Positions 1 through 64,000 of a stretch of 64,000 nt of DNA are shown in pieces (the stretch's first letter is position 1; every line of letters starts with the position of its first letter). The position numbers and the translations under genes were made by a program. Under the pieces are notes generated by a model. It was given only the letters and a program-made list of their open reading frames with translations, was not told the origin of the DNA and did not search any database. The stretch lies in contig OX597815.1 in the NCBI GenBank assembly GCA_951406725.2, forward strand, positions 54,374,001-54,438,000, in the 5' to 3' direction. Source of the DNA: Octopus vulgaris. Its lineage: Eukaryota.

Positions 1-37
1 TAATAATAATAATAATAATAATAATAAAATAATAATA

Positions 38-280
38 GAAATTGCCCTGACGCTGCTCTTATGACTTCTGATCTTAACTGATTGGAAGTGTTATAATGTA
101 AATTGTTTTTTCTTGCTATAAAAGATTGGCTACAGTAAATATTCTGCTCAATACCACAGATTTGTTTGTCAGTTGTTTGACCCTACCAGTTGAGCATGTC
201 CCTTAGTTGCTGACGATACGCTCAGACTGGTAGTCATGATGGGTATACTGGGCTTCGTATATGTTATCCCTGCACTCTCA
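38..280. mobile_element. Unclassified interspersed repeat embedded in (TAA)n
   Basis: Complex non-coding sequence bounded by (TAA)n at 1-37 and aataata at about 284-290; no ORF. Confidence 0.35.
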
Positions 281-292
281 ATCAATAATACT

Positions 293-384
293 AAGAAGAA
301 GGAAAAGAAGGAGGAGAAGAAGAAGAAGAAGAAGAAGAAGAAGAAGAAGAAGCAGAAGAAGGAGGAGGAGGAGGAGAAGAAGAA

Positions 385-436
<52 letters not shown>

Positions 437-439
437 GAA

Positions 440-516
<77 letters not shown>
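293..516 (+). repeat. Compound (GAA)n/(GAG)n/(AAAG)n microsatellite
   Basis: Read directly; explains the poly-K/E/R ORFs 236..544 and 261..524. Confidence 0.95.
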
Positions 517-735
517 TATATTAAAAACTGCTAGTGCGGGTTAAATGTATCCCAGTTATTATAAGTGAGTTGGATAGAGGAAATAAGCATGAAACGCAGA
601 TTAGTACAGCTCCAGAAAACAGTGTTATTAGGGACAGTTAGGATACGTTGGCGGGTTCTTGGCATCTAAGGTTACTTGTAGACCGATGTTAGGATATTTT
701 CTTTTCCATAAGTCTAATCTGTTGAGTGTATATGA
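517..735 (+). mobile_element. 3' remnant of an R4/Dong-clade (RLE endonuclease) LINE
   Basis: Translates to VKCIPVII...[21 protein letters not shown], matching the IPVVIGALG...QKIVLMGTAHILRK C-terminus at 58931..59353. Confidence 0.65.
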
Positions 736-1803
<1,068 letters not shown>

Positions 1804-1847
<44 letters not shown>

Positions 1848-1854
1848 GTTGTTG

Positions 1855-1912
<58 letters not shown>
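1804..1912 (+). repeat. (TTA)n microsatellite
   Basis: Read directly; gives the poly-L tail of ORF 1522..1923. Confidence 0.95.
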
Positions 1913-1913
<1 letters not shown>

Positions 1914-1914
1914 T

Positions 1915-2397
1915 CTTCTTTAGATACTAGACCTGGAAGACAGGGAAGAAAACACTTGTAGACTAATAGATGTCAGTGTTCCCACTGAAAAAATATACCT
2001 GTAAAAGATTTTGACAAATTAAGTAAATATAACCACCTGGAAATTGAAATAAAAAATATGTTGCATCTTAAAGCGAAAACTGCTCCTGTTATTGTAAGTG
2101 CCCTAGGTATGATAAGAAAGGGATGTCAGAAACATCTAGATAATATCCCAGGAGAACCATGTCTCAGAGAAATCCAAAAGATTGTGCTGACAAGTACTGC
2201 CCACGTCCTTAGAAAAACCCTATCAATTTAAATGTCTGTGTTGTATTATATGAAGATATTTTGCTGCTGCACTTGCCCCATCCCCTACCCACGCTCTCAG
2301 TGAAACTGTAACATCTCGTATCTTTCACTCGCTCCAGGGTGCTGAGTGTGTCTTTGCAAGTAACTGCAACTAACATGCAGATTAAAAGTTTAAAAAT
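1915..2397 (+). mobile_element. R4/Dong LINE RLE endonuclease C-terminus and 3' UTR
   Basis: CRLIDVSVP...KLSKY.HLEIEI...PVIVSALG...EIQKIVLTSTAHVLRKTLSI* ending near 2231; followed by (GAA)n. Confidence 0.85.
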
Positions 2398-2619
2398 GAA
2401 GAAGAACAAGAAGAACAAGAAGAACAAGAAGGAGGAGGAGGAGGAGGAAGAGGAGGAGGAGAAGAAGGAGGAAGAGGAGGAGGAGAAGAAGAAGAAGAAG
2501 AAGAAGAAGAAGAAGAAGAAGAAGAAGAAGATGAAGAAGAAGAAGAAGAAGAAGAAGAAGAAGAAGAAGAAGAAGAAGAAGAAGAAGAAGAAGAAGAAGA
2601 AGATGAAGAAGAAGAAGAA
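2398..2619 (+). repeat. (GAA)n/(GAG)n microsatellite
   Basis: Read directly. Confidence 0.95.
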
Positions 2620-4556
2620 ACTTGTCTATGTGGTAATGACTTTGCCTCTCTTTGACATGGTTCTGGGTTCGGTCCCACTGCCTGAGACCTTGAGAAAATG
2701 TTTTCTGCTATGGCCCCATGTCGATCAGTCTTGCGTCCGAATTTTGTAGATTCAACCTGATATGTATATCTGCAACCCAGCTTAAAAATATATATATGTA
2801 TGTGTATTTCTATATGTGTGTATATATATGCGGTATAGATTTATAATTATATATAAAAATCTATAATCATAATCATATATAATCATACTTGGAAAAAGTA
2901 CCAGCATGCAAAATTAACAATTATAATTAGCTTTCGTTTTTTAAAATATTTCTCTAACCTTAAATAGAAAATACTTTGCTATCTGATAAAGCGAACTTTA
3001 AAAAAATTAATTCTTTTGTTTCTTTAAAAAAAAATGTTCACTAATTTTTACTCTTTTGAATTACATATTTTCTACATGAGCTTAATTTTCTACCACAATA
3101 TCTATGATTTGAAAGTTTTGGATAATGAGTTTTCTTAAGAAAATAAGATTTTTTTAAAATATAATACGAACAAATAAGACAGAAGTGTTTTAGCTTCGTA
3201 CAAAGAAAATTTGAAATCAAAACTATTAACTTAACTTTTTAAAAAAACTTGCAAGAAGGAACAAAAATAATACAAAACAAAACTCTGCACACACTATTTG
3301 ATGAATAATGTCACAAATTAATTTGGCAAATTTGGCAAATGTTCAGTAAGAACATTTGAAGTTTTTTGTTATGTTCTATACTTTTGAAGGTTCAATGCTT
3401 TGAAGGATTCTAAGCCCGCATTTTTCATTTTAGTTCACTTTATTCCAGGCAACGCCTCAGTTAGTAGAATTAAATATATTTATCATCATAATTGAAAAAA
3501 TGATACTAATGTAAATAATTTTTAAATACAGATTTTGTTCATATTTAGAAATTTTGTTTGAATCTAAAAGTAAGAAAGGATAAATAGCAGCATATCTGTT
3601 ACAAATATATATGTTTTTAAAATCATTTTTATTATGAAATGATTTTATATTCTAATTGAATAATTAATAATTAACTTTTGTAATGAGTAATTTTTCTATT
3701 TTAATATGTTTAAAATGTGTACATAATTTAATGCATAAACAGAATAATAAAAATTAATATGAAATCGCAAAAATTCAATATAATTTTTTTGCTTAATATT
3801 TTTAGACGGGGTTTTCCGCAAAACTTTCGTCGCGACGAACTCTTTCATTTGATATCAGATAAGATTATTTTTCTCCCCAAAATACAAAAATATTTTGATC
3901 TCTTAAGATTTTTACCTTTCTACGTCATTCAAAGCCACACAACAATTTTTGTAGTTAATAATTTTATGACAAGGTTTTCAGCACAAGATTCTTCTGATGG
4001 AGCTCTTTCATCGGAGGCAAATATTGAATGCAGTATAGCTGTAAAAACAGCTGAGAAGATTGGCTAATTACACAAGTATTCTATAGCTTTCTTTTACAAT
4101 AACCGAGATATTTTTTATTTGAAGTCAGTTTGGGGGTTTCTTACCCTTTTTTCGCTATAAACCCAATTAATCACTACTTTACTTTTAGAATAACTGAGAT
4201 TTTTTTCATTCAAAGTCAATTTTTTACCTTACCGCCCATTTTTGACCTCACATATTTTGACCTACCTTTTTTTGTAATGAACCAAATTTCAATTATTTGA
4301 TCTCAAACTATAAGAGAAAGACTGGACCATCATTGATAACAAAAATGCATTCAGCTTGGTTGAGAACTGAATTAGTGATGAAACCTAGAAGTGCTCGCGA
4401 GTACCAAAAATTTGACCTTAAGAATATATTCACCCAAAGCCGTCGGTGAATAATCATGCATAAATATACACATACGAACGCATATATATGCATATACATA
4501 TACAATCATACCTTTAGGTACATATAAATATGCATACACATAGACATAAACATATG

Positions 4557-4616
<60 letters not shown>

Positions 4617-4627
4617 TAGCCAATTAA

Positions 4628-4950
4628 GGCGCGTAGCTTAGTGGTAATGTTATTCGGCTCTCCATCGTAAGGTCGCGAGTTCAATTCCCGCGGTGCGATG
4701 TGTCGTTGAACAAGACACTTTATTTCGCGTTGCTCTAGTTCACTATGGTGGCAAATATGAGTAGTGTCTGTATTTTGAAGGGTCGGCCAAGTCATATTCA
4801 GTGATATGCTGAATCTCTCTGAGAACTACGTTAACTGTACTCGTGTCTGTGAGGTTCTCAGCCACTTGCACGTTAATTTCACGAGCAGGTTGTTCCATGG
4901 ATCGGATCACCAGGAGCGCTCTTCTTTGAAAGCAGCGTAGTCGCATCATA
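4628..4950 (+). mobile_element. tRNA-derived SINE (family B)
   Basis: A-box (tagcttagtgg) and B-box (gagttcaattcc) head; reverse-complement copy at 23040-23315. Confidence 0.8.
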
Positions 4951-5041
4951 TGTAACCATAAATATATACACATATACTTATACATACACGCATGAATGTA
5001 CACATGCATATATAAGCATATATATATACATACATACATAC

Positions 5042-5139
<98 letters not shown>

Positions 5140-5535
5140 TCCATTACTTCGGGATGATCATTATTTTGTCAAAAAAACACACGCATTATATATTCGTTCT
5201 TCACTTTAGCGTTATAACTATTCCTATTTTAGTGTCCTTTATCTTGAATATTTCGTCACGCATTCTGTCATCTCATCGGCGACCCTCCATCCCACATGTC
5301 GCTTCCTGTTCTGTTTAGTTCACACCACAAAATGACAACATGAGCTAAACGGAACAGGATGAAAGAGGATGAAACAGGTGGAAAGTCGTTGAAGAGGTCG
5401 CAGAGCGTATGATGAAATATTTAAGACAAATGACACTAAAATAAGAACAATAATAAAGTTGAAGCGAAGAACAAATATGCATTGCGTGTGTTTATTTGGC
5501 TAAAAAAATGACCCTCTCGAAATATAACAATATAT
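5140..5535 (-). mobile_element. Degenerate inverted-repeat PLE terminal-repeat unit, related to 53807-54130
   Basis: Inverted arms share cacacgca/tgcgtgtg and aaaatgacc...cgaaata..ac with the 53.8 kb unit; internal eroded hammerhead (minus strand CCGATGA..gtgac GAAA) at 5251-5279. Confidence 0.55.
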
Positions 5536-5626
5536 GTTTCAGCATACGATTTTATATCAGGAATTTTGGAAAACTAATATATAAACGTATATATACATGG
5601 ATATACATACATACATACATACATAC

Positions 5627-5669
<43 letters not shown>

Positions 5670-5673
<4 letters not shown>

Positions 5674-6151
5674 TAACTAATGTAGGATAACATATTTTCG
5701 AAAAAAAATTTTATCAACGGCCAGCATATCAAAAAATACCTTTAAAGGTTAAATTTATAAATAACTTATAAAATAAGGGCAAAAGAAAACTTCTAATGCC
5801 AAATATGCCGAAAAAAAAGACAAAATTGTCAATAACCCTTATAATTTATGCGTCTCGAAACAAGCCGATAGAAATTTCTAAAAAATCCGTTATTACCGTA
5901 TTGGTTCCAATTTCGGGATTAATTCATAAGAATTTTCCCCTCCTCAGCGATAAATACGTAAGACATAAATGAAATACTTACTCATACCCATGGAAAAAGC
6001 AAGCACTAAGTCCTGAGCAGACCTAAGATTTTTTAGAAATTTCTATCGGCTTGTTTCGAGACGCATAAATTATAATGGTTATTGACAATTTTGTCTTTTT
6101 TCAGCATATTTGGCATTAGAATTTTTCTTTTGCCCTTATTTTATAAGTTAT
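5670..6151 (-). mobile_element. ORF-less PLE terminal-repeat (pLTR) unit with inverted arms, inserted in (TA)n
   Basis: Arms 5761-5887 and 6027-6151 are reverse complements with few mismatches; hammerhead in the spacer; (TA)n on both sides. Confidence 0.75.
5893..5953 (-). ncRNA. Type I hammerhead ribozyme
   Basis: ttatcg CTGAGGA g ggga-aaattcttatgaattaa-tccc GAAA ttggaaccaa TA cggtaa; stems I, II and III all pair. Confidence 0.85.
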
Positions 6152-6329
6152 ATATAATTATATATATATATATATATATACAAAAAGCAATAAAGATTCA
6201 AGTTAATTTAAATGAATTTACTTGAATATGGTACCTAACTTAGATGCACCAAAAAAAACTATACTGTTTTAACAATACAGTAATGTGGGGTGATTATAAG
6301 CGAGAAAGAAGCAACAAGAATGGATAGGT

Positions 6330-6420
6330 TTTTAGTACAATCGTTTCATACAAGGACAGGCTTTATTAAAAGTTGCAAAAATTACAGCATATAAACGTGT
6401 CCCGTACTCATCAGCTAAAA
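6330..6420 (-). ncRNA. Type I hammerhead ribozyme in pLTR (sense copy)
   Basis: ttttag CTGATGA gtacgggaca..39 nt..tgtccttgtat GAAA cgattg TA ctaaaa. Confidence 0.85.
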
Positions 6421-6571
6421 TACATGTGAGTTCTCTAGACATCCTATTGGTTGAGGCTATACTCATGAAGTAATGTAGGTAATTAAGTAACATAAACAGA
6501 TTTCCAAAGTTCATTAAAGTTCTTTAAAGATGATGTACAGTCTTATCACAGCATTTTAAAAAGTTTTAATA

Positions 6572-6860
6572 GCATCACAGAGAAGGTGACCTAATCCATA
6601 GTGCACATATGAATTTCCAGAGATATGATGAGGGATTACATACTCACAGACGACAAATTTATCCATTGTTAATCACAACGAGGTGGGTCTCAATTCCTGC
6701 TTATTAGCATTACAGAGAGGGTGAATTAATCCTTTGTATAGATGCACAATTTCCAATGGTGTAGATGTAAATTTCCAGAGAAATGAAGAGGAATTTCATA
6801 TTCACAGGCGATAAATTTATCAATGGTTGAACACAATGAGGTAGGTATCAATTCTTGTTA
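6572..6860. repeat. Two diverged tandem units of about 135-155 bp in the PLE 3' UTR
   Basis: gcat.acagaga.ggtga..taatcc ... aatttccagaga.atga.gagg ... cacaa.gaggt.ggt.tcaattc occurs twice. Confidence 0.7.
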
Positions 6861-7883
6861 TATGATTAGGTATTTGCCACATTAATCACATTACTGCCAC
6901 TTACAAGAGGCTGTATCTATTTAACTTTTAAAGGCTGAAGGGCTTTCTAGAGAGGCAAAGAATAGAAAAGGGAAGGGAATAGAAGAAAAGAGAGAAAATA
7001 AAGGAGGAGGGAGCAAAAAGGGGGGAGGGGGACTAAAAGAGAAGAGAAAAGGAAAAAGAGAATAGGAAGAAGAAAAAGAAAAAAGAGAAAAGAGAAAGAA
7101 ATAGGGAAAGAAGGGAAAAAAGGGAAAAAAGAAAAAGAAAAAAGAGGGTTCTAGTTATACAGAAGAATTAGTAGACGGCAAGTCTGGTTTTAATTTACAG
7201 GCATCTAGGAACTAGAGGAGAATATTATTCTTTGACCAGTAAAACATCTAATTTATTGCTGTTGAAATCAGCTATGAATTTAAAGAGAATCTAAAGAGAT
7301 AACACTGTCAGGGGTTTAGGGGTCAGATGCTAAAATCAAAAGAAAATACATTAGGAAAATCTAAGTATAATCTTATCAAAAAGTCATTAAAGTTTACTTA
7401 TTTAATTTATTCATTATATTGTCTGAAGGAGTTGCTTTTATTATTCATACATTGACGGACTACAGGTCAAATCTTAGAAGATCATTTACATGGTGTTAGG
7501 GGATTGTCTATCATAATGAAGATAATCATATTATCACCGAGGGAGTAGCCTTATTTATTTAATTTTGAAATAGAATTATGGGGCTATAGTAACTCATTTT
7601 ATTTTATTAGAGTTATGCTACTTAAATTAGATTAAGTTAGGAATTAAAATTAAAAATTACAATTAAGATTTAAAATTAAGAATTTAAAATTATGAGTTTG
7701 AAATTAAATAAAGCCTCAATTAAGCAGCGTATAAGTACTATTCATTTCCCTGTTCTCAAAAAACTGATGCAGATATAAGGAAAAAGATAACTGTAGTGTG
7801 AGAACTCTTAGTTATCTACTTAAAGCAGTGCTATACTAGTAGAAATCAAGTTATATCTATCTATCTAGTTACTAATATTCTAA

Positions 7884-8837
7884 TCATTTAAAATATTTTA
7901 AAGTCTTCAATTTAGCGTGGACACAAACTTGACCTAGTTCGATATGGTTATTCAATAAGTTTCTATGTTTTCTATGCTTTAGAATTTCATACGTCTCCAT
8001 GGAGCATAGTTGGCAACCAACCCTACTATTTTTATACGGAATTGCTCTCCTAACTATTTCCCAATTAAGGTTATAATTATTATTATTATTTTTGAGTTCC
8101 CAGATTTTGTTTGAAAGTGTGGTGGTACCAGCTTTATGACGTAATTTAAAAGACGAGATGTGATTTCTAACTCTGGCTAGAAAATTAATTGTACATCCAA
8201 TGTAAAAATATTTGTTATTCTCCGTGGATATGGTACATTTATAGATTACATTATTTTCCCCACATAGACCAGGTGCCGGGCATTTTGATTTTATTCTACA
8301 CTTACACACAGGAGGAACAACTTCAGGCTTTGGATTATTCTTGGGTAGATGTCTTAGGTTCCTATTATTTTGATTATCATTTCTATAGTTGGTGCTGATA
8401 TCTAAAGTATTGCTATTATTTATTGATCCTTCTATTTCATCATTTAGGTCTAAAGTCCTACCATGATTTCTTATATTATTGGTAATGTTACTATTATTGT
8501 TAGTCCTTTTATCCGACTGCATATTGTTGTTATAGATATCACTGATATTTTCATTCTCCTTATTTTCTCCATTAGCCTTATTTCTATTATTTCTATTATT
8601 AACATTATTACTTCTATTAATATCGGCATTGTTATTATTACTATTAATGTTAATGTTATTAGTCATTCTGTGGTTACTAATTTCACCTATGTTTTGATAG
8701 TTACTATTGCTGTTTTTATTGTTGGTAGTATTATTATAATTGCTATTGGTATTCATGCTGATATTATTATTTTTATTTCTATCTTTCCTGGCTAGTTTAA
8801 TGTTGTTATTATTAATCTTAGCTATTAAAGTGGACAT
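7884..8837 (-). CDS. C-terminal part of PLE ORF: Asn-rich linker plus GIY-YIG endonuclease
   Basis: CKC..K..CP..G.C linker, VIY...YIG, R..NH..SF, CQLC..E, LLN; upstream in-frame FP..HRYHRII..KTVRISYSTLPN. Confidence 0.9.
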   Translation of the reverse strand: MSTLIAKINNNNIKLARKDRNKNNNISMNTNSNYNNTTNNKNSNSNYQNIGEISNHRMTNNININSNNNNADINRSNNVNNRNNRNKANGENKENENISDIYNNNMQSDKRTNNNSNITNNIRNHGRTLDLNDEIEGSINNSNTLDISTNYRNDNQNNRNLRHLPKNNPKPEVVPPVCKCRIKSKCPAPGLCGENNVIYKCTISTENNKYFYIGCTINFLARVRNHISSFKLRHKAGTTTLSNKIWELKNNNNNYNLNWEIVRRAIPYKNSRVGCQLCSMETYEILKHRKHRNLLNNHIELGQVCVHAKLKTLKYFK

Positions 8838-9000
8838 ATTTGGGAGGGTTGAATAAGAAATCCTAACTGTTTTCCTAGAAATAATTCTATGATATCTATG
8901 AGAGATAGGGAAATTTTTTTCTTAATAATTTTACTTAATTACCTACATTACTTCATGAGTATAGCCTCAACCAATAGGATGTCTAGAGAACTCACATGTA

Positions 9001-9091
9001 TTTTAGCTGATGAGTACGGGACACGTTTATATGCTGTAATTTTTGCAACTTTTAATAAAGCCTGTCCTTGTATGAAACGATTGTACTAAAA
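9001..9091 (+). ncRNA. Type I hammerhead ribozyme (inverted pLTR copy)
   Basis: Reverse-complement duplicate of 6330-6420. Confidence 0.85.
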
Positions 9092-9121
9092 ACCTATCCA
9101 TTCTTGTTGCTTCTTTCTCGC

Positions 9122-9172
<51 letters not shown>

Positions 9173-9304
9173 TATACATATATCCGCGTACATATATAGC
9201 ATATACGCATAAAATTATACTCACATCCAAAGATAAACACGTATATGTGTACGCATACACACAAGTGTAAGTGCAGGTGTACATGCATATTGACATACAT
9301 ATAA

Positions 9305-10070
9305 TGCACAGGCCTTGTTAATTATCTGTACTGACCTTATATTGTTTCCTATAAAATTTGAATGTCCTGGCCTCTTTGTATAAAGAGTACATGAATGTTT
9401 TATTATTCTATTATTAAGAAGGATTTCCGCTGCTTCGCTTAAACGCAAACGGTAACTACGTCTACAAAGCATAGACATATGTGTGTGTGTGTGCATTTTA
9501 TCGGCTTGTTAATTCTGTCAGGATGCACTTCCAATCCTGGTGTTCCTGGCGAAAAATACCAGTGTAATGTGCCAAGATATGCCTGTGTTAACCTGCGATT
9601 CTCTCAAACCTTTGTGGTACATATTTATATCACTCCTTTAATGCTATTTCAAAATGCTGACACAACCTCTAGTGTAACTTCATGTGAAAGCAGCAACACT
9701 TTCGGTTTTGTAGAAGTAGTTTTCTTTGAATATATCGAAAGAAAATGTGTTTGATTGTGGCTGTAGCTCTTCTTCCTCATAATTACTAGGTTGTCTTGGG
9801 TTTTAGGTGTAACTGAAGCAATTGTTAACCAGTTTATCTTTGTGTATTTTTTGTTTTCAGCTATTACCAGAGTAAGGACTTTTCTTGACATCATTTTAGT
9901 GTTGTAGCCCAAGTATTAGATTAGACTTCACAATTTTTGGTGCTGTTTGACTTGTCTCTTCAGAGCTGTCTGTTGGATGATGGTTGTTGTTGTTGTTGTT
10001 ATGATGTCAGTAACCAATTGCCCTGAATCACTCGTAAGTTTTGTTTTAACTATCTCCCCAGAACCTATGC
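9305..10070 (-). mobile_element. Possible highly degraded R4-like LINE remnant
   Basis: Minus-strand traces QIINKA, RFER and PDRI in the order seen in the 59.6-63.6 kb LINE; many stops. Confidence 0.3.
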
Positions 10071-11512
10071 TAAAATGTTTTTTCCGTTTTGTATTTCGTA
10101 AGGTTCCAACGATTCTGTAAATCTTATCTCCTTTGCCATTTTACGAATCAGATTGAAAATTACGATTATTTTAATGAAATTTACTCATTCCATTTAGAAT
10201 TTAAAATAAAAATATACATTGTGATTTTAGCGGAAAGCCAAAGTTGTGAATTTACAGATTTACCCACTTAACCAAAACATTACTGCCATCATTGCCGAAC
10301 GAAACGAAATCCAACAATAGCAACAACAAAATCAATCATGAATATGAAATATCAAGTTTAATATAAACAACAAAAATAAGAATAAGAAACCGAAAGACGA
10401 AAAAATAATTGTCGTTTCAACTCACCTAAAAATTGCAGCAACGCAACTACAACTACCAACTCCAACTCCATCACTACTAACATTAATGTTAAAATAACAA
10501 AGAAGGACACTGCGATTAACAAAATCGACTGTTAACGGGTTTGGCAGAAGGAAGAAATAGTTTATTCAACCGGGTTTAAAACATGGTAAAACCTACTTAC
10601 GATGACTGGAAGATACATAACGTTTAATATGCCAGAATTCATCTGGCTAGAAGCAAATTTCGACACTGTCATTATGAAAAGGAAAGCTGAAAAATAGAGC
10701 AAGTGACACATGAAATATTTCCTGAAATTTATAGGAATGTGGAAAGTGAAGATCGATTAGTATGAGAATACGTCTAGCAATATTTTCTTCCCTGATCATA
10801 CATTACGGTAGATTAAACTATCATTTCTCTACGCTTCCACCTTTTGCGTTTAATTAGGATGAGTTCAATATAATTCATGCTCTCATTGATGCATGATCTT
10901 GTACAGGACAGCCATATAGGATATTGCTTCATTGAAATAAGGGGAGTGAAATGCGTTTACTAATTATGTTGGTGATGTGCTTCATAACTGATGCTAGACG
11001 CATCGAACTTCTATTAATGTAAATGATTTTTTCATTTGGTTTTCAAAAGAGACGGCACTTATCTGAGCAACTTGCATGTTAATATTCAAGTAGGTTACAG
11101 TCTTAAGGTTGGTATAAACGGTAAACTTTTCACTAAGTTGTGGGAACATGCGAAATGAATTTTTTCCTATATATAAAAACAGAGCAATTAAATCTATTAT
11201 TCCAGCCCTGTCCTACCGATGTCGAAAAGTTAATAACCATTATTTTTTGTTCAAAAGTAGATTTTGTGCGTTCATAATTAAATTAATATCAGAATCGGTG
11301 ATTGTTATGTATATCCTAGTTCACTTGAGGGTCTGCATCAGAGTTTAGAGACGATATACAAATAAATACGTTTAAGCTAACCGACTTAGAATGTATTTTG
11401 AACTTGATTAAATAATATTTTCATAATTGCAAACTTCTTGTAAAAATTTGTTTCTATCAATGAGTCTTCATGTAGCCCTCAATCCCTTTCTATCACTCTC
11501 CCAGTATATATG

Positions 11513-11574
<62 letters not shown>

Positions 11575-11745
11575 GAAAACTGAACCCCAGTAATAAATAT
11601 TGGCTCAACCAACACAGAAGATGGGAAGAAAACAACTACCAAAGACAAAACAACACATACAGACCACACAGACCACCCCAACTACAAGAAAACCTAAGAA
11701 CTGAAAATGGAATTTGGAGACGTAACAACACAACCCATTTTTTAG

Positions 11746-13362
11746 GAGAGGATACTTCAACCATACTCCAGACCCAATACACCAAAAATTCCGGATGAAC
11801 TCCCAAAACACATAGACCCCAAAATAATAAACTTATCTAAAAGAGAACTTGACGAATATGAAATGAACCTACTACTAAAAGGCCTCAAATTTACACCTAC
11901 ACCCACTCCAAACCTCATAGAACTAAAAACTGACATAGATAACTTCAGCCGCTACCTCCGCCTTATGGAATTCTTTGAAAATAAAGAAACAGAAGATAAC
12001 TCAATCATAAGAAAAAAATCCCACTTCACCCCTTACAAGGGAAGTGACAAACACCTTGACACGTACATAGAAACAATATCCAAATTCCCTCTTCACACAC
12101 ACAAATGCAAACAGAATCTCCGCAGAGAAGAAAAGCAAGCCCTACAAAAACTGAAAAATGACAAATCAATCGTTATAAAAGAAGCTGACAAAGGTGGAGC
12201 AATAGTAATTATGGACACAGATTACTACAAAGAAAAGATACTAGAGTTACTGAACAACCAGACATATTACAAAGAGGAACCAACACCACCGGAGAAAGCA
12301 ACAATAAGAAAAATTAGAACTTTAGTCAATGAATATCAGGACTCCTTTACAGATAAGGAGGAAGATTATCTATGCAACTCACAAACCAAAGAAAGCAACT
12401 TTTATGGATTACCTAAAATTCATAAAAGCTCGGAAATACAGAGAGCCATAAAGGAACAGAGGAACCACTACATAAGAGTACAAAGACCTGCAGACCTCAC
12501 GATGAGACCAATAGTGGCAGGACCCCAGGCACCAACACAACAACTAAGCCACTTCATAGATATACTCCTCAAACCTCTATGCCCACAGATTCCAAGCTAC
12601 ATAAGGGATGACATAGACTTCCTCACACACATTCCAAATACAGTCCCGAAAAACACCATACTTGCAAGCTTTGATGTCACAAATCTATACACAAACATAC
12701 CACACACCCTAGGTCTAGAAGCTATAAAACAATCAATAGAAAAATACAGAGAACTTATAGATGAACGCTTCAAGACAAACTTTATCACCCAAGCCACCCA
12801 ACTAATACTAGAAGAAAACACATTCTCATTCAACAACAAGACATACCGACAGATAAAAGGCACGGCTATGGGTACAAAATTCGCACCTTCATATGCCAAC
12901 CTAGTGATGGGCTTCCTGGAGAAAAAACTATATGACGAAATAGGGAAAGTTTTCGAACACGACTTCAGAGAAGACATCAAGAAAAAGTGGAAACGCTACC
13001 TCGATGACTGTTTCATCTTTTGGAACAGATCAGAAGAGGACCTACAAACATTCCACAACATCCTCAATACGCTGCACCCATCTATCAATTTCACAATAGA
13101 TACCAGCCACAACGAACTTCCCTTCCTAGACATCAACATCAAAATACACAACTCCATCGTCACAACAGACATCCACTACAAAAAAACTGACACACATCAA
13201 TACTTAAATTTCCACTCCTGCCACCCATCCCACACAAAAAGAAACATCCCATATAGTATGGCACGACGAATATGTAGCATAGTAACTGATTCACAAATAC
13301 GATTAATAAGACTAGATGAACTCAAAAGCTTCCTCCTAGAGCAAAAATACCCCTTAAACTAA
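11746..13362 (+). CDS. PLE reverse transcriptase; frame open from 11746, first ATG at 11863
   Basis: IINLS..L..E..LL.KGLKFTPTP, ADKGGAIVIM, FYGLPKIHK, RPIV, DVTNLYTNIPH, GTAMGTKFAPSYANL, RYLDD, LPFLD, HPSHTKRNIPYS. Confidence 0.95.
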   Translation, partial: ERILQPYSRPNTPKIPDELPKHIDPKIINLSKRELDEYEMNLLLKGLKFTPTPTPNLIELKTDIDNFSRYLRLMEFFENKETEDNSIIRKKSHFTPYKGSDKHLDTYIETISKFPLHTHKCKQNLRREEKQALQKLKNDKSIVIKEADKGGAIVIMDTDYYKEKILELLNNQTYYKEEPTPPEKATIRKIRTLVNEYQDSFTDKEEDYLCNSQTKESNFYGLPKIHKSSEIQRAIKEQRNHYIRVQRPADLTMRPIVAGPQAPTQQLSHFIDILLKPLCPQIPSYIRDDIDFLTHIPNTVPKNTILASFDVTNLYTNIPHTLGLEAIKQSIEKYRELIDERFKTNFITQATQLILEENTFSFNNKTYRQIKGTAMGTKFAPSYANLVMGFLEKKLYDEIGKVFEHDFREDIKKKWKRYLDDCFIFWNRSEEDLQTFHNILNTLHPSINFTIDTSHNELPFLDINIKIHNSIVTTDIHYKKTDTHQYLNFHSCHPSHTKRNIPYSMARRICSIVTDSQIRLIRLDELKSFLLEQKYPLN

Positions 13363-14051
13363 TAGAAAATGGAATCACAAGAGCATTAAAACTAGACATC
13401 ACACAACTCAGGACACCCAAAACAAAAAACAAAGAAAACACTATCCCTTTTATAAACACACACAACCCTGGAGTTACCAACATCTTCCAAACCATACATT
13501 CAAACCTACCAATAGCCTTACAGAGCCCCAAAATGAAAAACATATTAAACAAATATAGCATAAAAAACAGTAGACGACAGGACAAAAACCTAAAAAAACA
13601 CCTAACAAGAGCGAAATTCTCTTCAGAAACTAAAACGGAATTCTTTGCAAAAGAGTGCGGAGATGGTAGATGTGGGACCTGCAGCAACCCCACCTACAAA
13701 TACATAGAGAGCAACAGAGAGATAAGATTTAAAAATGGTGTCATATTCAAAGTAAATGCAGATATGAACTGCAAGACGCAGAACGTCATATACTGCATAA
13801 CCTGCCCCACATGCAAGGAGAATTACGTAGGAGAAACTGGTAATTCTTTGTGCCAGCGAGCCAGGATCCACCGACAACATATTCGGCAGGAAGAACTACG
13901 CAAAATACCACTAAGCACACACCTAGCTACATGTGGAGAAGGAAAATTTAAGATATTTCCCTTCTACAAGTGTCCGAAGAATGACACCCCCTTCAGGAGG
14001 AATATGGAAAAACATTTCATAGCTAAGTTCTCCCCCAAATTAAATGGCTGA
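13356..14051 (+). CDS. PLE thumb end, Zn-knuckle linker and GIY-YIG endonuclease; continues the RT after a 1-bp frameshift at the C-run 13350-13353
   Basis: Open from KLIENGITRA; CGDGRCGTC, NC.TQNVIYCITCPTC..YVGET, R..H, H...C, E.HFI, LN. Confidence 0.92.
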   Translation, partial: KLIENGITRALKLDITQLRTPKTKNKENTIPFINTHNPGVTNIFQTIHSNLPIALQSPKMKNILNKYSIKNSRRQDKNLKKHLTRAKFSSETKTEFFAKECGDGRCGTCSNPTYKYIESNREIRFKNGVIFKVNADMNCKTQNVIYCITCPTCKENYVGETGNSLCQRARIHRQHIRQEELRKIPLSTHLATCGEGKFKIFPFYKCPKNDTPFRRNMEKHFIAKFSPKLNG

Positions 14052-14558
14052 AACTTTACTCAACATACATTGAAGGAAAAATCTGTGTGTGTGTATTGCC
14101 TGTTATATACATCATATTATATTATTATCTTTATAATTCACTTCCATCTTTACCCTTTAATTGTCACTTTAATTTTAACTTTCCTATGACATACAACTTT
14201 CAAGATGGTATAATTTGGTTGTTCATTTTGAACCGATAAAAAGGTTTTTTCAAATATTTTATGTATAAGTCTGTGTGTGTGTATATATGTGTTGGTATAA
14301 ATATCAACACACAAAAATATTTTTTCTTCTCCACTTCCTCCCTTATTTTTATTTTTATTTTTATTTTTATTTTTATTTTTTTATTTTTTATTCTTTATAT
14401 TTTTATTTATTCTTTATATTTTTTTATTTTATTTTTTATTTTTTGTTTTTTATTTTATTTTTTTAATTTTTTAATTTTTTATTTTTATTATTATTATTTT
14501 TATTTTCCCTTTTCTCTTTTTGTCTCTCTCCCCTTCTCCAAACACACAGACACACACA

Positions 14559-14598
<40 letters not shown>

Positions 14599-14818
14599 CA
14601 CACACAGACACACACAGACACACACACACACACACCTCCACAGAATGATCATAGAAAGTGTGACCCCAAATGACATTTGCCAGGCCAACCTATGCACAAC
14701 ACACACTCAGTGACATTGAAATGGACAGCCAAAGTTCTTATAAAAGCACAGGGGGTCCAGCAGACCAACGGAAATAACACTTCTTCACTCTCAGATATAA
14801 ATGCGCACACACACGCAC

Positions 14819-14864
<46 letters not shown>

Positions 14865-15123
14865 ACATATTTTCTCTCTGTCTCACTTCCTCCTCACCCA
14901 CTACTACGAAACTATAAAAAGGTTCAAACTACCCACAACTGATTTGATTTGAAAACCCACTAGAATGGGAGCAAGCGCTAATCCGAATGATATGATATAT
15001 ATGTAAAAAATGTAATATATAAATAAATATCTACAAATATGAACCATCTGATCTGATTACCTCAATTTTTCTAATATATATATATATATATATACAAATA
15101 TGTATATACATATATATATTATA

Positions 15124-16402
15124 TTGGGTCGTCAAGAAAAAAAGTTTCCTAATGTTTTATAAATACAAGGAATAGTCTTATTCACCAAAGTATGCGCCCA
15201 TATTGTCAATACACTTTTGCCATTTCAGCGGTATCTTGTCCAGTCCGAAACTGTAAAGGCCTGGCAATCAAGAGTCAATAAAATCTTGTAAGGCCTGTTA
15301 TACAGCATCGTCGGAATAAAATTTTTTCCTATCAAAACGTTATCCAAATTCTGGAAGAAGTGGTCGTCAGTGGATGATAGAGAACTTCCAACTCCAAATC
15401 CTGTCATCGTCAGTGGTTGATAGAGAACTTCTAACTCCAAATCCTGTTGTTTCGCCAATGTCATTTTTGCGATGTGTGCTCGGCGTTGTCTTATAAAAAC
15501 AGGCGTGGTTCTGTCGACTAATCTAGGCTGTTTTTTTGTAAGTTTCTAAATCATTTGGTCCAGCTGGTTGCAGTATTCCTCGGTCTTGATTGATGAGCCA
15601 GGTTTAATGAAATCATAATGGATCACACCTACGCCAGACTACCAAACACACACCATCAGCTTCGTTTGATGAATTTTGCTTTTGGACTGCGTTTTGGTGG
15701 CTCGTCTTTCTCCAACCATTGTGCTGAACGTCTACGGTTATTGCATTGGATCCATTTCTCATCACATGTTATAATTCGATTCAAAAATGATTCATTTTTG
15801 TGACGAGAAATTAGCATAATGCAGGCTTCCAAATGTTGCTGTTTCTGATTTTCATTGAGTTCATTTGGAACCCACTTATCCAAATTTTTCACTTTACCGA
15901 TTTGAACTAGGTGGGTTAATATTGTTTGTTTGCAAACACAAAACAACAACACTAATTCACGGACACTTTAAGATGAATCTGACGCGACTGTAGCTTTCAG
16001 TTCGTCATTATCCACGTTTGTTTCTGGTCGACCGCGTTGCTCATTTGTGAGGTGAAAGTTACTAGAACGAAATTTTGCAAACCAATTTGATACTCTCTGC
16101 TTGTAATAACATTAGGATAAAATACTCCATTAATATTCTGAGCAGTCTGTGATGATGTATTTCCAAGAAAGAACTCATATTTCAAAACTGTACGAATTTC
16201 CGGCTTATCCATCTCTAAACAAAAATACCATAAAACTATTTATAAATACTTCATAAAGCGCAAAATGTGTTAGAATAAAGAAATAGATGTGTCAGGTTTC
16301 TAAGAAAAAATAAAGATTGGCAAAATATAATAATGGCGTAAAATGAGCAGCTGTCAAAGTTTACCATATACCTCACTACAAATTTCATACTTGACGACCT
16401 AA
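15124..16402 (-). mobile_element. Mariner DNA transposon with degenerate transposase
   Basis: TIRs ttgggtcgtcaag / cttgacgacctaa with TA on each side; MDKPEIRTVLKYEF, WVPNEL and RIITCDEKWI motifs; 43-bp internal tandem duplication at about 15366-15450. Confidence 0.92.
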
Positions 16403-17129
16403 TATTATACTGAGCTGAATACTATGCCTGCGTGCCTGCGGTGTGATATCATTCGAAAGCTCAACGATTCAAGGAAGTTTATTGTGACCAACGATGTATA
16501 ACAACGCCCGGTCTGATCAATCCAGTAAAATATATATATATATTTAAATGCGTGTGTGTGTGTGTATGTGTTTGTGTGTACATACATACCGTTGTGATCA
16601 GTCCGATACTTAGGCATGTGTAATAACTGTTCATATGAAGGTAACATATGAAATATTAGAAAAGTTGAGCTACGTAGTGCGGTAAAATTGTATGCGAATA
16701 TTTTTATATTAGGGTTTTGAATACTACATATATTGCAGCATAAATACAATTGTAGAATTAAAAAAAACATTAAAACGAAAGTATAAAGTAGCTATGCACA
16801 ACTTTGAATTCTGGAAAAATCTTGTAATTTTTAAAGGAGATTGTGTCAGTCAATGAACAAAATCATCATGGCCAAACGTATAAATATCCCTCGACCAAAT
16901 ATCGTGACTACAATCGTGACTATAATCATTGTATACGACCAAGGTTCTTAAAAACATATGAAGCATATGTACAATCTAATCATCAAAGTTCGGTTTTACG
17001 TAAAAGTTAAAAAATTTGTTGATTACCCCATCACGCAGAATTAAATTTTTTCCCCAAAAGATTTAAAGAAACATGCAAAACGTATCATTAGATGTAAATT
17101 GATACATCTAGCGGAAATGTCTGATTCAA

Positions 17130-19100
17130 AGCAGGCTGGCACTATAAAGCATTGAAGATAATCATCTCACTTCCACTGATGGACAAACAGAACGATCATC
17201 CATTCCTAAACTGTACAAACCAGAGAACACCAAAAGCCTGTGGATGCCTTACAAGTGATCTGAAATGCTATATTTCAACAGTTCCACAACCTTAATTTGA
17301 ATGACAGGCCATACAACACCAGTATAAGTAAAGAACCCAGGAAATTAGAATTAGAGGCAGTAAACAAAATAGCAAACAAATATCTGAAGACCACACAATC
17401 CAGAGGTATGAAAGCACCATACGAAACCATTAATCTTTTGATATACATCAGAGCTAATACATTACTAGTGTATTACAAAGAGCTGAAGCCATGCAATCGA
17501 GATTCAAACAAAAAGCATTAATGAGCATGGATATGTAAATTAAAAAATAAAATTTATTCCTGCAATAATGTATCTCACTGATCATTGTAGTAATGAAATG
17601 TAACACAGAAAACAAATTCGCACAACACCAGGAAGACCTCAGAAAACTAGAGAGAAAATTTGGTGATACAGAATTCAAAAACCTAAACTCCAAACTGCAC
17701 CAGCTGAAAGAACTAAAATATAAATCTACAGTATATAAACGGTAAATGCTCAACAAATTACTTGCCAGGTATCGCGAGTCAGCTGATCGCAGCTTCAATG
17801 CAAAAGGCTCAATCCCCATAAAAGACACGTCTACAAAAGATCAGGTTGAGGAGTATTAGAGATCTCTATGGGTACTGCATGATGAATTAATAAAACAAGC
17901 TGTATGGCTAAAAGAACAGAAGCAGGACTACTGTCTACATGTCCATCAAAAGCAATATGAAATAAACCTACAAAAAGGTGATCATAGAAATGGATCCAAG
18001 AGTACCTCCCATCTTTTCTTTGACGGCTACTTGAAACTGCTTGAGTCAACTATCGACTACTTAAAAACAGCTGGATCTCGTAACCCAATTTTCTGTAGAC
18101 ATTGGAATGAAATTTGGTCAGATTAAATATGCAGTTTTGACAATAAAACTTCGAAAATTTGTACTCACCTCTGAAAAGCCAAAACACGATCGGCTTGACA
18201 GTGCAAACTTTCAGTTAGGTGATAATTATAGGTATCTTGGACAAGACGAGAATGTCAGATATGACCCATAGAGAAGACCAAGAATGAATACCTTGGGAGA
18301 GTAAAAAGAATATAGTCATCTAGACTCTCAGCTTACAACACGCCTATTGCCCACAACACCATTGCAGTACCTGTCCTCACTCCTACGTTTGGCCTTCTGA
18401 ACTGGTAACTACAAGAACTCAGTGAGATAGACGTTCGAACTCTCAAGCTGCTCAGGGTTACAGAAAACTTCAGCATTAATGGAAATGTAGGCAGGCTATT
18501 CTTTCCAGGCAAGTATGGCAACTGTGGTTTCAAACCTGTATTGATATCATTTGACTCACGTATTGTGACTCTGAAGCAACATCTGCAACAGAGGAAAGAG
18601 ACTATCTTGCCCAATTTTGTGACTATGGAATCAACATAATTAGGGTAGCTTATGAGCTTGAAGTTTTGTATGAAATAAGAATTGATACATATCTCTCCCC
18701 AAAGAGCATTGGTAAAATCTATTTATCATATAACACCAGAATAAAAACAATGAACCAGTTCACTGAGAATTGCATAGAGGTAGCCTCTACATACCTACTT
18801 GGCATACCTACTTGGCATGTAAATACCTACTTGGCATGTAAATCATAAACTATAGGAGGGATTATCATGGCAAGAGTTTGGCATAGAGAACAGATAATTT
18901 TATGACGTACCACTTCGAAGGCTACCTCTATGCAATTCAAACGTCGACAGCATATACAGCATAAACTTTGACATAAAACAAGTGTAGGCTGTGCAAGACC
19001 ATGATTCAAGACATCAACCACTGCGAGAGAATGTCTTTTAGATATTATCTTTCTACGAGGCATGAAGCAGTGCAATCTGGAATAGGATAACAAAAATTGA
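17130..19100 (+). pseudogene. Old degraded R4/Dong-clade LINE
   Basis: YRYLGQDE, HNTIAVPVLTPTFGLLNW..ELSEIDVRT.KLL and RLF.P.K.G motifs with many stops. Confidence 0.65.
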
Positions 19101-19613
19101 AATACCTACCAAATTTAATCGAGGAGAAAGAGAACACACACACGCACATACATATATACACACATATGTTCATTCAATTTACTTCGCTATCAATAGATTT
19201 GTCCGAGATTACTCTCTCCTATAATCCACATTTGATTATTGATAATCAGCTCATAAATGTGGTTTAAAAGACATTAACCAAAGGTTCTCGGAAGGAGAAA
19301 CTATTAATAATTATATAAATTGAATGTCTATCAGTTGATAAATATATTATAGACTATACATTCTAGTATATTTACCGAATATCTTTTGCTTTAGTCAAAA
19401 TTCTTCCTATTACACGTACACGGATGATAAGCATTTTCTAATTACAGATATGTTCATGTATTGTACATGTATGTATGTATATATGTATGTATGTATGTAT
19501 GTATTTATGTATGCATGCATGTATGTATGTATGTATGTATGTGTGTATGTATGTATATGTGTGTGTATGTATATGCGTGTGTATATATATATAGATAGAT
19601 AGATAGATATATA

Positions 19614-21194
19614 CTAGCAGAGTTACCCGGCGTTGCCCGAGTTACCCACTTGAAGAATTAGACTTTTCTGTTATATTTTCTGTAATAAACTGGAATACCT
19701 ATGTTTAGAATTTCAACAAAATTGCAGATGAGGGTTATTTCCCTCTTTACACACCCAAACAAAATTGTAATCGTGCCACATGTATCCCATACTACTGATT
19801 TTTATGCGCATATTCCAAAATGCCAGTCTTATAGAACCTGTTAAAAGGATTTTGATCCTGAAAAATGGAGGTCATGGAGCTCTAAAATGTGAGAGTTAAC
19901 GCCCCTATTGGGGGTGGGCATCTTAATGTCAACCAAAGAATTTGAATCGTTGAGAATCTTTTTTAACTTGGTTCTTATATCTATTGTTTGAATTTCTTTG
20001 AAATGGAAATATATGTTCCTAGGTTTGTAAAAGAGAGCAAAACTACAGGAAACCAAAAGACGAATGAATCACAATAAGTAGTCAGCTACAGTACCCTAGT
20101 CGTTACCACTCCCAATGTAGTATTCCGCACCATGCAGGTGACAGGCACAGCCGTAAGATGCATTACGAATCTATAGCAATTGGAAGGGCGTGACCCAACT
20201 GAAATAAACATTAACAAATGTGTGACGTGAGGACTAAGGAGAAATGAAAGTTGGAGTTTGCAAATGACCACTATACTGATACGTAACTGGACAGAATAAA
20301 TATACAATCTATAAATGGCTTTGAATAATCAGTCACTCCTCTGGGAAGGCCTTGAAATCAATGTTACCATCTGGGGACTATGTGTGACCCAGTGATAATA
20401 AAAAGACTGAAAGGAGATCTGCAATCAAATAACTTAACTCAACACTGTGCAACTGAATCAGTGGAGACAAAGATGTTTTTCATTTACTTGACAATTTATG
20501 CACCACATTGCAGAAATCACAATCTAAGTGTATGTCAAAGCAAACTGTTACATTGTTGTACCATTGAATTACAAATAATGCTCATCTTCTATGCTCGGAT
20601 GACTCCACAGCGTCCAAGAGTACATCTGTATTCGTCTTTGTTTAGATAAAATAACAAAATTGTGAGTGTTAAGTCCCCATGGGAAATTTTGTAAATATTA
20701 CTTCATTTGTATCTAATATCTACGGTTAAAATTTCATCAACAGTAAAAATATATGAATTGTCATGGGGGTTATGGCCCTTATGCATAGAATATAATTTCC
20801 AAATTTCGTAAAGATCCATTCAGTACTTTTGACTTAGTTGTGGATCATTAAAGAAATGACTAAAATTTGGGAGTGGGGGTGTCTTAGAATCCTCATGTGA
20901 AGTGGAAACTTTGAGAATACTTCTTGATGTGTGTCAATTACCCATGGTTAAAATTTCATCAACATCGAAAATTTATGAATTTTCATGGAGGGTTCTGCCA
21001 CCTTTAAGCCATCTGAAATTCAAACCAAACATATTGCATTACACCCGCCCTTATGCATTGAATCTAAGTTTCAAATATCATAAGGATCGGTGCAGCAGTT
21101 TTCGAATGTATAAGTAATACACGAACACATAAAGACATTGTCTTTGATATAATAAATATGAATGTACACATATACATACATGTATATATATATA

Positions 21195-21236
<42 letters not shown>

Positions 21237-22640
21237 TGTATGTGTATATATATATGCGTGTATGTGTGTGTGTGTATGTGTGTGTGTGTGTGTGTGTGCA
21301 TTTTATATATATATACACAATTGCAGCGTGGAAGGTGTTTGTAAACCATTTAAGAAACACACAAAAGCCGTTCGATTCACTTATATATATATTTACATAT
21401 ATATATATATATACACACACATATATATATACACACACAAAGATAAATTGATAGATACAACTGAGTGGGCAAACAAAAATATGAGATACTGCCTAGTGGG
21501 GTTTTTTTTATTTTGATAAGCCTGGTACTTATTCTATCAGTTTCTTCTAGTGAAACCAGTAAGTTATGGGGATGTAAATAAACGAACACCAGTTGTAAGG
21601 CAATGATGAGGGAGAAACACAAACACACACACACACAGACTTACATAAATACATACATATATATACGATTGATTTCTTTATGTTTCTGTCTACAAAATCC
21701 ACTAACAATGCTTTGGTTGGTCTGAGGCTATAGCAGAAGATACATGCCAAGTCACCATACAGTGAGACTGAACCAAGCAGCATGTGTTTTGGAACGAAGT
21801 TTGTTACCACACAGCCATACTTGCACCTATGTATGTGTGTGTGTATGTGTGTATGGGTGTATGCATGTTTATATGTTAAATATATATGTGTACATATTAC
21901 ATGTACATCTATATATATATACATCTACACATATACATGTATACATATACATCTATATGTATAGAAATAAATGTATACATATACAGCTACACACACATAC
22001 ACACACACACATACATAGGTGCAGGTGTGGCTGTGTGATAGCAAACTTCGCTCCAAAACACATGGTCCTGGGTTTAAATTTAAATTTAAAATAATAATGG
22101 TGAGAAATTGAATATCAATTTGATTAATATGAATTGAAAACCAGTGGTGTAGCATATAAGACCATAGCGGATCTTCTTCTAGCAAAATGTGTCCACTGTT
22201 AAAGGTTCATCCCTCATATATAATAGTTTGACTTTAATAGTTTCAGTATTAAAGTGAAAGTATCTGACATTAAAATAGGGAGATGTCTTTGTTTGAATTT
22301 TAACCCGTAAGACTGAAATAGTGGAAAAGATATGATATTGCTGTGGGCTCGACCAAGGCATGAATTTAGACATTTTTTTCCCATAACACTACATAGACCC
22401 TAAGTAAGGCATGTTTAAAATTTGAATGAAATTAGTTGTGTATTTCTCAAGTTTTAGGGATTCATAGTGGAGAAGATATGATATTGCTGTGGGCTCGCTC
22501 TAGGCAAAAAGTTAAAAAATCTTTTGCCCATATGACAGTCCCCGGACCCTAAATAAGGCATGTGTAAAATTTGGATGAAATGTAGTTCTCAAGTTTTAGT
22601 TATTCACACAGACACACATTCTCAGTTTAATATATATATA
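19614..22640 (-). mobile_element. Non-autonomous Helitron-like element with internal SINE fragments
   Basis: Minus-strand 3' end cgggcaacgccggg hairpin followed by CTAG|t at 19614; subterminal repeats of about 150 bp at 22318-22630. Confidence 0.55.
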
Positions 22641-22850
22641 CAGTTACTCCAAACATGAACAAAGAGAAAACACAACAACGCGAGGACGTGGAACAAGTAT
22701 AGTGTTATTGGACGCTCAGGAAAGGAAAGAAAGAAGGAGGATTTAACATTTCGAGCGGTGCTCTTCGTCAGAAACATAGAAAAAGGAAAGATCCAAGGAA
22801 GGGAAGACGGAGAAAGAAAATCGCCAACAATACACACACGGTCACAAATT
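22640..22850 (-). mobile_element. Short PLE pLTR remnant with minimal hammerhead motif at 22738-22777
   Basis: gttt CTGACGA a gagc-acc-gctc GAAA tgt TA aat; weak stems I and III; next to (TA)n. Confidence 0.55.
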
Positions 22851-22984
22851 AAACTGACCGAATTGGAATGGCTGAAGAAAAAAGTTCTTTCAAAGACAGG
22901 AGAGTGCAGGAGAAGGAGATATGTGTGTTCGCGTGTGTGTATGTGTGTGTGCGTGTAATGATAGCACGTGTGTCTGTGTGTATG

Positions 22985-23038
<54 letters not shown>

Positions 23039-23039
23039 G

Positions 23040-23315
23040 GGAGACTGATACACAGTTATTTACTAACGTGCAACTGGCTGAACACTCCACAGACTCATGT
23101 ACACTTAACGTAATTCTCAGGGAGATTCAACGTGAGACAGAGCGTGACAAGGCTGGCCGTTTGAAATACAGACACTACTCATTTTTGCTAGCTGAGTGGA
23201 CAGGAGCAATGTGAAATAAAGTGTCTTAATCAAGGACACAACGTGTCGCCGGGAATTGAACTCACGACCTTACGATCGTGAGCCGAATGCTCTAACCAAT
23301 AAGCCAGGTACCTTC
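23040..23315 (-). mobile_element. tRNA-derived SINE (family B)
   Basis: Reverse complement of 4628-4900. Confidence 0.8.
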
Positions 23316-23407
23316 ATATGTTTATATGTTTATATTTATATGTGAGTGTATACATATATATATATGAACACATACGTATATATATCTATATATACATACA
23401 TACATAC

Positions 23408-23962
23408 ATGGTGGCTGCCCCCTCGTTATCGAGTATGGCTATTGCGCGAAGCTTAATCAATGTTGTTATCGTGCAATGCCTGTGCAAGAAGATTTTTTAA
23501 AAGTGAGGAAAGGCTGTGCACTGAGTCAATCCCACTTACTAAGCAACTGCAGCCATAATCCGAAAAGAAGAACAAGTGAACTTCATCGGTAACCACTGAT
23601 CCGCAGGTTTTATGTCGGAGTTATCCCAGTTACCTGAGTTACCTTCTCCTAGAAGAATGCCCTAACAAAGGCTAGGAGTCCTTCACTCCCAATATTTTAA
23701 CCGCGCGATTGGGTATTCAGTCCGATTATTTCTATGTCCCCGCGCATGATACAGCCTTAAGACATTTATTGGATGGCCGTTGACTCTCAAGAGTTCCTCC
23801 GCCCATTGACGGGTTTTGTTTTTCATCCCGCAGGGTGTCCAATGAACACCCTCTTCATCAAGCAAGCTTGGTGGGGTTGCCGGTTTAGTCGCCGACGACC
23901 CGACCATGCAACAGGTTGTACAGGGTTACATGTTACCAGTAGCACTCGAAAGTGACCTGACA
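23408..23962. mobile_element. GC-richer non-coding insertion in (TACA)n; possibly a non-autonomous retroelement
   Basis: Sharp boundaries inside (TACA)n on both sides; no credible ORF. Confidence 0.45.
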
Positions 23963-25004
23963 TAAACATACATACATACATGCATACATACATGCATACA
24001 TACCTGACATAAACATACATACATACATACATACATACATACATACATACATACATACATACATACATACATACATACATACATACATACATACATGCAT
24101 ACGTATAAGATTGAGATACACATCTATGTAAACAATGCAGAGTAAAAAACTCAATATAAGTGTGTAGATAATGCTACGAAATTTATTTTAAATGGAATTA
24201 CATAAATTTTGTGTGTTTCACTTTTTTCCCCATTCAGATACGAAAGCATTTCATATTCATAAACGATTGAAATATTAATAAAATAACAAAATCCCTTGAA
24301 AATGCACGGTAGTAATATCTATCCTTATTTAGAGTGTGTTATGTTATTTTACATTACTGTACAATGCTTGTGTTTGTGCCACGATGGTTTATTATTTTGA
24401 CATTGGACGGGCAAAGTAAAGAATATTCGACACACTATAACAAATGAAAGAATTTTTTAGAGCGTAAATTAGTATATTACGCAACTGTTCACTTTTCAGT
24501 CTTTAAGTCATTTAATATATTTTGTCAAATATTATTTATTCTATCAACATACAGATATTGATTAATGCATTTTCCCTGAAAAGTTTGGATCGTATCCATT
24601 AGGTATCACGTTTATAACGGTTGGTATCTTGTAATACATTCCAAATAACACTTATAGGGGTAATCTTTAAAACAAAACGCATTTGCATGCAATTTGCGTC
24701 ATAGATCTCTCTGGGTTCCTAGAAGAATTGTGGCACTGATTAAATCGCCCTTAAAATTTTCTCTATAAACTCGATATAATCTTTGAAATCTGAATTATCA
24801 GTTGTAGATATGTATCGCACAATAAAATATTGGTTTTGAATAAGAGTATGTAATACATAAGTTACGGGATAATAACTGTCGCATGAATGTTTTGGATCTA
24901 GGTAATTGTTTAAGAATTTTACTTTTGGTGTTTGCTTTTTCTGTAGGAAAATTACGTGTTGAACTGATGTTATATATAAAATTAATTATTTAAAATGGCT
25001 GAGT

Positions 25005-26075
25005 ACACATACAGACAAACATTCAGAAACGAACCCTTCATATAATTACTCTCCCTATATCTCTCCATCTCTCTTTTGCCTGTCGGTCTGTCAATCTGTC
25101 TGTTTCTTTCTCTGTAAATAATGTGTGTGTAATTTGTGAACGTATACGCAGAATATTGAATGCGAGTGTGCAAACATACAATAATACAGGTATACTTTCC
25201 GATAGAAATGGATTCACCATTTCTTCTGAGAAGTCCTGAAATTCTTAACACGCTGGACAAAATGCTTTGCAGTATTTCGTCCGTCTTTACGTTCTGAATT
25301 CAAATTTCGCCAAGGCCGACTTTGCTTTTCATCTTTTTGGGATCAATAAAATATGTATCAGCTGAACAGTGGGGTCTATGTAATGCACCTGCCCTCTCCT
25401 CCCAAACTGAGGTTCTCCAGCCAAAATTCGAAACCAACATTTATCATCCTTGTGTGATAGATAAAATTAATATCCCAGCGATATACATACTTACATTGGG
25501 TCTTAAAGACTCATCAAATCAAATGTGTTTGTTTCCTAATTATGCGTATCTGGGAATTTATATTATTTATAACGAATTTATCTTTTAAATCTAATTTGTT
25601 TCGATGCGTCCCGATAATAGTGTACTACTTTTTGAAAGTAAGACCTCTCAGAGGAATTACTAGATAACCGTAAGCTAAAATTGTTCATTAAATTATCAAC
25701 AATGACAGTCGAGGAAATTTCAGTAATCTTTCTACATAACAACTATTTTGTTGATTTCTTAATAGAGGAGTATTAATCTGTTGTAAAATCTGAAATATAC
25801 CAAAACAACGACAAATTATATAAACTTATTTAAACTGTAATTTTTAGGTTCAAGACTTCCAAGAAGAGATTTTTTTTTTTCCTGTCTAAACGTGTACTAT
25901 TGTATGTGTGCACACTCATACAATAATCTGTGTATACGTTCAGAAATTACACACATACACGCACTCACGTGCATTATTTACAGAGGAATTGACACACAGA
26001 CAGAAGAGTGATGGAGAGATAGAGAGAGAGAGTGATAATATGAAAGATTCGTTTCTGAATGTTAGTCTATATGTT
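25005..26075. repeat. Diverged inverted repeat with arms of about 190 bp (25005-25192 / 25892-26075)
   Basis: acattcagaaacgaa/ttcgtttctgaatgt and tgaacgtatac/gtatacgttca match; ORFs 24982(-) and 25908(+) are similar. Confidence 0.75.
25225..25440 (+). mobile_element. tRNA-derived SINE (family C)
   Basis: Similar to 52006-52111 (aaatgctt..gtatttcgtc.gtcttta.gttctga.ttcaaatt). Confidence 0.7.
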
Positions 26076-26954
26076 GCAGGCAACCATTTCTCATAAAGAA
26101 ACATTTTAAACACTGCAATTCTATAAATCATGTTATCGTCTTCCCTATAAAAGACACATCTATATCTATTTCTCTGCTACTTTAAAAACATGTCCTCCTC
26201 TACTGACATTTATGCATTTTCACCACAACCAGAGTTTGCCCTTTTAACTTCACTCTAACTGTACTTTGCCCTGAGGAAGCGTGTTCAGGAATTATTTATT
26301 AAAATCACTGATCATTGTACGTATAAATATATATCGTCAGAAAATCTATATATTCTCCTTGACAACCGCAATGGCTTTGTGAAAGAGGGAAACAATGTAG
26401 GAATAAAGTAGAGAAACAAAGAAAAGATAAAGAAAAAGAAATAGATATCTCACTAAGTCGAAATTTGTACAAACAGAACAAAATAGATTAGACTAGATTT
26501 AATTCTCATATAGATGAGAACTAAATCTTGTCTAATCTATTTTGTCTCTATAAACTTTAGTAGAAACTGGGTTATTGTGGTCTATATTGTGCAATATAGC
26601 AGTATCTAATCGCAGTAAAACACAGAGATGTTATATTCATAAAAATGCACATGGTGATAATTGAAATTGCGCCAAAATCTTTTCCATAACATATAGAAGG
26701 TCGTAACATCATAATTCTTGCATGATTTCTTTATGTAAAACTTCCCTTTTTGAAGTGCTGTTAACTTCTCTTACAAAACAGTTACTTCATTTCTTTGAAA
26801 CACTGTAATGCATTATGATTAACAAGAGCTACAGTGTCTACAGGGAAATATACTTCCTAATCATTCCTTGTATTGCAGTAAGAGTTCAGTGCTGTCGTCT
26901 ACTTTATTTATGACAAGTCTGAATAATGTAGAAACAAAACAAAAACTACATAAA

Positions 26955-27372
26955 ATAATCCTTTCCACTAGAGGAACTAAACTTGAAATTTTGAGGAAGG
27001 CGACTAGTCGATTTCGGTACTCAGCTGGAACTTAGTTTATCGACCTTGAAAGGATGAAAAGAAAAGTTGACCTCCGAAAAACTTGAACTCAGAAAGTAAG
27101 GACGGACGATATGCTACTAAGCATGTTATCCGACATAAAATTGATTCTGCCAGCCAACCGCCTTAGTAAAAACATAAAATAAGGCTTCAAATTTCGGTAC
27201 AAGTCTAACAATCTCGGGGGAGTCGGTAAGTTGATTAGATCGATCCTAGTGATCAACTAGTACTTATTTTATCGACCTCGGAGTGTTAAAAGGCAAAGTC
27301 GACCTCGGCGAAATTTGAATTCAGAACGTAAAGTCGAACGAAATGCCACGGAGCATTTTACCTGGCATGCTC
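26955..27372 (-). mobile_element. Two adjacent SINE family C copies
   Basis: tttatcgacc...aaagt.gacctc.g..aa.ttgaa.tcagaa.gtaa repeated at 27037 and 27268. Confidence 0.75.
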
Positions 27373-28109
27373 AAAAAATGAAAATACTTGTAATTACATA
27401 ACACAAGATAGTACTTATGCAGTTATTCGAACAGCTAAAACAGCCGCCTGATCTTTCAAAAAAGGTAATAACGTTTCGGGTACTTCATATATGCATTCGG
27501 TTTTACTGAAAACTAGAATAAAAATCAGTATTGGGTCTTTAAATAAATATATAAATAAATAAATAAACTATAGTAGGCGAGAAAAATAACAAATAAATGA
27601 AACGAATTAAGCAAAAGAAATTCATAAATAAGAAAATAAATAACGTAAAATAACTTTTTAACAGAGTAATTAATAGATGATATTACGATTTCATTACTAA
27701 AAACACCCTGAACCAAGTTCGAGTCGAGTTAATACCAAAAATTACCATATGAGTTCCCTTCGCATTAGGTTGTATAAACAATTTTATATTGCTAACAGCT
27801 ATTTGGAACAGTAATTACATGGTAGACGAGTTTACAATGTGTTAGGTCAAGTGCTCTATTCTTCAACCAAATCTTCATCTTTTAATCTCTCTAAGTTAAT
27901 GAACCACAGAAAGAGCTCCTATGTGGTTATTGAATCTGCTAGTAATAGCAAACAATTTTTCCCTTCCACCTCGCGCTACGGTCTTATAAATGTAATAACA
28001 TTGTGGATAATATAGTAATAAATAAACAATGACGGGCAAAAGAGAGCTTTTACCAGAGCTGTACTGGTAATATGCTTATTCAGTGTGCAGACATCTACTA
28101 CTAATACTG

Positions 28110-28148
<39 letters not shown>

Positions 28149-28394
28149 GTACTACTGCTGCTGCTGCTGTTGCTGCTGCTGCTACCAGCGGCAAGAACAA
28201 CATCCCACAGCGTTACGATTAGTGCTACTTCACGTACTGCAGTTAGATGTGTTTTTGCAGCAAGCACTTTGTTGCAACTATATTATACATACATTGCACA
28301 TATATATGAGTCTATTTTCATATGTGTGTGTGTGTGCGTATACATATATATGTATATATAACCTTATATTTATATATATATAATATATATATGG

Positions 28395-28445
<51 letters not shown>

Positions 28446-28473
28446 TATATATGTATATGTGTACATATATATA

Positions 28474-28645
28474 ATTAAAATAAGCAACAAGGATATCCAA
28501 AGGTAATGCAGCACGATCGTTTCATGCGACTCCATTTAATTAAACAATGCAAGTATTACATCAGATTTAAATAATAACGTACCAAATTCTGGTGCCTTTA
28601 ACTTAAGTACCATATTCAACTGAATCTAAATTTTTACTGAACTTA
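28474..28645. mobile_element. Micro-insertion of a PLE terminus with internal inversion, related to the 6181-9121 family
   Basis: 28482-28527 resembles 6309-6351 (hammerhead 3' half); 28591-28625 is the reverse complement of about 6215-6250; in (TA)n. Confidence 0.65.
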
Positions 28646-28693
28646 TATATACATATATATATATATATATACCAAAATATATATATATATATA

Positions 28694-29397
28694 CTAGCTT
28701 AAGGTGACCCGCTCTACGCGCGGGTGAGGGTGTGGTTGTTACTTTCTGTTGCTTCCTTTCTGTTTCTTATCGCCACATTCTCCCTCTTTGCTTCTCTCTT
28801 TTCTCTCTCACTTTCCCACTCTGATACTCTTCCTTTCTCTCGGACTCTCTATCGCTTGTACGTGCTACTATGTGAGCGATTAGAAATAAGGAAAAAAGGG
28901 ATTTCTTTGTTAAATTTAGTACTTATTTTGAGAATCTTTCGACGATTGACCATGCAAATGAAAGCTCTAAACACTGGCTACATGCAGCTGTAAATTTCTT
29001 TCAGAAAAAAATGAAAACTATGAACAATAAAAAATAAAAGGCAAAAATACATATAAATGCTAAATTTTTTTCAATTTCAAAATTTCGAACCTATTTCCCG
29101 CGCTTAAATTATAAATCCACTTCCACTTTACCATGTTGAAAATTTTATTGAAATCGGGCAAAAGGTGTCTAATCTAGACCCCCAAGTGTCCCCAAAAATC
29201 AACAAAATGCCCGTTTTCACAGCAAAGCAAATACTGTAGTACCCCAAAACGTCTCCCAATCAATTTCTCACCTCAAGTTACCCCTCCTGTAAATTTTAAT
29301 CCCCTTTCAGCCCCATTTAGACCCCTTTTTTTTACATAAAAATCCAATTATTATCAACGTTCGCCTTCTTCATTTTATAGATTAGATTAGATTAGAA
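28694..29397 (-). mobile_element. Non-autonomous Helitron-like element
   Basis: Minus-strand 3' end acccgc-gcgtaga-gcgggt hairpin followed by CTAG|t in (TA)n; other end begins TC(taatc)n. Confidence 0.6.
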
Positions 29398-29835
29398 TCG
29401 ATTAGAAGCTTGAATCGATAAAAAAATCACTCTTATCACTGTAGCAACCACATCTTTTCAGATGGCGAGTTTTAACCTATTCAACTCTCTGCTTCATCAC
29501 GACTTCTATACGTGTGTCAATTTTCACCTCGATCCGACCACTGATCTGGCCGCCAACCTCTGACGTAGCAAAATGTGCACACAATTTTGACCCCAAGCCT
29601 CTCTTATATATATAGATATATACCAAAATGATACAAGGACGCAAAACATCCAGACAGACGATACAAAGAAAACAAGTACGGGTCATTCGGAGTTATCTAT
29701 CCTCAGTCGAGTTCCAGATTATCTTTGCGATTTCTGCTGGTTATACTCGAGATTGCTCTCATCTGGCCAGATATATATATATATATATATATACGTGCGT
29801 ATTTATATATATGTGCATATATAAATAGATATATA

Positions 29836-29880
<45 letters not shown>

Positions 29881-30001
29881 ATATACCACCATGCTGAAAA
29901 TAGCAGCCAGGGTCTGACTCTAAAATCACCTTAAGTTTTCATATAGCACAAGGAGAGAAAACAAAAAGGCAAAATAAAACTAGTAAAAATTTACTGGATA
30001 A

Positions 30002-30058
30002 TTCCAGATCCCGAATTACTGACTTTGCATTTAGAAATGCTTTGCCTCATCAGTGGAA
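30002..30058 (-). ncRNA. Hammerhead-like motif with altered core
   Basis: ttcca CTGATGA ggc..gcattt-cta-aatgc..gtc a GTAA ttcggga TC tggaa; perfect stem I; within a (TA)n-flanked insert 29885-30078. Confidence 0.6.
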
Positions 30059-30075
30059 TAGGCGCAGAGAGAAAC

Positions 30076-30117
<42 letters not shown>

Positions 30118-30243
30118 CATACGAATACTTACATATACGAACGTATACATACATATATATGCACGTATGCATCATGACCAGTTTAAAATGCTCGCTTCTT
30201 AATTCCATGTGTGATATGGTTAAACCATCACCGCAGTAAATAC

Positions 30244-30295
<52 letters not shown>

Positions 30296-30568
30296 ATACA
30301 CACACTTATTCACTTACGTATGCACATGTGCGTAGTTACACGCTCACACACACATCTATATATACTGGTATACACACCTACAATATATACATGTGCGCAT
30401 GTTTTTGTGTGTTCGCGCGCGCGCGTTTTCTCCACTTGTCTTGCATATATCCACAGTTTGACTATGGCGCTTTCACCTATTTAAGCTTTTCAAACGTTTA
30501 GCAGCAGATTATGTCTAGTATATTTTGTGCACCTTCATATAAATTTAATAGCAATCTTAGACATGGGA

Positions 30569-30639
<71 letters not shown>

Positions 30640-33347
30640 TGCGTACAAGGATGCAAAACATCCAGACAGACGTTTTTCAAATTAATGTCTTTCTAAATAG
30701 TAAATCAATAATGTAACGCTGCAATAGGGATGAAACTATCTAAATCTTCTCTTTGCTGATGGTTCTATGATTTATACTTTCACTGATGTGCTGCGCTTTG
30801 TTGCCCAACAACACAATTAACTCTACTTGCTTTCAAGTAAGGACGAGATCAATGTTGTCAAGTTGACTTAGTCAAGCTAATCCCCACAGGTGTCTCGAGA
30901 ACTTTAAATGAGTAAGAGACAGTATTAAATGTTAATTGTATTTTCCGCTTAGTTGAAAATCACACGAATGAATTAAAACTTAACACTTGCGATATTACTT
31001 TTGAACTTAGTTCTGTTTCTCAAGAAAAATAACTTCAATGAAATTTCTGTGTCAGAGGAATTCTTCATTCGCCTATCCTCGGATGTGTGTAGGAATAACT
31101 GAAACGTCATTTTTTGCCAAAACGCTAGAGGCTTGGTGTCTCCTCATTCCGTCTGGCCCTGAGTTATTCTTTCCGTTTGAAACTACAAGTAGACCGCTCA
31201 GTATCAAGGCTTCCCCTTGACTCTTGACAAGTGATGCACATTTTGTGGTGTTATATTCTTTGAAGCACTACTATTGTTTGAGCATTCTCTCGTGCCAAAA
31301 TACTCTAATAATTGTGAGTAGAATAGGTCTTTGAACGCTACCTATTCTGCTTTTAAATGAGTATGCGAGCGGTTGGAGCTTCTAGGTTTGCGCCCCTCGT
31401 GCTCTCTAACATAAAAGAAAACACACGTTGGTGTTTATCCTTCTGTTCACAGTCTGGATCTGGACAGTGAAACTGCACATGAGAATTCTGAGGACTGAAT
31501 TGAGGCTCATAATCGCGAAATTTCATATTCATTATCCTTATACAGCTGTATCACATAAGGCATGCATAAAATGGTAAATCCAACTATTCGTTTATGGTTG
31601 TAGGGTTATTATCTGGGAGTATTTGACTTATCCATTATTATCTAAATTACCTTAACCATGTGGTTTCTTACTGATACTTTACACATTTTTTTATATATAT
31701 TAAAATATATATTAAAATTACTAGCTAGTATGTTACAAAATAACATTGATTTCTGACATAAGCAGAGGGACTTATAAGTGATGGACAAATGAGAGCTGTT
31801 AACTCTGATCGAATACATGGATGGTGCTATATTTTATCTTCATGATTATAGATGAAATACAGTTTCAATATACCGCATGGCATTATTTCTGTTATGTTGA
31901 TTCTAATAATCCTTCACCCATCACAAAATAATATTTATTTCTTAGACAGGCTTAGGCTATATACTTCACGTTATATTTTCTGTAACCATGAAGGCTGAGA
32001 AACAAAATTGACATCGGTGAGATTTCACTCAGAACATAAGGGGCCGTAACTAAATGCAACAAGGTATTCTATTCAACGTTAGTAAGGTTCTATCTACCCA
32101 GTTCATCGTTGCAAAATAATATTACAAAAACCATCACGGTCCAGAAATGTTATATAAATCTTTAATTATCTTTGGATTAAATCTATCGTGAGAAATCAAT
32201 CTCTTTGAACAGAGAGCTAGCCTATCGCAGAAAATATTCCTAGATTTTATAGAATTCCTCGAAAGAAATGTAGATTAAACCGTCAAACAATAAGCGCAGA
32301 TAAATGAAGAGAGGTATGAAGTACGTTACGTAAACTGGCACTTCAATATCTTAAATAGTCACTTTCTCTTCCCAAATACTTTATTACAGATTGTTTCATT
32401 CTCTTTAGCGTACAGTATCCTAGATCCGTAGCTTAAATAGATCGTTATTCTATCAGTGATTCAGTGTATGATTACATTGTTTGATTTTTCAAGACAACCC
32501 TGCCAAACTTGTCTTACCAACCATATTAAATTTGGAACGCTGATGTTTAGAGCATTGTATGCTATCCAATTTCTTTTGCATTAATCAAACGCAAGCACTG
32601 ATTGATTCACTTAGTGAAGGTTAATCGAACAATTAGAAATTCTAGATTTGTCTTCCTCAAAAGGCCGACTTACATTGAAAACTGTAATTTGTTTTTAAAT
32701 GTAGTATTATGTGAAATTATCCTTACACTTTAGAAGGCATAACCAGTTATAGAAGGCTAGTACGGTATATTCTTTGTAACTATTCTTAAAATTGGAATAA
32801 AAACGCCAATAAAAAGAGAAAATAAATAGTAACTTCATAGAAATTACTTATGACGACAAACAACGGGGAAAAAGTGTTAAGAGGAAAAGTAGTTTCTAAT
32901 CAGAGAGCGCAATGTCTCAAGTACAGAGTTGTTTCTTTTTATAATTTACATAGATAAAATTTTAGGTAAGCGTCACCTTATTATACTGCGGAGGGAGCTA
33001 CTCTGCAGCGAAGTTCTCATATGAAATATACTTAGAAAACTTCCATCAACTTAGATTGTCCAAGCAATTAGTACCTAAGGGTGAGGGGATTAGAAGTAAG
33101 GAAAATACTTTTAATACGATTACTGCACTGACATTTTGGTGCAATATAGAAAATACGGATTTGGTGAGTCTGACATTTACAGACAACTGCTAAAAACGAA
33201 AGACAGATCTTGCACGTAACAAATGTCCAAAGTGAAATTCCATGAGTTGAAAAATATAGATATAAATATAATACTATGATGCTGATGATGCTTAATAACT
33301 TCATGGTTGAGAAAATACGTCTTAAAGGAGTGTATACACACACACAC

Positions 33348-33418
<71 letters not shown>

Positions 33419-33816
33419 TATGACAGGTTTCTTTCACTTTCCAGATCTACTCACAAGATATTGGTGGGTTTGAGACTAGAGTAGAAGAGATTTGCCCAAA
33501 GTGACACGCAGCGGTACTGAACCTCGAATCGTGTGCTCCCAAATTTTAGTAATTTCTTTTATGATCCAAAAGTAGGTCAAAAGTACTGAATGGATCTCTA
33601 TGAAATTTGGAAATTATATTCTATGCATAAGGGCCATAACCCCATGGTAATTCATATATTTTTGCTGTTGATGAAATTTTAACCATAGATATTAGACACA
33701 AGTAATATTTATAAAATTTCATCTTCTTACAAGTTAGAAAGACCCCTCCATTGGGACTTAACACCCATAATTTTACCATTTTATTTAAGCAAAGGCGAAT
33801 ACAGTTTTACTCTTGG

Positions 33817-34130
<314 letters not shown>

Positions 34131-34406
34131 TACACTCAAACACATACAAAGATAAACTGATAGATACGACTGAGTCGGTAAACAAAAATATGAGACACAG
34201 CCTCGTAGTTTTTTTTGTCGATAAGCCTAGTACTTATTCTATTAGTTTGTTCTTGTGAAACCAGTAAGTTATGGGGAAGTAAATAAATGAACAGCATTTG
34301 TGAAACAGTTGTGAGGGCGAAACACAGAGACAAAGACACATACATACATTTATATAGATACATATATATACGATTGATTTGTATCAGTTCCTGTCTACGA
34401 AGTCTA

Positions 34407-34478
<72 letters not shown>

Positions 34479-34479
<1 letters not shown>

Positions 34480-35145
34480 ACAAGATAAGAAAATGGAGAA
34501 ATACATCTAAATCAAATATCAATTACCAGATAATACTCAATCACATACTTTATTAAACCACCACATAAGAGACTGTAGGGTTAAATATAAAAAGCAGAAC
34601 AAATCAGTGTACATAAAGGAATGTACATAAAAAAGTGTACATAAAAGAGTAATATTGGTAAAATGAGACATAGTTATTGGTAAAATGAGACATAGTTATC
34701 GGCATGGCCGAAACAGCTGTAAGATCTAATTTATACTTATATTTATATTTACTTGTATTTATATTCTTTTTTATATATATTCTAATTATTATACAATATT
34801 ACTCTTATATGTACACTTTTTTATGTACATTCCTTTATGTACACTGATTTGTTCTGCTTTTTATATTTAACCCTACAGTCTCTTATGTGGTGGTTTAATA
34901 AAGTATGTGATTGAGTATTATCTGGTAATTGATATTTGATTTAGATGTATTTCTCCATTTTCTTATCTTGTATTAGTAATTTGTGGTAAATCATTTTACC
35001 TTTGCCCATATTATACAGTAAATGAATTGATTGTATCGCAATCATTAACATTTATGTATTAACTTTGTTGGGTACTGCAGTAGCAGTATATTGGATATAC
35101 GTTATCCCATAGAGGGTTGCATTTACAACCCCTATCTCAATTTGT
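34479..35145 (+). mobile_element. ORF-less PLE pLTR unit with inverted arms of about 180 bp, in (TA)n
   Basis: Arms 34479-34657 / 34794-34972 nearly identical; spacer holds a hammerhead 3' half (gcc GAAA cagctg TA agatc, 34707-34726). Confidence 0.75.
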
Positions 35146-35147
35146 AT

Positions 35148-35184
<37 letters not shown>

Positions 35185-36350
35185 CACATATATGTATGTA
35201 TGTATACACCCCACCACACACACACACAAAGTTAAATTGATAGATACAACTGAGTGGGCAAACAAAAATATGAGACACTGACTAGTGCTTTTTTATTATT
35301 TTCATAAGCCTGGAACTTATTCTATCAGTTTCTTCTAGTGAATCCAGTATGTTATGCGGATGTAAATAAACGAACACCATTTGTGAAGCAGTGATGAGGG
35401 AGAAACTCAAAGACACACACATAGACTTACATATATAAATACATATATATATATATATATATATATACAATCGATTTCTTTCAGTTTCTGTCTACAAAAT
35501 TCACTTACAAGGCTTTGGTTGGTCTGAGGCAAAAGACACATGACAAGTTACCACACAGTGGGACTGAATTCAGGACCATGTGTTTTGGAACCAAGTTTGT
35601 TACCACACAGCCACACCTGCACCTATGTACGTTTGTGTGTGTGTGTATAGGTGTATATATGTATGCATGTATAAATGTGTATATATATGTGTACATATTA
35701 CATGTACATCTATATATATATACATCTACACATACATGTATACATATACATCTATATCAATAGAAATACATCTATACATATACATCTATACATATACTTC
35801 TATATATATATATATACATGTATATATATACATCTATACATATACTTCTATATATATATATACATCCATATATATACATGTATATAGATATATATACATA
35901 TATATGTATAAATCTCTCTCTATATATATATACATGTAAATTTAAATTTAAAATAATAAGTGTGAAAATTTGAATATTAATTTGATTAATATGAATTTAA
36001 AATCAGTGTTGTAGCATATAAGACCATAGCAGATCATCTACCATAATGGATGTCCAATTACAGTTCATCTCTGTTATATAATAGTTTCACTTTAATAGCT
36101 TCAGTATTAAAGTGAAAGCATCTCACATTACAATGGAGACATGTTTTTGCTTCGCTTTTGACACGTAATACTGAAATAGTGAAGAAGATATAATATTGCT
36201 GTGGACTTGCACTAGGCAAAAAGTAAAAGTTTTTTTGCCCATGACACTACATGGACCCTAAGTAAGGGATTTGTAGAATTTGAATGAAATTGGTTGTGTA
36301 GTTCTCAAGTTTTAGTGGATTCACACAGACAGACAGACACACATTTTCAG

Positions 36351-36417
<67 letters not shown>

Positions 36418-36424
36418 ATTTATT

Positions 36425-36670
36425 CATTTCTTTTTGTTGTTTTATTTGTTTCAGTCATTTTACTCCAGCCATACTGAAGCACCAAATTGAAACATTTTTA
36501 ATGAAACAAATTGACTCAAGCAGATATTTCTTATGCCAAGTACTCATTCTGTCAGTTACTCTTACTGAACCACTAAGTTACGAGGACATGAACACATCAA
36601 CACCGCTTGTCAAGTGCTGATGGGGAGACAAACACAGGCACAAAGACTCACACACAGATATATATGTATA

Positions 36671-36705
<35 letters not shown>

Positions 36706-36880
36706 GTGTGTGTATGTAAACGACAGGCTCCTTTCTGTTTTCGTCTACCAAATCCAGTCACAAATCTTTAGTCAGCCAGAGGCTGTAGTAGAAAAGATGT
36801 GCCCAAGTTGCCACGCAGTGGTACTAAATGCGGAACTATGAGATTGCGAAGAAAGCTTCTTACACACAGCCATGCATGCA
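36425..36880 (-). mobile_element. SINE (family A)
   Basis: Reverse complement of 39617-40014. Confidence 0.75.
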
Positions 36881-38840
36881 CATAGACAGTAAATTTGACT
36901 TACAGCTATTTCCAGTAATCGATATCGAGTTGTTATTTATTCTTTTAAACAATCGGTCTATTGATGGGTCGTTAAAAATTGCACAACCAGAAATTGCTGT
37001 GATGAAATTTTTTGGGTCATTCAATTTTTCTAAACCGATCAATGTAGCAATTGAGTAAATCCATCAACAACGAACCTATAAGGACTACTGGAAACAGATG
37101 TAAGTCAAATTTATTGCAACAAAGAAAAAAATATGTAATGATCATTATTTATACATTGTCTTGTCTAAAATTCAGTATAACTAGAGCACAACCACAGATT
37201 TACAATATGGATTGGTGACAAACTATAACTGGTATAGAGGCCAGCGTCACGGATTCGAACTGCACAACATTGCATTGGAATGACGTCAAGGAGAGACATG
37301 CTCAGCAGTTGGTTTCTTTCAGAAAAAAGAAGCAAAGACATCTAACATCTATATATCCAATATGCAATGGGCCTTTAAACAGAGGACTTCGGACAAACCA
37401 CATATAAGCTGAAAGTCATTAAGGCCAGCAAAAAAAAAGGGCCCGAGACAGCAAATGTGACTTCTGTATCACAGAAAATTTAAATAAAATAACATCAACT
37501 GTGAACATTTGAGTATTAGGGAAGCAACTGTATCTCCTTTCATGCACAAGTAATGATTCATACTTTGGAATTTCAGCCATGATCGCTTATCCTCCTTTCC
37601 ATCTATCCAAACGGGTTACATTTTGGGGATTTCAATTATACACACAAGTATTACAGAGGCATACCCCATTAAAACCATACAGGAACTTTTAACTACGCAG
37701 ATATATGTGCATAACACATATTCTGACACCATACGATTTAGAAAATATATAAATGAATTTATAGATAGATGTATATGAAATTATAAATATTCTTATGATC
37801 TTACTACTCTGCGACCCTTCAAGAGAGTTAAGGTTTCTTCGCCACATCCTTGACTATACTGCTCAACAAAATCTCAGTAATTTGAATCTAGTAAACATCA
37901 TTGTAGCTCCCTGGTCGGCCGGTTTGCATCAAATTATAACCTCGCCATACTCTACTTTCATTTATTTATTTGCCCCAACATATCACAACTTCTCACTTGA
38001 TCTCGGATGCAAACGGTTAGCAGAAAGACAAAACATTATTACACAATTTAAACGGGAATATCCTTTGCTCAGTACATCTAACAAAGATCAAAGAGACACA
38101 GCTAAAGGGTATTGATTCTTATCAGCTAAATAGAAGTTTGTGCTTTGTTTTCTATGTTCATTTTATATTTTAGGTATTATCATATCTTAGATGTTACATC
38201 TCAAACTGCGTTTTTGTTTGCTTGTATTTACCCCTTCGTTTGTGACTTCTTGCATTCAGTTAAGTAAAATATAAATAAATATATAAAATATAAATAAATA
38301 TATAAATATATATACATAACGATACCAAACATTGGATTTCTTTAAAATTTCACAAGCATCATCTGTTACAACTTTACATATATTATATTCCTAATATAAA
38401 AAGAAAATTCAATATCTACTATAGTTATCTTTGTTTGTATACCCTCGAGAGGGTGGCGGCTAATGTTGGTAAATTCGTGACTAAGTTACTAACCGAAATA
38501 AGAGGATCTATTGTTTAGGAAAATATCATTTACTTGTTTAAGGCTTATACTAGTTAAATTGCGAAAATAACTCTAACGGTTTAAATACTAAGAAATAAGC
38601 ATACTCAATTTCATTTTACCAAATAATTTAGGAAAATGAATGGGTTATTTCCCTTGGATATATATAAGGATCCCTTCCAGGGACCTTATTATCGACTTAT
38701 TCTACAACCTGAGTATGCCATGAGGGTTCCAGACCTGAGTTCTACTCACGTGTCAAGTTTCATCAAAATCAATAAAATGATGTAGGAGTTAGCTAACAAT
38801 TCCACAAAAACACCCACAAACAGAATTTCCCACATATGTA

Positions 38841-38895
<55 letters not shown>

Positions 38896-38991
38896 CATTT
38901 GTTTACCTTTTCCTCAGCTGAACACTACAAGTTATACTGGGAGAGCAAAATAAAGCTAACAAAAATTCAGTCTCAGAGGTGTACTTTTGCG

Positions 38992-39043
<52 letters not shown>

Positions 39044-39616
39044 CACATGACATTATAACGAAACGATGTTTAGTCAGAGGTGACTATCAGCTATGTCTAG
39101 ACTAGACACTGCAGAAAGATAGATGCAAAGTTATAGAAAAATGAGAGGAGAATGAAGGAAACCGAAAAAAAACAGAAGAAAAACTCAAGACAACAGCACC
39201 TATACTATTGTTGACAGTGACTTCAAAATATCAGGGATGGCGGCTAGTATGGGTGGCTCTCGTGGCGGATATGCAGTGTGTTAAGATGTGAAATATCTAC
39301 ATGAGATTTGGGGGCATTTGAAAATTTGTACACTCTTTAAGCCTGTTTTCCCCCAACATGTAGCTATTTCTTTTACTGTAATTTTACTACGTCGTTGATA
39401 GGTATGTCTCATTGCGTAAATAGTTAGGTACATTTCTATGAACTGTGTTTGTGTGGGGGATGCGCGTGTGTATGTAGTAGTAGTAGTAGTAGTAGTAGTA
39501 GGAGGAGGAGGAGGGGAGGAGGGATTCGAAGAATCAAACAGATCTCATAGTAAGTTCTCTGACAAGTGTATGCTTAACAGTGGTTAGGGCAAATATTTGT
39601 GTTTTTCTGAAAATCT

Positions 39617-40014
39617 AGTGGCTGTTTAGTAAGTAGCTTGCTTACTAACCACATGGTTCCGAATCCAGTCCCACTGCGTGGTACCTTGGACAAGTGTCTT
39701 CTACTATAGCCTCGGGCCGATCAAAGCCTTGTGAGTGGATTTGGTAGACGGAAACTGAAAGAAGCCCGTCGTATATATGTATAAATATATATGTGTGTGT
39801 GTGTGCTTGTATGTCTGTGTTTGTCCCCCCAACATAACTTGACAACTGATGCTGGTGTGTTTACGTCCCCGTTACTTAGCGGTTCGGCAAAAGAACCCGA
39901 TAGAATAAGTACTAGGCTTACAAAGAATAAGCCCTGGGGTCGATTTGCTCGACTAAAGGCGGTGCTCCAGCATCACCGCAGTCAAATGACTGAAACAAGT
40001 AAAAGAATAAAAGA
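39617..40014 (+). mobile_element. Near full-length SINE (family A) with internal (TA)/(TG) tract
   Basis: Partial copies at 2621-2760, 21520-21830, 33420-33540, 41112-41590 and 43195-43356. Confidence 0.85.
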
Positions 40015-40886
40015 CAGTAAAGAGAGAGAGAGAGAGATACAATGTCAGAGAGAATGTATATGAATAGAACAGAGAAGATAAGTGAGTCGAGAGAGTAGAT
40101 GCTTATTCCATTTGCTTAGAACCGGTTCATATTCTTGATAGTTTTATATGTTATATCAACATTAACAAGCATACAAAGTGTACATATCATATGTGTGTGT
40201 ACATACGTACGTACGTTCGTACGTACATACATACATACATACATACATACATACATACATACATACATACATACATACATACATACATACATACATACAT
40301 ACATGCATGCATGCATACTATCAGGGATACAAGTGTCGGAAGATTCAAGCAATAGGCAGCTAGTATAAAGAACAAAAGTGGAAGGTATACAATAAGATCA
40401 AATCATAATTTATTGACATCATATCGAAGTTTCAAAGAATTTCGATGAGCTGTTTGTTTTTATACAACTAACAGATAGCAACTAATGCTACTAATAATGC
40501 GACTAAAATCCAAAATTTAAAAGAGTGGAACAGGTAAAATGTAAGCTACATATGTTTCTTAACTAGCTGAAGATCATCATGCAAGTATTACACAATAAAC
40601 TCTCCTCAGCATAGCTAGTCATCAGGCTGAAATTACCGCGATAAGGTTTACTTTGCCACAAGGAATTAAAAGGAAAAGAAAATTCAATAGCAACAACAAC
40701 AAAGAAAGTAAGTTTAAACAACCATTCAATATGTTAGGGCAAGGTGGAACCGAAATAATAGTGGAGTTAAGAGTCAAAGAGTAGGAAGAAAAGAGGAAAG
40801 AAAAAAGAAAACGCTTATTTTTTCCTTCTCTTTCGCCTTTTCTTTATCGCAACCACGCATTTTATATACATATATATTTTTATTAA

Positions 40887-41010
40887 TATTCAGCAGAAAT
40901 AACTGAGTGGCTTAAGGTCCGAGAGTTTCGTTGGCACTTAGGACTAGTTTGATAAGTGCTGACGCATGAAACTCGCGGACATTAAGTCACTCTGTAACTT
41001 CTGTTAAATA
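40887..41010. repeat. Imperfect hairpin or small MITE of about 125 bp
   Basis: cagaaataactgagtggcttaaggtccgagagtttc pairs with gaaactcgcggacattaagtcactctgtaacttctg; inner gcactta/taagtgc. Confidence 0.7.
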
Positions 41011-41065
41011 ATAATAAGAATATACATATATTCATATTCTGGGTTCTATTTTCCCTGTTTGCATC

Positions 41066-41106
<41 letters not shown>

Positions 41107-41232
41107 ACATATTCTTTTGTTCTTTTATTCTTTTACTTGTTTCAATCATTTCATTGCGGCCATACTGGAACACTGCCTTGAAGGGTATTAGTCGAACAAA
41201 TCGACCCCAGGATATATTTCTTAAGCCTAGTA

Positions 41233-41488
41233 CAGTAGTTCTCAATCATTCTTTGCCGATGGACTCCTTTGATTCTTATTTTATTTGGGAAGTGGGGACC
41301 CTCATAGTCATTCAACGTCTAAAAACTCCTTCTATACTTTTATGATAAAATATTATCAATAAATGTGTAAAAGAATGTTTAAATGTTGTGTATTGCAGAA
41401 ATATAACCAGTTTATTGCTTATGAATTTTAACAACAAAATCGCCTATGGACCCTTAAGGGCCACATGGATCCCAGTAGAGAACCACTG
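41233..41488. mobile_element. hAT-type MITE inserted into a SINE
   Basis: TIRs cagtagttctc / gagaaccactg; 8-bp TSD gcctagta / gcctagga; SINE A continues on both sides. Confidence 0.85.
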
Positions 41489-41619
41489 GCCTAGGACTTT
41501 TTAGCCAACCGCCAGGTTACGGGGGCGTAAGCACACCAACACCGGTTGTTAAACAGTGGTGGAGAATAAACATAGACACAAAGACACAAACACGCATGCG
41601 CACACACACATACATATAT

Positions 41620-43170
41620 TGTCTTTTGTCACTCTTGTATATGTCTTTTGACGATGGTTGTCGCCCTGATAGATATTGTTATATTCCGAAGTCATCGATA
41701 GAATAGTTCTATCAGGAACAGTACGATGGGCAATCGTACAGTGTTATTATCCTCAAAAGATTGGATCGATATAACGACCATTTAGTATCACAGTATAATT
41801 ACTATAGCAGCACAGACACAACTGTCAACACAGTCTACACGTACTCCCGACCTATCTGCCCCTCACCCTCTCGACTGGCTACTGGTCTATTTGTAATGGC
41901 TGTCTGCTACCACTTCTTACCGGAAGGGATGTACACTTTCATTATACAAGACCTCCCCTTTTAATTTCTTTTATTAGCAATCACATTCTTTTATTCACTC
42001 TAACTCCTCTAATTTCTCTTGAGCCTTACATTAGATATTGTTCTTGTATCCCTCTGTGACTGTGCTTTCGTTCACGCTGTTGCCATTGTAACTGCAGTTG
42101 TGCTTTTTCGTGTTGATGTTGCGGGCGTTAGTGACGTTACTGTATGTGTGTTTGTGTGTGTATATAGGTTTGCATACTATGTTGTTTTTACTCGTGCCCT
42201 TTATATAGTTTTTTGTTTTGTTTACCGATGTATCTCTATTTTTTATATTTATAATAGGCATGTGCATGTTTGGTTTTTGTGTATGTATTACACCGTTTGT
42301 ATCAGTGTGTTTTTTCCTTCAGGCTTCAGTCGTCTTGTTGCGTAGTGGGGATTGTTATTGTTCCATTCGTGTTTTTTATTGTGACTTAGTCAGTCTGTTA
42401 CTATGTGTGTGGCCTCTGTAATCTGTCTAAGTGTCGTGTCAGTTCTATGCATTTATAATACCTTAACCATTATGTTATTAACCCAGCCTCTATGTTCTAC
42501 TTGAGCATGTTGATAGAGGACAGACAAGATTTACTTGTCTTTGAGTTCCTACACTATATACATATTCGCTCCCCTTTCTTGCATGTCATATCCCCAATAT
42601 AAATTGTTGTATTGTTTCTGCACCGTCCTTTAGTACATCGTAAGCTATAGACTATATTTATAATCTCACAATTAACCTGTGGATTCATCCTTCATACCAT
42701 ACAATAGTTCTCCGTACATAGAGACCTATCGAAGGGACACGTTTTACAGATCAGGGATTTTATGGGGTTTCGGGCATTTCTACTACTTTAATCCGTAGAT
42801 TTACCTTATTTAATGCTTATCTTAAAAGATATGCTAGTACGCCACCAGAGGTAGCATCAACGGACATGACTCTCTGGTACTTTTTGTTTCTATACTATGA
42901 GTTGGCCATATCTATCTTTTTCCTTATATTTTCCGTGCTTTACTCCTATGTAGCGGGCAGATCCCTCTCTATGATTGCCTTGTGCTTAGCCTTGCCTCCT
43001 TTGTACACTCTAATCCTGTCCCTTTGGCTGTAACCGGATTATTGCATGCAGTGGATGAAGTGTTGTTTATGTCTTTCCAATTCTACAGGACTGCACATGC
43101 GGGACTCATTCGTCATCACTCTCACTGAGTCCGCTATTAGAATGTTGAACTTGGCGTTGTCTAAATACAC
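41620..43170 (-). pseudogene. Degenerate 5'-truncated PLE: RT thumb plus GIY-YIG (tentatively Hydra-type)
   Basis: Manual minus-strand translation: MQ*SGY..R, PLHR, V.ATSGG.L, IKVVE, CPF, C....C..*, NIVYSLRC...C, YIG, VLYQHAQVEHRG, RQITEA, N.KHEW. Confidence 0.8.
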
Positions 43171-43406
43171 ACACACACACACATATATATATGTGTACGA
43201 CGAGTTCCTTTCAGTTTCTGTCAAACAAATCCACACAGAAGGCTTTGGTCTTCCCAAAGCTATACTAGGAAACACTTGCCCAAGATGCTAAGCATTCGGA
43301 CTGAACCCGGAAGTGGTTGGAAAGGAAAATTCTTAACACACAGCCACGACTACTCCTATATGTATATATATATACGTATATACATATAACACAGAAAGAA
43401 AGATAA

Positions 43407-43477
<71 letters not shown>

Positions 43478-43857
43478 CATCCAGAGACATACCTACAGAC
43501 GCACGCACATGTGCATGCGTGTAGATTTTCTTTAGTTGTGCATTTTATTATAACCTCAGGTTTCATGCACTAGAATAAAAAAGAAATTTCAAATTCTCCA
43601 AATGCAAGATGGAAGTAGAACTGCATTTTGCATTTGGCTAGTGAGATTTTACAAACATCAAACGTTATTATATGGTATAAGACGAAATATAAAATACATA
43701 GATTATAGGGTGCAATTACACTGCGTCTTAGTAGTGGTTGCTTTCCTTTCTTTACGTGATATGAACTCAATAGAAAATAGATGTAGCTTCATCCCTAATA
43801 TAGGCTCTAATTGATGTGTCTAACATATATGCAATCTGGAATTGAGTCAAACAGTTA

Positions 43858-43911
<54 letters not shown>

Positions 43912-44646
43912 TCTGTATGCGTTTCTGTGTGACAGTGTTTCTGGGTGTATATGTGTGTATGTACTACACACATATACACTCATACACACACAAGTATGTG
44001 TGTTGGAATACATATATACGTTTATGCATACACACATAGTTCATTTAACAATTCTAATACCTTTGTCTTAATTTAGCCGATCAGTTACATTTTCGATTAT
44101 TGTACAGTATTTTGATATTACTTAAACATGCGATAACCAAGGTAATTCTGGAGATTATTTTATTCTTTACACTCTCACGGATAACAAACAACGGATTTTT
44201 CTGCAATATGACTATTTCTATTCGAGGGTTTTCTTAATATATCATTTCTATTTTCCTACTTTTATGTGGATCATTTTAAAATTTGTTCAGGTACTCAGTT
44301 AAATGTAGTCTAAGCGGTCTAAGATAATTAGAGATTTATCCGCGTATTTTCAATATATCTTTCTAACATTTATGAATTTATTACTATATTATTCTGTTCG
44401 AATAGCTTTTATCACAACTGCAAATCTAAAATGAAAAGTTGTTATCGTGTACCAACAATAGAAATGAACTATATAAATTCATTCCATACAAACTATACAT
44501 TTACGCAAGATCTAACAAAAGAATCAGCTTATCTATGGAAATATATATTTTTCCCTTTTTCCACTCTAACGTACATATGTATGTATGGATATATATATCC
44601 ATACAAGCATGCATATATATACATACATACATGCATACATGCATAC

Positions 44647-44678
<32 letters not shown>

Positions 44679-44682
44679 ATAC

Positions 44683-44759
<77 letters not shown>

Positions 44760-45126
44760 CTTCTATTCTTTTACTTCCTTCAACCGTTAACTGTGAGAAG
44801 CTGGAGTAGTCACTTTCTAGGACTCTAGATTGATCGCAGTTAATGTGTGAGTCGTTTATTAAAAATGTGTACTGTGGTCAATCAAACCTTATAACGAGAC
44901 GGCTAATCTGCATGGACATAAATCTGCACCGTTTCTCTAGCGATGACAATCTAAAAGAGAAACCAAATATATATCCATACATACGAAGGGTTTACCCAGT
45001 TTCTGTCTACCAAATTTGTATGCTATACATTAGTCGGCCTAAGGCTGTAGTAGAAGTCACCTATTCCTCGAAACCACGTGGTTTTGAAGCTAACTAGTCA
45101 TATACACACTATAATAGTATGCATTC

Positions 45127-45183
<57 letters not shown>

Positions 45184-45528
45184 TGTATGGGTACAGGACA
45201 TAACCAATGTTGCAAATGACATGAAATACGTAAACAGAAAGAAGACTTTTTTTGAAAAGAGAAAAGATACTTGTCCTGTTTTCCATTTTTCATCTCGTTG
45301 TTTACGTATGTTATGTTATTTGCACCGATGGTAATGTCCTGTACCTATATATGCATGTGTATGTATGTGTATATATTTAACATAATAAATCCGTTTTAGG
45401 AAATAATCCTAAAATTTTAAGTTTCAAATTTAGTTAATGGAGTTTCTTCTTTAAGAAAAAAATTATTTCATTTATTTTTTAAATAAATATTGTTTAAATA
45501 TATTTGCTTATTTATTTAACAATTATTG

Positions 45529-45630
45529 TTAACCTGAAGATTGACTATAATTTTAAATTGAATTCATTTTAATTAAATTTAAATTCAATTGTATTTCAAA
45601 TTTAATTTTTGCCATGAAACGTACTTAGTT
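45529..45630 (+). ncRNA. Degenerate hammerhead motif with long AT-rich stem-II insertion
   Basis: ttaac CTGAAGA ttgac..65 nt..gccat GAAA cg TA cttag; mismatches in stems I and II. Confidence 0.4.
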
Positions 45631-46405
45631 TTTTATTTATTATATATTGATTATTCATTTTTATACTTTTTGAGATCTAGTTATGTGTTTTATAAGAACT
45701 CTTGCGAAGTGATGCCTTTTACCGCTTCCGTCGTTTTTTTTTCTTTACTATTTCCTGAAGCTCTAGGACATACCAGTCATATCAACAAGTTCGTCAATTG
45801 TTCAATGATAGTACTCCTGGTTCAGTACTCCTGAGCTTTGTCGTCTTTACTCCAGATGATATCTGAAATTTCACAAATGCAACAACAGTGTGCATAGTTT
45901 ACTTTTGTACCCGCTTAAAGTTACATCCGATCCAAAATTATTCAACTTGATTCTTTCTACGTTATAATTAATACATTCTGACACACTGTAAACAAACATT
46001 GGTAGTATTTCGCAAAGAATTTTCTAACTCATTTCATATTCTTATAGATAATTAATGCTATTAAAATAAGGTTTATTGGACTTTTTCCTTTATTTTTCGC
46101 CTTTGTAATATAAAATGGATGTTGGATTCCTAAACACCAACATTTATAAATTTGCTTTCCTATTTCGTGTTTTTCATTCTTGTTTTTTTACTGGAATATG
46201 TGGATCAGTCATTCAATGTTTCCTCCCTTTTTTAATACAACTTGTATAATTTGAAGGAAATTTCACTGTTATTGTTTTGCAAGTCGAATGATCTCGTATA
46301 GTTTCCATTCTGAACTCGGAATTTGTGCCTGACTACATTAAGTCAGGTAAGAACAGAAGACTGAAAGTTACACGCTGAAAACTTACATCTCAATTTCGCT
46401 AATTA

Positions 46406-48570
46406 CACTGTGCAACACTCAAAAAAGTACAAGAAATCTGTGGCCATTTTTATATGCAAAATGACATGGGAAATCCATTTCTGGCCTTCTTTTTGTTGAA
46501 TTAGGCATGGTTTCTACAGAATTGTCACTGTATACTCTTTTTGTCATTGTTATTAAATAAAATTCTCTTCCGCATTGTAAAATGGGTTTCAACCCAGTGC
46601 TAGAGACCAATTTTAGTAACACCTACAATGTGATTCAAAGCTTGTGTTTAATGTTATTTTTTATCTTTCAGATCTTATTTGTTTTCAACAATGAGTGCAA
46701 GACACTGCAAAAATGATCCAAACAGATTCTGTTATATCTGTGGGTAAGTGACTTTTGTTAAGTAAAAGCGCCATATCAAGAAAATATACAAGGCGTACTT
46801 CGATTGTTACTTAGGAGACCAGGATAAGTCATAGGCTCCTCATGTGTGTTGCTTTACATGTGTCAAGACATTGACATATGCAGGAAAAATGTTCACATGA
46901 AGTTTGGTGTGCCAATGATTTAGTGTAAGCAGAAAAATCACACTAATGATTGCTATTTCTGTCACCACGACTTTGCAGGCTGTACTACAGCAAAGAAAAA
47001 GAAACACATTGTTTAACCAAACTTGAAATCAGCAATGCACCCTGTAGAACACTCAGAAAATTTACCTGTGCCCAAATCTCCAGATCTAGAAATGCAGAGT
47101 TCCAGCAGTGCTGATGAACATTCCAGTGGTGAATATGTGGAGCCCAATGATCTAGAAAGGGAGAATAAACCAATACCATTTTCTCAAGAGGCTCTAAATT
47201 ACTTGTGCAGGGATCTCTATTTAACCTAAGAGAAAAGTGAGTTTCTGGTATCAAGGCTTCAAGAACGTAACCTTCTTGAGAAAGGAGTGAAGATAACACT
47301 GTACAGAAAACGTACAAAGGATCTGCTTGCATTATTCACCATGAAGGATGACTTATGCTTTTGTAATGATATCACTGAACTTTTTGAGCAACTGGAAATA
47401 CCATACGATGTACCCAAGGACAGCATCAAAGCTGTTCTGCTACACAATGCTAGCACTCTGCCTTCTGTTCCCATAGCTTATAGCACAACCATTAAAGAAT
47501 CATATGAAAATCTGAAAGCAATTCTAACAAGCATACAGTATGATAACCATACCTGGCATATTTGTGCAGATTTTAAGGTTGTGGCCATGCTTACTGGCCT
47601 TCAGCTTGGCTATACTATATTTTGCTGCTTCCTGTGCTTATGGAATTGCAGAGCAAGAGCTGAACATTATGAATAGAAGGATTGTGCGATCCAAGAGGAA
47701 ATTGAGCAAGGAAAACGCAACATCATGCACAAACTACTTGTGGAAAGTGATGGAATTTTTTTACCACCTTTGCATATTAAACTTGGTTTGTTTAAGCAAT
47801 TTGTGAAAGCCTTGGACAAGGATTCCTCAAAATTTGCATATCTTGCAAAAAGGTTCCCTTCCCAGAGTCAAGCTAAAATTAAAGAAGGTTTCTTCATAGG
47901 TCCCCCAATTCGAAAAATTGTACTTGATGAAACCTTCATCACATATCTCAAGAGAAAAGAGAAGCTTGCATTTGAGCCATTCAAGAAAGTTTACGACAAC
48001 TTCCTGGGCAAACACCATTCAGAAGACAATGTGCAAGTTGTGAATGATCTGCTGAGACATTATCATGATACGGGATGTAACATGTCTCTAAAAGCTCATG
48101 TGCTTCACTCTCGTTTGGATTTTTGGCGGAAAATCTTGGTGATGTGAGTGATGAACATGGTGAAAGATTCCATCAGGATATTTCAGTGATGGAGCGACAA
48201 TTCAAAGGAAAATGGGACCTGGCATGTTGGCAGACTACTTCTGGGGTATAAAAAAAGATCACACTCCGCACAAGAGGCTTAGAAGGTCAAAAGTTGTTTA
48301 AATTGATAGGTGTCTTTTTTAATTCATAACCAATATATATTTTGTCATACCAACTAAATTTTTTGTTTCGTTTTTTGTAACTTTCAGTATTTGCAATGTT
48401 GTGTTCAATACACAATATTATGCAGTATATTATAAAAAATATGGTTCATGGTACGGGAAAACGGTGCCTAATCTGGAGAAATAAAGAATCAGAATCAGGA
48501 CACTTTTTGACCCAGAAACAAGTCTTATTTAACTTGTACTTTTTTGGCACCCGCAATTTGTTGCACAGTG
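46406..48570 (+). mobile_element. Chapaev3 (CMC) DNA transposon with pseudogenised transposase from 46691 to about 48300
   Basis: TIRs cactgtgcaac / gttgcacagtg with TTA TSD; FCYICG, APHVCC..C, DCYFC, KAVLLHN, LPPLHIKLGL, MSLK.H.LHS and SDEHGERFHQDI motifs. Confidence 0.9.
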
Positions 48571-48574
48571 TTAT

Positions 48575-48770
48575 TGGTTTCAAATCTTGGCTCAATGCCA
48601 TCAGTTTAGGGGAAGAGGATAAGTCGATTACATTGACCTCAGAGCTCAACTGGTACTTATTTTATCGACTCCGTAAGGAAGAAAGGCAAAGTCATCCTCA
48701 GCAGAATTTGAAATCAGCACGTAAAAATGAACTAAATGCCGCTATGCATTTTCCTCAGGGGCATTTCGTA
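48575..48770 (-). mobile_element. SINE family C
   Basis: ctggtacttattttatcgac...aaaggcaaagtc matches 27255-27320. Confidence 0.65.
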
Positions 48771-50379
48771 AGTTTTCACGTTCTGTTACAGAATATTCAA
48801 TAAGAGAGATCTTTTAGCATTATGTGCTACAACTACAAAGAGTTTGCATTACATTATTTATTTATTAAAATTTCATCATTTGTATTGCTTGGAACATAAG
48901 TGTTTGATATTAATTTTAAAGCATATCCACACATATGAATTATTAAACATCTATGGAACAGTTGCATAAAGGTTTAACAGCCGTCTCTGAAAGGTTCAAC
49001 TATGTAATGATTAGAGAATACATATTTTATATTAATCTTCTTACCCAAACTTAATTGCTCTCGTACATGATCTAACGTATCGATTTAATTAATATTCTGT
49101 GATTAAACGATGTAACGCATTTTATTGCATTGATCTAGAGATGTTACTTTGATAGGGCAATATGTAATTTTAATTACTGATTTCGAAATTTACTCCTTTT
49201 ATAATAGTGATTAACAATGATACCGGATGATTGATCAATGCCACTGAAAATCTATTGAAACAATGCATATATCAGTGATGGAACAATGAAGAAATATTTA
49301 TTTATTGTTCGATGGCAAAAGACAGAAGGCATTCCGGATTGTATTTTTTCGAGCAAATCATCAATGAAGTATTGAACACACTACCGCCTATATTTAAATA
49401 TTTCTTTTGCGCTGCCTAATTGCGAGCGTATTCAAATTCCAATTAGTAAAAATTACAAACACAGACCGGACATTCATAGGATGGAGAATGCACCTGAAGT
49501 CCTCGTTTTGAATAAATTAATAGAAATTTATTTGTTATTGCCTGTAACTATTTGAAAATAGTTAAACATGCGTCAGAGATAAAACAAAAACGAAAATATA
49601 TATAATTGCAGTGATGTGATGATTAATTTCTCGTTTTGGAAATCTATCTTTAAAAGTTTATTGATTTATACTTCGAAAGGAAATAAAAATATCAAATGAG
49701 ATTTTAATTACCAGACATTGTCAAAAATGAAGATTCAATTGATATTGAAACATTTCCTCCACACAGACGATAAATCAACATTCGTGTCTTTTCTTACAGA
49801 CTCTCAGAGTTTGTTATTTAATCCTCCACTAGTGAAAACTTACTGATGTACAGCATTAAAGCAAACTGAAGTTAACGTGTTAAAATTCAAAAGTAATGCG
49901 ATTCCGTAAATAAATTTTCTTTTACTTTTTCTGTGGTTTCGGTCTCTAGACTGCACGTATGTTTCATGATTATAACGCAGTTTTTAACTTTGACAAATAA
50001 ATAAATCACCAACTGTTTCATCTTAAACAGCAAGTAGACCTGAAATGGATATAAATTCAAAATCGCTCTATCGAATCCACTGCTATATTTACATAATTTT
50101 TAATCAGCTTAATGCACCGTGCTTTAAAATATATATCCTATAATTATTACCAACCGAAAACCAACGATTATGACTTTGTGGCAACAAAGGAGAAACGTCT
50201 AATGTATTTCTGATATATATTTCATCTTTCAAAGAAGGATAAAAAGCAAATTCGATGCATAGAAACTTTGAATGCAGACACAAAATGTACAGACCAAATA
50301 AATTTTCCAAAACAACAGTGATATACAGTATTAACATATTGCTGTAATACATACATATATACACACATGCATATACATA

Positions 50380-51192
50380 CAAGGTGTTTCAAAAAATTTG
50401 ATTTCATTTGAGATGTAAATATCGCAGAAATTACATAGTCAAAATAAATCAAACTAAACAGGCTTAATGTTGAGCAACATAAGATTTATTCCTTCAAATT
50501 TGAATGAGAAATTCAAAGGTATGTGGATTCCATGAACGATTTCACAAATTTTCAATATACCCACCGCCTGAGACATGGCACATGTCTAGTCGGTAGTCCA
50601 TCTCCTCCCAAATACGCTGCTTCATGTCTTGGGCAACAGTGATTCTCTGCTCGAGTTCCTCTAGGTTTGCAGGAAGAGGGGGGACATACACCAAGCCCTT
50701 CACATAGCCCTACATTTGCGCTTTCGCTTGTCATCTGCCGTTGTGGCCTGAACGAGCTGCAGTTTGTAGGGTTTCATTACCAAGCGTTTCTTCAGGACGC
50801 GCCAAACTGTCGTTCGAAGAATCTGGGTTTCCAGACATGTTATTATGGACTTCCTGGGGCTTCGCAAGAGTTTTTGGTGAACTTGCTCGACCATCTCTTC
50901 CGATGTTAGTGGTCGTCCAGATCATTTTGCCCTGCACAGAGAGCCTTCCTCTTTGAATTTTTTGTGGCATGTCCAAATTTGCATTACCGTTGGTGACTTT
51001 TTAGAGAACATTCTCACAAATGCACGCTGCACAGTCTTGTGTTCGAGAATACTCCAACACACAAAACGCCTCTTCTCTTCCAGTGAATGCTATTTCTATA
51101 CCTGAAAAGATAAACATATCAAACATTAGACATAAAATTTCTACACATGTTATTAGATTGCGAAACGATATTAATTTTTTTGAAACACCATA
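50380..51192 (-). mobile_element. Internally deleted Tc1/mariner element
   Basis: TIRs ggtgtttcaaaaaa / ttttttgaaacacc with TA flanks; RSPRKS...TTVWRVLKKRL.MKPYKLQLVQ HTH motif. Confidence 0.8.
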
Positions 51193-51214
51193 TATATATA
51201 TATAATTATAAATT

Positions 51215-51256
<42 letters not shown>

Positions 51257-51639
51257 CACACAAACACATACACGCAAATATTGTTACTGATTAAGCATTT
51301 TCGAATGCAATTGTTTATCAAATTTCTTTCTCTTTCTGTCTGTTAATTTCTCTCTCTCTCTCTCCCACCGATACACACTCACACAGAAACTTAACCACAC
51401 ATCTACCCATGATTCTTAGGGCTTTATATATAGATTTCTATTTTGATAGTTCTGAAGCAAACAATTGTCGCTTGACAGAAGAATTCATACTTGACACAAC
51501 TCATCCCCGACGTACTTCCCTGTGTTCCATCTTGCTTGTCATTTAATTAAAGTGCCTTGCTACCATTGTTTGGTCCCATTTGTTCCCTGAGCAGACACCC
51601 TTACCACCAACAGTGTATTAACGTAAAATCTCTGATAAT

Positions 51640-52005
51640 GCCATATGTAAGAAAGGAATATGGGATAGTTAGCCATGGCAAGAATTTTCATGGAGTAGCA
51701 AAAGTATCCCATTTGAATAGTGACAGCGGGAGCGCTATTTAGTCCATTGTCACATATGGTTGCGAAGCATGGATTCGGAACAAATTTAAAAAGACATAAT
51801 CAATGCGTTTGATAAGTATGTTTATAGGAGAATGTTGCCAGTCACTTACAATGACCATCAAACAAATGAATAGGTCTTACAAGTAGGTGAAAGGCGACAA
51901 CTCTTGAACATTGTGAAAAAAAAACAAAAGCTCATTTATTATGGCAATATTTGAAGGAGCAGAAATCTGGAAAACACTATCATGGAAGCAAGAGTAGATG
52001 GTAGT
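51640..52005 (+). pseudogene. RTE-clade LINE C-terminal remnant
   Basis: SIVTYGCEAW, INAFD..VYRRML, TNE.VL, KLIYYG, LENTIMEARVDG. Confidence 0.7.
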
Positions 52006-52111
52006 AAGGCGGCGAGCTGGCAGAAACGTTAGCCCACCGGGCGAAATGCTTAGAGATATTTCGTCTGTCTTTATGTTCTGAGTTCAAATTCCACCGCAGT
52101 TGACTTTGCCT
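52006..52111 (+). mobile_element. SINE family C head
   Basis: ggcggcgagctggcagaa (A-box) ... gagttcaaattcc (B-box). Confidence 0.75.
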
Positions 52112-52959
52112 GTTATCAAAAAGAAGGAGAAACATTATAAATATTTAGATTGAACCCATTATGTCTATAAAGCATGTCTTTTATTTGCTTTAGATTTGTA
52201 GCGAAATCTATCGATATAGTATGATGTTCTATATCGCTTTTTTTCATTGTATAAATATTATGATGCAGCACGGATTTTTGTCAGTGAACAGGTCGCGGTC
52301 TTAAAGCGACGAAAATATTTTGACAAATTAAACTTAAATGTTGAAGTGAATTGAACGGCTTTTGTGTGTTTCTTAAATGGCTTACAAACACCTTCAACGC
52401 TGCAATTGTTTTCGTTTCAGCACACGATCTCAGATCAAATCACTTGCTATGCAAGTACATCTCCGTAATATTATGATTATACCTTATGAAACAGAATATC
52501 TATATATATGCTCTAAAATTTCATCTAGATAGACAAATATGTCCGTTGATAAGTAATCAAATATTCGCTTGTTTTTCAGTTATGCAGCTACTTTCTTGCC
52601 ATTACTTTCAAAAGAACATAAACAAACAAAATTATTCTCTCTCTGGGCTACGTGCTACTCAATATTTTGTCGATCATCTAACTCAATACTACCACTATAT
52701 TATTTTATGAACCACACTCAGAAATAAGAAGCGGAAATTTTTTTTTAAATTCTTCATTTTAATCTCTCAATAGTGAAAAAATTAAATTATACCATTTAGA
52801 AAAGATTACATCTTATAGAAAGATTAAATATAAGATAAAACATATACCAGAACCTATAAACGGAGTGAAATCACAGTTTCAAATATCAATTAATATTAAA
52901 CTTATTTACTTAAATAAGTAATGTGAAAATAATAAATAAAACGTATATATTTGTTAGAA

Positions 52960-53022
52960 TAACTACACGTGTTTCGTGGCAATATTTAAGAAATTTTAAC
53001 AGTAAAATCACTCTTCAGGTTA
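52960..53022 (-). ncRNA. Type I hammerhead ribozyme in PLE 3' pLTR
   Basis: taac CTGAAGA gtg..cac GAAA cacgtg TA gtta; palindromic stem III. Confidence 0.8.
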
Positions 53023-53806
53023 AAGATAAAAACAATACAATAATTAGATAAATTAATGAATATACATATATAATCTTGTAAAATACGAAATATCTTAACA
53101 AATGTATTCTTGTGTAAATAAAAAATAGAATAAAAAGTATCAATATTTATTATATCTATAAAAATAAAATTTTAACATATATAAGAAAAGAATAATAAAC
53201 AATAATATATCATTATTACTAGAAAATAAAATACAATTAATTAGATAATTTAAAAGTTATATATACAAAATATACACTAAGTGAAAACTAAATACTATAA
53301 TTTAATATATACACATTAAACTAAATTATTAAGTAATTTATTTATTTAATAAACATCTAAATAAAATCTTATTCCCATTAAGTATATTATATTAAAAACC
53401 TAGCGTTAAGTAATATACATAATGCTAGTACAAACTATAAATTTTAGAATTAAAATTAGGAAATGGTTCAAATATATACATGCCTATTATATAATCTAAC
53501 TATATTATTAATATATATGTAGTATCTATAGATTTAATATTTCACTCAATTGTATAGTGGACCAAAATATCAATTAATATTAAACTTATTTATTTAAATG
53601 TAAAACTACGTAATAAATAAACCACCTAACTATTAAATAATATATTGTCTTACAAAACTATTTCTCAAATTAAATTATATGTAATACGTTAAATCACATT
53701 ATAAAAATAATAATAAACATAATAAATAAATAGATATACATGTCATAACTAATAATTATCAAGAAATTATATATAAATTTATATATTAACAACAATAATA
53801 TAAATA

Positions 53807-54130
53807 TTGTTGTCTTTCGGAATGGTCATTTTACCAGTTTAGCCAATAAAAACACACGCACTTTATATTTGGTGTTACTTTGCTTCAGTGTTATTTATTT
53901 TTTACATTAATCATAATCTTATTTCGGCCAGAGTTCTTTCGTCACACTCCTGTGACCGCATCAGTGGTCCTTTGCTTTCTTCTTTCTTATTTGTGTCTCT
54001 CCTTACTAACCGTCAGCCATTTTGTATTTCTATTGTATGAAATAACACTGAAGCAAAGTTACACCAAATATATAGTGCGTGTGTTTTTTTGGCTAAACTG
54101 GCAAAATGACCATTCCGAAATACAACGATG
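53807..54130 (-). mobile_element. ORF-less inverted-repeat unit with hammerhead, nested in the PLE 3' UTR
   Basis: Arms 53807-53896 / 54040-54128; internal hammerhead 53926-53969. Confidence 0.75.
53926..53969 (-). ncRNA. Minimal hammerhead with core variant CUGAUGC
   Basis: gacca CTGATGC g gtcaca-ggag-tgtgac GAAA gaac TC tggcc. Confidence 0.7.
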
Positions 54131-56892
54131 TCTGTTTCAACACACGACTTCACATAAAAAATCTTGCACAACAAATATATAAACGTAATAATATTAATAA
54201 TAAAACATAATACAATTCAAAAGTTAAATAATATTTTAAAATAAAAAACGTTACTTATCTTGTCGATGAATATTATATAATTGAATTTTGAACGTAAATA
54301 TGTCGGTCTTAGCGTTTATAAGAAATTAAACTCGTGAACACGTTGTGTAAAAAGATAGAATAAAATCATCAATGAAAATGACGAAATATATTTATTAATG
54401 ACAAAGAAGAAAAATATTAAAGCTTCAATAATTGAAGAAAAATAGAATAACAAAAGAAGTATAAAAGACTATTTACTATAAATTAAATTCCAAATAGGTA
54501 TTACGTAAAATATACATATTTTAAATTAATTTATATTACTATAACTAATAGTAATAAAATTATATATAATCATTTATGTATTAAGAAATATCTAAGTTTA
54601 AAATTATTCAAATATATTAATATAACATATAAAAATATAGTAAATAGTACACTAATACTTCTAAATTATATCTACAGGAAATAGATAACATAAAAAGAAA
54701 TAAGGTTTTATACATACAGAAAAATTAGCTAAACGTATCATATAGGTAAATAAAATTATGTTAGCATTTAATTTGAAATGACTACTTACTATAAATGTAA
54801 AGTCAAATTAATAATTAAGTAAAATATATATATTATATTTACATTAATTTATGTATATATATAATTAATATATCTTAATAAATTTATATAATCATTTATT
54901 TATTAGCTAAACCTATTATATAGGTAATTTAATTTATGTTTACATTTAATTTTACGTTCCTCTAATGAATTTATCATCACATAATTGTTATTAAATAATA
55001 TTTCTTTGAATTCATTATTACACAATAAATTACTCCCCGTACAATATGATTTTTCCCAATAAATAATATCCCAAGTTAATTTATATTTAATGGATCTAGA
55101 TTTAATAGATCTATATTTACCGAGAGCTGTTGAATTTATTAGATTTTTATTCCTAAAAGAAAACATATGTTGAACTAATCTTGATTTAATTTTATTCGAA
55201 GTGGACCCTATATAAATAGTGTTTAAATTATGATTATTCGAATTCTTATCATCTATTAAATTTACCATACACTTATAGACTACAGTATCTAAATTACAAT
55301 TATTATTAAATTACATGTAGTCTTATCACTACATGTACAATAAATTATATCTTGGTCTTTATTATTATTATTATTGGAATCAATATTTAATGTATGCTTG
55401 TAGAATTAATTTAATTTAAATTTATTAAATGAAGAAATAATATTACCAACATTATTAGGAGTTGAAAACCCAACTCCAAAATTTTTATTAGAAAATATGT
55501 TATTATATTTTTTATTATCTTTAATGAATATTTCAATTATATTTAAAATCTCTTTAATAACATTTGTTTTAACCTGAGCCACAGAAGGAACGATTAACCA
55601 TATTTTATTCTTATCTTTTATTATGATTATATTTTTGTAATATTATTAAATTTATAATCTTCATTAATTGCATTAAATTTTATTTTATTTTTATTTTTAT
55701 TTTTTATTCCAATATTAAATATATGATTTACATCATCAAAATACCTATTATTATTAAGACGATAGATACCTACATAAAATTTATCATAATTTAGATAATT
55801 AGGTTTATCATTATAAAAATCATTTATATTGTACTCCTTCAAATTATAATTATGTTTACAAATATGAAAGAATTTAATATTATTATCATATCCTGCCTCA
55901 TGTAGGGCTTTATTATAATAAGGTGCATGTTTATTACAACTTTCTAAATCATACGAAAGTAATGATAATCTTTTACCTACATTATTTTTTAACAATTTTT
56001 TAACAGAAGGTGGATGATTACTATAAGCATTAATATATCTGAGATTTTCATTAATTTTATGGAATGGTTGAGTTTTACTCATTATTAAATTAAAACTAAT
56101 ATCTAAATAATTGACATTATAGTTCTCATTATAAATACTAATACCTAAACCATATCCTTTAACGAAATTATAAAGTTTTTCTATTTGTACGATCCTTAGT
56201 AAGTAAAGGTCATCTCTATATAAACTACCCTCCAATTTTAAATTTTCTAATTGAAGTTCCGATAATAAATAAGAACCTACTAAATCACTAGCCTGTGCAG
56301 AATCTCGTGGGCCCATAGCTATATCAAAATAGTTCCTAGTATCCTTACTAGCGCATAATGTATTATATCTAATTAACGATTTCCTAGCAATTTTAATAAC
56401 ATTAACATCATCAGAAGTCATTCCTACCTTATTCATTTCATAAATTAGGGCTTTATTGAGTACGATCTCATTAATAGAAGAAGAATAATTATCCATAACT
56501 ATTTCAATGAATTTATATTTATTTTTATCTTTAGTATTATGAAACCATTTTAAAGTATCATTAGTACTATTTCAAAGTTTTAGGTAATTAAATTCATTTA
56601 ATCTATTAATGTATTTATCTAGAATAATTTTTCTTAATTTACCTAAATCTGATTTACATGGACAAATTAATCTAGCCTTAGGTTCAGAGTAAAAATGTTC
56701 CTTGTAGTCTTTCAAAGTTATCCTAGGGTGCATAGATACATGAGGTTCAGTTTTATTATCTAAATTATATTTCATCATTATTAATTTAGAGGATTTAGTT
56801 ATATTATAGAGTGTATTTACTGGGACAGTTTTGTATTTTATACTTATTTATTTCTTTAATAGGATATCATACAATTTAATATCTAGTTTATA

Positions 56893-58175
56893 CGATGGGC
56901 GTTCAATAAGTAATGCCCCTGACCCACTTCCCATAGCAGTAGAGCAACGAAACTTGGCATAGGTATTAGTCTTTTTCTACATAGGAACAACCCAGAGTTA
57001 CGCATTTCTCCCATTGTTTGATTCAGCTCTGGAGACCGTTTTCGTAGAAGACTCCAGCTTGGTCCTCCAACCACGACGTGACTTCAGAAATCAAGGCTGC
57101 ATCATCTGGGAAACGCTTTCCTTTCAAAAACAACTTCATGGCTGGGAAGAGGTGAAAATCAGGGGTGCAAGGTCAGGAGAGTAGGGGTATGGGGGAAGAG
57201 TTCATAGCCGCACGCCTGTGCTTCTGATCTGGCGACACGCGAGTTGTGGACCGGAGCGTTGTCCTGCAAGAGGAGGATGCCTTTGCTGATCTTGCCCCGC
57301 CTCTTGATTTTGATAGCTTCTCTTAATTTCCTCAAAAGGGAAGCATGATAGGCTCCTGTAATTGTGGTACCCTTTGCCAGGAAATCTGTCATCACTACTC
57401 CGTCCTGGTCCCAGAAGACTGTGAGCATGACCTTGCCAGCGGAGGGCTGCACGCTTGCCTTCTTTGGAGGAGGTGAGTCATGGTGCTTCCACTGCATTGA
57501 CTGGGCTTTGGTCTCTGGATCATAGTGATGGACCCAGGTCTCATCCTGTGTAATCAGTCTTTTGAAAAATTTTGACTCATCTTCTTGGCACATCCCTAAA
57601 TTCATCCTCGAGCACTCGACGCATTCTTGCTTCTGGAAAAGTGTGAGCAACCTGGGAATCCATCTGGCAGACACCTTTTGCATATGCAAATGGTCATGAA
57701 TGATAGTTTCCACAGACCCGGTACTAATCTTGACCTCATGGGCTATTTGGCGAATAGTTATGCGTCAATCTTTCAAAATGGCAGCCTCAACATGATGGAC
57801 AGATGCCTCATCAATGGCAGAAGGGTGGCGACCAGATCTGGGAGCTGTTTCCACAGAGTTCTGACCATGTTTGAATTCACGATGCCAGCGTTTTCACAAG
57901 GTCATATGATGGGGCATCATCACCATAAGTTACTTTCATTTCATCAAAATTCTCCTGTGGTGTGCGTCATTTCAAATACAAAAACCGGATCACTGCTCGG
58001 CACTCAACAGGCTCCATTTCCCACTTGACTCATTTCAAACACCTGTAAATCAAGAACCATGAGTTCGGAGCTGTAATTTGCCACGTAATCTATAGAAATA
58101 TACATAATTGCACATGCAAAATTAGATGGAACAACGGCAAGTTGGTCAGAGGCATTACTTATTGAACGCCCCTCG
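56893..58175 (-). mobile_element. Mariner transposon inserted in the PLE RT; transposase pseudogene 56966-58017
   Basis: About 32-bp TIRs cga.gggcgttcaataagtaatgcc.ctgacc; TA TSD; WIPRLL, TQDETW and LQDNAPVH motifs; stop and frameshifts. Confidence 0.95.
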
Positions 58176-58632
58176 TAGAGGTTCTATCTGATTGTAACAT
58201 AATACCTTCCATATTTCGCATTTCTTTTATTTAATAGCTAAATTTCTTAAATATTCATTACGTCTATTTGGATATTTACGAAATTTAACATTTTTCACTA
58301 CCTTCCAAATATTATCCTCTAAAACCTGTATTTCTCTATTATATGTGGGTTCATTCCTAGATTTAAATTTTGAAATAATATAATTATTATTCTCTACATC
58401 ACTAATGTTAGTTATGTTACTACTAGTATAGTAGGCTTTCCATTTAATCCTAGTAATAAAACATTTAATATTATTAAGAAGTTTTTAAAGTATATTCCTT
58501 TCTAGATGGTATAGGAATATCCTTCAAAGATGAATTACCCAAAAGTGGTTCTATTCTACCTGTAAGTTCCATAACCGACGAAAATGAGGGTAAAAATACT
58601 CAGAAACATTAGTTATAAATATAATATAATAT

Positions 58633-58718
<86 letters not shown>

Positions 58719-58720
<2 letters not shown>

Positions 58721-59546
58721 TCTATCAATGCCTACCAACAAGAAACTACCAGGCCAACATATTAAAGAACGGCAGTAGCCCAACATGTCGTGTATGCCGA
58801 CAACAAAATGAAACCATTGACCATGTTGTTTCCAAATGCAGTCTTCTAGCGCCTACAGAGTACCTCAGTAGGCATGATAGAGCTGCACAATATATTCACT
58901 GGGTAATTTGCAAACATCTGGATTTGCCCCATGAAAAAAAACTGGTGGGAACACAATCCACCTCCTGTGCTTGAAAATGACCACATCTCACTCCTCTGGA
59001 ACTTCACCATTCAAACTGACAGAAAGATAGATGCAAATAGGCCAGACATTATATTGAAAGACTTCAGACAAAGAACATGCCTCCTCATTGATATGACTGT
59101 CCCAATCGATATAAACGTATCTGTCAAGACCTACCAAAAACTGAGCAAATATAAAGATCTTGAAATAGAAATCAGCAAAATGTGGAAGCTGAAGACTAAA
59201 ACAATACCTGTTGTCATAGGTGCCCTGGGAATGATAGCGAAAGGGACTGATTGCTACCTAGCTCAGATACCAGCAAACCCCAAAATAGCAGAAATTCAAA
59301 AGATAGTGCTCATGGGAACTGCTCATATCCTACGCAAAATACTCTCTATGTAATCCCAAGGTTTAAAACAAACTTTTTTTTATTTATTTATTTACTTATT
59401 TATTTTTTATGTATTAGACATTCACTAGTACAACACCAAAAAAAAAAACCCAAATATATGGCACAGAACTTCCAACCTGTTGTCTCTTGAGGTCTCTGGG
59501 TGAGACTTGGAGCCAACTTGTACAGACATAAAGCAAAAGTCAAAAA
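58719..59546 (+). mobile_element. 5'-truncated R4/Dong LINE (CCHC plus RLE endonuclease) in (TAA)n
   Basis: CRVC..ETIDHVVSKC, RHD, NRPDI, IDMTVP, KLSKYKDL, IPVVIGALG; (TAA)n on both sides. Confidence 0.92.
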
Positions 59547-59570
59547 TAATAATAATAATAATAATAATAA

Positions 59571-62500
59571 GAGAACACCGGGGGACATTTAACACGTAGG
59601 AGCGATAAAAAAGTGCTCCGAAATCTATCCACAAAAATCAGAAACAAAGACATCGCATGGAGCCAAAAAATAACTGACAAAGGATTGGACTGTATCCGAG
59701 TAAGTAAGACTCATTGGAATTTATTGCTATTTTCCAAACGGAATGATGTATTTTAACTCGATATCATCTCCAACCATGTAAACATGATTGATACATTATG
59801 ATCCATCAATAACAGATCATCTCCGGCCCCAAACACCATGTACAAAGGAACTACGAATAAATTAAATAATACCGCTATTATTCAACCCAAGAATAACAAT
59901 CGGGAAGTACGTACTTTGAACCTGTTACGCAAAAAGTACGAAAAACTACACGGGCAAAACAATGTGACAACAGAAATGAACGGACCGGTACCCTACGAAA
60001 ATGATGACCGTCAAAATAACGGGCCGGACGCTGTTCCTCATGTCCCGCAAATAAAACCAAAAAGGCATAAATGGACACGTGAGGAATACATTTCTATCCT
60101 ACACGCTTACTGTACAGCAGTGCTCTAACCAAAGAACGAAAACACAACAACATATACATATAAAATATGGAAGAAAAATAACATAAATAAAGACTTGGAT
60201 ACAGCAATGGACCCCAATAAACTAGGTAACGTACGAAGATATATTCTCAACGCAAAGAAAATATCAGAAATAGAAATAGAACATTTAAAAGAAAAAATAC
60301 ACCAGGAAAATGTAGAGAAGCCATACAACAATGCCAAATAATGTGAACACTGTACAACACGAAGACAAACGTAACATTTCCAACAAAAACGAAGTAAACA
60401 AAAAACAACAAACCCAGACCGTAAGGATGCATAATAATTCACGACAAGCAGCAAACCAAAACACGACAGACAAACATACGAATGTAAAAGAAAGCGACAC
60501 AAATCTAAAGCCTGGAAACAACGAAGGGGGATCTAATGATTATGATACTATAAAAAGTAGAATAATCAAAGAACTGAAAAACACAGATCTCAAAATGCAC
60601 CACCGACATACCTCCCAAAAATCTAAATAGACAAAAAACATCATCAATTATAAACAGCATAAACCTAGCCGTCACAGAAATAATAGCCACTGAAACAAAT
60701 AGCGATATCACTGAGCTAAATGATTTAGTATATGCAGCAGCCACTGCAGCCACACAAGAAGCTGGATACTCCCTCAAACCCATCCAACCAGGAGTAACAC
60801 CACCCAAACAAACCCTGTGGATAAATAACATTTAAAAAAATACAAAAAATGATAAAAGATCTGTCGATTCTTAATGAAATCAGTAGACAATCAACGCTAC
60901 TAAGGAACAAAAAAAGAAAACAAAAATACTGAGCAAATACATCACAGAAAAAGATTTACCTGAAATAAAAGAAAAGCTAAAGCAAGATATCCTTGCGAAA
61001 GAACAAAGGATCCGCCGGTATGAGAAACGCCAACGTTTCTTTGAACAAAACAAACAGTTTAACTCCAACCCCAAAAAGTTCTACCAAGAACTTGGCAAAA
61101 ATAAAATAGAAATCACTGCAGCACCAACAACAGAAGAACTGGAAGAATTCTGAAAAGAAATATGGTCGGCGAATGAACAACCAAAGAAAAGAAGTATTAA
61201 AACAACAAACGTAGCATCTGAGCAAATGTGGACCCCCATAACAACTGCAAAGACTAAGCAACTGGAAAGCACCTGGGCATGATAAGATCCCCAACTTCTA
61301 GTTGAAATATCTGACAGGAATGCACAAAAAGCTGGCTGAAAACTTTAACAACATACTGGCAGAGCCAGAGACAATACCTGAATGGCTCACGAAGGGGAAA
61401 ACCATCTTAATTCCCAAATCCAATGAGACAGCAAAACCAGAAAACTACAGACCTATAACCTGTCTTCCTATAATGTACAAAGCATTCACTGCAGTAATAT
61501 CACAAAGATTGAACAAGCACCTGGACGAAAACAACCTGTTTCCAGAAGAGCAAAAGGGGTGCCGCAAAGTCTCATATGGCTGTAAAGATCAACTAATGAT
61601 CAATAAAGCCATAACTGAAGACAGCGTCAGAAAGAACAAAGGCCTCAGTATGGCGTGGATCGTCTAAGGTAAAGCGTTTGATAGCATCCCCCACACATGG
61701 ATCCTCGAAACACTAGCCATTAACAAAGTAGCACCAACAATTATAAAATACATAGGACACTATGAATAAATGGCAGACAGTGCTGCAACTCCAAACAAAA
61801 GAGGGACTCGTCAAAACCAAAACCATCTCCATTAGAAGAGGAATATTCCAGGGAGACACGCTCTCTCCACTCCTTTACTGCTTGGCAGTGTCACCTCTAT
61901 CTGATATGCTGAATAGAACTGGATATGGATATAAGCGTTACGGCAAAACGATCAGCCACCTTTTATATATGGATGACCTAAAACTATACGCTACAAATGA
62001 CAAACAGCTGGAAACACTATCAAAGACAGTTCATGGATTCACCAAAGAAATAGATATGAAATTTGGATTAGAAAAATGCGCCAAAGTAACCCTGAAAAGA
62101 GGAAAACTAGTTAAGAATAGCGATATCACAATAGATAAAACCAATGAAATAAAAGAATTAGACCAAAGCCAAACCTACAAATACTTAGGAATCCATGAAC
62201 TAGATAAGACACAACACACACAAATGAAAGAGAAAATAAAGAAAGAATACTATAGACGAGTTAGATCAATACTAAAGACAGAGCTCAATACTAAAAACAA
62301 GATAATAGGTATTAACACTTTAGCCGTCCCAGTTATAAGTTACAGCTACAATATCCTTAACTGGACGTTAAATGAACTAACCAAAATAGATAGGAAAACA
62401 AGAAAAATAATGACAGGATCTAGGATGCATCACCCAAAATCTGACATAGAAAGGCTATATTTACAACGTATAGAAGGTGGTAGAGGCCTTATAAAGCTGG

Positions 62501-63598
62501 AAAACTACTATAAAATAACCACCATAGGACTGCAAAAATACCTGGAAGCCGACAAATACAAACAAGAAATCATACCACCTAACAAATATGAAGAAGAAGA
62601 AGAAGAAGAAGAAGAAGAAGAAGAAGAAGAAGAAGAAGAAGAAGAAGAAGAAGAAGAAGAAGAAGAAGAGGAAGAAAAGCTATAAAGCAAATGAAATCAA
62701 AACTAAAACTAGAACAGCAACGGACCATGATAAAGCGATGGCAAGAAAAGCCTCTTCATGGCAAGTACCGGACAAAACTAAATGCAAAAGAAATAGACAA
62801 AGAAAAATCCCAGCAATGGTCGAGAAGCTCAGGACTCAAAGTAGAGACATGGGATTTTTAATTGCAGCACTATACCAAAGCCTCCTCACCAGAAATTACC
62901 AAAAGCATGTAATGAAAAGAAATATAACAAGTAACTGCAGAATATGTGGAGATGGACAAGAAACAATAAATCATATTATCTCTGGCTGCCCAGTCCTCAC
63001 TAAGAAGGAATATATTCACAGACACGACAGAGTTGGGACCTACATACACTGGAAGCTATGCCAACATTATGGAATAACAGCAGAAAAAAGATGGTATAGG
63101 CACACACCAGAAAAGGTCGCAGAAAACGAGAAAGCAACCATACTCTGGAATATGCCAATATACACAGATAGGAAAATTAAGGCCAACAGACCAGATATAG
63201 TTGTCAAAGATCATGAAAACAAAAATGCTTTCTAATTGATGTATCAATACCAGCAGATGACAACGTGTCTCCAAAAGAAATGGAGAAACTTTCAAAATAC
63301 AAAGACCTGGAAATAGAGGTAACTAGAATGTGGAATCTAAAACAGAAACAATTCCTATCATAGTAAGTGCATTAGGCATGATAAGAAAATATTCAGACTA
63401 ATACATAACAAAAACACCAGGACTTACAAACACATATAACATACAGAAAATTGCACTACAAGGCACTGCACACGCAGAACACTTTCAATACAGTAACCAT
63501 CAGAGCATCACAACAAATCACAGCACATACCCAAGGCGCACAGAGCTGCGCTCGGTAGTCAAGTGAAATCACGTTATAAAACTAAAACTACTGAATGA
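59571..63598 (+). mobile_element. Near full-length degenerate R4/Dong LINE in (TAA)n
   Basis: N-terminal KWTREE, NWKAPG.D, NYRPITCL, GIFQGDTLSP, YMDDLKL, CRIC..ETINHIISGC, RHD, NRPDI; (TAA)n at 59547-59570 and 63600-63660. Confidence 0.93.
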
Positions 63599-63599
63599 T

Positions 63600-63660
<61 letters not shown>

Positions 63661-63743
63661 TGAAGGAATATTATTCTAAACTTACAGGGAAAAATTCAAT
63701 TTAGAAATACTAAATAAAATTTCACAATATATATATATATATA

Positions 63744-63850
<107 letters not shown>

Positions 63851-63859
63851 ATATATATA

Positions 63860-64000
63860 TTAGAAAAGACCACCTTTTATCAATTCAAAAATGAAAAAAA
63901 AAATTATGTCATTTAGAAAAAATTACGTCGTATAGAACGATTAAATATAAGCTAAACCATATACCAAAACCTATCAACGGAGTGAAATCACAGCTTCAAA
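63860..64000 (-). mobile_element. 3' end of another copy of the 52745 PLE family, continuing beyond the window
   Basis: 63910-64000 matches 52793-52883 (gattaaatataag...acggagtgaaatcacag.ttcaaa); follows (TA)n. Confidence 0.8.

What the first reader, a model, noticed from the sequence alone, without database searches (positions are those of the whole stretch)
5670..6151. ORF-less hairpin units carrying hammerhead ribozymes: a possible retrozyme-like non-autonomous system
Seen: a 480-bp insert in (TA)n with inverted arms of about 125 bp around an intact type I hammerhead. Similar units with different sequences recur at 34479-35145 and 53807-54130, with a relative of the latter at 5140-5535. 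Smaller hammerhead-bearing inserts lie at 22640, 28474 and 29885. Known: PLE pLTRs carry minimal hammerheads, 5'-inverted truncations are common, and ORF-less retrozymes exist in animals. Inference: these are either one-off truncations or self-cleaving non-autonomous elements mobilised by local PLE RTs. The 5140/53807 pair has similar arm ends, which favours propagation as a unit.
Basis: partly seen in the sequence, partly recalled or inferred. Interest (0 to 1): 0.75.

Follow-up and report, generated by a model that had tools for sequence, protein, structure and literature searches.

The report
Hammerhead retrozyme with Penelope insertion footprint
This hairpin is one truncated, two-armed copy of a 466-base protein-free repeat scattered hundreds of times through the genome, which carries a predicted self-cutting RNA motif and is likely pasted into TA repeats by a Penelope-type retrotransposon enzyme, a known kind of element (retrozyme).

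Summary
The focal observation holds: (TA)n-flanked insert, 117-bp arms 96% alike, intact type I hammerhead on the minus strand (5893-5953). But the hairpin is not what propagates. It is part of an ORF-less 466-bp head-to-tail monomer (828 exact hits of one 25-mer). Of 83 sampled loci, 46 are head-to-head two-armed insertions; 36 of 46 pair one arm ending near monomer position 466 with one ending near 380, none pair like with like, and inner breakpoints differ. This is the Penelope (PLE) two-start-site 'tail' footprint. Arms read through the cleavage site (61 of 67), so the template was likely a circle or uncut multimer. Hammerhead stems covary between subfamilies while the core stays fixed. 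A stem-loop before the 466 end is shared by a clan of such families (4,413 motif hits). No autonomous partner was found; cleavage and circles are untested. Known class (animal non-LTR retrozyme); this scan already reported the same footprint for other families in this genome and others.

The parts
5577..5669 (.). Left TA-type microsatellite, insertion target
   Evidence: TRF; 107 of 120 fixed 3' ends in the family are followed by a TA-type tract
5670..6027 (-). Long arm: monomer positions m111-466 of the 466-bp unit, ending at fixed site 1 (m466)
   Evidence: BLAST to the L028 monomer, 94%
5670..5755 (-). 86-nt 'tail' (m381-466) between the two fixed ends; present on one arm only
5686..5727 (-). 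Clan-wide tail motif: conserved 17-nt leader plus a predicted stem-loop (5686-5715) closed by GATAA/TTATC, about 16 nt before the m466 end; candidate RT-recognition signal (inferred)
   Evidence: 4,413 pattern hits against 1 for the reversed control; 33 of 35 fetched variants fold into this hairpin although the inner sequence differs; coordinates
5888..5958 (-). Type I hammerhead: core 5947-5941, predicted cleavage after AUA between 5899 and 5898, stem I extended past a 2x2 loop, two-part stem II, palindromic stem III
   Evidence: active fold costs 2.7 kcal/mol over the MFE in the L028 monomer circle
6030..6150 (+). Short arm: m253 to about m375-381, ending at fixed site 2; joined head-to-head to the long arm at a private junction (6027/6030)
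   Evidence: junction found only in L001 among 358 loci
6149..6180 (.). Right (TA)n microsatellite; a 14-bp TA-rich word with one AATT interruption lies on both flanks (5661-5674, 6146-6159), a possible target duplication that may also be monomer-derived

Best explanation
The insert is a 5'-truncated, two-armed copy of a dispersed, ORF-less 466-bp head-to-tail monomer with a type I hammerhead (an animal non-LTR retrozyme), likely written into a (TA)n tract by the RT-endonuclease of a Penelope-like element from a circular or uncut multimeric RNA. Shown by sequence: monomer period, no ORF, head-to-head arms, one arm ending near m466 and the other near m380, TA targets, variable inner ends, read-through of the cleavage site and of the head-tail junction, same subfamily alleles on both arms. 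Inferred: (1) copies of more than one monomer are transcribed and the hammerheads cut out a monomer that is ligated into a circle; (2) a PLE protein binds the tail stem-loop; (3) it cuts both strands of a (TA)n tract and each 3' end primes cDNA, one at each of two internal start sites 86 nt apart; (4) the two cDNAs stop early and are joined at their inner ends, giving the hairpin. The hairpin is a by-product made anew at each insertion. Odds: non-autonomous PLE-mobilised family about 0.85; two independent primings about 0.7; circular rather than linear multimeric template about 0.55.
For: Period 464-475 bp in 10 of 30 loci. Of 25 distinct loci holding m37-56, 19 continue upstream into the previous monomer and 6 stop or invert there; none leads into a shared ORF. 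Longest stop-free frame in the circle 90 aa. 83 loci: 46 two-armed, 32 single, 5 complex; 36 of 46 are 466+380 pairs, 0 of 46 same-end pairs, 10 have a degraded end. In 13 of 36 neither arm contains the other (read from the rows), which excludes simple fold-back for those. Arms of one insertion agree at 196 of 204 polymorphic positions, against 53% between insertions. 61 of 67 arms that reach the cleavage site pass it, with no rise in stop rate; 18 of 111 arms cross the head-tail junction; one locus holds 2.6 monomers (L044). In 127 ribozyme copies not selected by the ribozyme pattern, N7 is A/C/G/T 78/24/18/7, 0 of 11 invariant core sites carry a variant shared by 8 or more copies against 26 of 79 other sites (p 0.03), and stems change in pairs (m200-221 GC 83, AT 32; m188-242 TG 66, CG 41, TA 16). 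Monomer circle folds at -124 against -88 +/- 6 kcal/mol for 60 shuffles. An autonomous PLE next door shows the same two-end geometry with a 119-nt tail. PMC11167929 showed in vitro that a PLE protein cuts and extends both strands and starts at two internal RNA sites that bound the tail.
Against: No cleavage, circle or RT reaction was observed. No autonomous partner was found: 14 of 225 family loci and 4 of 35 motif loci have a PLE protein hit; for the 14, all are in the wrong orientation, downstream, or cut off by a TA tract; the 4 were judged from coordinates only. The young PLE next door shares no sequence and lacks the tail motif. Read-through of the cleavage site fits an uncut transcript as well as a circle, and PMC11167929 found the hammerhead dispensable in vitro. 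Only 95 of 127 ribozyme copies keep a full core, and copies are about 94% identical to the L028 monomer, so the family may no longer be active. No long array was seen: 38 exact head-tail junctions, all dispersed. Allele sharing between arms could also come from one source locus being active at a time or from conversion between arms. Li et al. saw cleavage in only 1 of 9 predicted elements. Relatedness inflates the covariation counts: they are a few events, not 127.
Confidence: 0.78

Rival explanations
1. The monomer is only the pLTR of an autonomous PLE not yet sampled, and all short copies are its 5' truncations.
For: This is what the window's 34479 and 53807 units appear to be. Genome searches score only 40 candidates or list 100 places, so rare full-length copies could be missed.
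Against: 19 of 25 loci that reach the monomer start continue into another monomer and none into an ORF. Sister families at 82% (480-bp period), about 65% (L233) and a 499-bp period family (L307) also show tandem or permuted monomers with no PLE protein hit.
Confidence: 0.08
2. Same element and enzyme, but the template is a long uncut read-through transcript of dimer or trimer loci; the ribozyme is used at another step or is a relic, and no circle is involved.
For: No pile-up of ends at the cleavage site; longest arm in the 83-locus sample 797 nt, longest seen 2.6 monomers; unprocessed RNA was the main substrate in vitro in PMC11167929.
Against: Core conservation and stem covariation across subfamilies point to selection for cleavage in the source lineage. 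With constant truncation a linear route loses length each round, while no long arrays were seen to restock it; a circle resets length. Related elements in mussel, coral and axolotl give circles.
Confidence: 0.3
3. The second arm arises by fold-back: the first cDNA primes on itself and is copied back to the TA-like site at m380.
For: Inner ends of the two arms lie within 16 nt of each other in 11 of 36 pairs against 3.3 in shuffles (p about 1e-4); arms share alleles.
Against: In 13 of 36 pairs neither arm contains the other (rows); 12 of 32 single-arm copies end at m380 on their own. It can explain at most the symmetric subset, which two RTs stopping at one RNA break would also give.
Confidence: 0.12
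4. The hairpin itself is a MITE-like or hairpin-RNA unit that is copied whole.
For: L002 and L003 have the same inversion junction.
Against: L002 and L003 also share their flanks, so they are a segmental duplication. The window junction is private; contigs of four runs continue past 6027 into the monomer, not into the inverted arm.
Confidence: 0.02

Closest known systems
Animal non-LTR retrozymes (Cervera and de la Pena 2020, PMC7229834; passages and sections 14 and 17 read)
   Same: ORF-less tandem monomer, one type I hammerhead per unit, GC 32% (below 45%), strongly self-paired predicted circle with the ribozyme nearly free to fold, coexistence with PLEs.
   Different: 466 nt is above the 170-400 nt given there; mostly dispersed sub-monomer to 2.6-monomer copies in (TA)n rather than arrays; that text has 0 hits for 'inverted', 'microsatellite', 'octopus' or 'cephalopod'. 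Circles were shown there and are untested here.
Non-LTR retrozymes as non-autonomous PLE derivatives (Li, Clavereau and Pollet 2026, bioRxiv 10.64898/2026.07.22.740005; parts 1-3 of 5 read, supplements closed)
   Same: Length within their 51-972 bp; many monomeric or partial copies; PLE origin proposed.
   Different: They link families to PLE pLTRs by homology in Xenopus; no such parent was found here. They sampled 31 vertebrates, 3 insects and 1 anthozoan, and the parts read do not analyse insertion ends.
EN+ Penelope-like elements (Craig et al. 2021, PMC8557442, passages read; Frangieh et al. 2024, PMC11167929, abstract, main text and part of methods read)
   Same: Partial tandems, inverted 5'-truncated arm, tail on one end only, (TA)n bias, hammerhead upstream of the two ends; tail bounded by two internal RT start sites near a stem-loop.
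   Different: No ORF; tail 86 nt against 30-40 bp described (the autonomous neighbour here has 119 nt); hammerhead has full stems, not the minimal PLE form.
Non-autonomous Chlamys PLEs such as MRC1 (PMC8557442, passage read)
   Same: ORF-less, head-to-tail copies with pLTR-like ends.
   Different: Those share 3'-end sequence with known autonomous families and most Chlamys lack a hammerhead.

Membership tests
Animal non-LTR retrozyme | Short head-to-tail monomer without ORF | tested here: met
   Period 464-475 bp in 10 of 30 loci; longest frame 90 aa
Animal non-LTR retrozyme | One type I hammerhead with intact core per monomer | tested here: met
   (95 of 127 intact); 938 pattern hits genome-wide against 0 for the control, sister families included
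Animal non-LTR retrozyme | [quoted passage not shown] 'active' criterion) | tested here: inconclusive
   Not met by the window copy (one ribozyme). L018, L022 and L044 span two or more ribozyme positions, but intactness of both was not scored
Animal non-LTR retrozyme | Low GC, highly self-paired predicted circle | tested here: met
   GC 0.32; z -6.1, 66% paired
Animal non-LTR retrozyme | Self-cleavage in vitro | not testable with these tools
   Prediction only
Animal non-LTR retrozyme | Expression as monomeric circular RNA | not testable with these tools
   Only assembled contigs of runs guessed to be RNA were available
PLE-type insertion product | Two fixed 3' ends bounding a tail found on one side only | tested here: met
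   36 of 46 two-armed loci mixed, 0 of 46 same-end
PLE-type insertion product | 5' truncation, inverted arm, partial tandems, microsatellite target | tested here: met
   107 of 120 ends beside TA-type tracts
PLE-type insertion product | Sequence link to an autonomous PLE | tested here: inconclusive
   None among 225 + 35 + 20 loci searched with 7 protein baits; sampling incomplete
Autonomous PLE (pLTR fragment) | RT and GIY-YIG ORF contiguous with the repeat | tested here: not met
MITE-like hairpin unit | Same terminal inverted repeats and inner junction in unlinked copies | tested here: not met

The most novel reading that the evidence does not exclude
A clan of 466-500-nt protein-free circular RNAs has persisted long enough to diverge to about 65% identity while keeping two RNA signals: a hammerhead for making circles and a terminal stem-loop that recruits a PLE RT dimer. 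The dimer copies one and the same RNA molecule from two start sites on both ends of a TA cut. The stem-loop would then be a transferable PLE-RT recognition signal, defined by natural covariation across thousands of copies.
Probability: 0.35. Interest if true: 0.68.

Novelty: new member of a known kind. Interest (0 to 1): 0.4.

Why it matters
Mobilisation of animal retrozymes by PLE enzymes has been proposed from co-occurrence and homology, and PLE integration steps after priming are still unproven. These copies give countable footprints (strict 466+380 pairing, shared alleles between arms, no stop at the cleavage site) and a candidate cis signal, the tail stem-loop, that make both questions testable with a 466-nt RNA. 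The class is known and the scan has already noted the two-armed footprint in several other families, which caps the surprise; five literature searches listed no paper on cephalopod retrozymes or on twin priming in PLEs, but subscription papers and supplements were not seen.

Tried and rejected
Rfam scan of the window at E up to 1: no hammerhead family listed, only microsatellite-driven hits below gathering scores; uninformative. Idea that arm 5' ends pile up just after the cleavage site: suggested by eye (several stops at m252-257), not borne out in the 83-locus sample (6 stops of 67 at risk, rate 0.09, like neighbours; second lap 3 of 9, too few). RNA evidence: no RNA holder listed on record; contigs of runs guessed to be RNA cover the family and its head-tail junction but cannot show strand, ends, level or circles, and no silent control stretch was laid, so nothing is drawn from them. 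Partner search: neighbouring 984-aa PLE, distant hammerhead look-alikes L233-L235, 35 tail-motif variants, one variant family in 20 loci, a converging junction pair L353: no ORF-linked member. L234 was a chance match inside a LINE fragment. mis-registered 23 copies with indels and included pattern-selected loci; it was replaced. Look-up of earlier findings by sequence returned nothing. Pfam did not recognise the 984-aa ORF or the L332 fragment; their PLE call rests on motifs and on similarity to window ORFs with Pfam RVT_1 or GIY-YIG hits.

Full report
Observation. The stretch 5670-6151 lies between TA-type microsatellites and has inverted arms at 5771-5887 and 6027-6141, 95.7% alike. A descriptor scan of both strands of the window gave two strict type I hammerheads; one is on the minus strand at 5893-5953 with a complete core, stems of 6, 4 and 4 bp and predicted cleavage between 5899 and 5898. 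Rfam listed no hammerhead.

What the unit is. A genome search with the unit gave 3,077 candidates, of which 40 were scored. In 10 of the 30 loci returned the end motif recurs at 464-475 bp, defining a head-to-tail monomer, taken here as the 466-bp unit of L028. It is 32% GC, has no stop-free frame above 90 aa and as a circle folds far below 60 shuffles (z -6.1). The window copy is m111-466 on the minus strand joined head-to-head to m253-381 on the plus strand. Exact-match counts give lower bounds of size: 828 for m335-359, 391 for m37-56, controls 0. Among 25 distinct loci holding m37-56, 19 run upstream into the end of another monomer and 6 stop or invert; none enters a shared ORF. Exact head-tail junctions number 38 and are dispersed, with no array.

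Insertion anatomy. I fetched all places among the first 100 listed (contigs 1 and 2), 83 loci after removing duplicates. 46 are two arms joined at their 5' ends, 32 are single arms, 5 are complex. Of the 46, 36 have one arm ending near m466 and one near m380, 10 have one or both ends degraded, and none has two like ends. Single arms end near m466 (18), near m380 (12) or elsewhere (2). 107 of 120 such ends abut a TA-type tract. Inner ends vary widely; the window's junction occurs in no other of 358 loci held, and the one identical pair seen (L002, L003) shares its flanks too. The hairpin is therefore made anew at each insertion. In 13 of 36 pairs neither arm contains the other, so fold-back cannot explain them; in 11 of 36 the inner ends lie within 16 nt of each other (shuffle mean 3.3, p about 1e-4). 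The two arms of an insertion agree at 196 of 204 polymorphic positions against 53% between insertions, as expected if one template variant served both.

Template. 61 of 67 arms that come within reach of the cleavage site pass it, with no rise in stop rate, and 18 of 111 arms cross the head-tail junction. A cleaved linear monomer could give at most 227 nt from m466, so the template was a circle or an uncut multimer. The data do not separate these.

Selection on RNA structure. In 127 distinct ribozyme copies from loci not chosen by the ribozyme pattern, 95 keep a full core. The free position N7 takes all four bases; no invariant core site has a variant shared by 8 or more copies (0 of 11, against 26 of 79 elsewhere; p 0.03); several stem pairs change on both sides or through G-U. 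These reflect a few subfamily events. A gapped pattern for this ribozyme type has 938 hits. Sister families were found at 82% (480-bp period) and about 65% (L233), and further ones that share little more than the ribozyme or the tail (L235 family; a 499-bp period family). All carry, just before the outer end, a conserved leader followed by a hairpin of variable length and sequence: 4,413 hits against 1 for the control; 33 of 35 fetched variants fold so, though the pattern itself fixes the closing pairs. I infer that this is the protein-binding signal; it is untested.

Partner. The element at 6180-9122 is a young autonomous PLE (many copies 97-100% alike in protein, ORFs up to 984 aa) with a CxCx5C linker as described for the Hydra clade (sequence; PMC8557442 passage). 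Its copies end at two sites 119 nt apart, the same geometry. It shares no sequence with the monomer and lacks the tail motif. Protein baits hit 14 of 225 family loci, none contiguous with an arm's 5' end, 4 of 35 motif loci (coordinates only) and 0 of 20 loci of one variant family. The partner is unknown.

34479: a young family (96-98% alike) whose ribozyme has a long loop II and a CCGAAGA core; the window copy lacks the 5' half. Its upstream sequence in L340 matches the inverted arm of L338 over 482 bp, which continues into a GIY-YIG-like frame (E 2.5e-5); one locus only. 53807: same two-end pattern with varied inner ends; L331 and L332 share upstream sequence that runs into a broken endonuclease C-terminus similar to the window's Neptune-like ORF (E 3e-7 in a 20-sequence space). 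5140 is a 66-74% relative with 69-75% arm identity. 29885 matches, by eye, the tail-motif family of L261, L263, L273, L276 and L279, with a mutated core. 28474 is a two-armed scrap 68-74% like the neighbouring PLE's end. 22640 was only inspected.

Comparison with what is known. The unit meets the sequence criteria of animal non-LTR retrozymes (PMC7229834: passages, sections 14 and 17); cleavage and circles could not be tested. PLE origin of such elements is argued in bioRxiv 10.64898/2026.07.22.740005 (parts 1-3 of 5). Tandem, inverted and tail structures and TA bias are standard for PLEs (PMC8557442, passages), and the tail was tied to two internal RT start sites, with both DNA strands extended, in PMC11167929 (parts 1-2 of 4). 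Searches listed no paper on cephalopod retrozymes or PLE twin priming; supplements were not read and could list such families. Earlier notes of this scan report the same two-armed footprint for 355-360-nt and 485-495-nt families in this genome and for others elsewhere. I had noted the two fixed ends before the look-up; the 'both ends of the cut' framing came from those notes and was then tested.

Verdict. Real, and a new member of a known kind. The parts most worth keeping are the clan-wide tail stem-loop, the strict end pairing and the lack of stops at the cleavage site. Interest 0.40.

Noticed in passing
window 6180-9122 (-): Young, high-copy Hydra-like PLE, two-armed, with N-rich linker, 1.7-kb 3' region and a hammerhead whose stem II encloses about 66 nt (9002-9092 and 6329-6419); copies with 980-984-aa ORFs exist (L291, L292).
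   Followed up: partly
window 11570-14340 (+): Neptune-like PLE with RT (PF00078) and GIY-YIG (PF01541) in two overlapping frames.
   Followed up: no
window 52960-53022 (-): Second strict hammerhead hit (stems 4/3/3) beside a repeat shared with 63885-64000.
   Followed up: no
window 54903-56571 (-): Degenerate PLE (GIY-YIG and RT-like frames); the 53807 unit lies about 870 bp downstream of its endonuclease frame.
   Followed up: partly
34479 family, L334-L352: Ribozyme core reads CCGAAGA with a loop II of about 110 nt in this young family.
   Followed up: partly
53807 family, L313 and L328: Ribozyme core reads CUGAUGC, a departure at A9 seen in both copies inspected.
   Followed up: no
monomer m226-239, 48 of 127 copies: A subfamily has a 1-nt deletion in the palindromic stem III, with paired changes in stem I.
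   Followed up: partly
monomer m13-21 and m148-162: An ETS-like CACTTCCGG word and an ATG followed by donor-like GTATGA and GTAAGT words are kept in the 82% sister family; possible promoter and intron relics (labels recalled, not tested).
   Followed up: no
window 26478-26545, 36887-37116, 45186-45349: Further short palindromes of unknown kind.
   Followed up: no
L353 (G000:C3:56555200-56565000): Two partial copies face each other across 4.7 kb of mirror-image low-complexity repeats; no ORF hit.
   Followed up: partly
L107 and L293: An element with TAACCCTTTCGTTAC-type ends has inserted at a TTAA inside one arm, and a similar one in the tail of a sister family.
   Followed up: no
runs X4, X11, X16, X17-X19: The family is held by runs under four coded organism labels, so it is probably shared by related species; only X4 and X16 of these were laid.
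   Followed up: partly
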